Of a stretch of 64,000 nucleotides of DNA, positions 1-64,000 are shown piece after piece (the stretch's first letter is position 1; each line of letters begins with the position of its first letter). A program made the position numbers and the translations under genes. Source of the DNA: Cenarchaeum sp. GTDB taxonomy: Archaea; Thermoproteota; Nitrososphaeria; Nitrososphaerales; Nitrosopumilaceae. The DNA lies in the NCBI GenBank assembly GCA_965242695.1, contig CBDESU010000002.1, positions 64,001 through 128,000 on the forward strand. Direction: 5' to 3'. The notes under the pieces were generated by a model that saw nothing but the letters and a program-made list of their open reading frames with translations, was not told where the DNA came from and made no database searches.

Positions 1-2725
1 CCTCTGAGGTATACACGCCGTCACTGTCGACGTCCGCACGCGACGGAGGCGCCCTCTTTTTCTGGTACAGCGCAAAGTAGGCCTCGTACAGCCTGTCCCC
101 GAGGGCTGGATCGTCTCGGAGCGAAATGTCCCTCGACTCGAGGTAGGCGGCGTACCCGCCGTGCAGCCGCTCTGCCGCATCCACCGCGCCCTGCGGCGCC
201 CTGGCCCGGAACTGGCGGGAGGTTGGCGTGTGCCCGTACTCCTTGTCGCGCAGGTAGGCAAACTCGTCGTCGAGTGCGGCCTGCGAGCGCGCCTCGGCGG
301 CGGAGCGGCGGCCGGCTCCGGCCCTGCCCGCCCTGGCTGTTTCGGCCCTGCCCGCCTCTCCGGCCGCGCCGGCTTTGGCCGTCCCGGCGTCCGCCCCGGC
401 GCCCCCGGGAGGCGCACCTGCCTCGGCCTCGGCCTGCGGGGCGGCCTCCCCGTCCCCGCCGCCGCCGCCGCCGCCATCCTCGTCCCACCGCTTCCAGTAC
501 TGGCGGTATATCTTCCAGCCGACCTCCTCTATCGACTCGTCGTGGCCGTAGTCGAGCTGGAAGTTGTCGTCTATGTCGATGATCACGACGTCCCTCGTGC
601 CGCCGCTCCGGGTTCCGCGCATGCCCCTGCCGATCATCTGCGTGTACAGCAGGGTGCTCCTCACCGGCCGCCCGACGAACACGCAGTCGATGTTGGGCGC
701 GTCGAATCCCGCCGTCAGGACGCCGTAGTTGCACAGCACCTCTAGGTCGCCCGTGCGGAACCGCTCTATCGCGGCGGCCCGCGACTCGGCGTCCGTGCGA
801 GAGTCGATGTAGGCGGCCTTGATGCCGTGCAGGGCCTTGAGCAGGACGGCGATAAGCCTAGAGTGCTCCACGCTGCACCCGAAGAAGAGTATCTTCTTGC
901 GCCCGTATGTCCCGTTCATCTCGCTGATCTTGTCGAGTATGAGGCGGTTTCGGGCAGGCATGTTGCCGATCCCCTTGATCGTATCCAGGCCGAACTCGCC
1001 GAACTGCCTTACGTGGTCCATGTCCCGGGCCGTGAGGCGGATGCCGTCCGACGGGAGCACCCTGTGGTACACGTCGCACAGGATCTTCCTCTTGATCAGC
1101 CGGTGGTAGAGGCGCTTTTGCCTCTCCGGCGCGGCTGCCCCGTCCGCGTCTCCGCCGGCGTCGGCGGGCCTGTCCCTGATCCGCAGGTAGGCCGACGCGC
1201 TGCCCGTGTCCCCCTCGTTGTCCGTCACGGTCAGGGTTATCTTGTACTCGCCCGGGTTGTCGAGCTGCTCTACGATGTTTTTTTGGCCGCCGATGCGCCG
1301 CGCCGCGCGCCCGCCGCCGGCCTCGCCGGGGCCCCGGTACATGTCGATGAACGGCCTCGTCTTCTCTATCGTCCACAGGTACCCGTCGTCGCGTATGTAC
1401 CCGTCGCGGTCGTACGACCGCTCCCCGAGGATGCGGACGGGGTCGCCGGCGTACGCCGACGGCTGGCAGTCGATCAGCGCGTGCGGGCGCTCGTTTCCGC
1501 CCACGCCGCCGCTGCCGTCGTAGTACGGGATGTCGGGGTAGACGACATCGCCGTACCGCCTCTTGAGCTGCGCCTTTTCCTCGGCATCCCCGGTGCCGCG
1601 GAACGGCGTGGCCGTCAGTCCGATCAGCACTATGCCGAGCTCGGATATCTCCTTCTTGCGGTTGTCCCAGTTGAAGTGCATCTTGCGCAGCACGTCCGAG
1701 TAGGACCTCGCCGTCGAGTGGTGCGCCTCGTCGACGACGATGCACGACGTCAGCCCTGCGAGGCGGTCGAGCTGCCCGGGATCCCTCTTGAGGACCTTGT
1801 CGAGCGACTGCATCGTGGCCACGATGACGCCCCTCTCGTCGAGCAGGTCGCTCATTTCCATCGACGGCAGGACTCCGCCCTGCCCCCAGAACCGGTGCAG
1901 GCGCAGCGTCGTGCCCCTCTTGCCGAGCGCCTCGAAGACCTCCCGAAAGCTGCCCACCGCCTGCTCGCACAGCTCTTCGGTCTGCGCCACCCATACGATG
2001 AACTTCGAGTCGGACTGCTGCCTGTTCTCGGACCTCTTGCCGTCGTTGAGCCACTCGACGAGCGTCTCGACGACCATGCGCGTCTTGCCCGATCCCGTCG
2101 GCACCGCGATGAGGCGCCGCTTGATCGGGCGGCCGTCCGCGTCCTTCCGCGTCCCCTCCAGCATGCCCCGCACGAGCAGGCCCGCCGTGTACTGGTAGTC
2201 GTACAGGGGGTTGAGCTGCGAGTGCGGCTCGACGACCTCGGTGGCAGGCGGCCGCTGCACGCGCTCCTTCCTGGCAGTCGACGGCGGCAGGCCGAGCTTT
2301 TCGGCCAGCAGCATGCACCACCTGTCCGACAGGCGCGCCCGGGCCACCTCGCCGAGCGACCGGAACCGGCGGTAGTGCATCTTGTGGGCCGCATCGAACA
2401 TGCCGGCCTCTTCGATGTCGCCCCTTGCGGCGGCGGCGCGCAGCATGCGCTCGACAAACCTCTGGCGCTTTTCGGGATCGCCGTCTATGTTGCGCAGAAA
2501 GTGCGGCCCGACGCACGTGTAGAGTATCTCGGAGAGGCGCCCGGCATCGCCGATCTCTTCGTGCGCCCCGAGCATCTCGGCCACGGGCGCGCTGACCTCG
2601 CCTAGCACGTCTCGCAGCTCGTCCGGCCCCCACCACTCGGCGAACCTGCGCAGGCATGCCTCCCTCGAGCCCGTGGCGGATGCGCCGCCGGGCGCGGCGC
2701 GGGGGATCTCAACCAGCGCGACCAC
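1..2725 (-). CDS. SF2 DEAD/DEAH (ResIII/Irc3-like) helicase with inserted PKD domain; 3' end runs off the window
   Basis: Not in the ORF track because it is open at the window edge. Manual translation gives Walker A LIAVPTGSGKT, WVAQTEELCEQA, VVDEAHH, GLTATPFR, LCNYGVLTAGFDAP and YTQMIGRGMRG. The GTG start at about 2725 is approximate. Confidence 0.85.
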   Translation of the reverse strand, partial: MVALVEIPRAAPGGASATGSREACLRRFAEWWGPDELRDVLGEVSAPVAEMLGAHEEIGDAGRLSEILYTCVGPHFLRNIDGDPEKRQRFVERMLRAAAARGDIEEAGMFDAAHKMHYRRFRSLGEVARARLSDRWCMLLAEKLGLPPSTARKERVQRPPATEVVEPHSQLNPLYDYQYTAGLLVRGMLEGTRKDADGRPIKRRLIAVPTGSGKTRMVVETLVEWLNDGKRSENRQQSDSKFIVWVAQTEELCEQAVGSFREVFEALGKRGTTLRLHRFWGQGGVLPSMEMSDLLDERGVIVATMQSLDKVLKRDPGQLDRLAGLTSCIVVDEAHHSTARSYSDVLRKMHFNWDNRKKEISELGIVLIGLTATPFRGTGDAEEKAQLKRRYGDVVYPDIPYYDGSGGVGGNERPHALIDCQPSAYAGDPVRILGERSYDRDGYIRDDGYLWTIEKTRPFIDMYRGPGEAGGGRAARRIGGQKNIVEQLDNPGEYKITLTVTDNEGDTGSASAYLRIRDRPADAGGDADGAAAPERQKRLYHRLIKRKILCDVYHRVLPSDGIRLTARDMDHVRQFGEFGLDTIKGIGNMPARNRLILDKISEMNGTYGRKKILFFGCSVEHSRLIAVLLKALHGIKAAYIDSRTDAESRAAAIERFRTGDLEVLCNYGVLTAGFDAPNIDCVFVGRPVRSTLLYTQMIGRGMRGTRSGGTRDVVIIDIDDNFQLDYGHDESIEEVGWKIYRQYWKRWDEDGGGGGGGDGEAAPQAEAEAGAPPGGAGADAGTAKAGAAGEAGRAETARAGRAGAGRRSAAEARSQAALDDEFAYLRDKEYGHTPTSRQFRARAPQGAVDAAERLHGGYAAYLESRDISLRDDPALGDRLYEAYFALYQKKRAPPSRADVDSDGVYTSE

Positions 2726-2768
2726 CTGCGGGCGCGGCAGGGGAAGCCGTTGCGCCCATGCCGCGCCC

Positions 2769-4622
2769 TCATTCGAGGCCGCTAAAAAAGCCTAGCGAGT
2801 CGTCGGCGACGAGCGCGCGGTCGAGCAGCCAGTTGGCGTTCTCGCAGCTCGTCTCGGGCAGGAGCGCGCAGGCGTAGCACGCCGAGCCGTTGAGCCTCGC
2901 CACGGGCGGCATGCCGGCCTCCCGCTCCTTGAGGGCAGGGTCGTCGTCGGAGCAGAGCGGATCGCCCGAGCACCGCCTCGAGCGGCGCACCGCCGACCTC
3001 AGCGCGTCCCAGAACGCGCCGGGCTCGCCCTGCCTTGCAAGCCCCCCGAGGCTGCCGTCGGACGACGGGCTTGCCGTGTACAGCAGCATGCCGCTGTAGC
3101 CGTCCCCGCAGTAGAGCCGCTCGCGTATGGACGCCTCCGAGTAGCCGGACCCGAGGGCCAGTTCCCTGGCCAGCAGGTGCGATACGGTGTGGATCAGCAT
3201 GTACCTCGGGCTCGCCTCGCTCCGCCTCCACCCGCGCTCGGCCACCCACTGCCCGACCGCCCTGATCGTCGGCGCGCACCGCGCGGCGACGTCGGGCCTG
3301 CCCTCCCACCTGCGCAGCCTCTCCTCGCTCAGCGAGAACAGGATGCCCTCGCCGCGGTTTTCGACTGCGGGATACCACTTCATGTGGTCGCGGGATATAC
3401 GGCAGTAGTGCGTCTCGGCGGCCTCTTCGGTCGAGTACGGGTCGGGCGCGACGCCGCGCGTGAACGACCGGACGACCCTGATCTCGGTGAGGCGCCCGAC
3501 GACCCTGAGCGACGAGAGATACTCCGACGCCTCGGCGCCTAGCGGCGAGCTGGCGATCTCGAGATAGTCGCCCGCCCGGAACGCCTCGTGCGCCGTCAGG
3601 TCGTCGTACTCGATGCGGCGTATGTCCGCCTCGCTGAAGGCCTTTGTGATCCTTGTCCCGCCGGAGGTCGGGCGGTAGCACTCCCGGATGTGATCGGCGA
3701 TCTCGCCGGCGGCGTACCTTTCGCGCAGTCCGGCGAAGAGGGAGTGGCGCTCGGCGACGTCGTCGGCCGGGTTCATGTCCAGCGCGCTGTCGACCTCGGC
3801 CTTGTGCTCGGCGATGAACTGCCGTACCTCGTGGAGCATCCTTGGTATGTACAGCGCCGAGACGGTCGACGGGTAGTAGAGGCTCGTCGAGAGCGTCTGG
3901 ACGCCGCGAGGCCTGCCGGGGCCGTTGCCGCCGGCCGATCCGGCGCACTCGTCGGCCCGGCCGCCGAGCCACGGCGACAGGCCGCTGCAGCGGTCGACTA
4001 TGCCGTCAAGGCCGTCGCGCGAGACGGCCGAGCCGCACGAGCGCGATGCCCCACACGAGTCGCACCTTACGTAGTAGTCTGACAGCGCCGTGCTCCTGCC
4101 CCTGGCCCGCATGCGGAGGACGGGGTGCGGGTCGTCGCATTCCTTCTTCGACTCGCTGTGGGCCCACTCGCGCCACGGAAAGTCGTCGAGGTGGCCCCTC
4201 TCGCACATGACGATGAACCGGGCGGGGTACAGCGAGCTCTTGCACAGGTCGCACCTAAACTCGGCGCGGCCCCTCGGCGGCGCATCCCTGTGCGGCTGGA
4301 GGGCCTTGCACGCGGGGTTTGAGCATACGCCCCACATTGGAAACGACCTGCATGCGACGACCCTTTCCCTATCATCGGCGTACGGCATGCGAAAGTGCGT
4401 CTTGCCTAGCAGGGCCTCGAGGTACGCGTGGTGGATCACCTTGTAGTGCCCGCTGTGCTCGGCCCAGCTGTCGGGGCCCATTATGACGACCGAGTCGTTG
4501 CGCGTCTGCACGAGCGAGCCTGGGCCGAACGACGAGATCAGCTGGCTCGGGCGGATGGTGCCTGCCGGGCTCGCGTATGGATTCTGTGATGCGCCCTGTC
4601 CGCGGCTCGGCATGCCGGCCAT
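2769..4622 (-). CDS. drmB: DUF1998-domain protein, DISARM DrmB-like
   Basis: N-terminal IRPSQLISSFGPG, PARFIVMCERGHLDDFPW, LIHTVSHLL, ASIRERLY, and C-terminal CSGDPLC...ACYAC...PETSCE cysteine cluster. The ATG overlaps the upstream stop (TGATG). Confidence 0.85.
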   Translation of the reverse strand: MAGMPSRGQGASQNPYASPAGTIRPSQLISSFGPGSLVQTRNDSVVIMGPDSWAEHSGHYKVIHHAYLEALLGKTHFRMPYADDRERVVACRSFPMWGVCSNPACKALQPHRDAPPRGRAEFRCDLCKSSLYPARFIVMCERGHLDDFPWREWAHSESKKECDDPHPVLRMRARGRSTALSDYYVRCDSCGASRSCGSAVSRDGLDGIVDRCSGLSPWLGGRADECAGSAGGNGPGRPRGVQTLSTSLYYPSTVSALYIPRMLHEVRQFIAEHKAEVDSALDMNPADDVAERHSLFAGLRERYAAGEIADHIRECYRPTSGGTRITKAFSEADIRRIEYDDLTAHEAFRAGDYLEIASSPLGAEASEYLSSLRVVGRLTEIRVVRSFTRGVAPDPYSTEEAAETHYCRISRDHMKWYPAVENRGEGILFSLSEERLRRWEGRPDVAARCAPTIRAVGQWVAERGWRRSEASPRYMLIHTVSHLLARELALGSGYSEASIRERLYCGDGYSGMLLYTASPSSDGSLGGLARQGEPGAFWDALRSAVRRSRRCSGDPLCSDDDPALKEREAGMPPVARLNGSACYACALLPETSCENANWLLDRALVADDSLGFFSGLE

Positions 4623-7600
4623 CAGGCGCCGCCCCCTCCGCCGCCGCTGCCGCCGCGCACGTCGTCTAGGTACCACACCGGCACCGGCGGCTCGGCGTCC
4701 CTGAGCGAGTTGGGCACCTCTTCGAGCCCCCTCGATGCATCCTCGCCGGTCGGCCGCATCAGGTACTCTGCATTCTCGGGCTGCCGCGCCAGGCGGTGCC
4801 ACGGCCGGCTGTACCTGAGTGGAAGCCGCCCTGTCGCCGCCTCGTGCCAGACCCCCGCAAGCCGGTCAATGTCCTCCGACGTGCCCACTTCCTGGTCGGG
4901 GTCGACGCTCCTGGCCCTTTCCAGTATAGCGGCGCGGGCCCTCTCGAGCATGCCGGCGACATGCGACTCGGGAGGGGACGCGCGGAACTCGGCGGCTCCG
5001 GAGGCGCCGGCGAGCCTTGTGCCCTCGTGGCGCAGCATGGCCACGAGCACGGCTAGGAGCGCCCTGTCGCGCGAGCGCGACGAGAACGGCGTGACCGTGT
5101 TCGGCTCGACGTTCTTGTGCAGGGTGGAGTGGTAATGCACAAAGTTCTCGTAGTGCGACAGGTCGCGCGGCTTGAGGTAGTTTAGGTTGGCGATGACGAG
5201 GCCCGGCGATGCGCGCCCGATCCGCCCCGTCGCCTGTATGTACTCGGAGTGGTTCTTTGGCTGGCCGTTGACGATCATGACGCCGAGCCGCGGTATGTCG
5301 ACGCCGACGGAGAGCATGTTCGTGCAGAGCAGGACGTCGACGGGCGTCGGCGCGATGCCGGCGCTCCCAGGCTCCCGCGGCCGGCCGGCGCCCTCTACGG
5401 CCGCCTCCAGGCCGCGCAGTATGTCGGGTATGTCGCTCGAGTCGATGCGGCTCGTCAGCTCCTCCTTCATGAGCAGTGCGTCCTTGTACGCCCGCCCGCC
5501 GTCCTTTTTCCCGCCGCCTCCGCCGGCGGCGGCGGCGGCATCCTCCTCAAAGTTGGCGTATATCCTCTGGATGAGGCGCGGAACCGTGTCGTCGTACATC
5601 TTGTTGGCCCCGCCGAGGTCGCGCAGGGTGTTGAAGTAGGCCACGAGGGTGTGGTACGGGTCGAGGTCGCCCGGCGCTAGCTCGCCCCCCTCCTCGAGCG
5701 CGCGCACCTTGCGCAGGACGGCGGCAGACAGCCTGCCGAGCACCGTCGGGCCGCTTCGCGACGTGACGCACATTCCGACGTACGCCCTGCCTGGCTTGAT
5801 CGAGGGGTCGGCCCTTGTCGCAAAGAACGACTCGCCGTAGTCTAGGCCCTGCGGGGGAAACACCCTGCTGTCGCGGCGGTCAAAGACCGCGGCTATCTGC
5901 CCCGACGCCTTCTTGGCCGTGGCGGTCGAGGCTATGATCTTTGGGCGCCCGGCGCTGCCGCCGGAGCACAGCGCGTCCACGGCCGTCTCGTAGATTCCCG
6001 TCAGCGTGCCGAGCGGCCCCGATATCAGGTGCAGCTCGTCCTGTATGACGAGCTCGGGCGGGTCGAGTCGGGCCTGGCCGTGGTCGCCTAGCAGGAATGT
6101 CTCGGCGTTGCCGTGCGCGCCGCAGTCCTTGTCGAGCGCGTCGACAGTAAAGCCGTGCTTTTGGCAGTACTTGTCGACGCGGCCGAGGACGGCGCCGGCC
6201 TCCCACTTCCACGTGAGCTGCGCAAACTTGTCGACCGTCCCTATCACCAGGGACGGGCACCTGCTGTAGATGTCGTCGTCGACGACGAGGACGGGCAGGT
6301 TGGACTCGTAGCCGGCGCCCGGCTTGTCGGAGAATTCGCAGTACTTGTTCGGGCAGTACACGCGGCACTGCTCGGGCCTGCCCGACACGCGGTAGTCGCG
6401 TGCTGTAATCTCCTTGCCGCACCAGGGGCACTCGATGATCTGCACGGGGTTCTCGCCGCGCCTCGGCCGGCCGGCCCTCGCCTCCTCGATCGCCTCCCGG
6501 GCGCTCTGGAGGCGGTTGGGCGTCGCGCCAGACCCGACCCACAGCCCGACAAGGAACGGCTCGTCGCCCCACTTTGCCGGGGTGCGGCGCCGCACGGACT
6601 CGCATGCGCACATGAGGGCCGCGGCCCTGTGGAACTGTTGCAGCGTGAGCAGGCGGAGGGTGTACCGCATGACGACGGCCGTGCCGTAGCGGAGGTGGTT
6701 GGCATCGTGGGAGCGCAGGCGCCGGTGCGCCAGCGTAAAGGCGATCAGGCCGAGGTACGCCTCCGTCTTGCCCCCGCCGGTGGGAAACCACAGCAGGTCG
6801 GCGGTGCGGCGGCCCTCCGAGGACGGATCCGTGATCGACTCTATGTTGAGGAGGAAGAAGGCGAGCTGGAACATGTGCCACCTGCACTCGCAGGGGCCCG
6901 GCTCGTAGGCAGGCGCCTGGAGGCCGGCTCGCTTGTCTCGTATCCACCGGGCGTGCGACATCTGCAGGTACATGGCCCTGTTGGCGAACGAAAAGGCGTC
7001 GGCCGCCGCCTCATCGGTCGAGACGATCTCGATGCCGCGCCGGATGCGCCGCAGTGCGCGCCGGCACTCGGCTGCCTGTCGGTTGGCGGCCGCCCTGTGG
7101 CGGGCCGGCATCCGTGCCGCGCGCGGCTCCAGATCGCCGGCTATCCAGGCCTCGTACTCGTCGGCGAGCGGCGAGAGGAGGGCGGCATAGTCAGCCGCCT
7201 TTGCCTCGTACAGCGTCCTCATGTCCAGGTATGCGGCATCGGAGGGGCGGGGTCCGACGTGGGGCACGTCGTACCGCGGCACAAAGGTCGTCTCTAGGGA
7301 CGAGACGGCGCCGTGCTCGGCCGCCTCTTTTTCGTCCCACACTACGGCGCAGCAGTGGCCGGCCGCCACATGGACTTTGTCACGGAACATCATCTCAAAG
7401 AGGGCGTGGTCGGGGTCGACCTGGTCGCCGTCCGGCGGCGGCGCGGCGGCGGCGCCGACGAATATACGCGCATTCCCGCCTGCGGCGCCGTCCGGCGGCA
7501 GCAGCGTTATTCGCGGTTGGAAGGCGCACCGCGAGACGCCCGGCGGCGCAACCGCGAGGTGGATGTTCGTGTTTACCACGAACACGCGCAGGGCCGGGCC

Positions 7601-8230
7601 CCCGCCCGGGCCTCCGGCCTTGACAGAGTACCGAACCTCGAACTCTGGGTGGTCCTGCAGGGGCACGGATGCGGGGCCGGGCCGGCCCACGGGAATGTCG
7701 ATGGTCTCCGAGTGCGGGACGCGCCGGAACCGCCTGGCCTTCGAGTCCTCGGAGGGCTCTTCGACGTACGTACCGTACTCGATGCGCGCCCGCACGCGGC
7801 TTGTGCCCGGCGCGAGGGTGCAGCTAAGTCCGAACGACGACGGGTTGGCGCCCGTGGAGGGAACGCCCCCGGCGCCGGCGGCGGAGTGGCCTGCGCCCGC
7901 ATCGGCGTCTCCGCCGTCGGCGGCGGCGGCCCCGCCGCCTGCCTGCACGCCGGATCGCCCCTCGTTGTCCTCCTCGTCTGCCTGCATGTGGCGCGGGAAC
8001 AGTATGCCCGACATGTACCCGCGCAGGGGGCTCTCGCTCGACGGCAGCTTCTCTTCGGGGCCGCCCCGCGGCCCGACTATGTCGGCGCGCAGCTCGTCGA
8101 TGAGCATCTCGCGCACCTCGAGTGCTCCTTGCCTGCGGAGGCGGGGGGCAGGCTCGCCGTGGGCGGGGGGCAGACGGGACGAATCGCGGAGCTGATTGGC
8201 GCCGGGGGCGGCATCGCCGGCAGAGCTCAT
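4622..8230 (-). CDS. drmA: SF2 helicase, DISARM DrmA-like
   Basis: W..FQLAFFL, LLWFPTGGGKTEAYLG, YTLRLLTLQQF, GTVDKFA, IQDELHLISGPLGT, NMLSVGVDIPRL and EYIQATGRIGR motifs. GGAGG lies upstream of the ATG at 8230. Confidence 0.88.
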   Translation of the reverse strand: MSSAGDAAPGANQLRDSSRLPPAHGEPAPRLRRQGALEVREMLIDELRADIVGPRGGPEEKLPSSESPLRGYMSGILFPRHMQADEEDNEGRSGVQAGGGAAAADGGDADAGAGHSAAGAGGVPSTGANPSSFGLSCTLAPGTSRVRARIEYGTYVEEPSEDSKARRFRRVPHSETIDIPVGRPGPASVPLQDHPEFEVRYSVKAGGPGGGPALRVFVVNTNIHLAVAPPGVSRCAFQPRITLLPPDGAAGGNARIFVGAAAAPPPDGDQVDPDHALFEMMFRDKVHVAAGHCCAVVWDEKEAAEHGAVSSLETTFVPRYDVPHVGPRPSDAAYLDMRTLYEAKAADYAALLSPLADEYEAWIAGDLEPRAARMPARHRAAANRQAAECRRALRRIRRGIEIVSTDEAAADAFSFANRAMYLQMSHARWIRDKRAGLQAPAYEPGPCECRWHMFQLAFFLLNIESITDPSSEGRRTADLLWFPTGGGKTEAYLGLIAFTLAHRRLRSHDANHLRYGTAVVMRYTLRLLTLQQFHRAAALMCACESVRRRTPAKWGDEPFLVGLWVGSGATPNRLQSAREAIEEARAGRPRRGENPVQIIECPWCGKEITARDYRVSGRPEQCRVYCPNKYCEFSDKPGAGYESNLPVLVVDDDIYSRCPSLVIGTVDKFAQLTWKWEAGAVLGRVDKYCQKHGFTVDALDKDCGAHGNAETFLLGDHGQARLDPPELVIQDELHLISGPLGTLTGIYETAVDALCSGGSAGRPKIIASTATAKKASGQIAAVFDRRDSRVFPPQGLDYGESFFATRADPSIKPGRAYVGMCVTSRSGPTVLGRLSAAVLRKVRALEEGGELAPGDLDPYHTLVAYFNTLRDLGGANKMYDDTVPRLIQRIYANFEEDAAAAAGGGGGKKDGGRAYKDALLMKEELTSRIDSSDIPDILRGLEAAVEGAGRPREPGSAGIAPTPVDVLLCTNMLSVGVDIPRLGVMIVNGQPKNHSEYIQATGRIGRASPGLVIANLNYLKPRDLSHYENFVHYHSTLHKNVEPNTVTPFSSRSRDRALLAVLVAMLRHEGTRLAGASGAAEFRASPPESHVAGMLERARAAILERARSVDPDQEVGTSEDIDRLAGVWHEAATGRLPLRYSRPWHRLARQPENAEYLMRPTGEDASRGLEEVPNSLRDAEPPVPVWYLDDVRGGSGGGGGGA

Positions 8231-8539
8231 GCTCCTCCGCCCCCTCCTCCCGTGCAGGCCGACAACACGGCCGGCCGGATATTGCTCAATAAAAGCGTGC
8301 AGTGTGAGGGCCAGCGAGTGGCCATAGCCCTGCACGGGGCGTTTGGCCAATACTGAAGCAGCTGCGCCGTTCCATGCCTATTTCTGACTTGCCGCTGTAA
8401 AGACTTTGTAGACTACAACCGCATGCCGGAAGCTATGGCGCAGTGCGATGCCAGCCCCCGTGCGTCCCCCCCCCCCACAAGTAAACCCAAGTGATCATGA
8501 CACTCGGCAGCGCGAGATCCTGTGGGCAGGAGCAGGCCA

Positions 8540-8831
8540 TCATGGGCGGTTGTCGCGCCCATACAGTTGTTTATGATCGCCAAGATCAACCAGGTGGACA
8601 ACATGTGCATGGCAGCCTATGCGATAGATAAGACTAACAGGTTTTGTGAGGTGAAATCCGTAGCAATCATGGTACGTCCATGCTTTTTTTTTCACCAAGA
8701 GTTGATGAGTCATTGCACGATTCCGGTTCGTCGATAAATGCATCAGGCAGGCGCTGTGCGGGCGCATTGCTTTTAATGTTTTTGAGCGCCTTCGTTATTC
8801 TGGGATGGCTTGATACCTTCCAATGTGTCAT
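8540..8831 (-). pseudogene. RelE/ParE-like toxin, frameshifted near an A9 run
   Basis: ATG at 8831 overlaps the upstream TGA and gives MTHWKVSSHPRITKALK...LGEKK. Another frame continues CYGFHLTKPVSLIYRI...VHLVDLGDHKQLY, a RelE-like C-terminus. Confidence 0.55.
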
Positions 8832-9421
8832 TCTTCAAGGACCCTCTTCACATGCTTTTTATATTCGGCAGGCGTGTATGTTTTGGCGACGTATGTCCCC
8901 GAGTCAATGGCTTTGAGCGTCTCTTCTATTTCGGGATTGAATTTTTCGTAGTCGTCTGCATCGCTTGCGGCGCTTTCAAGCAAGCCGTTCTTGATCAGGC
9001 TGTTTGTCGTGTACTTGGGATAAGCGTTATAGGCGTCCCTTAATAAGTCGTGTAGATTTCTTTTGTTGAGGCGTGCAAGCTTGTCATACAGCTCCTTTAT
9101 CACCGATCCATTGTCCCTGACCAGTGTGCGCAGAATTTTCCTGCCCTTGGGCTTGAGGGCATACACGTAGATCGTGTGCCCATCTGGTGTGGTCTGCCGT
9201 GCTTCGCCAAGAATGTTTGCGTCAATGCAGAACCGCACATCTTCTGCCAGATCACGGCTGTATGGGCCATAGTGGTATGGCTCCCAGTCGTGGTAAAAGT
9301 CAAGGTCCAGCAGGTCGTCCCTGCACAGATGCGCGGCGATGAAGCCATACTTTTGCAGGCGTAGCCTTCCCCGAACCGTCAGCTCGTTTACGAGGACGAC
9401 TAGTCGCTCGGGTCCCGCCAT
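8828..9421 (-). CDS. YwgA/Panacea (DUF4065/SocA)-like winged-helix protein, putative antitoxin
   Basis: RGRLRLQKYGF and WEPYHYGPYSRDL motifs, lower GC, and ATGA coupling to the RelE-like gene. Confidence 0.65.
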   Translation of the reverse strand: MAGPERLVVLVNELTVRGRLRLQKYGFIAAHLCRDDLLDLDFYHDWEPYHYGPYSRDLAEDVRFCIDANILGEARQTTPDGHTIYVYALKPKGRKILRTLVRDNGSVIKELYDKLARLNKRNLHDLLRDAYNAYPKYTTNSLIKNGLLESAASDADDYEKFNPEIEETLKAIDSGTYVAKTYTPAEYKKHVKRVLEE

Positions 9422-9591
9422 TCCCGCGCCCCGCCCATCCCGCCATAATAGTCCATTGGACGGCGGGGAGGCACCTCGCCATCTTCCACAAGCCGCGGCT
9501 CGGGGCGAAAGCCGTGCATGGCCTGCCGCCGGTTCCTGGCGGGCCGAAGTAGCCGGCGGCAGGGGCAGGCGCCCCCCCCCCAAACGCAGAT

Positions 9592-10602
9592 ATGCCGGCC
9601 GGCGCGGGGCACCGCGTGGACGCCGACATGGTCAACCACCTGCTGCACATGCAGGCGGCGCTCGCCACCGGAAGGTCCAACCGCCACTTCCGGCTCAACA
9701 AGAGGCACGGCCTGGCGATACGCAAGTCGAACATGGAGGACGGCGCAATGGCCGACACGGTGTGGTCGCTCGGTGAGATCCACACGTGCGGCGCCGCGCA
9801 GGAGTACTTTGGAATGATCGACGCGAGGAGGGCCGGCAAAGTCATCGACCGGTTCGAGGGCGCGTGGCCCGACTACGGAGAGGCCGTCCGCAACCGCAAG
9901 CGGTGCATCCTCGACCTTGCGATGCGCCATGCCGGCCGCGCCGGCATACGGCAGGCCGTCATACTCGGCGCCGGGTTCGACGCGCTGTCGCTCGAGATCG
10001 CCGCGCGCAGCAGGCGCGCCGTGTCGTCGTACGAGGTCGATGCGGCGGCGATGCCGTACAAGCGCCAGGTCATGTACGACGTGGACGGCGGCGCCGCGCC
10101 GGACTATCTCAGGTGCATTACGGCCGACCTGTCGGCCATTACGCCGCGCCGCCTCGGCACAGCGCTCACAAAGGAGGGATGGGACTACGACCGGCCGTCG
10201 CTCGTCGTCGCCGAGGGGATCACGCAGTACCTGCCAAAGTCCAAGCTGGCCGCCCTGCTCTCGCTGTTCCGCACCCCGAACGGGTCGTCGCGGATCATAA
10301 TGGAGTACATACGGGACAAGTCCTCGATCGACCCCGGCAGGGCCGGCGTGCCCGAGCAGCTGCTCGGCTGGCACGGCGTCATGATCGGCGTCGACAGGCT
10401 GTCGAGGTACTCTGACGCGCAGGCGCTCGACTTTGCCGCGGGCGGGACGGGGCGCGGCGGCAGGGCCGGGGTCGACGCGGCCGCGGCCGCGGGCATGAGG
10501 ATCGCCGGCCCCGCGCATATGGAAAAGGCGCGGACGGGGGACAACGCCTTCTTTCCGGACGACCGCAGCGGGTGGTTTGCCGTGTGCCACGGCCCCATCT
10601 AG
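9592..10602 (+). CDS. Class I SAM-dependent methyltransferase (leucine carboxyl methyltransferase-like)
   Basis: VILGAGFDAL, YEVD, ITADL and VAEGITQYL motifs typical of the LCM family. Confidence 0.8.
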   Translation: MPAGAGHRVDADMVNHLLHMQAALATGRSNRHFRLNKRHGLAIRKSNMEDGAMADTVWSLGEIHTCGAAQEYFGMIDARRAGKVIDRFEGAWPDYGEAVRNRKRCILDLAMRHAGRAGIRQAVILGAGFDALSLEIAARSRRAVSSYEVDAAAMPYKRQVMYDVDGGAAPDYLRCITADLSAITPRRLGTALTKEGWDYDRPSLVVAEGITQYLPKSKLAALLSLFRTPNGSSRIIMEYIRDKSSIDPGRAGVPEQLLGWHGVMIGVDRLSRYSDAQALDFAAGGTGRGGRAGVDAAAAAGMRIAGPAHMEKARTGDNAFFPDDRSGWFAVCHGPI

Positions 10603-10800
10603 CCCCGCGCGCAGTCCGGCCGGGCGTGAGTGGGCGCCGCCCCTGCCGCCGCCTCCAAGTCCCTGCCGCATGCGCCCATCTCCCTGCTCGCCCGGTGTGC
10701 GGCGCGGCCGCCTCGGCTGCCGCGGCGCAGCAGCGGGGGCGTTCCGGCGTACGCCGCGGCGGGGAGCGGGATCAGCTGGCGCGGGCGCGGGCGCTTCGCG

Positions 10801-13302
10801 CTAGGAGGGTGCATCCGCGTGACCCGCTAGCGCAAGCGGCGCAATCACGGGAGTCAGCGCGGCCAGGACGGCCTGCCTAAAGGCAGGACTCTGCCGCTCC
10901 AGGTCGGCGACTGCGGGCGAGACCGCATAGTATGCGCCGTTGAGCCAGGCCATGAGCGCGGCGCCCGAGTCCGTCCCGCGCACGGCGGCATCGCGCATCT
11001 CGCGCAGCGCCTGCACCTGCGGCGCCAGCTCCGTGCCGTACGCGGCCGTCGCGACAAGGCAGCCCCCTCCCTCCGGCGCTGGAGACTCTTGCGCGGCGCC
11101 CCCTACAATCTGGCAGACGCCGTCCTCGTCAAGGGCAGTGCCGGGGCCGCACAGGGCAGGAGGATCAGAGTCTGAGGAGGGAGGCGCGTCTGGGGCGGCT
11201 TGGGGCGGCGCGTCGCTGCCGTCATCCGATTCCGGCCGGGCGGCAGGGGCCGCGTCGTCTCGCGCCGCATCCGTGGCCGGTGCCTGGTCTGGTGCGGCCG
11301 CGGGGGCCGGTGCGGGGTCGGGGGCCGCGGGGGCCGCGGGAGGAGGCGGAGGGGGTGCGGGGTCGGGGGCCGGTGCGGGGTCGGGGGCCGCGGGAGGAGG
11401 CGGAGGGGGTGCGGGGTCGGGGGCCGGTGCGGGGTCGGGGGCCGCGGGAGGAGGCGGAGGGGGTGCGGGGTCGGGGGCCGGTGCGGGGTCGGGGGCCGCG
11501 GGGGCCGCGGGAGGAGGCGGAGGGGGTGCGGGGTCGGGGGCCGGTGCGGGGTCGGGGGCCGCGGGGGCCGCGGGAGGAGGCGGAGGGGGTGCGGGGTCGG
11601 GGGCCGGTGCGGGGTCGGGGGCCGCGGGAGGAGGCGGAGGGGGTGCGGGGTCGGGGGCCGGTGCGGGGTCGGGGGCCGCGGAAGTCGGGAGCGCCCTAGC
11701 CGGGACGGGCGGAGGCGACGCGCCGTCGACCTGGAACGTGGTGATCCCGACAACCTTTCCCCTAAATGTCACCAGCACCTCGTACGTTCCCGTGGGCGAC
11801 TCCGAGTCGAGCATCACCGGCAGGCTGTACCTTCCGGTCTCCGTGGTATAGATTAGGCCTCCGTCCGTGTTTCCGTCGGGGCGCGTGATCGTAATCGCCA
11901 CGCGGTCGCCATCCTCGCGATTGTGCAGTATGCCGGACACTGTCGCGTATACGGTCTGGCCGTACCTTACGGAGTAAAAGCCCTCGTCTACGGCGACCGT
12001 TCCCCGATCGGCGGCGGCGCCTGCGCCGCCGCGGCCCGGGGCGGTCCCGGCCGAGACGGTGACGGTCCCGGACATCCAGGGATGGACCACGCAGTAGTAC
12101 GGATAGCTGCCGGCTGCCGCAAACGTGTGCGCAAACGCGGATCGGGGCCCGATCAGGCCGCTGTCGAGCCGCCCGTCCGGCCCGCCCCCTGCTGTGCCGC
12201 CGACCACCGTATGCGCCGAGCGGTCGCCGTTGGTCCACGTCACCGTGCCGCCCGTGCCGATCGATGCGTCCGACGGCACGTAGCACGTGTCGTTGTCCTC
12301 GCAGCCGGGGACCGACGACCCGAGCAGTATGCTGACGTCCGCGCCGGCCGCCGGCGCGGCCGGCGGCAGGGCAGGATCCGGCTCCGAAGGGACCGGGACC
12401 GGATCGGCGCGGCCGCCGGCCCCGCCGGCTCCTCCGCCGCCGCCCGGCGTCGGATCCCGCGGCAGTTCCGGCTCGAATGGCGGGGCGCGCATGCCGCCGC
12501 CGGGCGCCGAGACCTCCCTGTACTTGGCCGTTATTGTGACAAGGCGCTCGGACAGCTCGTCGCCCGTGATGATGAGCAGCCCGCCGTTGCTGGACACCGA
12601 CTCGCAGAGGCCCCCGTACCTCAGGTACCCCTCGCCGTAGCAGGACTCGGACGAGTAGTGGCTGAACGGCTCGCCGTCGGACCACCTGTCGAAGGACTCC
12701 CTGCCGGGCACGACGTACACGTCGAACCCGTGGGTCGGATCGTCGATCGAGACGTGGTACTCGAACGAGGTGATCTCCCGGGACGTGCAGAACGGCACAT
12801 AGTGCGCGTGGTCCACGACGGTTGCCAGCTCGGTCTCGACGATCCCGTACGTCTTGTCGAGGGCCACGGGGTACATGATGCTCGACCGGTCGCGGGTGTG
12901 GCCGTACCCGAGTATGTGCCCGATCTCGTGCGTCATTATCTGCGCTACGTGCTGCCCTGAGTACGGGTGCCAGCGGTCCATGCAGTGGCTGTCGCCCAGC
13001 CCCACCTCTATGAACCGGTTGCCGTACGCGTACCCCACGTGCTCTACGCCAAAGTCCCTCACCCACTGCACGCTAAAGTCCGCATCGCGGCGGCTGTCGG
13101 CGACGTAGAACTCGGTCCCGGGAAGACGGTCCGACCAGTACTCGGTCGACTCGTACATGACGTTCGATGCGTACGAGGCCCAGTCGGGAAGCTCTTCGGT
13201 GTAGACGAGCAGGCTCGTCTCGGCGTGCGACATAGGCGCGGCCGCGGCCGCAGCGCACAGCGCCAGGGCGGCCCCGACAAGGACGCAAGGCTCGGGGCGC
13301 AC
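10801..13302 (-). CDS. Secreted/surface protein: matrixin-like Zn metalloprotease, cupredoxin, Ig-like region, Pro-rich stalk and CFI-box-CTERM anchor
   Basis: Signal-like N-terminus, HEIGHILGYGH with SIMYP Met-turn, HTVV...YPYYCVVHPWM type-1 copper site, and GGCLVATAAYGTELAPQVQALRE. The GTG start is estimated. Confidence 0.8.
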   Translation of the reverse strand: MRPEPCVLVGAALALCAAAAAAPMSHAETSLLVYTEELPDWASYASNVMYESTEYWSDRLPGTEFYVADSRRDADFSVQWVRDFGVEHVGYAYGNRFIEVGLGDSHCMDRWHPYSGQHVAQIMTHEIGHILGYGHTRDRSSIMYPVALDKTYGIVETELATVVDHAHYVPFCTSREITSFEYHVSIDDPTHGFDVYVVPGRESFDRWSDGEPFSHYSSESCYGEGYLRYGGLCESVSSNGGLLIITGDELSERLVTITAKYREVSAPGGGMRAPPFEPELPRDPTPGGGGGAGGAGGRADPVPVPSEPDPALPPAAPAAGADVSILLGSSVPGCEDNDTCYVPSDASIGTGGTVTWTNGDRSAHTVVGGTAGGGPDGRLDSGLIGPRSAFAHTFAAAGSYPYYCVVHPWMSGTVTVSAGTAPGRGGAGAAADRGTVAVDEGFYSVRYGQTVYATVSGILHNREDGDRVAITITRPDGNTDGGLIYTTETGRYSLPVMLDSESPTGTYEVLVTFRGKVVGITTFQVDGASPPPVPARALPTSAAPDPAPAPDPAPPPPPPAAPDPAPAPDPAPPPPPPAAPAAPDPAPAPDPAPPPPPPAAPAAPDPAPAPDPAPPPPPPAAPDPAPAPDPAPPPPPPAAPDPAPAPDPAPPPPPPAAPAAPDPAPAPAAAPDQAPATDAARDDAAPAARPESDDGSDAPPQAAPDAPPSSDSDPPALCGPGTALDEDGVCQIVGGAAQESPAPEGGGCLVATAAYGTELAPQVQALREMRDAAVRGTDSGAALMAWLNGAYYAVSPAVADLERQSPAFRQAVLAALTPVIAPLALAGHADAPS
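11290..11680. repeat. Intragenic tandem repeat (about 51-60 bp units) encoding (PAA)PDPAPAPDPAPPPPP
   Basis: About six near-identical copies of GGAGGAGGCGGAGGGGGTGCGGGGTCGGGGGCCGGTGCGGGGTCGGGGGCCGCG. Confidence 0.95.
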
Positions 13303-13420
13303 GGGCGGGGCGCGAGGGGCGATCCTAATATCGTCTGCGCAGGAGTGCCGCGCGGGCGGGGCGCGCCCGGGGGTCGGGCTGGACGGCAGGCCTGGAGCGG
13401 AGCCCCCTTCGCCGGCGCCG

Positions 13421-14299
13421 TCACAGGCGCACCGGAACGCCCGCATCGAAGAGGAACCGCTTGACGGCGGCGATGCCGTACGAGCCGTAGTGGAATATCG
13501 ACGCGGCAAGGGCCGCATCGGCCGCGCCGTCCCTTCCCGCAAGCACCTCGGCCATGTGGGCGGGGGTGCCGCACCCGCCCGAGGCGACGACCGGTATCCC
13601 GACCGAGCCAGACACGGCCGACGTGAGCTCTAGGTCGTACCCGTCCTTTGTGCCGTCCCGGTCGATGCTCGTGAGGAGGACCTCGCCGGCGCCCATCTCC
13701 TGCGCGCACGCGGCCCATGCGACGGCGTCGATGCCGACAGGCCTCTTGCCGCCGTACACGTGCACCTCGAACCAGAAGGGGCGCCCGTCGGCATCGCGGC
13801 GCACGTGGACTGGCCCCGCGATGCCGGCGCCGTCCCCTCCTCCCCATCCCCTGGCCGCCCCGGCCGCCGCTTCCGCCCCGCCGCCCAGGCCGTAGTTGCG
13901 CTTTGCGTCGATGGCCACGACAACGCACTGCCTGCCGAACAGGTCCATGAGGCCGGTGAGGACGGACGGGTCGCGGACGGCGCCGGTGTTGATCGCGACC
14001 TTGTCGGCGCCGGAGAGCAGTATGTCGCGCGCGTGCCGCAGCTCGCTCACACCGCCGCCGACCGTAAACGGTATGTCCAGGACGCCGGCGACGTCCCTTA
14101 CGAGCGCAGTTATCGTCCTGCGCCGCTCCTCGGATGCCGTAATGTCCAGGAAGACGAGCTCGTCGGCGCCCTGCTCGCCGTACCTTGCGGCAAGCTCGAC
14201 GGGATCGCCGGCGTCGCGCGTCGAGACGAACCTCGTCCCCTTTACGACGCGGCCGCCGGACACGTCCAGGCACGGGACGATCCTCCTCGTCAGCGGCAT
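13421..14299 (-). CDS. hisF: Imidazole glycerol phosphate synthase cyclase subunit
   Basis: RRIVPCLDV, GADELVFLDITAS, TSIDRDGTKDGYD and ALAASIFH. Confidence 0.97.
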   Translation of the reverse strand: MPLTRRIVPCLDVSGGRVVKGTRFVSTRDAGDPVELAARYGEQGADELVFLDITASEERRRTITALVRDVAGVLDIPFTVGGGVSELRHARDILLSGADKVAINTGAVRDPSVLTGLMDLFGRQCVVVAIDAKRNYGLGGGAEAAAGAARGWGGGDGAGIAGPVHVRRDADGRPFWFEVHVYGGKRPVGIDAVAWAACAQEMGAGEVLLTSIDRDGTKDGYDLELTSAVSGSVGIPVVASGGCGTPAHMAEVLAGRDGAADAALAASIFHYGSYGIAAVKRFLFDAGVPVRL

Positions 14300-15009
14300 G
14301 CCTCTTTCTTGGCCTCCCGTATCGTGACCCGCCCCTCGTAGAGGGCCCTGCCGAGTATGACGCCGGCCGCGCCGGCCCTCTTGACTAGCCCCACGTCGGC
14401 GGCAGACGAGATGCCTCCGCTTGCGATCACGGCCGTTTCGGGCTCGGCGCACGCCCGGCCGAGCCAGTCCAGGTCGGGGCCCTCCATCGTCCCGTCCCTG
14501 CCGACGTCGGTGAGCAAAAACTCGCGCGCGCCGCCCTCCGCGAGCGACCGCACCCCCTCGAGCAGCGGCACGCCCGTGTCGCTCTGCCAGCCCCTCACGA
14601 GTATGCTGCCGCCCGAGTGGTCGACGGATACGACGATCCGGCGCGGGCCGTGCCGGGCAAGGAGCGAGCGCAGTGCCGGCCGGTCGGCGAACGCGAGCGT
14701 GCCGACGACCGTCCGGCTGCCGTCGATCGAGTCGAGCAGGGCCGAGACGGCGCGCGGCGTGCGCAGTCCGCCGGCGATCTCGACGGGAACGGTCGCGTGG
14801 CGGCACATGTCCCTCACTAGGCGCAGGTTGGATCCCGACCCGAGGGTCGCGTCCAGGTCTACGATGTGCAGCATGTCGGCGCCGTCGGCCTCCCACCTTC
14901 GCATGACGGCCACGGGGTCGTCGCCGTACACGGTCTTGTCGGCCGGGTTGCCGCGCAGCAGGCGGACGACCTTGCCGCCCAAGAGGTCGATGGCAGGAAT
15001 GACCCTCAC
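14290..15009 (-). CDS. hisA: ProFAR isomerase
   Basis: VIPAIDLLGGKVVRL, HIVDLDA and IASGGIS. The GTGA start overlaps the hisH stop. Confidence 0.95.
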   Translation of the reverse strand: MRVIPAIDLLGGKVVRLLRGNPADKTVYGDDPVAVMRRWEADGADMLHIVDLDATLGSGSNLRLVRDMCRHATVPVEIAGGLRTPRAVSALLDSIDGSRTVVGTLAFADRPALRSLLARHGPRRIVVSVDHSGGSILVRGWQSDTGVPLLEGVRSLAEGGAREFLLTDVGRDGTMEGPDLDWLGRACAEPETAVIASGGISSAADVGLVKRAGAAGVILGRALYEGRVTIREAKKEACR

Positions 15010-15635
15010 TTGGCGCACCCCCTCAGGAAGTTTTCGAGCATGATGCGCCCGGCGGGGCCGGACTTTTCCGGGTGGAACTGCGTGCCGGTGATCGAGCCGG
15101 ACTCTACCACTGCGGGCACCCTCGCGCCGTAGTCGGCCTCGGCGGCCACGACTCCGCCTCCGCCGTCAGCAGGCCTCGCCATGTACGAGTGCACAAAGTA
15201 GGCCCATATAGGCCCGCCGCCGGCGCCTGCGCCCTCTAGGAGGGCAGACGGGCGCGTCTCCTCGAGGCTGTTCCACCCCATGTGGGGCACCTTCATCGTA
15301 CTCGGCAGGTCGACGACCTCGCCGGGCAGCAGGCAGAGGCCGCGCTCCGAGCCCTCGGCGCTGCGCTCAAAGAACGCCTCCATGCCGAGGCATATGCCGA
15401 GGACCGGAAGGGAGCCGCCGGACATGGCCTCGAGGACGGCGTCGGGCAGGCCGGCGCGCAGGGCCCTCACCGACGGGTCAAAGTTTCCCACGCCGGGCAG
15501 GACGATCCCCGAGTAGGGGTGCGACCTGCCGAGGGACTCTATCACGTCGACTGCGGCGCCGGCGCGCTCGAGGCCCGCCCGTATGCTGAATATGTTTCCG
15601 GCCCCGTAGTCGAAGACGGCGATGCGGCGGGCCAT
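15006..15635 (-). CDS. hisH: Imidazole glycerol phosphate synthase glutaminase subunit
   Basis: DYGAGN, LPGVG, GICLGM and QFHPEKS. Confidence 0.97.
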   Translation of the reverse strand: MARRIAVFDYGAGNIFSIRAGLERAGAAVDVIESLGRSHPYSGIVLPGVGNFDPSVRALRAGLPDAVLEAMSGGSLPVLGICLGMEAFFERSAEGSERGLCLLPGEVVDLPSTMKVPHMGWNSLEETRPSALLEGAGAGGGPIWAYFVHSYMARPADGGGGVVAAEADYGARVPAVVESGSITGTQFHPEKSGPAGRIMLENFLRGCAK

Positions 15636-15636
15636 G

Positions 15637-16257
15637 TCACATGTTACCCTTTGTGCTCGGCGGTCCGGCGCGCCGCGGATCCCTCGAGGCCGCTGCCCTT
15701 AGGGCGACTGCGAGCGACTTTACGGCAGCCTCGGCCCTGTGGTGGTCGTTCTCGCCGTACCTGACCGACAGGTGCACGCAGCAGTCGAGGTTCTCGAGGA
15801 GCGAGCGGAAGAAGTGGTCGAGGTCCTCGCGCGCGACGCCCTCTATGTCCTCGCGGCGGAGGGCCACGTCGAGCGAGCAGTGGCGGCGGCGCACGAGGTC
15901 GACCGAGGCGTCGGCAAGGGCCTCGTCCATGGGGACGGACGCGTGGCCGAACCGCACTATTCCCGAGCGGTCGCCGAGGGCCTCGTCGATGGCAGAGGCG
16001 ACCGTAATGGCCGTGTCCTCGATGAGGTGGTGGCCTATGCCGTCAAGCGACCTTGCGCTCACGTCCAGGTCGATCATCGAGTGCTTTGAGAGGGACGCGA
16101 GGAGGTGGTCGACGAACCTTGCGCCCGTGCGGGCGCTGCACGCGCCGGTCCCGTCGATGTCGACGGCCACCTCGACGGACGTCTCGCCTGTCGTGCGCGT
16201 GCGCGAGGCGGTGCGGGAGTCGGGGGCGGCAGGGTGCTGAGGCGGAGGCGGCGCCAT
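15637..16257 (-). CDS. hisB: Imidazoleglycerol-phosphate dehydratase
   Basis: [29 protein letters not shown] and PSTKG. Confidence 0.96.
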
Positions 16258-16837
16258 GCGGGGGCGGCAGGGGGGCGCAATTTATGGGTTGGGCGCTGGA
16301 CGGAGACAACCCGTGCGGAGCCCGGCCGGCATGCGCCGGTGTCTTACCAGGCGTGCACAGGAGCGTCGATCGCCCGGTATAGTAGTCTAGCCTAAAGCGT
16401 CACGCGCACCGCGCAATTGCACGATGTGGCGGCAATGCAGGACAACCTCTTGCAGTGCGCCGGACACGGCGCCGTGTGCGCCCCACATCGTCCTTCCCCG
16501 ACATGTGTCGAGTACGTAGGATGTCGCCCTGCGAGGAGACCCACGCGATGACGACGCCCGACACATGCGCCACCGCGGCAGCAGCCGGCAGAGGTGGCAC
16601 CCGGCGGCCGCCATCGGCAGGTACGACATGGCACGGCGCATCGAAAACGATGCGGCCCGTCTGAGTTCAGCAGATGTGAACGCATTCTGAATGCTGACCG
16701 GTTGTCCAGTCTCCTCGGCTAATGGGCAGGCATTGGTTGCAGAGGATGGCCGGCAGGGCACAGAGGGCGCGCCGATAGCCGATATAAAGCACAGATCGTC
16801 CGAAGTGTACCACCGCCGATGTCTGCCGGCATCCAGG

Positions 16838-17317
16838 CTAGCGATCGGCGTACGAATTTGCAAGTTCCGAGCCGCAGGGCAGTACTTGCACACTGTGCCG
16901 TTTTCCGTTTATCTTGATCTTTTGGGCGCGCCAAAACACGTAGAAAAATTTTCGTTTGCGGCCCTTGATGAGCAGTAACAATTTTGGGTGACATTTCCTG
17001 TTTCTAAGAACATTCCGTTCAATCAGTGGAATTAGTCTGGAGGTGGGCAGAAACTTTTCCAGAACCCGCGTCTGCTCTACATTGCCGCTTTTGAGTTCAA
17101 CGAGCGACACGCGCGGTGGAAGCGTGTCGCGGATCACTATACAGTCGCAGGCTTTGCTACTTTTGATCACATCCTCGCCCTTTACCACTGCATAGTCGTC
17201 AATCCCAGTCAGGCTCAAGGAGCAGCCATGTTCACGGCAGCTTTCCCGCACAGCATTTCCGAACGTTGCGCGAGCCAGATGCCGCAGGTTTGCCCCGGGT
17301 GACGATTGTGCTGTCAA
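16838..17317 (-). CDS. Small hypothetical protein with PD-(D/E)xK-like motif, coupled to the ATPase
   Basis: ACDCIVIRD...VSLVELKSG, ATGA overlap with the upstream ATPase, and lower GC. Confidence 0.6.
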   Translation of the reverse strand: MTAQSSPGANLRHLARATFGNAVRESCREHGCSLSLTGIDDYAVVKGEDVIKSSKACDCIVIRDTLPPRVSLVELKSGNVEQTRVLEKFLPTSRLIPLIERNVLRNRKCHPKLLLLIKGRKRKFFYVFWRAQKIKINGKRHSVQVLPCGSELANSYADR

Positions 17318-18852
17318 TTCATGTACTCCTCGATGCGTATGTTGATGTCGTATAAAAATTTTTCGGTGTCGATAAACTCATCTTGTAAAAATCCATCCTC
17401 GGCCGACATGTCAATCTTCTTGGCGACGCAGCCGCCCTTCTCGTCTGGCGCAAAGAGATGCGGCGCGACCTCGTTCGGGCAAAGGTACAGATTGTCCGTC
17501 CCCACCGCCCGCCTTCGCTTTTCAGGAGGCAGGGGGCTCACCTCTAGGTACTGGCTGACTGCCTCGAACAGCGTGCCGCTGTGCGTCGTAATCATGACGT
17601 TGGCGCCGCCCCTCACAAGGCCTACTAGGTGACCGGCTAGGCGTATTTGGTTGCGTGGGTGCAGATGGGCCTCTGGCTCTTCTATGATGAGCATTCCACC
17701 GCGCCCCATGCTGTGCTTGAGGTACAGCGTGATCGGGGCAATCTCGGAAACCGTCGACGATGCCCGGTGTATCGGCACCTTGTCGGCATGGTTCCTGTAG
17801 ACGAGTTCCGGCAGGGCGTGGCGGCCGGGGTAGATCAGGGACACTCGCCCACCAAGCATGTCGCTTTCAATTTGCTCGCCGTGCTTCATATAGGGACCGC
17901 GAAGTGGCTGGATGTTGATTATTGCCGTGGCAAAATCAGAAACCACGCCCGGCAGTCCCGGGGCATGCCCGCCACGCGTTCCGCCAAGAGATGTACCGTC
18001 TATCATGCCTGACGAAATTGTCCTGTGCGCCTGCAGTATGCCCGTCCGCCCTGCCGGAAAGTAAAAGCTGCCTGCCGGCAAGCCAGGGATCATTCTGGGC
18101 ATGATTCTTTCTTCAATCATGCTGCAAAGGCGGCGCGCCGCGGTCGCCGCAAATTTGTGTGCGATCAAGCCGGGGTGTATTCGGCAGAGAATTTCGTTGT
18201 CGGCGACGAACTCTGCATCCAGTTGCGGCAGGCCAGAAGCCCTTGTCGCCTGGAGCGAGATAGAGATCTTCTCGGGCGATCCCAGCTCGAACCCGGATGC
18301 CCCATACCTCAAGATCTGCCGGCGGCCGGCCTTCAAGTCCACAGAAAAGCGCTTTGTCTTGCCCCTAGCCAAGCTTTGCAACGGGGATGCAAAGTTGAGC
18401 TCCAGCTCCCGTTCAAGCCTCGCAGCGAGGCGTTGTCGACATGACGATGTTATCTGAGATGCCAGGCGGGGCGGGCACTTGTACACCCTTCCTGGCGCGA
18501 GGGAGAGGAGCGCCTCCGCCATGTTTTTGTCCATGGCGCTAGATACGGCCTTGCCTCCGTCGGGTGCGGCCGTCGCCATATGGCGCCTTGCCGTGCCTAG
18601 CCCCGAGGAAATAATCGAGTGGGCCAGCATCGCTGCGTACGATTTTCCCGTGTTGCTCGGGCCTATGAAGATCGTAAGGGGCCGCAGCGAGAGCGATGCC
18701 CTCTTGATCGGGCCAAAGTTCCTGATCGCCATGTCCAAATGCAGTGGCGCGACGTCTTCTTGCGCGGGCTCGGCAGCCGGCATGGGCGCATCCAAGTGCT
18801 GTGCAGGGCGCCTGCCAACCCGTGTCTTTCGCTTCTCGCTCTTTCCCTTCAC
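17314..18852 (-). CDS. ABC-type ATPase (AAA_15/AAA_21; OLD/PARIS/Septu-like class)
   Basis: IRNFGPI, Walker A GPSNTGKS, FPAGRTG, signature-like ASSTVSE, Walker B/D-loop LIIEEPEAHLHP and TTHS. The GTG start lies about 25 bp after a TATA-like box. Confidence 0.85.
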   Translation of the reverse strand: MKGKSEKRKTRVGRRPAQHLDAPMPAAEPAQEDVAPLHLDMAIRNFGPIKRASLSLRPLTIFIGPSNTGKSYAAMLAHSIISSGLGTARRHMATAAPDGGKAVSSAMDKNMAEALLSLAPGRVYKCPPRLASQITSSCRQRLAARLERELELNFASPLQSLARGKTKRFSVDLKAGRRQILRYGASGFELGSPEKISISLQATRASGLPQLDAEFVADNEILCRIHPGLIAHKFAATAARRLCSMIEERIMPRMIPGLPAGSFYFPAGRTGILQAHRTISSGMIDGTSLGGTRGGHAPGLPGVVSDFATAIINIQPLRGPYMKHGEQIESDMLGGRVSLIYPGRHALPELVYRNHADKVPIHRASSTVSEIAPITLYLKHSMGRGGMLIIEEPEAHLHPRNQIRLAGHLVGLVRGGANVMITTHSGTLFEAVSQYLEVSPLPPEKRRRAVGTDNLYLCPNEVAPHLFAPDEKGGCVAKKIDMSAEDGFLQDEFIDTEKFLYDINIRIEEYMN

Positions 18853-18873
18853 GACCGCCGGTGTATTTTTGTC

Positions 18874-18886
18874 TAATATATATATG
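18874..18886 (-). promoter_or_regulatory. TATA-like box for the ATPase cassette
   Basis: ATATATATATTAG on the minus strand, about 25-30 nt upstream of GTG 18852. Confidence 0.55.
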
Positions 18887-19063
18887 AGGCGTACGGGACA
18901 GCAAGGCATCAATGCCTGTGGGCTGCCGGAGATGGCGCGCCAGAGCCCGCGCGCGGCGGCAGTCGAACCTGGAGGAAGATGTGGCGGGCGCAGCTGCCGA
19001 GAAGCGGCCGTTCCGGCGGCGATCGCGGGCGCGGACAGGCGCGGCAGCGGGCGCGCGCAGGCC

Positions 19064-20104
19064 CTAGGCGCGGCCTCTGCCGGCGGCGGCGGCATCGGCC
19101 GCCTCCAGCACGCCTGGCAGGAGCAGTATGGAGTCGAGGACGGCGTCGGCCCCGCCGGCGTCGAACATCTCTAGCCGCCCCCGCGGGCTCGACGTAGAGC
19201 CCGTGATGCCGCAGAACGCGACCTCTATGTCCTCGCCGGCGCTTTCAGCGGCCTGGCCGGCCCTGCGGGCCATGAGCAGGTCCTCGTACGAGTCGCCGGC
19301 GTACAGGCAGCGGCGCCCGCCCATGGCCCGTATCGAGCGGAGGAGCGCCTCTGGGTTGGGCTTTGCCATTTCGCGCGGCTCGTCCTCTAGGAACGCGGAC
19401 GCGCGCATGTCAAGGACGTCGAGCAGGGGGCCGAGCGTGTGCCGCGCCGGCGCGATGCCCCTCCCCGTCACGAGCGAGGCGCGGCCCGAGAACCTATCAC
19501 GCAGGGCCTCGAGCACGCCGCGCGTGGCAACGACGCGGTCTCGCTCGATGAGGCCCTCTTCGGAGAACGGCGAGGGCGCTCCGGCGAGCCTCTTGTACAG
19601 GGCGGGGCCGTAGAAGAGCTGGTCGAACATGTCGCGGACGGGGCAGGGCCGGCCGGGCTCGGGCGGGTACGGGCCGAGCGACAGGCGGGCGGCGCGGATG
19701 TCCTGCGCTGCGCGGGCCAGGTGGCGCTCGACGGACGCCACGCCGCGGTCGTCGGCGGCGGCTGCCGCATCGAGCACCGCACGTGCAGAGTCGGCCCCGG
19801 CCTGGCGCGCTACGACAACCGACAGGGCGATCGCGTACGCTACGTCGACCTCGTCGTTGAACCCGCCGGCCGCCTTGAAGTCGTCGATCATGGCAGGCGT
19901 GACGGCCGGCGGGTCGGCTATTCCGGCCAGCCGCCCTAGCGCGTGGCGGACGGTCGATGCGATGGCCGCATCGTACGACTCGGAGACGTCGACGAGCACG
20001 CCGTCGCAGTCGAGCGCGATGCAGTCGGCAGAGGCCAGGCGGGAGTAGGCGGCTGCGCCGCCGGCAAGGTATGCGCCCTCTCCGGCCGGGCGCAGGGCTC
20101 GCAG
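19064..20104 (-). CDS. HAD-family phosphatase in the his operon (probable histidinol-phosphatase); start uncertain
   Basis: DCIALDCDGVL DxD motif, AKPNP and YAGDSYEDL. The DxD motif lies upstream of the first in-frame canonical start (19999), so CTG 20104 is provisional. Confidence 0.8.
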   Translation of the reverse strand: MRALRPAGEGAYLAGGAAAYSRLASADCIALDCDGVLVDVSESYDAAIASTVRHALGRLAGIADPPAVTPAMIDDFKAAGGFNDEVDVAYAIALSVVVARQAGADSARAVLDAAAAADDRGVASVERHLARAAQDIRAARLSLGPYPPEPGRPCPVRDMFDQLFYGPALYKRLAGAPSPFSEEGLIERDRVVATRGVLEALRDRFSGRASLVTGRGIAPARHTLGPLLDVLDMRASAFLEDEPREMAKPNPEALLRSIRAMGGRRCLYAGDSYEDLLMARRAGQAAESAGEDIEVAFCGITGSTSSPRGRLEMFDAGGADAVLDSILLLPGVLEAADAAAAGRGRA

Positions 20105-20120
20105 CGGCCTCGTCGCACGT

Positions 20121-21377
20121 TCACCCCAGGAGGTCCCTCACGGCTAGCAGGAACCTAGAGTTCATCTCGCGCGTGCCGATCGTGACGCGCAGGCACCCCT
20201 CGCGGCGGCCTATCCGGCCCAGGCGCCTCACCGAGATGCCCTGCTCGGCGAGCGCGGCGTGCACGCGGCGGTGGGCCCCGCCGGCGTCGAACAGGACAAA
20301 GTTGGCGTCAGAGTCGAACACGTCAAACGCCCCGTGCGAGCGCAGCTCGCGCGCGACGCGCGTCCTCTCGCGGCGCACAAGGTCGGCGACCTCGCGCACC
20401 TGCCCCGAGCGGCGCAGCGCCTCTATGCCCGCCTCTACGGCCAGCGAGCTTACGGGGTATGGGTACCCCACGGCCCGGTTGTACGCCTCGGCGATGCGCC
20501 CGCCGGCGGCAAAGTAGCCGAGGCGCAGGCCGGCGAGCCCGAACGACTTTGAGAACGTGCGGACGACGGCCAGGTTGTCGATGCGCCTTGTCCACCGCAC
20601 CGCCGTGTAGCCGGCAAACTCGGCGTACGCCTCGTCGATTACGACGAGGCCGTCGAACGCGGATGCAACGTCCTCTAGGTCGGTGCGGCCGAGCTGGAAG
20701 CCGGTCGGGTTGTTGGGCATGTCGAGGTAGAGCATGCCGGGCGCGCCGCGCGGGCCGCCCTTGAAGGCGCGGCAGGCGGCCAGCAGGGCCCCCGCGTCGA
20801 GCGTCATGTCGTCAGAGTAGGGCACGGATGTGACCGGAACCGAGTAGAGGCGGCAGCGGTCCTCGAAGAAGGCAAACGTCGGCGAGGATGCAAGGACGCG
20901 CCCGCCCTGGCCTGCGACGAACGCGGCGAGCAGCTGGTCGAGTATCTGGTCTGACCCGCTGCCGATGCCGACCGACGAGGCCGGCACCCGCAGGTGCCGC
21001 GCGATGGCGCCGGCAAGCCTCTCCGCGCCGCCGAGGGGGTACTCGCGGACGTCGACGGCCTTGCGGGCGGCGCGCAGGAGATCGGCCTGGAACTGGCGCG
21101 GCATGGCCATGTTCTCGTTCGAGTCGAGCTTTAGGTAGCCGGCGGCCCGGGCGGGGGGAGCGGAGGCAGGCTGCGAGGATGGCGGGGATGCCCGGCCGGC
21201 CGCGGACGCCGCCTGCCGCGCGGCCGAGGGCGGGAGGTCGGGCTTTTCGTATCCCTGCATCGCCGCGTACCGGTCGGCAAGCCGCTCTAGGGCCGCGCGG
21301 CCCCGTCCTGCCGGCGCGGCCGGCTTGGCGGCCCGGCCCGCGGCGCGCCGCCGCGGCGCGGCCCTAGCGGGAGCCAC
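20121..21377 (-). CDS. hisC: Histidinol-phosphate aminotransferase
   Basis: KLDSNEN, GSDQIL, PNNPTG, IDEAYAEF and RTFSKSFGLAGLRLG. Confidence 0.95.
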   Translation of the reverse strand: MAPARAAPRRRAAGRAAKPAAPAGRGRAALERLADRYAAMQGYEKPDLPPSAARQAASAAGRASPPSSQPASAPPARAAGYLKLDSNENMAMPRQFQADLLRAARKAVDVREYPLGGAERLAGAIARHLRVPASSVGIGSGSDQILDQLLAAFVAGQGGRVLASSPTFAFFEDRCRLYSVPVTSVPYSDDMTLDAGALLAACRAFKGGPRGAPGMLYLDMPNNPTGFQLGRTDLEDVASAFDGLVVIDEAYAEFAGYTAVRWTRRIDNLAVVRTFSKSFGLAGLRLGYFAAGGRIAEAYNRAVGYPYPVSSLAVEAGIEALRRSGQVREVADLVRRERTRVARELRSHGAFDVFDSDANFVLFDAGGAHRRVHAALAEQGISVRRLGRIGRREGCLRVTIGTREMNSRFLLAVRDLLG

Positions 21378-22689
21378 CTGCAATCCTCTCCTCGACGGCC
21401 GCATGGTGCGCAGGCAGGCCCTCCGCCTCTGCAAGGGCCTTGATGTTCGCCGAGACGCCCTTTAGCTCGCGCCTTGTCGTGCGCAGCACGGTTACGAGCC
21501 GGACAAAGTCGAGCGCCGAGAGCGGGCCGCGCGCCCGGGCAAGGCCGCCGGTCGGCAGCACGTGGTTTGAGCCGAGCATGTAGTCGCTCGCCGACGACGG
21601 CGAGTGGTGCCCTGCAAGGACGAGGCCTGCCGGAAAGGGGTCGGCCAGGGCAGTGGCAGCCGACGCCCTGGCCGATGCGCCGCTGGCGTCCCCGACCATC
21701 AGCTCGAGGTGCTCGGGGGCAACGGCCCGGACAAGCGCCTCGGCATCCCCGAGGCTGCCGCACACGGCGATGAACCCGTGGGCGGACAGGGCAGACCGGA
21801 CAATCCGGCCGCGCGCCGCACCCCTGGCGGCGGCAAGTACCTCTGATGCGATCTCGCGCGCCTTGGCGCCCGAGTCGGTGGCCACAAAGCAGAACGCATC
21901 GCAGCTGTGCTCGGCCTGCGAGACGAGGTCGGCGGCGACGAGGCGCGCATCGGCCGACGAGTCGGCCAGTATGCCGAGCTCGGTCGGCCCCGCCACCATG
22001 TCGATTGCGACGTGCGCCGAGGCGATCGACTTTGCCAGGGTCACAAACCTCCCGCCCGGCCCCGTTATCTTGTCGACTCGCGGCACCGCGGCCGTGCCGT
22101 ACGCCAGGGCCGCTACGGCCTGCGCGCCGCCCATGCGATACACCTCGGTCGCCCCGCACATGTCGGCGGCGGCGAGCGTAAGGGCGTCGACCGACCCGTC
22201 GGGGGCCGGCGGCGTGGCCACGGCGATGCGCCGGACGCCAGCGGCCCGGGCCGGCACGACCTGCATGACGGCCGAGCTCGGGTACCGCGCAAGGCCGCCG
22301 GGCACGTAGCAGCCGACGCTGGCGATCGGCGCCATCCTCCTCTCGAGTACGGTCCCGACCGGCGTCCGGGTCGAGGCCCTGCCCGAGGCGAACTCGCGCA
22401 TGACGGCGCGCTCGGAGGCGAGCAGGCGGCGGCGCGCCTCGTCAATGGCCGCTAGCGCGTCCGGCGGCGCGTCGCGGCGCGCCCGCCTGATCTCGGCGCG
22501 CGAGACGCGCAGGGGCATGTCGTGCCGCGAAAAGCGCCGCTCGTGCTCGGCCACGGCCTCGTCGCCCCGCTCGCGCACGTCGCGCATGATGCGCTCGACC
22601 GCGCGCCGGTCGCGCTCGGGCGGCGGCGGGGGCCGAGCGGACGCGGCGAACTCGGCGATCGCGCCCTTGCGGACGCGGACGATGCGGAT
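21364..22689 (-). CDS. hisD: Histidinol dehydrogenase (start uncertain)
   Basis: GCYVPGG, GGAQAVAALAYG, AGPTE, SQAEH, APEHLE and DYMLGSNHVLPT. The frame is open upstream to IRIVRV at 22689. Confidence 0.95.
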   Translation of the reverse strand: MRIVRVRKGAIAEFAASARPPPPPERDRRAVERIMRDVRERGDEAVAEHERRFSRHDMPLRVSRAEIRRARRDAPPDALAAIDEARRRLLASERAVMREFASGRASTRTPVGTVLERRMAPIASVGCYVPGGLARYPSSAVMQVVPARAAGVRRIAVATPPAPDGSVDALTLAAADMCGATEVYRMGGAQAVAALAYGTAAVPRVDKITGPGGRFVTLAKSIASAHVAIDMVAGPTELGILADSSADARLVAADLVSQAEHSCDAFCFVATDSGAKAREIASEVLAAARGAARGRIVRSALSAHGFIAVCGSLGDAEALVRAVAPEHLELMVGDASGASARASAATALADPFPAGLVLAGHHSPSSASDYMLGSNHVLPTGGLARARGPLSALDFVRLVTVLRTTRRELKGVSANIKALAEAEGLPAHHAAVEERIAGGSR

Positions 22690-22717
22690 TGCGCCATCCG
22701 CGGCGGCGGCGGCGCGG

Positions 22718-23698
22718 CTACTTTTCCTCGTCTCGCTTTACCTCCTCGAGTTCGAGTATCTGGCGCGGCTCGTGGACGACGAGGCCCTGCGCGGTGCGGC
22801 GGAGCCGCGGGATGAGCTTGTGGTAGTCGGACTTTAGTATGACGGTGTTGACGCCGTACCACTCGCCGTCCTCGCCGGCGAGCCGGCTGACGGTCGGGCG
22901 CTTGAGCGACGGGATGTCGCGCAGCAGGCCCTTTAGGTTGGCCCCCTCGACGTTGAGGTACAGGTGGAGGTACTTTTGGCCCTGGACTGCGCCGCGCATG
23001 AGCGTCACGATGTCGAATATCTTTCCGCGCTTTGCGGGGTCCTTGAGCGACGCGCGGTTGGCGACGAGGTGCGCCGTCGATTCCGTCACGGTGTCGGCGA
23101 TCTTTAGCTTGTTCTGGCGGAGGGTCGTGCCCGTCTCGGTCACGTCGATGATGGCGTCGACGTCGTCGGGCGGCTTTGCCTCGGTCGCGCCGAACGACAG
23201 GTGTATCTGCACGGCCCGGTTAGAGCCCGTGCGGAGCCACGGCGTGACGATCAGCGGCTTTTTTGTTCCGTGCGCCCTCTTGTACGACGGCAGGCCGGCG
23301 ATGAACGCGGATGCCGTCGTCAGGTACTCGGACGAGACGCGCAGCGTCCTCTTCCTGCGGGCATAGTCGGCGACCATCGCGTCCATGTCGCGGTACCGGT
23401 AGCGGTCCGGAAACGCCACGACGAGCCTTATGCGGCCGTACTCTAGGTCCAGCAGCGGCTCGACGTCGGCCTTTGCCTCGGCGACCCAGTCCCTGCCGGT
23501 GATGCCGACGTCGTACAGCCCCTCGGCGACCAGGGTCGGTATCTCCTGCGGGCGCAGCATCTTGACGGCTATGCTCCGGTCGTCAAGGAAGACGCGGTAG
23601 GTGCGGCTCTTGCGGGTGACCCTCGTCCACGACCGCTCCAGCAGGCGGAACGTCGCGTCCTCTAGGCTGCCCTTTGGTATGGCAAACTTTACCTGCAC
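22718..23698 (-). CDS. hisG: ATP phosphoribosyltransferase (long form)
   Basis: KFAIPKGSL, RPQEIP, GITGRDW, GATEAKPP and DVTETGTTL. Confidence 0.96.
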   Translation of the reverse strand: MQVKFAIPKGSLEDATFRLLERSWTRVTRKSRTYRVFLDDRSIAVKMLRPQEIPTLVAEGLYDVGITGRDWVAEAKADVEPLLDLEYGRIRLVVAFPDRYRYRDMDAMVADYARRKRTLRVSSEYLTTASAFIAGLPSYKRAHGTKKPLIVTPWLRTGSNRAVQIHLSFGATEAKPPDDVDAIIDVTETGTTLRQNKLKIADTVTESTAHLVANRASLKDPAKRGKIFDIVTLMRGAVQGQKYLHLYLNVEGANLKGLLRDIPSLKRPTVSRLAGEDGEWYGVNTVILKSDYHKLIPRLRRTAQGLVVHEPRQILELEEVKRDEEK

Positions 23699-23798
23699 GC
23701 CGGCCGTGCCGCGAGGGCCCATATAACAGGGCCCTGCGGGGCGGCGGAGAGGATGGAGGGGCGCCCGTATCCACCCGCCCGCCCCCCTGCCGCGCGCG

Positions 23799-26507
23799 TC
23801 ACCTTGCCATGCACGCCTGCAGTATCTTGGCGGCCCCCTTCTTGTCCAGGTGCCGGTTGAAGTGCGAGCAGCCCTCCCACTGCGTGCAGCGCGGGCACCC
23901 CTCGACGTACTTGCACGGGCACTGCTTGACCAGCCCGGCGGCGCGCTTGATGATCGCCTTTTGCCGCTCGAAGACGGCCTTTGAGAACCCGTTGCCGCCG
24001 TTCATCGAGTTGTCGTAGAGCATGACGATCCCCTGCTCGGCGTCGATCATCCCCGCAATGTCGCCGGGGCTCGCCCCCGTGATCATCGTCGCCGCGTGGG
24101 CGAGCAGGTGCTTTGCCCCGTGCACGGCCCCGTCGAGCTCGGTGAGCGAGTCGGCAATCGACATCTCGGCGGCAAGCGGCTCGCGCTTGCCGCGCAGGGA
24201 GCGGTCGGCCGGCGCGGCCGGCTTTGGGGGCTCGTCGTCCTCGCCGCCGCTACCGCCGCTCCCGCTCCCGCCCCCCTTCTCCTCGGGCCTCGGCTCGGCG
24301 ATGCGGAACGCGGCGCCCGTCGTCGCGTAGTCGAACTTTAGGTTTGTGCGCGACTCGTGCAGGACGGCCTTGTCCATGGCCGCAAAGCGGCTCTTTTCGT
24401 AGTAGCCTGATATGGTGTGGTACACGCGGACGCGGCCGTATCCGGAGGGGGCGCTGCCGCGGCTCGCCCGCGACTCGATCATCCGCTCCATGCGCGCGCT
24501 CTTGTATACCACGGGCGTGGTCACGTTCCTTACGTTCACGCGGCGCAGGATCGCCGCCGGGTGGTCGCCCCTGTTCAGGGAGATGGAGCGGTACGTGCGG
24601 CGGTCGTGGAAGTAGAGCGCGCCCGGGTGCAGCCAGTAGTAGGCAAGCGGTATCTCGACCTGGCCTATGCGCGTGCGGCGCCCGCCGCCGGTCGCGTCGA
24701 GCAGCGTGACGGACGAGCCGATGTCGCGTATGCTGTACGACTGTACGGCCTCCCAGCCCTGCTCGGTGCACCTGTACGTGCCGTCCTTGCCGGCCTCGAG
24801 CAGGCCGTCCCGCGCGAGCGCCTTTGCCGTGCCCTTGTGGCCGGAGGGCATCTCGCCGGCGGCGATCGGCCGGTCGAGCGCCATCAGGACGAGCTGCTTT
24901 TCGTCTACGGTCGGGTTTTCCATGCCGGGGCCGTGGCTCTTGGCGTCGGCAAGGTACTGCTCGGGGTGGTACGCGTAGTAGCCCGGGATGGCGCTGTTCT
25001 CGTCGAGGACCATGACGGCGTTCGACGCCTGCCCCTTGCGGCCGGCCCTGCCGATGCGCTGCAGCAGGCGCGGGTGCGGCGCGTACGACGAGACGACGGC
25101 GTCCAGCTTGCCGAGGTTGATGCCGACCTCCAGGGTCGGCGTGCATGCGACCGCCTGTATCGAGCCGGAGCGGAGGCCCGACTCGATGATGGCGCGCCGC
25201 TCCTCGGTTATCCCCGAGCGGTGGACGTGTATCTGCAGCTTCGAGTCGCTGCCGTCGATGCCGATCACCTCGGCCTCCTTGCGCGACCTTGCAAACGCGA
25301 GCGTCTGGCGCGAGTCGAGGGCGAACATGCGTGTGAGGTCGGTCATGAGCTTGCGCTCGGACTCGGTCCGCACGAGCTGGAGCGTCATCGGGCCGCGGTT
25401 GCCCGACCCCGCCACCTCTTCGACGTCGGCCGAGAAGAGCCTCGAGCAGAAGCCGACGGGGTCGTCCATGGTAGCCGACGATGCGACGAGCTGCACGCCG
25501 GGGTTGAGGCGGGCGAGGCGCCGTATGATCCAGGACACGTTGGCCCCGAAGAAGCCGGTGTACTGGTGCGCCTCGTCGACGACGATGAAGCGCAGCGAGT
25601 CGATTATGCGGCAGAACTGCTCCGAGGCCGCCGACCTCTCGGAGCGCGCAAGGTGGTACGAGACAAAGTCAAAGTTGGTCGCGAGTATGTCCGGCGGGTC
25701 GGCCAGCAGGGCCTTGCGGTATCCGGGGTCCTTCTTGCTGCCGTCGAGCTGCTTTGCCGAGACGCCGCATGCGTCGGCGATGCCGCCGATGTTGGCGATC
25801 TGGTCGGACGCGAGCGCCTTTGTCGGGTACAGGAACAGCGCCGAGACGCCCTTCTTGCGGCGGCTGCCGCGCCTCAGTATCTCGTCCATGACGGGGACAA
25901 GGAACGCCATTGTCTTGCCCGATGCTGTCGAGGCCGTGACGACGACGTTGCGGCCGGAGCGTATCCTTTTGATGGCGTCGGCCTGGAACTCGTAGAGGCG
26001 GTCGATCGTACCGCCCACGGCTGCGCGCAGGCGGCGGCTCTTGACGAGCTTTTCGAGCGGCTCTTCGGCGTAGCGGGGCGTCTCGGCGGGGTACGTGTGC
26101 TCGTAGACGATCGCGCTGTCCTTGCGGCCGCGCACATGGGCCGCGTACTCGGAGGCGTTGCGGGGCGAGAGGTCGGGGAGGGCCGGCTCGTCGGGGCTGT
26201 CGGAGGGCGGGGCGGGTGCCGGGGCGTCCGCGCCGGGGGCGGCGCTCGGGTCGGGGTTGGAGGGGACAGCAAGATCGGGCGCTGTCGGGGCTGGGGCGGA
26301 CGCGGGGCCGCGGCGGCGGGCTGGGCGACGCTTTGCGGCAGGCTTTTGCACGCGGCGGACAGGGGGCGCCCACTGGCGGGCCGTGGGCGATGTGGTCACC
26401 TTGTACTTGCAGAGGCTGCATACCTGCGTCTCGATGCCGTTGACGAGCTGCTCGTAGAGGCGGCCGCGGCACTTTGGGCACACCTTGGGCTGCGCAGAGT
26501 ACGACAT
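23799..26507 (-). CDS. DEAD/DEAH helicase with C-terminal DUF1998 (Hrq1/MrfA/SftH-like)
   Basis: TASGKT, LYPTKALASDQ, VVDEAH, TPTLEVGIN, QRIGRAGR and C-terminal CPC...GCPRC, plus an N-terminal Zn ribbon. Confidence 0.9.
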   Translation of the reverse strand: MSYSAQPKVCPKCRGRLYEQLVNGIETQVCSLCKYKVTTSPTARQWAPPVRRVQKPAAKRRPARRRGPASAPAPTAPDLAVPSNPDPSAAPGADAPAPAPPSDSPDEPALPDLSPRNASEYAAHVRGRKDSAIVYEHTYPAETPRYAEEPLEKLVKSRRLRAAVGGTIDRLYEFQADAIKRIRSGRNVVVTASTASGKTMAFLVPVMDEILRRGSRRKKGVSALFLYPTKALASDQIANIGGIADACGVSAKQLDGSKKDPGYRKALLADPPDILATNFDFVSYHLARSERSAASEQFCRIIDSLRFIVVDEAHQYTGFFGANVSWIIRRLARLNPGVQLVASSATMDDPVGFCSRLFSADVEEVAGSGNRGPMTLQLVRTESERKLMTDLTRMFALDSRQTLAFARSRKEAEVIGIDGSDSKLQIHVHRSGITEERRAIIESGLRSGSIQAVACTPTLEVGINLGKLDAVVSSYAPHPRLLQRIGRAGRKGQASNAVMVLDENSAIPGYYAYHPEQYLADAKSHGPGMENPTVDEKQLVLMALDRPIAAGEMPSGHKGTAKALARDGLLEAGKDGTYRCTEQGWEAVQSYSIRDIGSSVTLLDATGGGRRTRIGQVEIPLAYYWLHPGALYFHDRRTYRSISLNRGDHPAAILRRVNVRNVTTPVVYKSARMERMIESRASRGSAPSGYGRVRVYHTISGYYEKSRFAAMDKAVLHESRTNLKFDYATTGAAFRIAEPRPEEKGGGSGSGGSGGEDDEPPKPAAPADRSLRGKREPLAAEMSIADSLTELDGAVHGAKHLLAHAATMITGASPGDIAGMIDAEQGIVMLYDNSMNGGNGFSKAVFERQKAIIKRAAGLVKQCPCKYVEGCPRCTQWEGCSHFNRHLDKKGAAKILQACMAR

Positions 26508-26705
26508 TGACGGCGGCGCGCCGCAGACGGCTTGTATTACTCTTGCGGGGGCGGCGCACGGAAGGAGTCGTCTTGCTGCAACCAGATGCGCGGCTGCTTT
26601 CGGGCTCTACATGGAACGACATGCCAATAGGCATTGCGGCGGCTAGTGCGGCAAGATTGACGATCTAGTGAAAAAAAGGGCGGGTTTGCCCCAAGCGGAG
26701 TAAGC

Positions 26706-27326
26706 CTAGCGTGACTTGACATCGAGTGTGCCCCGCGTCGGGTGGCCAGACACGTGGCGAAACCGCGGATTGGACGGATCGGGGCAGGCCCGACGAGGCA
26801 GGCGCCTGCGGCGTTTGCCCTTCGGCGCCACCGGGCATCCAGTGGGGGCGCTAGGCATCGGGTGGTAGTCTGCGCGGTACTCGTAGAGTCCATAGGGCAA
26901 GCCGTGCGTCTCATCAGGATTGATGCACGGTACACCTTCAGCCCGGGCGACCTTGACCAGAGGACCGTCGCGTGTCCAAAGGGTATACTTCGTATGCTTG
27001 GCGTATGCGAGAACAAAGTTGTCGGGATCGTGAAGAAGATCGTGGAGACACTCCATCTCAACGGCATCGGCGCGCATCTCAGGAGTCAGGTCATCACGAA
27101 CCGTCCTGGCGACGCCTAGCTGTTTAAGCATGGTACGAATGCCTTCAAAATCCACACGCCTTTTCTTGTACATCTCGTGGATGACCGGTTCACAGACATG
27201 GGCCACGACACCCTTGAGGATGCCCTGATCCTGCACCATCTTGAAGTAGACCGGCTTGTCGCGCATCTCTATGAGAGGGCATGTGTCAACCGTGACGTGC
27301 CTAGGTTTGGGTATTCTTTCCAACAT
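26706..27326 (-). CDS. PIN-domain (VapC-like) protein
   Basis: VTVDTCPLI, VIHE, HDPDNFVLAYA and LWTRDGPL acidic PIN pattern. Confidence 0.75.
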   Translation of the reverse strand: MLERIPKPRHVTVDTCPLIEMRDKPVYFKMVQDQGILKGVVAHVCEPVIHEMYKKRRVDFEGIRTMLKQLGVARTVRDDLTPEMRADAVEMECLHDLLHDPDNFVLAYAKHTKYTLWTRDGPLVKVARAEGVPCINPDETHGLPYGLYEYRADYHPMPSAPTGCPVAPKGKRRRRLPRRACPDPSNPRFRHVSGHPTRGTLDVKSR

Positions 27327-27339
27327 TGCCCGGAGCGCC

Positions 27340-27540
27340 CAATCTACCTAATATAAGGATACTTATTTTCAATGTAAGTTTGGAAGTGCAACTAAACAAC
27401 AGTGTAAAGATTTTAGATAAAATTACATCAATGTATGGATAAAATTTTAAAAAGAGATTATTACACGTATAAATCACAAAAAAAGGGCCAAAAATGTGAA
27501 AATTTGCCAGATCATGCATACGTAATGGCTATAAGGGCCT
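27340..27540. promoter_or_regulatory. Strongly AT-rich divergent promoter region
   Basis: About 200 bp of A/T-dominated sequence in a GC-rich background, with TAATATAA and CTATAAG near both flanking starts. Confidence 0.7.
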
Positions 27541-27556
27541 ATGATCCGGCCCGGCC

Positions 27557-28786
27557 ATGGCCAATGTAGGCGGATATGACCCCATGGCGGCCGACGCCAA
27601 GAGGATACGAGAGCTGGTCGTGGGGGGACGGTACTCCAGCACCGGCGCCTTCATCGACAGGGCCGTGAGCATACTGCTTGCATGGGAGAGTGAGCAGCCG
27701 CAGGACACGATCAGGATCATGCAGTCAATGATGCCGTTCACGCCGGAGCAGGAAGAATTTCTCAAGGAAAAAATGAAGGATGACGAGCGCATGAAGGACT
27801 TTGGGGAGACGGGCGGGGAGGAGTCTGCCCGGCACGCGGTCCTAGGCATTTCGGACCTGGACCACAGGCGTGTGAGGCAGAACATGGAGAAGGCGGCCGA
27901 GTTCATGAGGGGGCTGGCGACTCCCGAGCCGGCCGAGTCGTACGGGTACGACGGATACCCCCTGCTGTTCAAGATGTACAGCAGGTTTCTGCCGGTCCGG
28001 ATCACAATGGCTGTCCTTGCCAACATGCTGTACGAGAGGGGCGAAGATCGCGTGCCGCTCGACGATCTGCGAGGAGCTGCGTACGACATAGCGGAGGAGA
28101 TAGGCGGGCGCCTCGTCGAAGGTGAGAGAAAGAGTGGCATCGGACGCAACAAGAGGGTCTCGACAGGTCTGCCGACCAAGGCGGCCGACGACAGCCAAGC
28201 GGGGGTTGAAAAAAAGGCGCATGTTCAGAAGAGGTTCAAGGACCAGTACGTGGGCAGGGTGCGCAGGGACAGAGCGGCGGGAACGGGGCATGCGGACGGG
28301 GCTCCGGCCGCGCTGGGACTGGTGACTATGTTCGAAGAGAACGGCAGGGTTGCAGTGGCGCTCACCGACGCAGGCAGAAGGTTTTGCATGCTGGACAACC
28401 CGGTGGTAAGCGGCGAGTACGGTGGCGGCAGGGCACTGGGGGACGAAGAGGCCGCGTTCATACTAGGCGAGCTGCTTCCGCGCCTGCCCTTGGAGCATGC
28501 GCTTGCAGGCGCGGCCGTCGGGGCGGCTGAAAGGGCAGGCCCCGAGGGAATCACCACGCCGGAGCTGGACAGGATATTTCTAAAGGAAGCCAGGGCGTTT
28601 GCCAAAAAGAATCCAGAGGCAGGCGGCAGGCTGGGACTCGAGGGGTTGGACAAGGAGGCGACGAGTGCGCGCATAGTAGGCTGGAGGGTGGCGACCATGG
28701 GCAGGCTGGCCGAGCTCGGCGCAGTGGAGTGGAGCGTCAAGAAGGACGGCTCGTCCGTGTTCCACCCCGGCAAGGGCGGTAGCTAG
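27557..28786 (+). CDS. Hypothetical protein with N-terminal ribbon-helix-helix-like segment
   Basis: 409 aa ORF with natural composition. IRELVVGGRYSSTGAFIDRAV resembles CopG/ParD RHH helices. Confidence 0.7.
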   Translation: MANVGGYDPMAADAKRIRELVVGGRYSSTGAFIDRAVSILLAWESEQPQDTIRIMQSMMPFTPEQEEFLKEKMKDDERMKDFGETGGEESARHAVLGISDLDHRRVRQNMEKAAEFMRGLATPEPAESYGYDGYPLLFKMYSRFLPVRITMAVLANMLYERGEDRVPLDDLRGAAYDIAEEIGGRLVEGERKSGIGRNKRVSTGLPTKAADDSQAGVEKKAHVQKRFKDQYVGRVRRDRAAGTGHADGAPAALGLVTMFEENGRVAVALTDAGRRFCMLDNPVVSGEYGGGRALGDEEAAFILGELLPRLPLEHALAGAAVGAAERAGPEGITTPELDRIFLKEARAFAKKNPEAGGRLGLEGLDKEATSARIVGWRVATMGRLAELGAVEWSVKKDGSSVFHPGKGGS

Positions 28787-29060
28787 CAGTCTGGCGGCAG
28801 CCGGCTTGGCTTATACCTTGTAGCCATAGTCGTGTATGCCTTAGTGCGGTCGCTAGCGGGCAGTCTGGCGGCAGGCGCATCGGGCTTGCCTGTGCGGCGA
28901 CCATGTCTGGTGCCGCAGTGGCAGGCCGACAGGGTGCAAGAGAGAAGGGGGGCAGGTCGGAGATCTGGGTCTCGATGGGCCCGATGGGCAACGGTCGGCG
29001 GCCGCGGGCCCGCGGCAGCCTCAAAAATCATTTAACGGCCCGCCGGCGCGCGGGCACATC

Positions 29061-29477
29061 ATGGACAGGCGCTACATGAACAACAGCGAGATGTGCATAT
29101 GCTGCTTCAGGCCCCCGACGGCCGGCGGCGACCTGGCCATACACCACATCAAGTACTTTCCCGAGCTGTGCTGCTACGTCCACGACGGGTGCCACGAGGA
29201 GATACACGGCACGCCGAGCAAGTACCCGTACCTCATACAGTACGAAGAGGGAGACAACGTAAAGTTCTACGAGATGAGAATAATGAGCGCAGACTCGGGG
29301 GGCGGGCGCGGCAGGGGGCGCGGCAGGTACAGGAAGGGGAGAAGGGGCGGCGGCCGGCGGCGGGACAGGCGGCCCGACGAGGACGAGCCGGGCCGGCGGC
29401 GGAGGCGCGGCGGCCGGGACAGGGACGGCGGCCGGGACAGGGACGGCGGCCGGGAGCAGCGCAGGCGCCGCAGCTAG
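29061..29477 (+). CDS. Small HNH-like Cys/His protein with Arg/Gly-rich tail
   Basis: CICC...HHIKY...VHDGCHEEIH, with a TTTAA box upstream. Confidence 0.65.
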   Translation: MDRRYMNNSEMCICCFRPPTAGGDLAIHHIKYFPELCCYVHDGCHEEIHGTPSKYPYLIQYEEGDNVKFYEMRIMSADSGGGRGRGRGRYRKGRRGGGRRRDRRPDEDEPGRRRRRGGRDRDGGRDRDGGREQRRRRS

Positions 29478-30892
29478 CCCCCGGCGGCTGAGGATGCGGC
29501 CTCGGCGGCAATCTGGCGGGCCCGCTCGGCCGAGACGCGGCCCTCGGAGACCATCGTCCGGGCAATCGCATCCGCGTCGATCCCCCCGCCGCCGCAGGCT
29601 GCGGCCGCCGCCGCGGCCAGGTTTCTTGCGTGCAGGCCCATGTGGCCCCTCTGTATGCCGTCGGTGCACAGGGCGTGCATTGCGCCATAGTTCTGCGCAA
29701 GGCCGGCCGAGGCGATGCAGCATGCAAGGTCGGCCGCGGACGAGGCGCCGAGCAGCTTGATGCAGAGGCTGGCCGTCGGGTGCACGGCGGCCACGCCGCC
29801 GACCGTGCCGACCTGCATGGGCATCTCGAGCGAGCCGACGAGGTTGCCGTCCCCGTCCCTCGACCATGCGGACAGCGATCGGTACGCGCCGCTGCGCGCC
29901 GCGTGCGCGTGCGCCGCTGCCTCGATGGCCCTGACGTCCTGCCCGGTCGCGCACGCCACGGCGGCGCACCCGTTCATTATCCCCTTGTTGTGGGTGACGG
30001 CCCTGTACACGTCGTCGCGCGCCAGCCTGTACGCAAGCAGCATCGAGTCGACGACCCGCGGGCCGCCTACGGCATCGGCTGAAAACGCGGCCTCTGCGCG
30101 CACCGTGCGGACCGTCGAATAGTTCGACAGTATGCGCAGGAGGACCCTGCCGCCGACGGCCCGCTCGACCAGCGGTGCGACGGCCTCGCACATCGAGTTT
30201 GTCACGTTCGCGCCCATCGCATCGCCTACGTCGACGTGCAGCTCCACTAGGAGCATGGTAGGATCGTCGCCGTTGCCGTCCGCCTCCGCCGCCGCACCTG
30301 GCCCGCCGACCATGCGGCACGTGACGGCCCTTGCCCCCCGGCCCGACCGCGACAGGGTCGAGCTGCATGCGTTGGCCGCGGCCAGCATCTCGGCCGCCGA
30401 CCCTTCGATCCGGCGGCGGGCCTCGTCTAGGGTCGGCGGGCCGGCGGCATCTTCGTCGTCGTACACGACCTGCACCTGCCCTATGCACACCTGCGGGCCG
30501 GCCTCGGCCCTGAACCCGCCGAGGGCGCGGGCCGCCTTTGCCCCCTTCGATGCGGCCGCTATCACCGACGGCTCCTCGATCGCCATCGGGACGAGCGCAT
30601 CCCGCCCGTTGATCACAAAGTTCGTCGCCAGTCCGAGGGGCACTGCCATCGTGCCGACTGCATTCTCGACCATGCGGTCGGCCCGGCCAAAGTCCAGACC
30701 TCCGGCCGGGTCGGCAAGCGCGGCCGCCTCGGCCTCGGACAGTCCGGCAAGGGAGGCGGCCGCCCGCACCCGCTCCTCGCGGCCGAGCCGGAAGAACCCC
30801 GGCATGGCAGAGGTCTTCGGCTGCGCCGCCGCCCCGTCTCCATGCCCGGCTCCGCTGCCGCCGCTGCCGCCGCCCGGCCCCTCTGCGCTCAT
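29474..30892 (-). CDS. mvaA: Class II HMG-CoA reductase
   Basis: ENAVG, EEPSVIAAAS, DAMGAN, RAVTHNKGIMNG and GIQRGHMGLHARN. Confidence 0.95.
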   Translation of the reverse strand: MSAEGPGGGSGGSGAGHGDGAAAQPKTSAMPGFFRLGREERVRAAASLAGLSEAEAAALADPAGGLDFGRADRMVENAVGTMAVPLGLATNFVINGRDALVPMAIEEPSVIAAASKGAKAARALGGFRAEAGPQVCIGQVQVVYDDEDAAGPPTLDEARRRIEGSAAEMLAAANACSSTLSRSGRGARAVTCRMVGGPGAAAEADGNGDDPTMLLVELHVDVGDAMGANVTNSMCEAVAPLVERAVGGRVLLRILSNYSTVRTVRAEAAFSADAVGGPRVVDSMLLAYRLARDDVYRAVTHNKGIMNGCAAVACATGQDVRAIEAAAHAHAARSGAYRSLSAWSRDGDGNLVGSLEMPMQVGTVGGVAAVHPTASLCIKLLGASSAADLACCIASAGLAQNYGAMHALCTDGIQRGHMGLHARNLAAAAAAACGGGGIDADAIARTMVSEGRVSAERARQIAAEAASSAAGG

Positions 30893-32040
30893 CTCTCGAT
30901 CCTCACCAGCCTGTCGTCGTCGGCGTCCGGAAACCCCTTGCCGTCCGTGTTCGACGTTATCAGGTAGACGAGCCCGTCGGGGCCGACGGCCACGTCCCGT
31001 ATGCGGCCCAGGCCGCCCAGTATGCTCTGCTGCCCGGCAGGCGAGCCGTCGCCGCCCTGGCCCAGGTCGACCGAGTACAAGCCGGCGGCCCTAGTCGAGG
31101 CCATCAGCAGCGAGCCGTCCGGGAGCAGGGGGCCCCTCGCGCCCTCCCCGCCGCCGCCTACTCCCCCGTAGTCGTACACGGCCAGCCCGCCGGGCTCTAT
31201 CGCGGGGTCAAAGCACGCGGCCGCCCCGTCGTACCCCGGCGGATGGTCGTCCGAGCACTCGTACTCGGGCCACCCGTAGTTGCCGCCGGGCCGCACCTCC
31301 ACTATCTCGTCGTTCTTTGACGGCCCCAGGTCGCTTGCGTACATGCGCCCTGCGGCATCCCATGCAAACCCCTGCGGGTCGCGCAGTCCCGAGGCGTACA
31401 CGCGCGAGCCGCCCTCGGGATTGTCGCCGGGCACGGCCCCGTCGTCGCCCATGCGGAGCACCTTGCCGGCAAGCGAGTCCGGGTCCTGCGCCAGGTGCAG
31501 CGAGTCCGAGACCGAGCCGGTTCCGACGTAGAGCATGCCGTCGGGGCCGAACGCGATCGCCCCGCCGTTGCTGAAGCGCGATCCTGGTATGCCGTCGAGC
31601 AGTACGTCGGCCCCGGCCAGCCTGCCGTTCGGGACGTGCAGGCGCAGCACCTTGTTGAGCATCTCGCCGCCCTCTTCGTACGTGTGGTACGCGTACAGGT
31701 AGGGGCGGGCCCCAAAGTCTGGGTGCGCGGCGATCCCGAGCAGGCCGGCAGAAAAGCCGTCGGCCGTGCGCAGGACCGCGACCGGGTCGTCCAGGACGGC
31801 CCCGTCCCGAACGGCCCTGACAACGCCGCCCTTTTCGGCGACAAGCACGTCGCCGCCGGCGAACGCGATCGACCGCGGGTTGTCAAGGCCGGTCGCAAGG
31901 ACGGCCGCCGACGGGCCGGCCGACGCCGTCGTCGACGGGTCGGGCAGCGGGAGCGGGATGGGGTTGGAGGGGGAGGTGAGGACGTACACGGAGAATGCAA
32001 GGGCCGCCGCGATACCCGCTATGCGCAGGCGGTTGTCCAT
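30889..32040 (-). CDS. PQQ-dependent glucose/sorbosone dehydrogenase family protein
   Basis: GLLGIAAHPDF, IAFGPDGMLY, GLRDPQG, GGNYGWP and GRIRDV, plus an N-terminal anchor. Confidence 0.9.
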   Translation of the reverse strand: MDNRLRIAGIAAALAFSVYVLTSPSNPIPLPLPDPSTTASAGPSAAVLATGLDNPRSIAFAGGDVLVAEKGGVVRAVRDGAVLDDPVAVLRTADGFSAGLLGIAAHPDFGARPYLYAYHTYEEGGEMLNKVLRLHVPNGRLAGADVLLDGIPGSRFSNGGAIAFGPDGMLYVGTGSVSDSLHLAQDPDSLAGKVLRMGDDGAVPGDNPEGGSRVYASGLRDPQGFAWDAAGRMYASDLGPSKNDEIVEVRPGGNYGWPEYECSDDHPPGYDGAAACFDPAIEPGGLAVYDYGGVGGGGEGARGPLLPDGSLLMASTRAAGLYSVDLGQGGDGSPAGQQSILGGLGRIRDVAVGPDGLVYLITSNTDGKGFPDADDDRLVRIER

Positions 32041-32588
32041 GCCGCGCGCTAGTGCCGGGCGGTATTATCTGCTTGCCGGGCGGCGGGGAGAGCCCCAATT
32101 GGCGCGCCGGCTGCGGCGGCCCGGCCGAACGCTCCCGTCCGCATGCCATGCGGCGCCGGCAGCCGCGCCGCTCGGCGCCGCCTGCAGCGCCAGCACCCGG
32201 GCGCAGGCCGGCGCATCCCTGGCGGCCGCTGCCCGGCCTGGCCGCGCCGCGCCGCACGGGCCCCGGCAGGGACGGACGGACCCTCGCGGCATCCCGACCG
32301 GACGGCGGCGATGCAGCTCGCGCCGATGCAAGCCCTACTCCCGTCCACGGCCACGCGATGCAGGACGGCACCCTGCCCCGCCGCGCCCTTCGCTGGCTGT
32401 CGCTTTTTGTCAATCAAGGCTAGGAAAACGACATGTTGTTTTTAGCCCAATTTCTCCATACGCTCTGCGCCAATCAGGCCATTCGTGCCATATTGACGGC
32501 CAGGTGCCCCCGCAATCATATCGCTTTTTGGAATTAAAGCGGCAAACAGCACCATAGTGTTTTATAGCATGTACGCGCACGGCGGCCC

Positions 32589-33185
32589 GTGAAGACAGAG
32601 TGCAGGACGCGCCTCAAGGACAGGATCGCCAGGGTGCTACTCAACTCGCCGAGGGGCGACATCACAAAGTACCGCGTGGCCAAGGAGGCCGGTGCCGGAT
32701 ACCCGTGGACGCACAAGCTGCTGCGAAGGCTAGAGGACGCCGGACTTGTCGAGGGCACAAGGGTCGTCGACATGAAGGGGCTCGTCTCGTGGTGGCGGCG
32801 GTGGAGGCTGCCCTTTGAGCACCGCGACTACATGGTGAAAAAGCCGCTGAGCCTCCTGGCCGCCTCTGGCATGCAGCACGCGGCGACCACGTACCTGGCC
32901 GAGAGGATGGTCCAGGAATACCTGTTCACGTCGCGCGTGGACGTGTACGTGCGGCAAGAGGACACTGCAAGGTGGCACGAGCTCATAGTCGAGGACGGCC
33001 TGGTGGGCGGGGGCAACTTTCGGCTGCTCTTTGGCGACGACCACGTCTTTTACAGGTCGCTCAGCGTAGAGGGCGTAAGCGTCGTGTCCCTCCCCCAGAT
33101 TGTCGCAGACCTGTACGACGTGGGAGGGGCATGCGTCGAGGCGGCGGACATGCTGGTCGAGAAGGTGAGGGACAGTGCTGTATGA
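32589..33185 (+). CDS. AbiEi-like antitoxin (winged HTH plus AbiEi_2-like domain)
   Basis: N-terminal HTH (TKYRVAKEAG), VDVYV and VVSLPQIVADLY...EAAD. It overlaps the downstream nucleotidyltransferase, and TTTATA lies at about 32561. Confidence 0.7.
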   Translation: MKTECRTRLKDRIARVLLNSPRGDITKYRVAKEAGAGYPWTHKLLRRLEDAGLVEGTRVVDMKGLVSWWRRWRLPFEHRDYMVKKPLSLLAASGMQHAATTYLAERMVQEYLFTSRVDVYVRQEDTARWHELIVEDGLVGGGNFRLLFGDDHVFYRSLSVEGVSVVSLPQIVADLYDVGGACVEAADMLVEKVRDSAV

Positions 33186-34815
33186 AGAGTATGAGACAAA
33201 AATCTCGCAAAGTAACCTGTCAAGGGTTGTCGCAGAGCTCCCTGCACCCGTATGCTTGCTTGGTGGCTGGGCCGTCTACTATACGGTCAACTCGAGGTAC
33301 CACGCGGACACTGGAACGTCGTACCACGGATCAAAGGACATAGACCTAGGATTCCACATCGAGCCCGACGCAACGGTCGAGTCGCTGCGCAAATCGGCGC
33401 TGGCCAAAGCGATCGATGCACTCAAGGGCATGGAGTTTCGCAGCGTGGGAATACGGCTGTTTAAAGAATACCACCGGGAGACCCATGTCGTTCTTGCGGA
33501 GGCAAAGGCGAAAAAAACTCCCACTTACAACATATTCCATTTATACGTTGATCTTCTGGTCGATAATGCTCCGGGTTGCATCAAAAAGGCGATCGGTTTG
33601 ACACCCATCGACGAAAAGCTGCTTACCAATGTGTTCGATGGGAGAATGTTCAGGGCGATCGACGAGCTGCACGCCCGCGTAATTCTGCCGGACCCTGCGC
33701 TCCTCCTGGCCATGAAGGCCACATCGTTGCCATCTAGGACCAAGGACCACAAGAAACACAAGGATATCATGGATATATATGCCCTGATTTGGTACTCGGG
33801 CGTCCCGATAAAGACCCTCCGCCAGAGCGTGGCAGGGCTCATCTCCGGCGACGGCATGGCTAGGATGCTCTCGTCGATCAGCGGTCCTGACTACAAGCAG
33901 GCCGCGGATGCCCTAGGAGTAGACAGGGAGGGGCTTGAAAACGTTATAAAGAACTTTGTGCGCGGCGGTGCTACCGTGAAGCAAAATAAGGAAAGGTGGA
34001 CAATCCCGCGTAACATGTCTTACGATAGACTTATAATGACGGTCAAGGCACTCCATAGGGCCAGGGCAGATCAAAAGGCTGTAGGACTTGAAAAAATATC
34101 TAAGACGATCGGAGTGAGTGCGGATAGCGCGAGGCGAGGTTTGGCATTCCTAAGAAGCACCGGCATTGTAGAGTTGACAGGACAAAAACAGTACTCACTA
34201 ACTGCCGTCGGCGTATCATATGCCGAAGCACATTCAAACGATGATGATGGTCAAATCTCTGAATGTACTCGGGACATCATCAAGCGATCACATCTTAAGA
34301 TGCTAGAAGATGCCATCGAAATCAACAAAAACATGACCCGAGAAGACCTTTACAAAAGAATCAAGACGTTCGGAAGGCTTCCTAATGGGAAGGATATAGG
34401 CAATATGCATGGCCCCGACGCCACAGGGGCAACGACCATCCTGCGCCTCTTTGAGGATGCAGGCCTGCTCAGGGAGGATACGCGCGCACCCGCCGCCAAG
34501 GGCGCCGAGGGCGGTCACCACGCGGCGGTCGGCACGTCCAAGCCGCGCGGCGGCAAGCGCCCTGCCAGAGCGGGTCGGGGCGTGCCCGGCGGTGGTGGTG
34601 GTGGGCAAGCGCATGTTGACAGGTCGGCTACAGCCGGCGGTGGCGAGATCGACGACCTGGCCGTTCTCACTGTAAGGGGCGTAGGCCTAGTGCAGGTCAA
34701 CGATCTGGAAACGCTGAGGATGGCTGAGGCGGGCCTAGACATGGTGCGGAAGCGGCTGCAGGGTAAGCCCCGAGACGAGGCAGGGCGCTCGGATGCGGCG
34801 CGTTCGCAGTCCTGA
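33175..34815 (+). CDS. AbiEii/MenT-like nucleotidyltransferase with long winged-helix-like C-terminal extension
   Basis: LLGGWAVY, GSKDIDL, LLAMKA and KDIMDIY. The second half is HTH-like (LEKISKTIGVSADSARRGLAFLRSTGIV...YSLT). Confidence 0.75.
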   Translation: MLYEEYETKISQSNLSRVVAELPAPVCLLGGWAVYYTVNSRYHADTGTSYHGSKDIDLGFHIEPDATVESLRKSALAKAIDALKGMEFRSVGIRLFKEYHRETHVVLAEAKAKKTPTYNIFHLYVDLLVDNAPGCIKKAIGLTPIDEKLLTNVFDGRMFRAIDELHARVILPDPALLLAMKATSLPSRTKDHKKHKDIMDIYALIWYSGVPIKTLRQSVAGLISGDGMARMLSSISGPDYKQAADALGVDREGLENVIKNFVRGGATVKQNKERWTIPRNMSYDRLIMTVKALHRARADQKAVGLEKISKTIGVSADSARRGLAFLRSTGIVELTGQKQYSLTAVGVSYAEAHSNDDDGQISECTRDIIKRSHLKMLEDAIEINKNMTREDLYKRIKTFGRLPNGKDIGNMHGPDATGATTILRLFEDAGLLREDTRAPAAKGAEGGHHAAVGTSKPRGGKRPARAGRGVPGGGGGGQAHVDRSATAGGGEIDDLAVLTVRGVGLVQVNDLETLRMAEAGLDMVRKRLQGKPRDEAGRSDAARSQS

Positions 34816-34962
34816 AGGGGCGGTGGCACTGGCCGCCGCACTGGGCAGCGCGCGGTGGGCAAGGCAAGGCTGAGGCCGGGGGAGACGCGGGCTGGCCTGC
34901 CCGGAGGGGGCAGGCGGGGCGCAAACGAGCGCATCGAGGGCGCCGCGAGCCGCCCGGTAAGG

Positions 34963-34971
34963 CGTATATAC
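34963..34971 (+). promoter_or_regulatory. TATA box of the tRNA gene
   Basis: GTATATA about 25 nt upstream of the tRNA 5' end at 34993. Confidence 0.6.
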
Positions 34972-34992
34972 GGCCGGATGGGTTGCCCGCCT

Positions 34993-35081
34993 AGCGGGGT
35001 GGGGAAGTCAGTCTCCAAGGGCTAGGTCATCCCGGCGGGCTCATAACCCGCAAATCAGTAGTTCAAATCTACTCCCCGCTA
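34993..35081 (+). tRNA. Initiator tRNA-Met (CAT) with 14-nt D-loop intron (35012-35025)
   Basis: Acceptor stem AGCGGGG/CCCCGCT (A1:U72), D stem GGGA/TCCC, anticodon stem GCGGG/CCCGC with loop CTCATAA, T arm AGTAG-TTCAAAT-CTACT, and a BHB motif around the insert. Confidence 0.92.
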
Positions 35082-36463
35082 CTACCTTCAAGACGCAGCC
35101 AGGCGGAGCGGCCGTCGAACCGGGCCGCCCCCCTGGCGCCGCGCCTCTGCAGCGGCCTTGCCAGGTGCCTCTGCGACGACGGAGGGGGAAGGTACACGCC
35201 GGCGCGCAGCGCGCGCGGCACCTCGACCCTTGCCTTGCCGGCGCCGGCCGGGGCCGGCGCGCCGCACCTCGGGCAAGAGTACCCCTGGTCCCGCCCGCGC
35301 GACTTCATCGACCTGCCGCACGGGAGGCATCGCGGGTTGGCATCGCGCCAGGCGCGTGCGACCGAGGCGACCTCGATCACCTCGGCGTTGAGCACGCGCG
35401 GCAGGCTGCGCGAGGCCGGCCGCACGCCGCCGCCGACGCGCACCATGTCGCCGGCGGCAAGCAGGGAGGCCGTGCCGGCCAGTCCCGACCTCTTGTACGC
35501 GGCGCACCTCACCGCAACCGCGGCCGTCGTATGCACGTCAAAGTACGCGTGGCCGCCGGGGCCGCGCGATGCGGGCCCCGCCACGGTCCCCTCGACGGTT
35601 CCCGACTCGTACGGCCGGAGCGGCGCGCCGCCCATGTCTGCCAAGAGGTGCTCGCCCGTCCCCTGGTTGGTCCTGTACACGGCATGGCCGGCGTCCGCCT
35701 CGCCGCCCGTGCCGACCATGCGGCGCGCCCCGAGCAGAACGGGCAGGTCTTCGCCGCGTATCCCGTACAGGACTGGGTCGGGCCCGCGCGGGGCTATGAG
35801 CGGACGGCGGGCGCGCTCGTCGTAGCTGTTGAACGTGCGGGGGCGCGTCGCGTCCTGCATGCGCCGGACGCTGCCCGCATCGATGCGCCGCGGCCTGCCA
35901 AACATTGGCGGGCGGCGGTAGGAGAGGAGCTCTAGCGTGCTGTCGCCGCCAAACTCGTACCCCGCGGCCGCCACGGCCCCGACGATGCCCTGCCCGTTGC
36001 CGAGCGACTCTACGTCGACTCCGTGCCGCCCCGGAAACCGGCGCGCATCGCCGCGTCCGATCAGGGTGCGGAGCGCCTCGCGCGCAAACCGCGCCACGGG
36101 GCGCGGGACGGCCCCGGCGCCGGAGATGAACGCCGCGGCCGGGTTGGCCCCGCCCCGCACGTCCGAGTGCCGCTCGAGCATCCGCACGGTAGCCTCCCTG
36201 GCCGCCGCCGGATCGCCGGTGTATACGGACATGCCGACGGCGCCGTTGCCCCGCGTCTTCCACGGCACGTTTGGGTTGAGCCGCACGAGGCGCGGGTAGT
36301 CGGCGAACCGTGCCCCCGTCCGGCGCAGCTCGACGGCCAGCCTAAAGCCGATGTACGTCGTGCACATGCCGCTCACCGAGTCGGTGTCGTCCATGCCTAT
36401 CCGCAGCAGCGCCTCGCCACGGCGGGGGCCGGGCGGGCCGGCGTCGCCACCCTGTTCCGTCAT
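35069..36463 (-). CDS. tiaS: tRNA(Ile2) agmatinylcytidine synthase
   Basis: IGMDDTDS..GMCTTY, PRLVRLNPNVPWKTRGNGA, DPVLYGIRG, TNQGT and a C-terminal Zn ribbon. Confidence 0.95.
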   Translation of the reverse strand: MTEQGGDAGPPGPRRGEALLRIGMDDTDSVSGMCTTYIGFRLAVELRRTGARFADYPRLVRLNPNVPWKTRGNGAVGMSVYTGDPAAAREATVRMLERHSDVRGGANPAAAFISGAGAVPRPVARFAREALRTLIGRGDARRFPGRHGVDVESLGNGQGIVGAVAAAGYEFGGDSTLELLSYRRPPMFGRPRRIDAGSVRRMQDATRPRTFNSYDERARRPLIAPRGPDPVLYGIRGEDLPVLLGARRMVGTGGEADAGHAVYRTNQGTGEHLLADMGGAPLRPYESGTVEGTVAGPASRGPGGHAYFDVHTTAAVAVRCAAYKRSGLAGTASLLAAGDMVRVGGGVRPASRSLPRVLNAEVIEVASVARAWRDANPRCLPCGRSMKSRGRDQGYSCPRCGAPAPAGAGKARVEVPRALRAGVYLPPPSSQRHLARPLQRRGARGAARFDGRSAWLRLEGSSGE

Positions 36464-36762
36464 CCCCGCACCGCGCATGGGACGACAAGCAGGGAGGGTT
36501 TTTTGCCTGTTGCGCGCAGTACGTGCGCTGGTTGCAAAGGTGGGCATGTTTGCTCGCATTCTACAAGCACTCCCATAGTCGTCCATATGACCCCTCTGGG
36601 TGCCATCAATGGAGTCCGCCGCGATCAGCAACACCCCTGCACGCTAGTAGTTGAACGGGGCGGGAGTCGTGGCAGGTGGGCGGTGGTCGGGAGCTGCCAT
36701 GCATTCCTGTGCAATAACCCGCTCTAGTGTGTTGGCGCGCAGAGTAGGACATGGCACGCCCT

Positions 36763-37270
36763 CTAGGCTCCCGTATCGGCGATCTGGAGGGCTTGGAGTG
36801 CGCTGGACAGGAGATCGTTCATGCCCCTGCCTTCTTTTCCGACATCTATGCGGATGAATTCCCTCCCCGTTAGGGATCCGCCCGGCATGACGCCGTCATC
36901 CGTTATAACGGGCACGATTTTGAACCCCTTATTGGGCTTGAGGTGCCTTAGCATCTGGGCGCAACCGATTTCTTCACGTACGTCGTACGAATCCCTTCCG
37001 CCCGGGGTCAGGAGAATTATGATCGCGTGTGAGTCTTCCATGTTTTTGATGATTTTCTCCCACAGATTTTCCCCAGGTTTTGCGTGACGTTCGGCCACGT
37101 ACGGCAAAAATCCGAACAGCCTGAGCGCGGTGCTGACATCAGCAACAAGATCCATGTCGTCGTTGCTGTGGCTGATAAAGATTTTCTTGCCGTTTGGCAG
37201 GGCGGGCTCTACATTTAAGTTACCCTGATCAAACCATTCTTGCTCTTCGGACCACTCAGGTGGGTTTTTT
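36763..37270 (-). CDS. TIR domain (TIR_2-like), probably the C-terminal part of a frameshifted Ig-like-TIR gene
   Basis: KIFISHSNDD, PGENLWEKI, IILLTP and DVREEIG with the putative catalytic Glu. It joins the upstream ORF if one A is removed from the A8 run at 37265-37272. An alternative TTG start exists at 37299. Confidence 0.85.
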
Positions 37271-37549
37271 TTGTATTGTATATAGCACGCCTGCCTCAAA
37301 CAGAGAGCCGCGGCCAGCAGTCCAGAGTCCCACTATGACACTCGTCTCCCCTATGCACTTGGATTCCCCTGGTTCGATTCGTATACTCCGCAACAGTGTT
37401 TCATTCCAATTCTCGGTAAGAAAACGGAGTTTAACGCTGTGGAGTACCGCAGAATCCTTGCCGTCGTTTGTGACAAACACCCTCATCCGTGCAGTGTCGC
37501 CGTAATGATATTTCCTGTCGGCTCTGTCGGGATCGACCCGTACGTTCAT
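37256..37549 (-). CDS. Ig-like (CARDB-type) beta-sandwich, N-terminal half of the TIR gene
   Basis: YHYGDTARMRVFVTNDG...IEPGESK pattern. The ATG overlaps the E1 stop (ATGA). Confidence 0.6.
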   Translation of the reverse strand: MNVRVDPDRADRKYHYGDTARMRVFVTNDGKDSAVLHSVKLRFLTENWNETLLRSIRIEPGESKCIGETSVIVGLWTAGRGSLFEAGVLYTIQKKPT

Positions 37550-38922
37550 CCCTGCCTCATCTCCAGCGGCGTAGACATAGGCATGCACCCGCCCTTGCCC
37601 ATTCGCAGCGCGCAGACACACCCCTGCTTGGCCAAGGGTGAGAGTGTGTGCGCCGTCAGGGTCGACATGTCGGCCATCACCATGCAAGCGCTAGGCTCAG
37701 TTATCCTAAAAAGCGTGTCCTTGAACAGGAACACTGCAAGGCTGGCCGCCATCGTAGTAAGCGATACGACGGACGGTGCATCATCGTCGTCAAGGCCCGC
37801 AACGTATCCCCTCTTTGCCCTAGCGCTTCTGTCTTCAGAGCCGAGCGATTCAGCCAATATTCGATCGGCGCTGATCACGCCGGCGCAGTACAGGCACGGC
37901 AAGGACGGGCTTACCAGATTGACCCTCACAGATCCCCCTGAAATCTTGCCGTTTCTCGAGTCGAGTCCAACTCCTACGTCTATGACAGGTATGAACATCT
38001 GGTGGGCCAGTTCGTTGAGCACGCTTCGTGGGCGGTGCTTGTCTGTACAGCTAAAGACCAAGTCGCACTCTTTGAGGAGTGTCAGTCCTTCCTGCGAGAC
38101 GACATCGACGTCTGCCTCCTCCACGGCAGATTCGGGCGATATTCGCCTTATGTGTGCCCCGACTATTTCAACTTTTGGGCTGCGCTTCGTCGTTGCATCC
38201 GTACCGTACATGCGCGTTCGGTTGCTCGGGGAGAATCGGTCGTGATCTACGAGTGTAAAGTGCCGCACCCCCTCCCGGGCAAGCTGCTCCGCCACCGCCG
38301 ATCCCGTGCCTCCCACGCCCACTATGCCAATCTTGATGCCTGACAAGACCCTCTGCCCGTCAAGTCCAAACGCGCGGATCTGCCGGTCGTACAGCCCTGC
38401 GTCGACCGGAACAGGCTTGGCGGATTGGCGGCCCAGGGGCTTGAACTGGACATGCCTATCGACGATCCTAAGCTGGCCGACGGGCTCGACGCGCTCGCCT
38501 ATCGTCCACGCCCTTCCGATCATGGTGTCGTGGCCGAGTAGTAGGCTCCCCATTGGCCTATCTCCCAAACACCGCCTTAGCGTCCCATATGATTCGACTT
38601 CGCCGGCCAAGTCCAACTGTGAGTAATCTAGTCCATTGCCGTGGAATGGGTGCGTATGCGACAGGATCAGAGTGACGCCATCGCACTCCGCCATCCTGAT
38701 GGCCTTGTTGAGGTAGAGCGGCGACATTTGTAAGTTGTGGGCGGTACGCTCATCGTAATCTTCGCGAGTGGGGATTACCATGTCGCGAACCGTAAAGTGG
38801 GTGCCCTCCTTGTTCTTGAAGAACCCAGCAGTAAGGATTATCGCCGACTCTTTGCTCATATCCTCCATAAGGCGCGATTTTAGCTCGTCCATCTGAGAGG
38901 ATGTCATCCGTATGGTGTTCAT
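37546..38922 (-). CDS. JAB/JAMM peptidase fused to ThiF/E1-like adenylyltransferase
   Basis: JAMM motif ES...HTHP...YSQLD. E1 motifs are LYDRQI, GVGGTGS, VDHD...SNRTR, PKV, CTD...R, CLYC and C-terminal CVC. Confidence 0.9.
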   Translation of the reverse strand: MNTIRMTSSQMDELKSRLMEDMSKESAIILTAGFFKNKEGTHFTVRDMVIPTREDYDERTAHNLQMSPLYLNKAIRMAECDGVTLILSHTHPFHGNGLDYSQLDLAGEVESYGTLRRCLGDRPMGSLLLGHDTMIGRAWTIGERVEPVGQLRIVDRHVQFKPLGRQSAKPVPVDAGLYDRQIRAFGLDGQRVLSGIKIGIVGVGGTGSAVAEQLAREGVRHFTLVDHDRFSPSNRTRMYGTDATTKRSPKVEIVGAHIRRISPESAVEEADVDVVSQEGLTLLKECDLVFSCTDKHRPRSVLNELAHQMFIPVIDVGVGLDSRNGKISGGSVRVNLVSPSLPCLYCAGVISADRILAESLGSEDRSARAKRGYVAGLDDDDAPSVVSLTTMAASLAVFLFKDTLFRITEPSACMVMADMSTLTAHTLSPLAKQGCVCALRMGKGGCMPMSTPLEMRQG

Positions 38923-38924
38923 GA

Positions 38925-39767
38925 CTATCGGTCCCTACTCAGCCTGTCGTTAACCACGTCAAGATACGTCAGAAGGTTGTCGTGTGCCGGATCCCACCCA
39001 CCGATGTGCCAGCTGAACGACTGCCACTCCCTTCCGTTCCGCGTTTCGGTTATCGCGCCGTCAGGCGGCCCGCCTTTGCGCGATATGGGAGGATCGAGCC
39101 AGAACATGTCGAGCGCAGCGTTGGGGTACGTGTCGTGCGCCATGATGAGCAGATCGGACGAGGTCCGGTCCCAGATGCCCTCGGGAATGGGATAGTCCTT
39201 GATCACGACGTATATCGCGTTGTCGACAGCCACCTCTACTTCAAAGCCCCTCGACTCCAGCTGGGCTATGTGATCCTGCAGCAGCGGAGGCACCCGTATC
39301 GCGGCCTGCGAGCCGAACGTGGCCGCGTTGACCGTACGAAAGCGCATCCCCAACACCAGCCTTATGATGTCGGCATCGGCCTTGGGCTCGTCATCGGCGC
39401 CGGCGGCCCTGCCGGGTTCGTCGACGAGTAGTATCAGCATATGGTGGATGGGAGCTCCCGCCATATCCTTGAGTTCCCTAGCCGTCATCTCCGGCTTCGA
39501 GGTCCTGTATTCTTTCCTGTTGATGGTTATTACGATGCCGCCGCCGGCCTCCGTGGCCGATCCGACCGGCTCGCCAGAGCCTCCCGGCGGCACTGTTCCC
39601 GCACCTCCGCCGATCGTCCCAGACGCCGTGGCCGGCCCAGCCCCGGGCCCCCGCCCCGCGCCATTGGCACCAAGCGACTCGCTACTCGTTAGCGTCCCAC
39701 TGTCAATCGCCTTGTCAACGGCCCGCCCCGCGCCATTGGCACCAAGCGACTCGCTACCCTGACTCAT
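38925..39767 (-). CDS. Multiubiquitin-type Ubl fused to Prok-E2_E-like E2 domain
   Basis: Beta-grasp ITINRKEY...MTARELKDMAG...IRLVLGMRFRT ending in ATFG. The E2-like part is YVVIKDYPIPEG, YPNAALDMFW, WQSFSWH and WDPAHDNLLTYL. Confidence 0.85.
   Translation of the reverse strand: MSQGSESLGANGAGRAVDKAIDSGTLTSSESLGANGAGRGPGAGPATASGTIGGGAGTVPPGGSGEPVGSATEAGGGIVITINRKEYRTSKPEMTARELKDMAGAPIHHMLILLVDEPGRAAGADDEPKADADIIRLVLGMRFRTVNAATFGSQAAIRVPPLLQDHIAQLESRGFEVEVAVDNAIYVVIKDYPIPEGIWDRTSSDLLIMAHDTYPNAALDMFWLDPPISRKGGPPDGAITETRNGREWQSFSWHIGGWDPAHDNLLTYLDVVNDRLSRDR
39651..39757. repeat. Direct repeat (2 x about 35 bp, SESLGANGAGR) in the N-terminus of the Ubl-E2 gene
   Basis: CCGCCCCGCGCCATTGGCACCAAGCGACTCGCTAC at about 39651 and 39723. 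Confidence 0.9.
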
Positions 39768-39791
39768 ACTCGCTAGGCGGCCCCGCGTTTC

Positions 39792-39800
39792 CATATAAAC
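39792..39800 (-). promoter_or_regulatory. TATA box for the Ubl operon (probably leaderless)
   Basis: GTTTATATG about 26 nt upstream of ATG 39767. Confidence 0.65.
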
Positions 39801-40025
39801 CTTGGTTGAGGCCAGTATGGCCGATCGATCACAGTGTATGGACAGTTCTTGCCGTCTGCAACTACATATCGAACGTCCACGCCATCGCGCGGCCCCAGGT
39901 CGAGCCGGCCGGCCCCTGCCGCGGCGCCCGCGTAGTGGACGCGTCGCCAGATCCGCCTGCCTGCGCGCTCCCTTGCCCCAGCGGACCAATGACGGTTTAA
40001 ATGGAAAACGCCGGCGCGCTCCCGC

Positions 40026-41051
40026 ATGATCGTCATCGACGAGGAGCGCATGCGCGAGATCATACGCGAGAGCTCGCCGGCGTCGGTGGCCCTCAACGGC
40101 CCCGAGGGGATGCTGCCGCAGGTGCAGCGCGCCGCCTCGTCCATATCCGACGAGTTCGGCATACCTGCGTACGTCCTCGGCGATGCCACATGGGGCGCGT
40201 GCGACCTGAACATGGCCGGCGCCCGCACCCTTGCCGCCGACATACTGTTCAACATCGGGCACACCGTCAGCACCGAGCAGGTCGGAAGGGGCGCGTACAT
40301 GATAAACGCCTACGACGACGTGCGGTTCGACGCGGTGGCCGCAAGGGCCGCGGCCCTCCTCGCCGGCCGGACGGTCTCGCTGCTCACCGACAGCCAGCAC
40401 CTGGACCAGGTCGATGCCGTCAGGGGCGCGCTCGAGGCCGGCGGCGCGTCCGTCGTCGTCGGCCAGGGAAGGGGTCAGCTCAACGACGGGCAGGTGTTCG
40501 GGTGCGAGTTCTATCCGGCCCTCGATGCGGCCGGGCAGGGCCCCCGCGGCGAAGAGGGGAAAAGGGCGGCAGACTGCAACGCCTTCATGGGCCAGAGCAC
40601 GTTCCACGCAGCCGGCGTGGCCCTGGCCACCGGCCTGCCCACGTACGTCCTCGACCCGTACTTTGGCGAGGTCCGCGACGTGACCGAGTTTGCCGCCGGC
40701 CTGCGCAAAAAGGCGACCCTTGCCGTGTACAAGGCAGCCGAGGCCGAGTCGTTCGGCGTCGTCGTCGGGCTCAGGGACGGGCAGATGTCCAAGACCGCCG
40801 GCCTGCGCGTAAAGAAGGAGCTGGAGGCGGCCGGCAAGAGGGTCCAGCTGATCGCGCTCACCGACATTACAAACGATGCGCTGCGGCGCTTTGCGGGGAT
40901 CGACGCGTTCGTCCAGTCTGCCTGCCCGCGCATCTCGACGGACAACCGCTTTGACGTGCCCGTCCTGTCCATCCCGCAGTCCAAGGCGCTCCTCAGGGTG
41001 CTGCGCGGCGAGGAGCCCGGCGAGTACCTGCTCGCGCCGCACTGGCTCTGA
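40026..41051 (+). CDS. dph2: Diphthamide biosynthesis enzyme Dph1/Dph2
   Basis: WGACD, NIGH, GQVFGC, FHAAGVAL and ACPRIS. Confidence 0.93.
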   Translation: MIVIDEERMREIIRESSPASVALNGPEGMLPQVQRAASSISDEFGIPAYVLGDATWGACDLNMAGARTLAADILFNIGHTVSTEQVGRGAYMINAYDDVRFDAVAARAAALLAGRTVSLLTDSQHLDQVDAVRGALEAGGASVVVGQGRGQLNDGQVFGCEFYPALDAAGQGPRGEEGKRAADCNAFMGQSTFHAAGVALATGLPTYVLDPYFGEVRDVTEFAAGLRKKATLAVYKAAEAESFGVVVGLRDGQMSKTAGLRVKKELEAAGKRVQLIALTDITNDALRRFAGIDAFVQSACPRISTDNRFDVPVLSIPQSKALLRVLRGEEPGEYLLAPHWL

Positions 41052-41069
41052 GCGCCGAGGCTGGGAGCC

Positions 41070-42161
41070 TCACGGCCGCATGATGATCTTGCCGAACAGC
41101 CCGCTGCCGCGCAGCATCCTGGCGTGCGCCTCGGCCGCGCGTTCCATCGGGTACACCGAGTCGACTACGGCGCGCAGGCGCCCTCGCGCCATCCATCGCA
41201 GGCCGCGCTCGAGCTCGGCGCGCGTGCCCTGCGTAGAGCCGAGCACGTTCAGGCCCTCGGAGATCAGGCGGCGCAGGTCGGTGCGCACCTCGTAGCCGGT
41301 CGTGGCCCCCGTCGTCACGACGGTGCCGCCGCGGCGCAGCAGGCGCAGCTCCCTGCCCCAGTGCGACCCGCCGATGTGCTCGTAGATGACGTCGATGCAT
41401 CCGCCGTCCCCGCCGCGCCCCCTCGACCGGGCCAGGCCGGACGCGATGCGGCGCACCTCCTCGTCCCAGCCGCCTGAGCGGTGGTCGACGGCATGGTCGG
41501 CGCCGATCTCTAGGCACCGGTCGAGCTTGCCGGGGCCCGCGGTCGCGATCACGTCGCACCCGTGCAGCTTTGCAATCTGCACGCCGAACATGCCCATGCC
41601 GGACCCGCCGCCCATCACCAGGACGGTCTGGCCCGGCCGCACGCCGGCGCGCCCGACGAGCATGTGCCAGGACGTGGTCATCGTCATCGAGGCGGCCGCG
41701 GCCTCGTCGTACCCGACCCCGTCGGGGATCGGGACTGCGTTGTGCTCGGGCAGGTGCGCAAGCTCGCAGTAGCCGCCCCACAGCGGCCCCGTCTGGAATC
41801 CCCACACGAGCCGCCTGCGGCAGTCGTACTCGCGGCCGGCCGTGCACATGCGGCACACGCGGCACGACAGGTTGCCGTGCGAGACGACGCGGTCGCCCGG
41901 CTTCAGCGCAGTCACCCCGGCGCCGACCTCGACGACGTCGCCGGCGGCATCGGTGCCCGACACGTGCGGCATCGGCACGCCAATCGGCTTGCCGCGCATC
42001 CCCCAGATGTCGTCGTGGTTCAGGGCGGCGGCGCGCACGCGGAAGACGACCTCGCCCGGGCGCGCCCGCGGCGGGTCGATGTCCCTCACCGACAGGATCG
42101 ACGCAAAGTCGTCGTCCTCGGCGTACCTGTCGTACACGAGGGCCCGCACGGGGCCGCGCAT
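41070..42161 (-). CDS. Zinc-binding alcohol dehydrogenase/MDR family
   Basis: ALNHDD, PHVSGTD, CRVCRMC...C and GGGSGMG. Confidence 0.92.
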   Translation of the reverse strand: MRGPVRALVYDRYAEDDDFASILSVRDIDPPRARPGEVVFRVRAAALNHDDIWGMRGKPIGVPMPHVSGTDAAGDVVEVGAGVTALKPGDRVVSHGNLSCRVCRMCTAGREYDCRRRLVWGFQTGPLWGGYCELAHLPEHNAVPIPDGVGYDEAAAASMTMTTSWHMLVGRAGVRPGQTVLVMGGGSGMGMFGVQIAKLHGCDVIATAGPGKLDRCLEIGADHAVDHRSGGWDEEVRRIASGLARSRGRGGDGGCIDVIYEHIGGSHWGRELRLLRRGGTVVTTGATTGYEVRTDLRRLISEGLNVLGSTQGTRAELERGLRWMARGRLRAVVDSVYPMERAAEAHARMLRGSGLFGKIIMRP

Positions 42162-42202
42162 GCCGCTAAACGGTTATAATTGAACCCGGCGCGGCGCGCG
42201 CC

Positions 42203-42766
42203 GTGCAGGAAGGGGGCCGCACCATACTGCCCGGCGAGGCGATCGCATCGATAGAGGAGTACGAGGCAGGGCCGAACACGTTCGACGACGGGGACAGGGT
42301 CAGGGCCGCGGCCGTCGGCACGGCCGAGGTGGACAGGGCCGAGAGGGTTGCAAGGGTGTCGACGCCGGTGCGGATGCACGTGCCCGACGTCGGCGACACC
42401 GTGGTCGGCACGGTCGCCATCGTCATGTCGGCGATGTTCGCCGTCGCCATCCGGTACGTCAACGGCAGGGCCGTCACGTCGAACGTAGAGTGCGTCTGCT
42501 CTACGCGCGACTCGCGCCGCCGCATGATCGCGCTCAACGGCGACGTCGTCGCGCTGCGCATACTCAGCCGCATCAACGGGACGATGCATGCGACGATCGA
42601 CGAGCCCGAGCTCGGCGTGCTGTTCACAAAGTGCCGCAAGTGCGGCATGGGCGTGATCACTGTCCGCGACGGCGTAAAGTGCGCCGAGTGCGGCTGGTTT
42701 GACGAGCGCAAGCTCTCGACGAACTTTGGCAGCGACCAGGCTGCCATCGGCGCGGCCGGTGCGTAG
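42203..42766 (+). CDS. csl4: Exosome RNA-binding protein Csl4
   Basis: LPGEAIASIEEY, S1-like domain, ELGVL and C-terminal CRKC...CAEC...ERKLS. Confidence 0.9.
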   Translation: MQEGGRTILPGEAIASIEEYEAGPNTFDDGDRVRAAAVGTAEVDRAERVARVSTPVRMHVPDVGDTVVGTVAIVMSAMFAVAIRYVNGRAVTSNVECVCSTRDSRRRMIALNGDVVALRILSRINGTMHATIDEPELGVLFTKCRKCGMGVITVRDGVKCAECGWFDERKLSTNFGSDQAAIGAAGA

Positions 42767-42767
42767 C

Positions 42768-43691
42768 ATGGCCCCCGGCGGCGCGGCCGTCCGCGCCGCG
42801 TTCCAGGGCGAGCCCGGCGCGTACAGCGACGGCGCCGCGGTGGCCTTCTTTGGCGGGCAGGATCGCGTCAGGACCGTCCCATGCCAGACCATGGCCGCGG
42901 CCGTGGGCAGCGCAGAGGCCGGCGAGGCCGACTGCGCCGTCGTGCCCGTGGAGAACTCGATAGAGGGCAGCGTCGGCGAGAGCAACGACCTGCTGCGCAC
43001 TACGGGGCTGCGCGCGTTCGGCGAGGCGTACCACCGGATCGAGCACTGCCTCATCGGGCACGGCGCCGTCGGCGACGTTCGCACCGTGTACTCGCACCCG
43101 CAGGCGCTCGGGCAGTGCCGCCGGTTCGTCGAGAAAATGGGCTGGTGCGCCGTCCCCGCGTACGACACGGCCGGCAGCGCAATGATGGTCGCCGGGATGG
43201 GCCCCGCCCGCACGGATGCCGCGTGCATCGCGAGCAGGCGCGCGGCCGAGGTGCACGGCGTGCCCGTCATTCGCACGGGGATAATGGACAGCGGCGACAA
43301 CTACACCAGGTTCCTCGTCCTCGGCAGGGCGGACGGGCCGGGCGGCGGGCCGGGCGGCGCGCTGGCCGATGCGCTGGCGGGCCGCGAGGGCGGGGCAGGG
43401 CGGGCCGCATCAAAGACCTCGATCGTCTTTTCCGTAAGGGACGAGCCGGGCGCGCTCGGCAGGATAGTCGGCGCGCTCGGCAGGCGCGGCATAAACATGA
43501 CGAGGATCGAGTCGAGGCCGACGCGCAGCGCCGCGTGGGAGTACAACTTTTTCATCGACTTTGAGGGCCGCGAGGGCGAGGCGGACGCCGATGCGGCCCT
43601 TGCCGAGGTCGGAAGGGATGCGCTGTTCCTCAGGGTCGTCGGGTCGTACCCAGCCGCTCCGGCGCCGGCATCGGGCCGCCGCGCATCCTAG
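42768..43691 (+). CDS. pheA: Prephenate dehydratase
   Basis: FQGEPGAYS, PVENSIEG, SHPQALGQC, NYTRF and ACT-domain ESRP. Confidence 0.95.
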   Translation: MAPGGAAVRAAFQGEPGAYSDGAAVAFFGGQDRVRTVPCQTMAAAVGSAEAGEADCAVVPVENSIEGSVGESNDLLRTTGLRAFGEAYHRIEHCLIGHGAVGDVRTVYSHPQALGQCRRFVEKMGWCAVPAYDTAGSAMMVAGMGPARTDAACIASRRAAEVHGVPVIRTGIMDSGDNYTRFLVLGRADGPGGGPGGALADALAGREGGAGRAASKTSIVFSVRDEPGALGRIVGALGRRGINMTRIESRPTRSAAWEYNFFIDFEGREGEADADAALAEVGRDALFLRVVGSYPAAPAPASGRRAS

Positions 43692-44155
43692 AACCCGCGC
43701 GGGTGGCGCAGGCTGAACGCGGCGCTGAACCCCATGATCACCACGCCCGAGATCATGACTAGCACGTGGTACGTAAAGTAGATCGGGTCGGTCGTCACCT
43801 GGGCGGCCCCCGCTATGACCATCTCCGAGGGGCCCGTGTTGCGCACGTGGACGATGCTCTCGCCGCTCTCCTCGTGCGTCCAGTCCAGGGAGGTGCGGTC
43901 CCGGTACGACGCGAGCGGCGCCTGCACGCCGGCCCCGGGGCTGCTCATCTCCAGCTCGAACAGGTCGGCCGTGACGGCAAGGTGCTGCCGCGCGCCAGCC
44001 TCGGCCGAGAACCTGTACGACGTCTGCTCGCCGGCGGCGAACGTCTCGTCGATGATGACCTCCTGGAGTCCGAGGTCGAGCAGGAACGAGGTCGCGCCGA
44101 TCGCGATTATGGCGGTGCCGGCGATCATGCCCACAAGGGTCTTGCCCGTGATCAC
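43688..44155 (-). CDS. Hypothetical membrane protein with two terminal transmembrane helices
   Basis: Hydrophobic N- and C-terminal segments flank a beta-rich domain. The GTG start is estimated. Confidence 0.7.
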   Translation of the reverse strand: MITGKTLVGMIAGTAIIAIGATSFLLDLGLQEVIIDETFAAGEQTSYRFSAEAGARQHLAVTADLFELEMSSPGAGVQAPLASYRDRTSLDWTHEESGESIVHVRNTGPSEMVIAGAAQVTTDPIYFTYHVLVMISGVVIMGFSAAFSLRHPRGF

Positions 44156-44222
44156 GGGGGCGGCGGCGGGGCGCCCCGATAAAAGTCGAGCGCTTCGGCG
44201 CCCCGGCCGGCGGCGGGGCGCC

Positions 44223-45692
44223 CTAGGCGACCGACACGTCGTGCGGCTGGCTCTCGGCAAAGCCGGCGCGCGACATCTTGACGAACTCGGCGCTCGCCTG
44301 CATCTGGGGTATGGTCCGCGCCCCGCAGTAGCTCAGGCCCGAGCGGATGCCGCCGGTCAGCTGCTTGAGTATGTCGACGACGCTGCCCTTGTGGGGAACC
44401 ATCGCCTCGACGCCCTCGGCGACGTAGTCGTTGAGGTCGCCGTCCCCGTCGCCGTCGTAGGCGGCCGAGGAGCCTCCCGCCGCGCCCGGCCCGCCGCCCT
44501 CCTTGGAGCGGCGGCCGAGCGAGGCGCCGAGCGAGGCCATTCCCCTGTACACCTTGAACCGCTTGCCGTTCTTTGTGAGGACCGAGCCGGGCGACTCGTC
44601 GGTCCCGCCGAGTATGCTGCCGGCCATGACCGACGAGGCGCCCGCCGCAAGGGCCTTTGTCGCATCGCCCGACGTGCGCGTGCCGCCGTCCGATATGACG
44701 GGAATGCCGCTGTCGCGCGCGGCCTCGGCGCAGTCGAGGACGGCCGTAAGCTGCGGCACGCCCGAGCCCGTCACGACGCGCGTTATGCAGATCGAGCCGG
44801 ACCCGACGCCGACCTTTACGGCGTCGACGCCGGCCCGTATCAGGTCCCGGGCCCCGTCCGCCGTGGCCACGTTGCCGGCGATGAGCTCGCAGTCCGGGAA
44901 CGCCCTCTTGATGTTGCGCACGGCGTTGATCGCGTTGCTGCTGTGGCCGTGCGCGATGTCGACGACGATGACGTCGGCTCCGGCGGCGAGCAGCGACTCG
45001 GTGCGCTCCATAAAGTCGCCCTTTACCCCGACGGCCGCGCCGACGAGCGGGCGGCCCTTTTTGTCCTTTGACGCGTCCGGGTACCGATCCACGTCGCGTA
45101 TGTCCTTGCCTGTGATCAGGCCCCGTATGGCGCCGGCGCCGTCCACTATGGGAAGCTTTTCGATGCGCTCCCTGTGCAGCACGGCCTTTGCGTCCTCTGG
45201 GGCGATGCCGGGCTTTTCCGTAATGACGCTCCTTGTCATGACGTCGCGGACCGGCGCATCCAGGCCCGGCGCGAACCGCATGTCCCTGCTCGTCAGTATC
45301 CCGACGAGCCGCGAGCCGGGCCCCGCCACGAGCAGGCCCGAGACGCCGCGCTCGGCGGCGTACGCGGCGGCCTCGCCGATGGTCTGGTCTGGGCCGACCG
45401 TGTAGGGGTTCTCGATTACGACGCTGCCCGACCTCTTTGCGCGCAGCACCTCGGCCGACTGGTCGGCGACCGTGAGGAAGCGGTGGACGATGCCGATGCC
45501 TCCGGCCCGGGCCATGGCGACTGCCATGGCAGACTCGGTCACGGTGTCCATGTTGGCGCTCACGAGCGGGATGCGCAGCGAGATGTTGCGCGACAGGCGC
45601 GTCCCCAGGTCGACCTGCGACCGGCTCGTAATGTCCGAGTAGCGCGGGACGAGCAGGACGTCGTCAAAGGTCAGGCCGTCGCGGAATTCCAT
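44223..45692 (-). CDS. guaB: IMP dehydrogenase
   Basis: [16 protein letters not shown], a CBS pair, GSGSICITR and AEGVE. Confidence 0.97.
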
Positions 45693-45897
45693 GTGCCCTT
45701 TCGGGGCGCCGCAAAAATCGTAATAAGCCTTTGTCGGGCCGGCGGCGGGATCCGCGAGGGGCGGCCCGATGGGGCGCCGCGCAGGTCGTCCCCTCGCCCC
45801 CATGCCCCCGCCCGGCGGGGGCGGGCGGGCCAGGCGGCGGGGGCGGGCGGCTCCAGCCCGCCCGCCCCCCCCCCCACGGGCCTGCGCGCACGGCGTT

Positions 45898-46008
45898 GCT
45901 ACCCGGGACGGGCCAGGCGGCGGGGGCGGGCGGCCTCAAGCCCGCGTCCGAGAGCCCGACAGTCAAGGGACTACCCGGGACGGGCCAGGCGGCGGGGGCG
46001 GGCGGCCC
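45898..46008. repeat. Direct repeat of the folP 3' end (2 x about 37 bp)
   Basis: CTACCCGGGACGGGCCAGGCGGCGGGGGCGGGCGGCC at about 45899 and 45971, with a partial copy at about 45827. Confidence 0.85.
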
Positions 46009-46888
46009 TGCCCGATGCGGCCGAGGCCGCCGCGACCGCCGCGGCCGTGCCGGCCGCGCTGTGCGTGCGTATGACGTCGGCCCCGTTGAGGACGACGGCC
46101 GCCTCGCACGACAGCGAGCCGGCCGCGCGGCGGGAGGGGGCCGGGGCCCTGCCGCCCCGGCCCACCACGGCCCCTATGAACGACTTTGCCGAGGCCGAGA
46201 CGACGACCGGATAGCCGAACCGCAGGCGCCGCAGGTCCCGTACGATGGACAGGTCGCGCCGCGCCCAGGAACCGCGGGCCGCGCGGCCGCCCCGGCCCGT
46301 GCGCGTAAAGAGGCGCCCCCTGCCGGTCCCGCGGAAGAACCCGAGCGCCGGATCGACGGCGATCCTCGAGCGCGGCACCCCTGCATCCCTGGCGATCTCG
46401 ACGCTGCCCTCGAGGAGCGCGCGCGTCTCGCGCCAGCCGCCATCCTCGGCCCGCGACGCGTGGGCGCACACGACGACGGAGGCGCCGTGCCGGGCCGCCG
46501 CGCCGCGCAATTCGGGGTCGTACCGCAGGCCCGTCACGTCGTTGACTATGGATGCGCCGCGCTCAAGGGCCGCCTCGGCCGGCGCGGCGCGGCACGTGTC
46601 GACCGAGACGGGCAGGGACGTGGCCGAGCGGGCCGCCTCGGCTGCCATGGCCACGCGCGCGGCCTCTTCTTTCTCCGGGATCATCGTGTCGAGGTACGGC
46701 GCAGTCGACATGCCGCCGACGTCTATGATGTCGGCCCCCTCGCGCTGCATGCGGGCCGCGGCGGCTGCGACGGCCCGCCGCGTCGTCCTCACCGATGCGC
46801 CGTAGAACGACTCTGGGCTCGCGTTGATGATCCCCATTACAAGGACGGGGGCCGCCCCGCCCGCCCTCGCCCCGCCCAGATGCGCCAC
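45971..46888 (-). CDS. folP: Dihydropteroate synthase
   Basis: MGIINASPESF, IIDVGGMST, SVDT, NDVTG, SAKSFIG and IRTH. Confidence 0.93.
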   Translation of the reverse strand: MAHLGGARAGGAAPVLVMGIINASPESFYGASVRTTRRAVAAAAARMQREGADIIDVGGMSTAPYLDTMIPEKEEAARVAMAAEAARSATSLPVSVDTCRAAPAEAALERGASIVNDVTGLRYDPELRGAAARHGASVVVCAHASRAEDGGWRETRALLEGSVEIARDAGVPRSRIAVDPALGFFRGTGRGRLFTRTGRGGRAARGSWARRDLSIVRDLRRLRFGYPVVVSASAKSFIGAVVGRGGRAPAPSRRAAGSLSCEAAVVLNGADVIRTHSAAGTAAAVAAASAASGRAARPRRLARPG

Positions 46889-46939
46889 AGGTTTATCACA
46901 TGCGGGCCGGATTTGAACCGTGTGGCGCACGCGGCGGGG

Positions 46940-47800
46940 GTGGGGGCGGGGGGCGTGGGGCGCCGCCCTGTCCGCAGGGGATGGATGCCCAGGTACCGCC
47001 GGATACTCGCCGAGTTCGGGTACAGTGAGCGCAGGGACCGCGAGGCGGCCGCGCGGCTCGATGCGGCGCTCGCCGGCCCGCTCCCCGCCGCCCGCGTCGG
47101 CGAGATCGTCAGGGGCAGGACCGCAATAGTGGCCGGCGCCGGCCCGTCCCTGCACCGGCTTGCCGGCGCGCTGCAAAGGCGCGGCATGCCGCAGGGGGCG
47201 GCCCTCGTGTCGGCCGACAGCGCGACCGGCGCGCTGCTAGATGCCGGCGCCGTCCCCGATATAGTCGTGACCGACCTTGACGGCGGCCGGCGCAGCCTGG
47301 AGAGGGCGGCGGATGCGGGATCCGCAATGGTCGTCCACGCGCACGGCGACAACATTGCAGAGATCGCCTGGGCGGCGTCCCGGCTCGGCCGCAGGTGCAT
47401 GGGCACGGCGCAGTGCAGGCCGGTCGGCTCGCTGCACAACTTTGGGGGGTTTACCGACGGGGACAGGGCCGCGTTCCTTGCAGACTCGCTCGGGGCGTCG
47501 CGCATCGTGTTGTGCGGGATGGACCTGTCCGGCGGCCGCATAGGGTCGGCATCGGCCACGCCGGCGTCCGCCCGCGCCGCCAAGCTCGGAAAGCTCGCCT
47601 GGGCAAGGCGCCTGCTCGAGTGGCTCGCGCAGACGTCGCAGTGCGGCCTGCTTACGGCCTCGGACGGGCCGATCGAGGGGTTCGGGAGGGCCGGCATCGG
47701 CGGCATGTGCGAATGGGGCGCGCGGCGGGAGCGCGGCGATGTGGGAGGCGTTCCGGCACGGGGGACGGGGCGGCGGGCGGATGCGCGCGCAAGTCACTGA
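46940..47800 (+). CDS. mptE: 6-hydroxymethyl-7,8-dihydropterin pyrophosphokinase, archaeal type
   Basis: GAGPSL, VTDLDG, HAHGDN and GGFTDGDRA. The start is approximate. Confidence 0.9.
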   Translation: MGAGGVGRRPVRRGWMPRYRRILAEFGYSERRDREAAARLDAALAGPLPAARVGEIVRGRTAIVAGAGPSLHRLAGALQRRGMPQGAALVSADSATGALLDAGAVPDIVVTDLDGGRRSLERAADAGSAMVVHAHGDNIAEIAWAASRLGRRCMGTAQCRPVGSLHNFGGFTDGDRAAFLADSLGASRIVLCGMDLSGGRIGSASATPASARAAKLGKLAWARRLLEWLAQTSQCGLLTASDGPIEGFGRAGIGGMCEWGARRERGDVGGVPARGTGRRADARASH

Positions 47801-47837
47801 CGAATGCGTTTTATAGCTCGCAGGGTGGTGCGGCGGC

Positions 47838-48536
47838 ATGGCACCCCCCACGGGCGAGGACAGGGTGCGGTCGATCCTGGCGGTCAAGGAGTACGTGGCC
47901 AAGAAGATCGAAGAGTACGAGGCCGAGATCGAGATGCTGCGCAGCAACCTAGAGCTGCTCGACTCGACCCTGACAAGGTCCAGCTTTGCAAAGGCGTCCG
48001 ACCTGCTGCGCGGGGAGGGCGCCGCGCCCGACTCGGGAGCGGGGGAGGGCGCCGCAGGCCCCGCATCCGGCGCAGGCGGGGCGGCCGAGGGGCGCGGGAG
48101 CGGGGCCGCCCCGGGCGACCCCGGCGCAGGCGGGGCGGCGGAAATGACGTCGATTGTCGGGCCCGGCGGCCAGGTCCTTGCAAGGGCGCACGTCACGGAC
48201 GACAGGGTGTCGATCGTAATGGCCGACGGCATCGACGTCGATGCCGAGTCGGACCAGATACAGGAGTTTCTCCTGGGCAAGGTGGTCGGCAGGATGAAGC
48301 GCGAGGACGCGGTGGCCGTCGAGGACGGCAAGATCGAGGCCGGCGAGACGGTCGACGTCAAGGTAGAGTCGGACGGGGCTCGCCTCGTGTCCATTACCGT
48401 CAGCAGGTACCGCGAGCGGGAGAGGTCCAACGAGATCGTCGGCACGGCCAGGTGGGCCATCAACCAGCTAGTCGGCGGGGCGGCATCCGGATCGTCCCAG
48501 TCTGCATCGCCGGCGGCCGGGGCCGGGCCGGAGTAG
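47838..48536 (+). CDS. Hypothetical protein with N-terminal coiled coil
   Basis: 232 aa with natural composition, and TTTTATA about 25 nt upstream. Confidence 0.75.
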   Translation: MAPPTGEDRVRSILAVKEYVAKKIEEYEAEIEMLRSNLELLDSTLTRSSFAKASDLLRGEGAAPDSGAGEGAAGPASGAGGAAEGRGSGAAPGDPGAGGAAEMTSIVGPGGQVLARAHVTDDRVSIVMADGIDVDAESDQIQEFLLGKVVGRMKREDAVAVEDGKIEAGETVDVKVESDGARLVSITVSRYRERERSNEIVGTARWAINQLVGGAASGSSQSASPAAGAGPE

Positions 48537-48550
48537 CGGGCGGTGGTTGC

Positions 48551-50095
48551 ACGGACACCATCGCCGTGCTCGACTTTGGGTCGCAGTACAGCCACCTCAT
48601 ATGCAGGCGCATACGCGACTTTTCCGTCAGGGCCGAGCTCGTTCCGTACGACACGCCGGCGGCGCGCCTCGCCGAGATGTCGCCGAAGGGGATCGTCCTG
48701 TCCGGCGGGCCGGCGAGCGTGTACGCCGGCGGCGCGCCGCGGCCCGACCCCGCCGTCTTTGATGCCGGCGTGCCTGTCCTCGGCATCTGCTACGGCCACC
48801 AGGTCATCGTCGACAGGTTCGGCGGGGCCGTAAAGAGGGCCAACCGCGAGTACGGCTCGTCCGTCCTGTCGGTGGTCGGGGGCGGCGAGGGCGGGGACGG
48901 GGGCGGCCTGCTCGACGGGCTCGGCGGCTCGACGAGGGCATGGATGAGCCACGGCGACGAGGCCGAGCGCGTGCCGGACGGGTTCGAGGTGATAGGGAGG
49001 ACGGACTCGTCGGCGGCGGCGGCCATAGCGGACACGAGCAGGTCGGTCTATGGCATCCAGTTCCACCCAGAGGTGGCCCACACCGAAAAGGGCGACCTCG
49101 TGCTGCGCAACTTTGCCGTCGGCATCTGCGGCGCAAGGCGGGAGTGGACCATGGAGGCGTTCGTCGACGAGGCCGTCGCGAGGCTCTCGCGCTCCGAGGG
49201 GCGCGTGCTGTGCGGGATCAGCGGCGGCGTCGACTCTACCGTGGCGGCCGCCCTGCTGCACCGCGCAGTCGGCGGGCGCCTCGCGTGCGTGTTCGTCGAC
49301 AACGGCCTGCTCAGGGAGGGCGAGCGCGCCGAGGTCGAGGAGGCCCTCGGCGCGAGCGGGCTGGGCCTGCCCGTCGAGTACGTCGACGCATCGGCTCGGT
49401 TCCTCGGCAGGCTCGCAGGCGTGTCCGATCCAGAGCGCAAGAGGCTCATCATAGGCGAGGAGTTTGCCGCCGTGTTCTCCGAGTTTGCCGGCGCCAACGG
49501 CCCGTTCAGGTCGCTCGCGCAGGGCACGCTGTACCCCGACGTGATAGAGAGCGGCGTCTCGGGCGGGCCGGCGGCGGTCATCAAGTCGCACCACAACGTC
49601 GGCGGCCTGCCCGACTGGCTCGGCCTCGACGTGGTCGAGCCGCTGCGCGACCTGTACAAGGACGAGGTGCGGCGCGTCGCCGGCATACTCGGCGTTCCCG
49701 ACTCGCTCGTCTGGAGGCACCCGTTCCCCGGCCCGGGCCTTGCAGTGCGCGTGATCGGGGAGGTGACGGCCGAAAAGCTCGCCATGTGCAGGCGCGCAAG
49801 CCGCATCGTCGAGGACGAGCTGCGCCGCGCCGGCCTGTACGGGTCCGTCTGGCAGGCGTACGCGGCCGTCGGCGACGACAGGGCCGTCGGCGTCGTCGGC
49901 GACGAGCGCATCTACGGCCGCATCGTAATGGTCAGGATCGTCGACTCGGTCGACGCAATGACGGCAGACTGGACAAGGGTGCCGAGCGCGGTCCTAGAGG
50001 CGATCAGCAACAGGATCACCAACGAGGTGGAGGGCGCCGCGTGGGTGACGTACGCGGTATCGAGCAAGCCGCCGGCGACGATCGAGCCGCAGTAG
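48551..50095 (+). CDS. guaA: GMP synthase (glutamine-hydrolysing); start non-canonical or uncertain
   Basis: DFGSQY, GICYG, QFHPEV, SGGVDS, IKSHHNVG, HPFPGPGL and KPPATIE. Confidence 0.96.
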   Translation, partial: TDTIAVLDFGSQYSHLICRRIRDFSVRAELVPYDTPAARLAEMSPKGIVLSGGPASVYAGGAPRPDPAVFDAGVPVLGICYGHQVIVDRFGGAVKRANREYGSSVLSVVGGGEGGDGGGLLDGLGGSTRAWMSHGDEAERVPDGFEVIGRTDSSAAAAIADTSRSVYGIQFHPEVAHTEKGDLVLRNFAVGICGARREWTMEAFVDEAVARLSRSEGRVLCGISGGVDSTVAAALLHRAVGGRLACVFVDNGLLREGERAEVEEALGASGLGLPVEYVDASARFLGRLAGVSDPERKRLIIGEEFAAVFSEFAGANGPFRSLAQGTLYPDVIESGVSGGPAAVIKSHHNVGGLPDWLGLDVVEPLRDLYKDEVRRVAGILGVPDSLVWRHPFPGPGLAVRVIGEVTAEKLAMCRRASRIVEDELRRAGLYGSVWQAYAAVGDDRAVGVVGDERIYGRIVMVRIVDSVDAMTADWTRVPSAVLEAISNRITNEVEGAAWVTYAVSSKPPATIEPQ

Positions 50096-50097
50096 CC

Positions 50098-51159
<1,062 letters not shown>

Positions 51160-51246
51160 GGCCGGTTGCCTGGATCGCCGTAAAAATACCGTGCGGCGGG
51201 GAAGAGTGGGAAGGATGCGGCGCGGAAAGAGGGAGTCGGGGCGCGG

Positions 51247-52884
51247 CTACATCGGGGGCCCGCCGGCTCCGCCGCCAGGCGGCCCGCCCGAGTCGCCCGC
51301 AATGGCGATCACGTCGTCGATGCGCAATACCATGCACGCCGCCTCGGTTGCCGACTTTACAATCTGCTCCTTTACCGCGACCGGCTCTACGACGTCGATT
51401 GCGGCCATGTCGGCGATCTTTGTGTTGCGCGCGTCGATCCCGGTAGAGGTCATGCCCTGCGAGTGGCTCTGGCGCAGCGAGGCGAGCGTGTCGATGGGAT
51501 CCATCCCCGCATTCTCGGCGATCGTAAGGGGTATCGTCTCGAGCGACTCGGCGTACTTTTTGATGGCCAGCTGCTCGCGGCCGTCAAACGTGTCGGCCCA
51601 CGTCTTTAGCTGCGCCGCAATGTACGCCTCGGCCGAGCCGCCGCCGGACACGATTGCGGGCCGCTCGATCACGTCGCGCACCACCATGAGGGCGTCGTGC
51701 ATGGACCGGTCGACCTCGTCGACTACGCGCTGCGAGCCGCCCCTGATCAGGATCGTAACAGACTGCGGCTTCTTGCAGCCCTCGACGAACACCCACTTGT
51801 CCGACTCTACCTTTTTCTGGTAGACCTTTTCGGCCGACCCGAGGTCCTCGGCCTGCAGGTCGTCGATGTTGGTCGTGACGCGGCCGCCCGTCGCCTTTGC
51901 GAGCTTTGTCATGTCGCTCTCCTTTACGCGGCGGACGGCGAGTATGCCGCTCTTTGCAAGATAGTGCTGCGCAATGTCGTCGATTCCCTTTTGGCAGAGC
52001 AGGACGTTGGCGCCGGCCTCGTGTATCTTGCTGACCATCGACTGGAGCATGCGGCTCTCCTCCTCTAGGAACATCTGCATCTGCGTCGGGTCGGTAATGC
52101 GAATCTCCGAGCTCATCTCGGTCTTTTCGACCTCTAGCGCCGCGTTGAGCAGGGCTATCCGCGCAACGTCGATCCTGGTCGGCATGCCGCTGTGGACGAC
52201 CTCCTTGTCCAGGACGATCCCCGAGACAAGCTGCGTGTCGGATATAGAGCCGCCCGACTTTTTCTCGACCTTTACGTCGTCGAGGTCTACGGCGTACGTC
52301 CCGTCCTCCTTTTTCTCGGCGATCCTCACGACGGCGCTCACGACGAGCCGCGACAGCGGGTCGCTGTCCTCAGAGATGAGCTTCGACTGCATGCTCGTCT
52401 TTGCCACCTTTAGGAGAGAGTCCTCGTCGGTGGGCTCTACCGAGCTTGCAAGGTCGCCGATCATCTCGAGCGACTTTTCGGCCGCCGCCTGGTACCCCTC
52501 TACGACTACCGACGAGTGGACGTCCTTCTTGAGCAGGTCTTCGGCCTTTTCAAGCAGGGCGCCGCCGAACACGACCGACGAGGTGGTGCCGTCGCCGACC
52601 TCGTTGTCCATGGTCTTTGATATCTCGACCATCATCTTGGCGGCCGGATGCTGCACGTCGATCTCCTTTAGGATCGTCGCGCCGTCGTTGGTGATTGTAA
52701 CGTCGCCGAGCGAGTCGACGAGCATCTTGTCCAGGCCGCGCGGGCCGAGGCTGGAGCGGACCAGGTCGGCCACGAGGCGCGCCGCCGCGATGTTGTTGTG
52801 CTGCGCGTCGCGGCCCTTTTGCTGCAGGGCGCTCTCCTTGAGGACGAGTACGGGCCCCTGCGGCGTCTGCTGGATCGATGCCAA
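51247..52884 (-). CDS. ths: Thermosome (group II chaperonin) subunit
   Basis: LGPRGLDKML, TNDGATIL, GDGTTS and LRIDDVI. Confidence 0.98.
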   Translation of the reverse strand: MASIQQTPQGPVLVLKESALQQKGRDAQHNNIAAARLVADLVRSSLGPRGLDKMLVDSLGDVTITNDGATILKEIDVQHPAAKMMVEISKTMDNEVGDGTTSSVVFGGALLEKAEDLLKKDVHSSVVVEGYQAAAEKSLEMIGDLASSVEPTDEDSLLKVAKTSMQSKLISEDSDPLSRLVVSAVVRIAEKKEDGTYAVDLDDVKVEKKSGGSISDTQLVSGIVLDKEVVHSGMPTRIDVARIALLNAALEVEKTEMSSEIRITDPTQMQMFLEEESRMLQSMVSKIHEAGANVLLCQKGIDDIAQHYLAKSGILAVRRVKESDMTKLAKATGGRVTTNIDDLQAEDLGSAEKVYQKKVESDKWVFVEGCKKPQSVTILIRGGSQRVVDEVDRSMHDALMVVRDVIERPAIVSGGGSAEAYIAAQLKTWADTFDGREQLAIKKYAESLETIPLTIAENAGMDPIDTLASLRQSHSQGMTSTGIDARNTKIADMAAIDVVEPVAVKEQIVKSATEAACMVLRIDDVIAIAGDSGGPPGGGAGGPPM

Positions 52885-52927
52885 CGGCCGGCGCGCCCCA
52901 AGTACCCTATATGAACATTCGGATGGC

Positions 52928-54991
52928 TCAATTTCGGCGTCCCGCGCGCCCTGCGAGCGCCGGGATCAGCGTGCGCGACCGGACGTCGACCATGCCGGCG
53001 TGCAGGAGGCGCACCGAGGGGAGGGCCAGGAACGGCAGGAAGAGCGGCACAAGGTGGGGCCGCGCGAGCGGGCAGCCGGCGTCGGCGATCGCCTCGTTGA
53101 CCGCCCTGAACTGCGCGGCGGCCTCGTCGAACGGCGCCGTCGATGCGATCCCGGCGAACTCGAGCGGCATCGATGCGAGCAGGCGGCGGCCCCCGTCACC
53201 GTCCCCGCCGCGGCCGCGGCCGGGCGCCGGGGGAGGAGGGGGAGGGGCCCGCGAGAGGGAAGAGGCGGCCGCGGGGCGGCGGGCAGCGGAGGCGGCCCGC
53301 CCGCCGCCTCGCCCCCCGGAGGAGGAGGGCGAGACGACGGCCATGCCGCCGCGCGTCGCAATGACGGCGTTCGCCGCCGCGGCCATGTCGGCCTCGTCCC
53401 GCCCGATCACCACCAGGTCGTTTTCGTGAAAGCTCCACGTGGATGCGAACGCGCCTATCCCGTCTGCGCCGAACCCGCGGAGGAACGCGACGGCCGAGCG
53501 CCCAGATCCGCGCACCCTGTCGAACGCGGCCGCCTTCCAGATATCGTCGCCGGATGCGGCGCGCACGTTGCCGTCGCGCGCCTCGAGCTCGGCCGCGCCG
53601 CGGCGCGTGACGATCTCGGTCGCCAGGTCTATCGTGTTGGCCTCGACGCGGACGCGCCGCTCCGCGGACGCGCCGCCCCGGGGCCGGACGGCAAAGTCGG
53701 CCGGCGAGAGGCGGCGCAGCATGACGGTGCGCCGCGTCCATGCCCTGGGCCGGCGGCGGGGCGGCCGCGGCCGCCGGCCCGGCGGGGCGGCAAGGCGCCC
53801 CGACTCGACGGTCTGCTTGCCGCCGACAAACACGTCAGAGACCCTGAACGTCTCCAGGTCGCCGAGCACGACGATGTCGGCAAGCCGCCCCGGCGCTATC
53901 CCCCCCAGGTCGCGCGACATACCGTAGTGGTCAAAGCAGTTTCGCGATGCCATTGCGATCGCCTCGGCCGGCGGAACCCCGGCGGCGGCGGCCTCCCGCA
54001 CGCATCGGTCCATGTGCCCGTGCGTCTCGAGGTCGACCGGGTCGACCCCGTCCGAGCAGAGCATGAGGCGGTCGAGGCGCGCGCCGGCGGCGAGCAGGCC
54101 CGCCAGTATGCCGCGCAGGTCGCGGCGTATCGAGCCCTCGCGAGCCATCACCCACATGCCGAGGCGGAGGCGCTCGGCCGCCTGCCCGCCGTCTATGGGC
54201 TCGTGGCACGAGTGTATGCCGGCGGCGGCGTACGCGCTCAGCTTTGCCCCCGACGCGCCGGCCGTGTGGCCGTTGACCGGGCATCCGAGGCCGAGCATCG
54301 AGGCGACCGAGCGCATCGCCGGCGCGTTGCGGGCCGTGATCTTTGTCCACGAAAAGACCTCGCCCATGCAGGCCACGTCCGGGCGCGCGGCGGCCGCGGC
54401 CTCTTCCTCCGGCGACAGGGCGGGGCCGTGCCCGAACCGGGGCTCGACGGGCAGGCCTCCCGGGACGGCCTGGAATATGCGCACCGGCAGGGAGCCGCAC
54501 AGCCTCGCGAACTCGGCAAGGCCCTCGTACCCGGCCACGCGCACGATGTCGATCGGATCGGAGAACATCGACGTCGTGCCGCGCAGGGCGGCGCGGGCGG
54601 CAAACTCGGACGGCAGGACGAACTGGTCGAGGTGGACGTGCGGGTCGGCAAGGCCCGGGCAGGCGTGGCGGCCGCGCGCGTCGTAGAGGCGCGTACTGGG
54701 GCCGCGCGCGTGCGACGCGTCGGGCCCCACGTACGCGATGCGGTCGCCCGAGACGGCCACGTCGGTGCCCCGCAGCACCTCGCCCGTGTACACGGAGACG
54801 AGCGAGCAGTCCCTTACGATCAGGTCGGCCGGGCGGTCGCCGGCGGCTACCGCCGCCAGCCGCGATATCGACGAGGGCAGGTACGAGGCGCCCGGGATGC
54901 GGCCCGGGTCGCGGCCGCCTCCCCGGGGCGGCAAGAGGCGGCCCCCCCGCCCCCCGCCGGGCCGCGCGGAGGGGGCCTGGGCGGCTGCCAC
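52928..54991 (-). CDS. ade: Adenine deaminase family amidohydrolase
   Basis: PGLADPHVH, GH, SCHE, REGS, CSDG and IAPGRLAD. Confidence 0.88.
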   Translation of the reverse strand: MAAAQAPSARPGGGRGGRLLPPRGGGRDPGRIPGASYLPSSISRLAAVAAGDRPADLIVRDCSLVSVYTGEVLRGTDVAVSGDRIAYVGPDASHARGPSTRLYDARGRHACPGLADPHVHLDQFVLPSEFAARAALRGTTSMFSDPIDIVRVAGYEGLAEFARLCGSLPVRIFQAVPGGLPVEPRFGHGPALSPEEEAAAAARPDVACMGEVFSWTKITARNAPAMRSVASMLGLGCPVNGHTAGASGAKLSAYAAAGIHSCHEPIDGGQAAERLRLGMWVMAREGSIRRDLRGILAGLLAAGARLDRLMLCSDGVDPVDLETHGHMDRCVREAAAAGVPPAEAIAMASRNCFDHYGMSRDLGGIAPGRLADIVVLGDLETFRVSDVFVGGKQTVESGRLAAPPGRRPRPPRRRPRAWTRRTVMLRRLSPADFAVRPRGGASAERRVRVEANTIDLATEIVTRRGAAELEARDGNVRAASGDDIWKAAAFDRVRGSGRSAVAFLRGFGADGIGAFASTWSFHENDLVVIGRDEADMAAAANAVIATRGGMAVVSPSSSGGRGGGRAASAARRPAAASSLSRAPPPPPPAPGRGRGGDGDGGRRLLASMPLEFAGIASTAPFDEAAAQFRAVNEAIADAGCPLARPHLVPLFLPFLALPSVRLLHAGMVDVRSRTLIPALAGRAGRRN

Positions 54992-55050
54992 GCGCCGTCA
55001 GGGGCGGGCGCATATTTAACGCTTAAATGCCCGCGCATGCGGGCGCGCCC

Positions 55051-55338
55051 GTGAACTACCCAAAGGCCATCCGCCGGTACTGCCCGCGGTGCAAGCAGCA
55101 CACGCTGCAAAAGGTCTCGATCTACAAGGCCGGCAAGCGGCGCGCGTCAGCGATCGGCGAGCGCCGCCACGCCGAGGACAAGAAGGGGTACGGCGGGCAA
55201 AAGTTCCCAAAGCTGGCAAAGCCGGCAAAGGTGACGAAGAAGGTCACGCGCATCCTCACGTGCCCCGGCTGCAAGAAAAAGTTCAGCACAAGGGGCATAC
55301 GGATCAAAAAGTTCGAGCTGGTGGCGACTGCGGCATGA
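55051..55338 (+). CDS. rpl44e: 50S ribosomal protein L44e
   Basis: YCPRCKQHT, KKGYGGQKFP and CPGC. Confidence 0.96.
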   Translation: MNYPKAIRRYCPRCKQHTLQKVSIYKAGKRRASAIGERRHAEDKKGYGGQKFPKLAKPAKVTKKVTRILTCPGCKKKFSTRGIRIKKFELVATAA

Positions 55339-55562
55339 AGAGGGAGCACAAGGAGATACCGGAGCCGTCGAGCACCTTCAACAGGGTGCAGTGCGACGAG
55401 TGCAAGGAGACGCAGATCATCTACTCGCATGCGACGACGCTCGTCACGTGCCACTCTTGCGGGAACGAGATAGCCACCCCGACCGGGTCGGCCGCCGTCC
55501 TCAAGGGCAAGAGGATGGAGTCGGTCTCTAGCCAGCCGGCGGCCGCGCCGGCCCGCGAGTGA
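55335..55562 (+). CDS. rps27e: 30S ribosomal protein S27e
   Basis: PEPSSTF.RVQCDEC...IYSH...CHSCG...PTG, with an ATGA overlap. Confidence 0.94.
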   Translation: MKREHKEIPEPSSTFNRVQCDECKETQIIYSHATTLVTCHSCGNEIATPTGSAAVLKGKRMESVSSQPAAAPARE

Positions 55563-55597
55563 GGGACGGCCGAGGGTGTGGGCGCCGGCCGCCCCGG

Positions 55598-56245
55598 CTA
55601 GCGCTCGCAGCCTGCCCTGCGCGCGGCAGGCTCAATGTCCGCGGCGATGTTGTAGCTGACCCGAAGCGCCGGGAGGTCGAGGACAATGCGGGCCTCGTCG
55701 ACCGCTTCCGCGCCGCGCCGCCGGGCGGCGCCCCCGAGGTCGACAATGGACACGCCGGTGTAGGCCGCCTCCCCGCCGGGCGCCAGGTACTCGAACCGGC
55801 CGGCATCGCCGCCCTTGACCGGCACGACAAAGGCGGCCCACGCGGGCCGGCGCCCGTCCCGCCCGGCGCGCGCGGCGTACGCCCGCTCCACGGCGCGCAC
55901 GTCGGCGGCGCGCAGGAGCGGCATGTCGCCGGGAACGGCCAGCACCCTTCCCCTGTGCCCGCGGCCTGCCAGGACCGACAGGGCCGCGGCAAGGTCCAGC
56001 GAATAGCCGTCCGCAGGCGTCGGGACGGTTCCGATGCCGGCGCGGCGGAGGGCGGCCGCGGCGGCCGGCGCGCGCGGGCTTGTCGCTGCGTACACCTCGG
56101 ACACTACACCCGAGGAGCGCAGGGCGTCGACTACGCCGAGGACGACGGGCATGCCGTCGCCGCGCCCGGCGAGGAGCTTTTCGGCGGGGCCTCCGCTCGC
56201 GGCCATGCGGGACCCGCGGCCGCCGGCCATTACGAGCCCGATCAT
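55598..56245 (-). CDS. cobY: GTP:adenosylcobinamide-phosphate guanylyltransferase-like NTP transferase
   Basis: MAGGRGSRM...EK, GYSLDL and PGDMP, in a cobalamin gene context. Confidence 0.8.
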   Translation of the reverse strand: MIGLVMAGGRGSRMAASGGPAEKLLAGRGDGMPVVLGVVDALRSSGVVSEVYAATSPRAPAAAAALRRAGIGTVPTPADGYSLDLAAALSVLAGRGHRGRVLAVPGDMPLLRAADVRAVERAYAARAGRDGRRPAWAAFVVPVKGGDAGRFEYLAPGGEAAYTGVSIVDLGGAARRRGAEAVDEARIVLDLPALRVSYNIAADIEPAARRAGCER

Positions 56246-57057
56246 GCCGAGACAAAGACCAGCACGGCGGCCAGGCGAGCAACCTCGTTGCCAGCGCCGA
56301 GCACGTCGCCAGTGATCCCCCCCAGGCTTCTTGACGATACGAGCACAAGGACGAGGGCGGCCGCCGCGGCGGCCGCAAGCGCGAGCGCCCCGGCATGCCC
56401 CCCCAGCGCGACTGCCGGCACGGCGGCGGCCGCGGCTGCCGCGGCAAGCCGCAGCCGGCCGGTTCGGCCGCGGGCGGCCCCTGCAAAGACGGCGCCCGAG
56501 CCGGCGGCGGCCGGGCGGCCGGCGGCGGCCATCAGCACCATTGCAAACTTTGCGGCCGCCTCGGAGAGGACGACGGCCAGCAGCATCCCGTACGCGCCGC
56601 CGGCAAGCGACAGGCCTGCGACGGCGCCGATGCACGACAGGGCCACGGCAGACGTGCCGGCCGCGCCGACCGAGCCGTCGCGCATGGCCGCGATGCGGCG
56701 GGCCCTCGTGCCGCGCGCCATCAGGCCGTCGGCCGCATCCGCCAGCCCGTCCAGGTGGTGGAATCCCGTCAGGACGGCCGTGGCTGCGACCGCCACGAAC
56801 GCGGCGACGAGCGGGTCGGCGCCGGCGAGCATCGCGCCTGCGCCGGCCGAGCCGGCCGCAAGGCCGAGGATCATCCCGACTATCGGGAACGCGGGCATGC
56901 CGCGGGCGGCCGGCTCGAGGGCCCGCGGCCCGACCGCATCCGTGCCGGCATCGGCGCCAGCGCCGGCGCCGGCGGGCCGCGCCCCGGCTCTGCCCCCTCC
57001 CCCGACGGGCAGCACGGTCAGGAACGACAGGGCCGCCCGGAACGGATCGTCAGCCAA
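56242..57057 (-). CDS. cobS: Adenosylcobinamide-GDP ribazoletransferase (cobalamin synthase)
   Basis: SFLTVLP, TGFHHLDGLADAADG, MRD..VG and GGITGDVLGA. Confidence 0.93.
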   Translation of the reverse strand: MADDPFRAALSFLTVLPVGGGGRAGARPAGAGAGADAGTDAVGPRALEPAARGMPAFPIVGMILGLAAGSAGAGAMLAGADPLVAAFVAVAATAVLTGFHHLDGLADAADGLMARGTRARRIAAMRDGSVGAAGTSAVALSCIGAVAGLSLAGGAYGMLLAVVLSEAAAKFAMVLMAAAGRPAAAGSGAVFAGAARGRTGRLRLAAAAAAAAVPAVALGGHAGALALAAAAAAALVLVLVSSRSLGGITGDVLGAGNEVARLAAVLVFVSA

Positions 57058-58213
57058 GCGCCAGCCACCACGCCCAGGATACGGCCGCGGCCGACACGGC
57101 GGCAACGGTGCATGCAAACACGGCGCATGCGGCCTTCATAATCGACACCGACGAGCGTATGAGCGCCGCATCGGGAAGCTGGGCAGGGGCGGAGGGGGCG
57201 GAGGGGGCGGAGGGGGCGGAGGGGGCGGAGGGGGCGGAGGGGGCGGAGGGGGGCCGGCTCGCGCCCAGGCAGTACGATCCCACTTTTTCAAGCCTGGCCC
57301 CGAGGGCGCCTGCCATCGCCGCCATCGGGTACCCCGAGTTGAGGCTGTCCGGCGCCGACGCGTCGCGCGCCATGACCCTGTACGCCGCGCGCCAGTCCGC
57401 GCGCGGGACGAGCGCGGCCGCGGCGACCACGCAGAGTGCCGTCAGGCGCGCTGGCGCATAGTTGAGGGCCGTGTCGCACCTAGCCGCAAACCACCCGAGG
57501 TCGCGGAACATCCACGTGCGGTACCCGACCATCGAGTCGAGCGTGCTGACGGTCCGATGCGCAAACGCGCCGGGCAGCCCGAACAGCCCAAAGTAGAACA
57601 GCGGCCCCGTCACGCCGTCGACCGTATTCTCAGAGACGCTCTCGATGGCGGCCGAGGCGACGTGCGCGCCGTCAAGCCGCGACGTGTCGCGCTTTACGAT
57701 CATTGCAAGGGATGCGCGCGCGCCGTCCAGGTCGCCCTCATCGAGCCGCCGCGCCACCGCGAGCGCATGCACCTCCATGCCGCGCAGCGATAACGTCGTC
57801 TTTAGCAGGACGGCCGAGGCGGCGGCCGGCAGCGCAAGGGCCAGGACGGCGGCAGGCCAGCCGGCGGCCGGCACGGGGGTGCCTGGCCAGCATGGCGGCC
57901 AGGGCCAGGCCAGGGCGGCGGCGGCACCCAGGGCCGCGGATGCGGCCCACGCCAGGCCGGCTACAAGTGCGACCATCCCGGCGACCAGGGCCGCGCCGGC
58001 GGCCCTCTTCCCCCCAGGCCCCCCCCTCCGGCCCGCCGCGAGCAGGCGCGGCACGGCCGCGCCGGCAAGCCGCCCGGCCCACGCGGTAGGGTGCAGGCGG
58101 TTTGGCGGATCGCCGGCGGCGCGATCCAGGAGCAGGGCGGCGGCCATCGTGCACGACCCGGCGGCGGCCGCGCCGGCGGCGCCCCACCACCACAGGCAGG
58201 CCTCAGCGGCCAC
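57050..58213 (-). CDS. cbiB: Adenosylcobinamide-phosphate synthase
   Basis: GDPPNRLHP, ESVSEN.VDG, TLDSMVGY and NSGYPMAAMAGAL. Confidence 0.93.
   Translation of the reverse strand: MAAEACLWWWGAAGAAAAGSCTMAAALLLDRAAGDPPNRLHPTAWAGRLAGAAVPRLLAAGRRGGPGGKRAAGAALVAGMVALVAGLAWAASAALGAAAALAWPWPPCWPGTPVPAAGWPAAVLALALPAAASAVLLKTTLSLRGMEVHALAVARRLDEGDLDGARASLAMIVKRDTSRLDGAHVASAAIESVSENTVDGVTGPLFYFGLFGLPGAFAHRTVSTLDSMVGYRTWMFRDLGWFAARCDTALNYAPARLTALCVVAAAALVPRADWRAAYRVMARDASAPDSLNSGYPMAAMAGALGARLEKVGSYCLGASRPPSAPSAPSAPSAPSAPSAPSAPAQLPDAALIRSSVSIMKAACAVFACTVAAVSAAAVSWAWWLALG
57186..57252. repeat. 9-bp in-frame microsatellite (GGGGCGGAG) about 7 copies, encoding (PSA)n in cbiB
   Basis: Directly visible tandem array. 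Confidence 0.95.
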
Positions 58214-59126
58214 CGAGGACCATCTCCTCGACCGCCCTCATGTCGAGGCTTTGCCGCACCGCGCCGGCGAGCCGGTCGATCTCGGCATCGAGCCGGTCGA
58301 CCTCGCGCGGCGTCCACGAGAACGGGTCGCTTGCGGGCGGAGGCGGCCTCTGGCGCGGCATGTAGGGCGGCGGCTGGCGGCTCGCCCCCGCCGCCGCGTT
58401 GCCGGCTCCGACGTCGAGCGAGTCCTCGCCCGGTATGTCCATGTCGATCATTGGGACTACGCCGAGGACGGCGCGCCCCGTGGCCCTCTTCAGCCGCGGG
58501 TACGCCGGCTTGAGCACGGCCGCATCGCCGCGGAACCTGTTGAGGACGAACCCGCGCACGAGCTTTTTGTGGCGCTCGGGCAGCAGCATCATCGTGCCCG
58601 CCAGGCTCGCAAACGAGCCGCCCCTGTCGATGTCGCTGACCAGGATCACCGGGGCCCTCGCCTTTTCGGCCATTGCCATGTTGGCAATGTCGTACCGCTG
58701 CAGGTTTATCTCGGCCGGCGAGCCGGCGCCCTCGAGGATCACGATGTCGCGGCCCGAGGCGAGGCGCCGCAGGGCCGACAGGGCCGCCGCCATGCCGCCG
58801 AGCGGCGCGAACTCGTAGTGGTACTCCTTGTAGTGCATGCGGCGCAGCCGCTTGCCGTTGAGGTAGACCATGCTGTACAGGCCCCCGAGGGGCTTGAGCA
58901 GGACGGGGTTCATGTCGGGCGAGGCGGCCGCGCGGGCCCCGACGGCCTGGACGGCCTGCGCGCGCGAGATGCGAAAGCCCTTGCCCCTGTACGAGAACGA
59001 CGACATGTTCTGCGACTTGAAGGGGGCCACCGAGTACCCCATGTCCGAGAATATCCTGCACAGGGCCGTCACAAGGGTCGTCTTGCCGGCTCCCGACGAC
59101 GTGCCCTGGACCATGAGCGCCATCAT
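58203..59126 (-). CDS. cobQ: Cobyric acid synthase, short form (synthetase domain only)
   Basis: QGTSSGAGKT, PFKSQNMS, MNPVLLKP, EGAGSPAEINL and DIDRGG. Confidence 0.9.
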   Translation of the reverse strand: MMALMVQGTSSGAGKTTLVTALCRIFSDMGYSVAPFKSQNMSSFSYRGKGFRISRAQAVQAVGARAAASPDMNPVLLKPLGGLYSMVYLNGKRLRRMHYKEYHYEFAPLGGMAAALSALRRLASGRDIVILEGAGSPAEINLQRYDIANMAMAEKARAPVILVSDIDRGGSFASLAGTMMLLPERHKKLVRGFVLNRFRGDAAVLKPAYPRLKRATGRAVLGVVPMIDMDIPGEDSLDVGAGNAAAGASRQPPPYMPRQRPPPPASDPFSWTPREVDRLDAEIDRLAGAVRQSLDMRAVEEMVLGGR

Positions 59127-60277
59127 ATGCGCCGCAGCGCCCCGACGAGCCTTTTATTTTCAGCTGCCGTGCGCACGGCGACCCGTATGTGGCGGGCGCT
59201 GCGCCCGCCGCGGGGCCCGAGGCCGCCGAACGACGAGCAGTCGCGCACGAGTACTCCCCGCCCGAGCAGGGCCGAGCGGACGGCGGCGGCCGGCCGCGCG
59301 GTGCGGACGAGCACAAAGTTGGCCCTCGGGCGGCCGACGCACTCGAAGCCCGGCGTGGCGTCGATCTCGCGCACGAGGCGGGACCTCTCGCGCGAGACGA
59401 GGCGCCGGGCCCTCTCGACGTGGCCCGCATGCCGGAGCGCCTCGAGCGCGCCGGCCTGGGCCGGCCCCGAGACGCCCCACGGCAGCCTTATCCGGGAGAG
59501 GATCGCCGCCGCGCGGGCCCCGCACACGGCGTACCCGACGCGCGCGCCGGCGAGCCCGAACGACTTTGTCAGCGAGCGGAGGACGACCATGTGGGGACGG
59601 CGCGGCGCGGCCGGCGCCACGGACCCGGCCGGCGCGGCGCCGGGGCCGTCGGCCAGCTCCACAAAGCACTCGTCGACGAGCAGCATCGCCGACGCGTCGG
59701 CCGCCGCCGAGGCCAGCCCGAGCACCTGCCTGGGCTCCAGGGTCTCGCCCGTCGGGTTGTTCGGAGTGCACACGAACGCGCAGCCGTTCCTCGGAATCGC
59801 CTCGGCGAACCTGTCCAGGTCGGCGGCAAGGTCCATCGATGCAAGGCGGAACGGGGCGGCGCCGGCGAGCCGTGCTGCCGCCTCGTACTCGCCGAACGCA
59901 GGGGCCTGGACAAGGGCGCGCGTCCGGCGCGCGGCGAACGCGCGGCAAAAGTTGTAGATGATCTCGGTCGCGCCGCAGCCGACGACCACGTTCGACGGGG
60001 ACCCGGCCCCGGCGTGCCCCGCAAGGGCCTCGCGCAGCAGCGACGAGTCGGGATCCGGATAGGTGCGGCCGGCGGGGCCGGCCGCGGCCCTTGCCATTGC
60101 GGCGGCCGCGGCAGGCGGCGGGCCGAGCGGCGAGACGTTTGAGCTGAAGTCGAGCAGGGGCGGGGCGGGGCGGGGCGGGCGGCCGCCCCGGGCGGGGCGG
60201 GGCGGGGCGGGCGGGGCCGAGTGCGGCCCGCCGTGCTCGGCCTGCCGGTGCATGGCCACCTCAGGGGGAACGCGCAT
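59123..60277 (-). CDS. cobD: Threonine-phosphate decarboxylase / class I-II aminotransferase
   Basis: HGG, LDFSSNVSPLG, YPDP, PNNPTG and RSLTKSFGLAGARVG, in a cob gene context. Confidence 0.85.
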   Translation of the reverse strand: MRVPPEVAMHRQAEHGGPHSAPPAPPRPARGGRPPRPAPPLLDFSSNVSPLGPPPAAAAAMARAAAGPAGRTYPDPDSSLLREALAGHAGAGSPSNVVVGCGATEIIYNFCRAFAARRTRALVQAPAFGEYEAAARLAGAAPFRLASMDLAADLDRFAEAIPRNGCAFVCTPNNPTGETLEPRQVLGLASAAADASAMLLVDECFVELADGPGAAPAGSVAPAAPRRPHMVVLRSLTKSFGLAGARVGYAVCGARAAAILSRIRLPWGVSGPAQAGALEALRHAGHVERARRLVSRERSRLVREIDATPGFECVGRPRANFVLVRTARPAAAVRSALLGRGVLVRDCSSFGGLGPRGGRSARHIRVAVRTAAENKRLVGALRRI

Positions 60278-60323
60278 GCGCGGGCGGCGGGGGCGGGAGT
60301 TTAGTTTGTTTTGCGGGCAGGGC

Positions 60324-60430
60324 GGGGAGAGGGGCCGGCCATGCGGGTGGACGGCGGCCGACGACGCGCCCAACGTAGAGTACAACGGCACGATGCGGGG
60401 AGAGGGGCCGGCCATGCGGGTGGACGGCGG
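60324..60430. repeat. Intergenic direct repeat (2 x about 35 bp)
   Basis: GGGGAGAGGGGCCGGCCATGCGGGTGGACGGCGG at about 60324 and 60397. Confidence 0.85.
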
Positions 60431-60595
60431 CAGGGGCGGCGCCTCGCCGGCCGGGAGCCGTCCCGCATGTGCGGGGCCCGCATCGGCGCCTCGCTTCGCC
60501 GCTGGCCGGGCTAGCGGCGCGCCCTGGTGCCTGCCGCTAGCGCGCATGCGCGCGCCTGCCAACGAATATTAAATCGGCGCGGCCGTCGTGCCGCA

Positions 60596-61693
60596 ATGGA
60601 AGGGGACGGAGGCGCCAAAAAGAGGGTGGCCATACTTGGCGCCACCGGCGCCGTCGGTCAGGAATTCGTCCAGTCGCTCGAGGGGCATCCGTGGTTCGAG
60701 GTCGCGCAGATCGCCGCGTCCGAGCGCTCGGCCGGCAAGACGTACATCGAGGCGATTCGCGACGAGACGGGCATTGTAAACTGGCAGGTAGGCGGCGAGG
60801 TGCCGGGATACGTCAGGGCCATGACGGTCCGCTCCATCGACGAGGTCGACCCGTCGGGCCTGGACCTGGTCTTTTCGGCCATCGAGTCGGGCGCGGCGCG
60901 CGACATAGAGACCAGGTTTGCCGCGCACCTTCCGGTCATATCGACCAGCTCGGCGTACAGGTACGAGGAGGACGTCCCCATACTCATACCCGGCGTGAAC
61001 GACGAGCAGTCCGATCTGCTCGACCGCCAAAGCTCGAACAGGGGCTGGAAGGGCTGGGTCGCGCCGCTGCCCAACTGCACGACCACAGGCCTGGCCATTA
61101 CGCTAAAGCCGCTGCACGAGAGGTACGGCGTCAAAAAGGTGCTCATGACGTCGATGCAGGCCATATCGGGCGCCGGCAGGGCACCGGGCGTGTCGGCCAT
61201 GAACATTACCGACAACATAATCCCGTTCATCGCAAAGGAAGAGGGCAAGGTGCGCAAGGAGACGCGCAAGATACTCGGCAAGCTCGGCGAGGACGGGCGC
61301 ATCCGCGACGCCGACATAATGGTGAGCGCCACGTGCACCCGCGTGCCCGTAATCGACGGCCACACCGAGGCCGTCTCGATCGAGACCGAGAGGGACGTCG
61401 ACCCCGGCGCGGCCAAGGACGCGTACGGCGAGGCGAACCGGACCGTGTCGGTCGCAGGGCTGCCGTCGGCTCCCGAGTCGTACTATGCCTTCCACGAGGA
61501 CCCCACGCGCCCGCAGCCGCGCCTCGAGAGGGACGTGGGCGGCGGCATGACGACGACCATCGGCCGCGTAGAGAGGGAGGAGATATTCGAAAAGGGGCTA
61601 AAGTACATGCTGTTCTCGCACAACAAGAAGATGGGGTCCGGCAAGGGCGCTGTCCTGCTCGCCGAGATGCTGCTCAAGAGGGCAAAGATATAG
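60596..61693 (+). CDS. asd: Aspartate-semialdehyde dehydrogenase
   Basis: GATGAVGQ, PNCTT, SMQAISGAG and CTRVPVIDGH. Confidence 0.95.
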   Translation: MEGDGGAKKRVAILGATGAVGQEFVQSLEGHPWFEVAQIAASERSAGKTYIEAIRDETGIVNWQVGGEVPGYVRAMTVRSIDEVDPSGLDLVFSAIESGAARDIETRFAAHLPVISTSSAYRYEEDVPILIPGVNDEQSDLLDRQSSNRGWKGWVAPLPNCTTTGLAITLKPLHERYGVKKVLMTSMQAISGAGRAPGVSAMNITDNIIPFIAKEEGKVRKETRKILGKLGEDGRIRDADIMVSATCTRVPVIDGHTEAVSIETERDVDPGAAKDAYGEANRTVSVAGLPSAPESYYAFHEDPTRPQPRLERDVGGGMTTTIGRVEREEIFEKGLKYMLFSHNKKMGSGKGAVLLAEMLLKRAKI

Positions 61694-61805
61694 CCCAGGG
61701 GGCGGTGCCGCCTTTGCGCCGCGGCGGCATGCTGTCCGCCCGTCGGCCGGTGCCAGCCTGGCCTCCTACCGTGCGAAAAAAAAAGGACGGCCGGGATCAG
61801 GCCGC

Positions 61806-62690
61806 CTAGGACAGCTTTTCAAGGATCCTGGTCTGCGTCTCCAGCATGCGCTGGAAGAACACGCGGTTGTCGCTGGACATTGTCTCGATGGACACGGCCA
61901 CGCGGTCAAGCCGGTCTAGGACGCGCGTGTTGCGTTCCTCGGCGTTGGCCTCGGCGCGCTCCGCCCGGGCCTCGGCGCGCTCCGCCCGGGCCTCGGCGTT
62001 GGCCTCGGCGCGCTCCGCCCGGGCCTCGGCGTTGGCCTCGGCGCGCTCCGCCCGGGCCTCGGCGTTGGCCTCGGCGCGCTCCGCCCGGGCCTCGGCGTTG
62101 GCCTCGGCGTTGGCCTCGGCGCGCCTTGCACGGACCTCGGCGCGCCTTGCACGGACCTCGGCGCGCTCCGCCCGGGCCCTTATCACGGCGCGCGTCTTCC
62201 TGCCCTCTTTGCCAAACGCAGTCATGAGGCTCCGGCCGACGTCCATCGTAGTAAGGGACATCACGAATCCTACGCCGCCGGTCAGTATAAAAGCTGTTCC
62301 TAGGCCTATGTGTTCCAGCGCCCCTCGCACGCTCTCGGCGAGCAGGAAGACGCCCGATCCTACCATGGTCACGTAGACGAGGTTCTGGCGGCGTATGAGG
62401 AGCCTGCGGAGCCTGCGGAGCCTAGAGCCGGCGCGCCTCGGCGACGCGGCGTCGGTTGCCTGCGCAGGTGCCTGCGGGTCAGTAGAGAGTGCGGATCCCC
62501 TGCGCCTTGGCGCTGCGGCATCCCGCCTTCCTGCATCGCTCCCGCCCCGGCCTGTCCGGCGCCGGCCGCGGGCGCGCCCCGTCTCTGCGGCATCCCGCCT
62601 TCCTGCATCGCTCCCGCCCCGGCCTGTCCGGCGCCGGCCGCGGGCGCGCCCCGTCTCTGCGGCATCCCTCTTCTTTGCATCTTTTTTCAT
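61806..62690 (-). CDS. Hypothetical membrane protein with repeat-built coiled coil
   Basis: Two hydrophobic segments followed by (ARAERAEANAE)n. The N-terminus has a 23-aa duplication, and TTTTATAA lies about 25 nt upstream of ATG 62690. Confidence 0.65.
   Translation of the reverse strand: MKKDAKKRDAAETGRARGRRRTGRGGSDAGRRDAAETGRARGRRRTGRGGSDAGRRDAAAPRRRGSALSTDPQAPAQATDAASPRRAGSRLRRLRRLLIRRQNLVYVTMVGSGVFLLAESVRGALEHIGLGTAFILTGGVGFVMSLTTMDVGRSLMTAFGKEGRKTRAVIRARAERAEVRARRAEVRARRAEANAEANAEARAERAEANAEARAERAEANAEARAERAEANAEARAERAEARAERAEANAEERNTRVLDRLDRVAVSIETMSSDNRVFFQRMLETQTRILEKLS
61938..62178. repeat. Tandem 21-33 bp repeats encoding AERAEANAE/ARAERAE
   Basis: Repeated GGCCTCGGCGCGCTCCGCCCG and GGCCTCGGCGTT units. 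Confidence 0.92.
62514..62667. repeat. Tandem duplication of about 72 bp
   Basis: TGCGGCATCCCGCCTTCCTGCATCGCTCCCGCCCCGGCCTGTCCGGCGCCGGCCGCGGGCGCGCCCCGTCTC appears twice. Confidence 0.9.
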
Positions 62691-63096
62691 GGCGGGGCGG
62701 TACCGTATTACCTTATAAAACTTGGTATATCCAGCATAGGCATACTGCCCGGCCTCCACCATGGCAGAGCCGCCCCCCCCCCCTCCCGGCCGGCAGGTCG
62801 GCGGCCCGGCGCCGGTGCACCCCCGCACCCTACTCCCCCGTCCGCCCGCCCCGGAGGCTGGCAGGGCGCCCCTGCATCGCCCCCCAACCCCCCCTCCTCC
62901 CCCTTCCCCCGGCCCGCTGGCGCGCAGCCCTGCATGCGCTTGGCAGAGGCGGGAGCGGCACAGTCAATGTCGGGGCTCCCTCCCCTTCCCCCGGCCCGCT
63001 GGCGCGCAGCCCCGCATGCGCTGCCGCCCAGCCGCTGCCGCCCAGCCGCGATCAAGTTATAACGGCGCGCGCCGCCGACGCGGCGGGGCGCGGGAG

Positions 63097-63654
63097 ATGG
63101 CAAGGCGGAACACGAGCGTGCCAAAGGGGGACGGGGCCACGGCAGGGGGCAGGGAGTCCGAGAGGAAGCCGTCCGCCGCGCCGGCCACCCTAGACGACAC
63201 GGACCGCCGCATCATCGCCGAGCTTGCCGCCGACTCGTCCGTGTCCATCCCGAAGATGTCCAAGAGGGTCGGCATAACGGCCAACGCCGCGTACGCGCGC
63301 ATCGAGAAGCTCAGGCGCCGGGGCGTCATACGCAGGTACTCGATCGCCGTCGACGGCAGGCACCTCGGGTACGGCGTAAAGGCCATGCTCGGCGTCAACA
63401 TGGACATAAAGCGGCGCGACGGCGTCATTGACGAGCTCATGGACATACCCGAGGTCGCCGAGGTCGCCGAGGTGACCGGCAGGTTCGACATGCTCGTTAC
63501 GGTGCACGCCCGCTCGCTCGACGACATGCACCGCATCGTGTACGGCAGGGTGGGGCGCATCGCGGGGATACTCTCGTCGGAGAGCTTTCTGCAGATGAGG
63601 TCGCGCGACAAGGCAATGCCATATATGCAGAGCGGGGAAGGGGCCGCGCCGTGA
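63097..63654 (+). CDS. Lrp/AsnC family transcriptional regulator
   Basis: LDDTDRRII, HTH, RIEKL...GVI and EVTGRFD. Confidence 0.93.
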   Translation: MARRNTSVPKGDGATAGGRESERKPSAAPATLDDTDRRIIAELAADSSVSIPKMSKRVGITANAAYARIEKLRRRGVIRRYSIAVDGRHLGYGVKAMLGVNMDIKRRDGVIDELMDIPEVAEVAEVTGRFDMLVTVHARSLDDMHRIVYGRVGRIAGILSSESFLQMRSRDKAMPYMQSGEGAAP

Positions 63655-64000
63655 GCCAGGAGGGGCGCTCTAGGCTGCAGACGAGGGCCGCCGCGTACTA
63701 CGAGCTGAGCAAGCCGAAGATATGGTACCTCTTGGTGTTCACGGCGTTCGGCGCGGCCATCGCAGCCTCGAACGTGTACGGCCTCCCCGTATCGGGCGCC
63801 ACGTGGGCCCTCATGCTAGCCTCGGTGGCGGCCGGCTCTGCCGCGGCCAACGTCCTGACAAACTACCACGACCGCGACATCGACGCCGTAATGGAGCGGA
63901 CGAGGGGCAGGCCCATACCGTCGGGCAGGATCGCGCCGGAGGCGGCGCGCAACTTTGGCATCGCGCTAGCCGCCGCCTCGCTCGCCCTGGCGGCCTCGCT
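63651..64000 (+). CDS. ctaB: Protoheme IX farnesyltransferase (heme o synthase), partial
   Basis: Manual translation gives YYELSKPKIWYLLVFTA...ANVLTNYHDRDIDAVMERTRGRPIPSG. The GTGA start overlaps the Lrp stop. Confidence 0.9.
   Translation, partial: MSQEGRSRLQTRAAAYYELSKPKIWYLLVFTAFGAAIAASNVYGLPVSGATWALMLASVAAGSAAANVLTNYHDRDIDAVMERTRGRPIPSGRIAPEAARNFGIALAAASLALAAS

Follow-up and report, generated by a model that had tools for sequence, protein, structure and literature searches.

The reference for Type I Bub (formerly the 6E.1 or DUF6527 operon) is the BubAB, BubCD and BubE set of Citrobacter sp. RHBSTW-00271 (PDB 9ea4, 9ea8, 9eae and 9eav). The JAB domain of its BubCD cuts BubAB right after G229, as determined by Edman sequencing; BubB works through S333 with H335 and D299, its conjugation activity depends on S333/H335, and the E1 works through Y370 (bioRxiv 10.1101/2024.11.21.623953). 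Ye, Gong, Chambers and Corbett report there that no phage-protective Bub operon was found, and they leave the biological role open. Only operons with DUF6527 entered their Bub catalogue, as stated in the header of its Table S1, and relatives that lack BubE therefore fall outside it by construction.

An earlier description of related operons is row 6e of Iyer, Burroughs and Aravind (2006, PMC1779556), which comprises a polyUbl, an RWD-like E2, an E1, a JAB protein and a Zn-finger protein. The operon reported here shares with row 6e the Multi_ubiq, Prok-E2_E, JAB and E1 families, and a cysteine-less E2-like domain was noted there as well. The conserved extra gene of row 6e encodes a Cys/His zinc protein, whereas our operon has a gene for an N-terminal domain joined to a TIR domain (N-TIR); the term 'TIR domain' occurs 0 times in PMC1779556. 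Bil (BilA-D, bacterial ISG15-like) has an antiviral role, as summarized in bioRxiv 10.1101/2024.11.21.623953. Bil and our operon both encode Ubl, E2, JAB and E1 together. Bil relies on cysteine thioesters, its multi-domain E1 has a Cys domain of its own, and its JAB is not fused; no such feature is seen in our operon. Type II CBASS and Pycsar systems consist of a Cap2 E1-E2 fusion and a Cap3 JAB, and some have TIR effectors. The E1/E2/JAB chemistry is common to Type II CBASS and our operon, and in CBASS it is coupled to an immune effector. Our operon differs in lacking a cyclase (no CD-NTase gene was found among the operon neighbours scanned), in having the E2 fused to a Ubl rather than to the E1, in encoding a separate Ubl, and in having Ser rather than Cys in the E2.

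The window (the whole stretch of 64,000 nt that was analysed) carries the operon on its minus strand. The bubAB-like gene (38925..39794, 289 codons and stop) encodes the Ubl-E2 fusion and is separated by a 2-nt spacer from the start of the bubCD-like gene (37546..38922), which encodes a JAB-E1 fusion. The ATG of the N-TIR gene (36763..37549) overlaps the bubCD stop codon (ATGA). GC content across 36.5-40.0 kb is 0.50-0.66, compared to 0.68-0.74 in the flanks, and the genes for TiaS and Dph2 flank this island. Prok-E2_E was found in two of 201 genomes in an order sample and in three of 401 in a phylum sample. We consider it probable that this is a horizontally acquired three-gene operon in an archaeal chromosome with a Type I Bub-type conjugation core. 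As in Type I Bub, the gene order is bubAB, bubCD; the Ubl-E2 fusion has a conserved Gly at the junction, the E2 is Cys-free with a Ser/His/Asp trio, and a Tyr in the crossover loop accompanies the E, HxH and D residues of the JAB-E1 fusion. Unlike the Citrobacter system, the host is archaeal, the genome is without BubE/DUF6527, and a beta-sandwich plus TIR gene stands in the BubE position. The low-complexity N-terminus is followed by a single beta-grasp domain, compared to three in Citrobacter. A CapW or CapH/CapP regulator was not seen among the window neighbours scanned, another difference from Type I Bub.

By analogy with the Citrobacter enzymes, the JAB domain encoded by the next gene would cut the polyprotein right after Gly161, releasing an E2 of 128 residues and a Ubl with ATFG at its C-terminus. 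The E1 domain would then adenylate Gly161, and the Ubl would be held as an oxyester on the crossover-loop Tyr373 of the E1 and subsequently on Ser261 of the E2, presumably activated by His263 and Asp229, before it moves to a lysine of a target protein. Cysteine is predicted to play no part in the transfer. The first-pass annotation had already proposed the cut followed by Ser chemistry; this agrees with Citrobacter Type I Bub and is supported for the window protein by homology. The E1 step most likely runs through Tyr373, a residue absent from that annotation, judging by the Citrobacter enzyme. A polyprotein with Ser chemistry is not a new idea. As the conjugation chemistry was published for bacteria in 2024, the locus adds only an archaeal member in this respect and extends the Ser/Tyr-based pathway into archaea. 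The part that we found to be undescribed is the TIR effector-type gene that replaces the usual third protein and is broken in this strain.

The N-TIR gene is read as two ORFs (37256..37549 and 36763..37299), and intact homologs of 254-282 aa align over both. In Pfam the gene matches TIR_2 (E 4.7e-14) and CAP12-PCTIR_TIR (E 1.4e-6); PADLOC TIR models match with E values down to 4.8e-8. A Glu in the DVREE motif (alignment column 265) is nearly invariant in the window protein and 21 N-TIR homologs. This residue may be equivalent to the glutamate that is catalytic in known TIR NADases. Foldseek gave no match to the N-domain fold at E≤0.001. The VIA-align list for the N-domain is flat (Spo0M, Z 8.5; transglutaminase beta-barrels, 8.4; TXNIP/ARRDC3 N-lobes, 7.4-7.7; CARDB, 7.3), and it can thus be described only as a common beta-sandwich whose fold is not specific.

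BubE (DUF6527, PF20137) gave 0 matches at E≤1 in the window genome, which is 96% complete. With a locally built DUF6527 HMM, neither the window nor the 12 other loci of its tree neighborhood gave a match, but 51 of 80 metagenome loci did, and by this HMM the BubE gene overlaps the end of the E1 gene in 16 'SDH protease' and three 'deaminase' loci. In a maximum likelihood tree of 76 JAB-E1 proteins, all 51 BubE-linked rows and three contig-end rows form one clade (100/100) that is separate from the clade of the window JAB-E1. The latter belongs to a five-row clade (100/97) of four N-TIR rows and an own-genome paralog, nested in a 12-row BubE-less clade (100/100). Directly after the JAB-E1 gene and in the same orientation, an N-TIR gene is found in a second archaeal genome (G447, GC 37%) and in six of the 64 informative metagenome loci (those with at least 600 nt downstream of JAB-E1). 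A seventh metagenome locus (L034) contains N-TIR fragments. Together with the window, the arrangement is found in eight loci (window, G447, L013, L014, L015, L021, L029 and L043). These come from three JAB-E1 tree groups with separate support, and their JAB-E1 identity to the window protein goes down to 33%. On contig sizes, BubCD P0189 and N-TIR P0171 both come from 16,405-bp contigs, and P0238 and P0175 from contigs of 3,227 bp.

The recurrent TIR-for-BubE variant points to an immune, NAD-depleting or signaling output. We lean slightly towards the reading that the N-TIR protein is the output or the regulated partner of the system, as a TIR NADase-type effector; the lineage would then be an immune or abortive-infection system, and the JAB domain would double as the only deconjugase. 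The TIR link does not hold everywhere: the own-genome paralog (L005) and three loci of the same clade (L016, L020 and L022) have another or no recognizable third gene, and a TCAD9/APH-like gene is found instead of N-TIR in four loci. BubAB P0014 and BubCD P0186 come from 42,924-bp contigs, and no N-TIR homolog is on a contig of that size. Such variation inside one JAB-E1 clade would be expected if N-TIR were an independent neighboring defense gene in the islet, next to a core that works as proposed as a minimal two-gene Bub variant without dedicated effector. Stand-alone TIR genes are also common: the A5 profile matches 25 of the 401 phylum genomes, mostly through the TIR part alone. However, full-length N-domain plus TIR in that sample is confined to two of the three Prok-E2_E genomes (G000 and G447), and neither the overlap of the N-TIR start with the bubCD stop nor the same-strand position in eight loci from three tree groups is readily explained by an unrelated neighbor. 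The independent-neighbor explanation also draws on the frameshift of N-TIR beside an intact bubAB and bubCD, since in this strain the two core genes persist without an intact N-TIR. We regard it as unlikely, yet it deserves serious consideration.

The frame of N-TIR is broken at an A8 homopolymer (37265..37272, minus strand). The X1 (depth 406.8) and X6 (depth 2.6) contigs are the same as the window at this run. The nearly identical X4 and X5 contigs, from other public runs, have one base fewer at 37265 and the N-TIR frame is open there. Given this frameshift, the sequenced strain probably has its output arm switched off, with the conjugation core intact. One may ask whether the operon as a whole is a decaying remnant, with a broken effector and conjugation genes that are no longer useful. 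The same genome does contain two orphan or degenerate Prok-E2_E copies, one of them beside a transposase-like ORF, and the break is shared by the window, X1 and X6; but bubAB and bubCD are full-length with every catalytic residue present, and the break is a single base in a run that is in open frame in X4 and X5. A single-base break of this kind is as compatible with recent or reversible switching as it is with decay. We consider the remnant explanation rather improbable. Tentatively, and with more doubt than confidence, we propose a BubE-less Bub lineage, mainly in ammonia-oxidizer-related archaea, in which Ser/Tyr-based Ubl tagging would control the TIR effector via its arrestin/Ig-like N-domain, and the poly-A tract would turn the effector gene on or off, so that populations could carry the system at low cost. 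Control of a TIR protein, if true, would be the first concrete immune output for Bub pathways. The TIR variant also offers an assayable read-out and, in the N-domain, a candidate partner or substrate.

The ORF of the Ubl-E2 fusion starts with an ATG at 39794; an alternative start is M10 (MSQGSES...), which is the start point of close homologs. The first-pass annotation placed the protein at 38925-39540, a span that holds both folded domains and misses an 85-residue N-terminal region rich in Gly, Ala, Ser and Pro (residues 1-85, 39540..39794). It is followed by a beta-grasp ubiquitin-like domain (residues 86-161, 39312..39539) and the BubB-like E2 (residues 162-289, 38928..39311). Read on the minus strand, the junction is ...GMRFRTVNAATFG161-S162QAAIRVPPLL..., so that the beta-grasp domain ends in FRTVNAATFG and runs directly into the E2-like domain as described in the first-pass annotation; its other two readings, the lack of any Cys (0 in 289 aa) and the WQSFSWH motif in the E2 (residues 257-263), are also correct. 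Prok-E2_E (PF14462) matches residues 174-286 with E 1.9e-22, and Multi_ubiq matches the beta-grasp domain weakly (E 0.072). No family was assigned to the fusion by PADLOC or NCBIfam. An AlphaFold2 model of residues 86-289 has a mean pLDDT of 92.9. By Foldseek, its Ubl part is similar to Citrobacter BubA 155-229 (9ea8_B, TMt 0.72), with matches to multi-ubiquitin proteins as well, and its E2 part to BubB (9eae_C, E 3.6e-7, TMt 0.83, rmsd 1.9 over 125 columns), which is also the best solved-structure sequence match of the E2 by phmmer (E 5.9e-7). The Ubl/E2 domain pattern is beyond chance.

Conservation of the junction Gly and of the Ser and His had been named as a check on the proposed mechanism, and the homologs did not contradict it. 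When the window protein was aligned with 163 homologs, the junction column was Gly in all 93 sequences not gapped at this position, while the remaining 71 are stand-alone E2s or truncated. In the AlphaFold2 model the junction is part of a coil (model residues 72-84), and pLDDT falls to its minimum (68) in the 10-residue block that contains it. G161 is the positional counterpart of Citrobacter G229, and JAB cleavage is predicted between codons G161 and S162 (39309..39314, minus strand). In the E2, S261-W262-H263 (39006..39014, minus strand) contains the predicted catalytic Ser and His, aligned with Citrobacter S333 and H335, and D229 (39108-39110, minus strand) is the predicted partner Asp, aligned with D299; these equivalences were counted by hand in the phmmer alignment in the numbering of the Citrobacter paper. 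The trio reads DSH in 149 of 159 sequences with residues at these columns. The first-pass annotation had left the choice between the two serines of SFSWH. Most of the aligned sequences (119 of 164) have Arg at the position of S259, and the predicted catalytic residue is S261, the second Ser of the motif.

Cysteine-less E2-like domains were predicted by Iyer et al. (2006, PMC1779556) to be inactive since the Cys is missing, and on this precedent the E2 part, which belongs to a fusion without any Cys, could be a dead RWD-like Ubl-binding module and the fusion not an enzyme precursor at all. The retention of Asp, Ser and His across the homologs argues against a dead module, as does the S333/H335-dependent conjugation by the homologous Citrobacter BubB (bioRxiv 10.1101/2024.11.21.623953). 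Furthermore, Cys replaces the Ser in rare E2 variants (P0018, P0024 and P0155, and by alignment P0069) and stands at the Ser261 position in the two orphan Prok-E2_E copies of the same genome; this marks the position as catalytic, because Cys takes over in variants without the Ser. A dead E2 is very improbable, and we keep the reading of the fusion as a precursor of an active Ser-dependent E2.

The bubCD-like protein consists of a JAB peptidase (approximately residues 1-165) and an E1 adenylation domain (approximately residues 170-458). Its best solved match is Citrobacter BubCD (9ea4_A, E 1.7e-34, residues 12-405), and ThiF of Pfam matches with E 4.9e-32. Pfam Prok-JAB gave no match to the JAB domain even at E≤10, and the JAB assignment comes from the alignment with BubCD. 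Each of the 37 JAB-E1 homologs keeps the JAB residues E25, H89, H91 and D104 as well as S101, the E1 residue Y373 and the cysteines C343, C346, C435 and C437. The crossover-loop Tyr373 (codon at 37804..37806, minus strand) aligns with Citrobacter Y370. A CLYC motif sits just before the crossover loop, and its cysteines are read from the sequence as forming, with C435 and C437, a zinc site of the MoeB/ThiF type. The window E1 keeps this four-Cys set, whereas Citrobacter is without the first pair in the alignment. Counter to the Cys-free reading, the CLYC cysteines may have a catalytic role. PADLOC 'E1-E2' (Cap2) models match the adenylation domain of the window E1 with E 2.7e-19, covering only E1 residues 190-350 or so. 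A sulfur-carrier or SAMP-type pathway (ThiS/MoaD/UbaA-like) in place of Bub-type conjugation is scarcely credible: the four-cysteine set and the matches of the E1 to MoeB/ThiF models (E 6e-21 to 1e-20) would suit it, but all NCBIfam scores are far below the cut-offs (MoeB, 74.8 vs 266 bits; ThiF, 74 vs 275; SAMPActivE1UbaA, 52.2 vs 450), the E1 forms one protein with a JAB peptidase, is paired with an E2 and is closest among solved structures to BubCD, and the genes are rare and located in a low-GC islet.

The homolog search found 15 close homologs of the Ubl-E2 fusion (48-90% identity). A scan of metagenome contigs for close bubAB relatives found none, and the scan of genome contigs gave one distant locus (L008). 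In the nearest relatives with available DNA sequence, Ubl and E2 are separate genes, and the Ubl often ends exactly in ATFG followed by a stop codon. JAB processing would be dispensable there for Ubl maturation, as the Ubl already ends at the Gly. The first-pass annotation had regarded the fusion as a built-in means of 1:1 stoichiometry, because Ubl and E2 are fused; given the separate genes, this is not a conserved design. The fusion is one among interchangeable layouts: fused, split with a tail, and split with a mature Gly end. The length of the N-terminus also varies among bubAB homologs. In the window gene this region contains a 36-nt direct repeat in two identical copies (39650-39685 and 39722-39757); the 72-nt-spaced repeat was not picked up by Tandem Repeats Finder. 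The contig from run X4 skips 72 nt between these direct repeats.

The bubAB-like gene (38925..39794, minus strand), a Ubl-E2 fusion, encodes 289 aa from an ATG at 39794, opening METRGRLASMSQGSES. An 85-residue Gly/Ala/Ser/Pro-rich stretch is followed by a compact domain ending ...GMRFRTVNAATFG161, and after G161 the translation runs unbroken from S162QAAIRVPPLLQDHIAQLESRGF... through to ...GREWQSFSWHIGGWDPAHDNLLTYLDVVNDRLSRDR. A script count found no cysteine among the 289 residues. Residues 174-286 match the Pfam family Prok-E2_E (PF14462; E 1.9e-22); Multi_ubiq matches the N-terminal domain with E 0.072 only. The AlphaFold2 model of residues 86-289 (87-row alignment) has a mean pLDDT of 92.9. 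Its top neighbor among solved structures is Citrobacter BubB (9eae_C, E 3.6e-7, TMt 0.83, rmsd 1.9 over 125 columns); it also matches residues 155-229 of Citrobacter BubA (9ea8_B, E 5.1e-3, TMt 0.72), and several 'multi-ubiquitin' proteins rank below these two. The Ubl-E2 junction lies in a coil (model residues 72-84), and its 10-residue block is the least confident of the model (pLDDT 68). The first-pass annotation had described a Ubl-E2 polyprotein without Cys and with a junction between ATFG and S; the ORF, the cysteine count, Pfam and the model bear this out. Its range, 38925-39540, spans the folded domains and omits only the low-complexity N-terminus. In that N-terminus, a 36-nt direct repeat present in two identical copies at a distance of 72 nt (39650-39685 and 39722-39757) encodes a duplicated SESLGANGAGR in the disordered part of the Ubl. 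A contig from one public sequencing run (X4) lacks the 72 nt between the two copies, so the length of this region differs between strains.

The neighboring bubCD-like gene (37546..38922, minus strand, 458 aa) encodes a JAB peptidase fused to a ThiF-type E1 (ThiF E 4.9e-32) and starts two bases past the bubAB-like stop. In their preprint, Ye, Gong, Chambers and Corbett (bioRxiv 10.1101/2024.11.21.623953) assign three components to the Type I Bub operon, earlier named 6E.1: BubAB (Ubl-E2 fusion), BubCD (JAB-E1 fusion) and BubE (DUF6527). The same preprint shows that the BubCD JAB cuts Citrobacter BubAB at the bond directly following G229, that BubB works through S333, H335 and D299 in place of a catalytic Cys, and that the E1 relies on Y370, a crossover-loop Tyr. 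In sequence searches against all solved structures, the best match of the window Ubl-E2 protein is BubB 9eae_C (E 5.9e-7) and that of the JAB-E1 is BubCD 9ea4_A (E 1.7e-34, residues 12-405). Counted on the printed alignments, window D229, S261 and H263 align with Citrobacter D299, S333 and H335, and JAB-E1 residues E25, H89/H91, D104 and Y373 align with E28, H91/H93, D104 and Y370. One difference is that Citrobacter BubCD lacks Cys at the first cysteine pair of the window JAB-E1 (C343, C346).

Conservation of the junction Gly and of the Ser/His was one of the tests named by the first-pass annotation. Among 1.84 billion representative proteins searched, 471 relatives turned up at E<=0.001, and the window protein was aligned with 163 relatives (the best 150 of the 471 plus close homologs). 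The junction column is Gly in 93/93 sequences with a residue there, the other 71 being stand-alone E2s or truncated. Of the 159 sequences that cover the columns of the Asp/Ser/His trio, 149 read DSH. A catalytic Ser had been placed in the motif SFSWH. The column of its first Ser, S259, is Arg in 119/164 aligned sequences, which leaves S261, conserved within the trio, as the catalytic candidate. Four relatives with Cys at the S261 column lack the Asp and/or the His (P0018 GCN, P0024 GCE, P0155 QCG and P0069 PC-), a further, indirect sign that this position is the active site. In 37 JAB-E1 homologs, E25, H89, H91, S101, D104 and Y373 are invariant, as are C343, C346, C435 and C437. These cysteines form a CxxC immediately before the crossover loop (by alignment to BubCD) and a CxC near the C-terminus, and are probably a structural zinc site of the MoeB/ThiF type. 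Homology thus strongly supports a JAB cut and Ser-based conjugation here, as the first-pass annotation had proposed; that proposal coincides with the published mechanism and is no independent discovery. The window Ubl-E2/JAB-E1 core is a new archaeal addition to the known Bub-type systems.

The third gene of the window operon is not bubE. Its ATG overlaps the bubCD-like stop codon (ATGA), and it encodes a 97-residue beta-rich domain, a frame break in an A8 run (37265-37272, minus strand) and then a TIR domain (TIR_2 E 4.7e-14). Homologs in a large protein collection, one of them from a 'Thaumarchaeota archaeon', are 254-282 aa long and align over both window ORFs; the window N-TIR is therefore a single gene that a frameshift has broken in two. 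Contigs from four public runs that contain this stretch (X1, X4, X5 and X6) were compared with window positions 36700-39800. At 37265 the X4 and X5 contigs are one base shorter than the window, so that N-domain and TIR share a reading frame, as they do in the homologs; X1 (word depth 406.8) and X6 (depth 2.6, weak) match the window. X4 and X5 stem from separate studies; that of X4 also produced X1, which has all sampled words. X4 differs from the window by 3 substitutions and X5 by 7 over the stretch that each covers. Being contigs and not reads, these data establish that both forms exist in nature and give no frequencies. The AF2 model of the N-domain is an all-beta sandwich (pLDDT 86.4). Foldseek found no match to it at E<=0.001, and an exhaustive aligner gave a flat list (Spo0M Z 8.5, transglutaminase beta-barrels 8.4, alpha-arrestin N-lobes 7.4-7.7). 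The modeled domain is thus no more distinctive than a common Ig/arrestin-like fold.

The 3.89-Mb genome from which the window comes, 96% complete, contains no match to BubE (PF20137) at E<=1. Prok-E2_E occurs in 2/201 genomes of an order sample and 3/401 of a phylum sample, all in one family. In one of these genomes (G447; locus GC 37%) a Ubl ending ...MRFRIVNPATFG-stop (Multi_ubiq E 4.9e-8) is followed by an E2 with RFSWH, a JAB-E1 and then directly a 283-aa ORF with N-domain and TIR (TIR_2 E 7.6e-11). Another (G099) has a Ubl (...KRG followed by SQ), an E2, a JAB-E1 and two small hydrophobic ORFs, taken to be membrane proteins, and lacks BubE. A profile of N-TIR found full-length matches (N-domain and TIR together) only in G447 and the window's genome among the 401 genomes; the other 23 matching genomes have the TIR part alone or weak partial matches, the nearest exception being G551 (profile positions 11-195).

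Metagenome contigs were scanned with the JAB-E1 alignment, and the best 80 of 532 relatives were kept; in 64 of these the contig continues for 600 nt or more past the E1 gene. DUF6527 is present in 44 of these 64 loci. N-TIR is the next gene on the same strand in six (L013, L014, L015, L021, L029 and L043). In L034 (1/64), N-TIR fragments lie in two overlapping ORFs (5212-5987, plus strand) behind an intact JAB-E1, making this, after the window, another locus with a broken effector. Four BubE-less loci near the window's clade (L017, L018, L019 and L027) have a TCAD9/APH (kinase-like) gene of 480-550 aa where N-TIR would stand, immediately behind JAB-E1, and the remaining 9/64 have no recognizable third gene. 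After BubE, many of the BubE loci encode a ClpP-like serine protease of the SDH type (PF01972), a deaminase of about 530 aa (dCMP_cyt_deam_1/MafB19-like) or both (L046, L048-L050, L053, L059, L062, L069, L073, L074, L080, L081, L083, L086, L087, L090 and L091; also L041, L079 and L084). These accessory genes are not mentioned in the available text of the Corbett-laboratory Bub preprints.

A maximum-likelihood tree was made of 76 JAB-E1 proteins (midpoint root for drawing only): the 80 metagenome loci minus 9 with an E1 ORF <430 aa, plus the window, its own-genome paralog L005, G447, G099 and L008. All 51 BubE-linked rows and three contig-edge rows form a 54-row clade (100/100). The window and L005 pair at 100/100 and join G447, L013 and L014 in a five-row clade (100/97), 4/5 of it N-TIR-linked, which is nested in a 12-row BubE-less clade (100/100). 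L021 lies among the TCAD9-linked rows of the latter, a further N-TIR group (L029, L034 and L043; 100/98) lies outside it, and G099 has a very long branch. Named homologs of the window JAB-E1 at 47-53% identity are from Nitrosopumilales, Nitrosotalea and Nitrosarchaeum MAGs.

In the window's tree neighborhood the Ubl is usually a separate gene; the fused form was found only in the window and its 15 close homologs in the protein collection. The Ubl ends exactly at ...ATFG-stop in L013, L014, L019, L020 and G447, has one extra residue in L018 and L021, and has a longer tail in L023 and L005. The 1:1 stoichiometry suggested by the first-pass annotation may hold for the window fusion but is not a conserved requirement. 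A JAB cut is needed by fused precursors and tailed Ubls, not by Ubls already ending at Gly. This suggests that the JAB of the BubE-less lineage has a second job, most plausibly deconjugation.

The window's genome has four Prok-E2_E copies, one of them in the window. L005 is a second full system (G000:C2:550000-563000, 5230-7672, minus strand): its Ubl ends ...AFGG plus a 26-residue tail, its separate E2 (RFSWH) has a GTG start overlapping the Ubl stop, and its JAB-E1 is 58% identical to that of the window and is followed by two related ORFs and no TIR gene. The other two are orphan or degenerate (contig C2; L006 5401-6285 and L007 6571-7086, both plus strand), with no E1 nearby, and one adjoins a transposase-like ORF. 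In both, Cys replaces the catalytic Ser (FCWY) and the His is missing; the same switch is seen in P0018 (FCWN), P0024 (FCWE) and P0155 (FCWG). Such copies may represent a cysteine-using sub-branch of Bub-type E2.

The chemistry of Ubl-E2 is already published; the new part is the BubE-less, TIR-bearing context in an archaeal host, and a BubE-less lineage with a beta-sandwich+TIR protein recurrently in third place is what this context adds. According to its header, Table S1 in Ye et al. (PMC11601596) catalogs DUF6527-containing operons from Millman et al. 2022, so that the statement 'All Bub operons possess bubE' is true by construction. Term searches of that table gave 0 occurrences of 'archae', 'Methano', 'Thermoplasma' and 'TIR', and turned up a single archaeon, Candidatus Nitrosopumilus adriaticus, under Type II. 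Within the literature collection searched, DUF6527, BubAB and BubCD occur only in two Corbett-laboratory preprints; by term search their main text has no 'TIR', and 'archaea' appears only in a structural comparison with the Pyrococcus JAMM1 peptidase. In the row 6e operons of Iyer et al. 2006 (PMC1779556), polyUbl and a zinc-finger protein accompany a cysteine-less RWD-like E2 for which those authors predicted no activity. Among the papers listed in a literature search, none describes an operon pairing JAB, E1-like, ubiquitin-like and TIR domains. The functional link of N-TIR, the conjugation target and the meaning of the poly-A polymorphism are matters of inference. The N-TIR context offers a testable handle on the purpose of Bub-type tagging.

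The three genes form an islet of GC 0.50-0.66 (36.5-40.0 kb) versus 0.68-0.74 in the flanks. It is flanked by a TiaS-like gene (TiaS 280 bits, under the equivalog cut-off) and a Dph1/Dph2-domain gene (TIGR00322, 202.6 bits vs cut-off 35). Both families are archaeal or eukaryotic; the host is therefore an archaeon. A second low-GC islet (GC 0.49-0.62; window 32589-34815, plus strand) adjoins tRNA-Thr(GGT) at 34993-35082. Its HTH-like ORF of 198 aa and its ORF of 546 aa, which matches AbiEii nucleotidyltransferase and HTH models weakly (E about 1e-3, under cut-offs), are possibly a toxin-antitoxin or abortive-infection pair.
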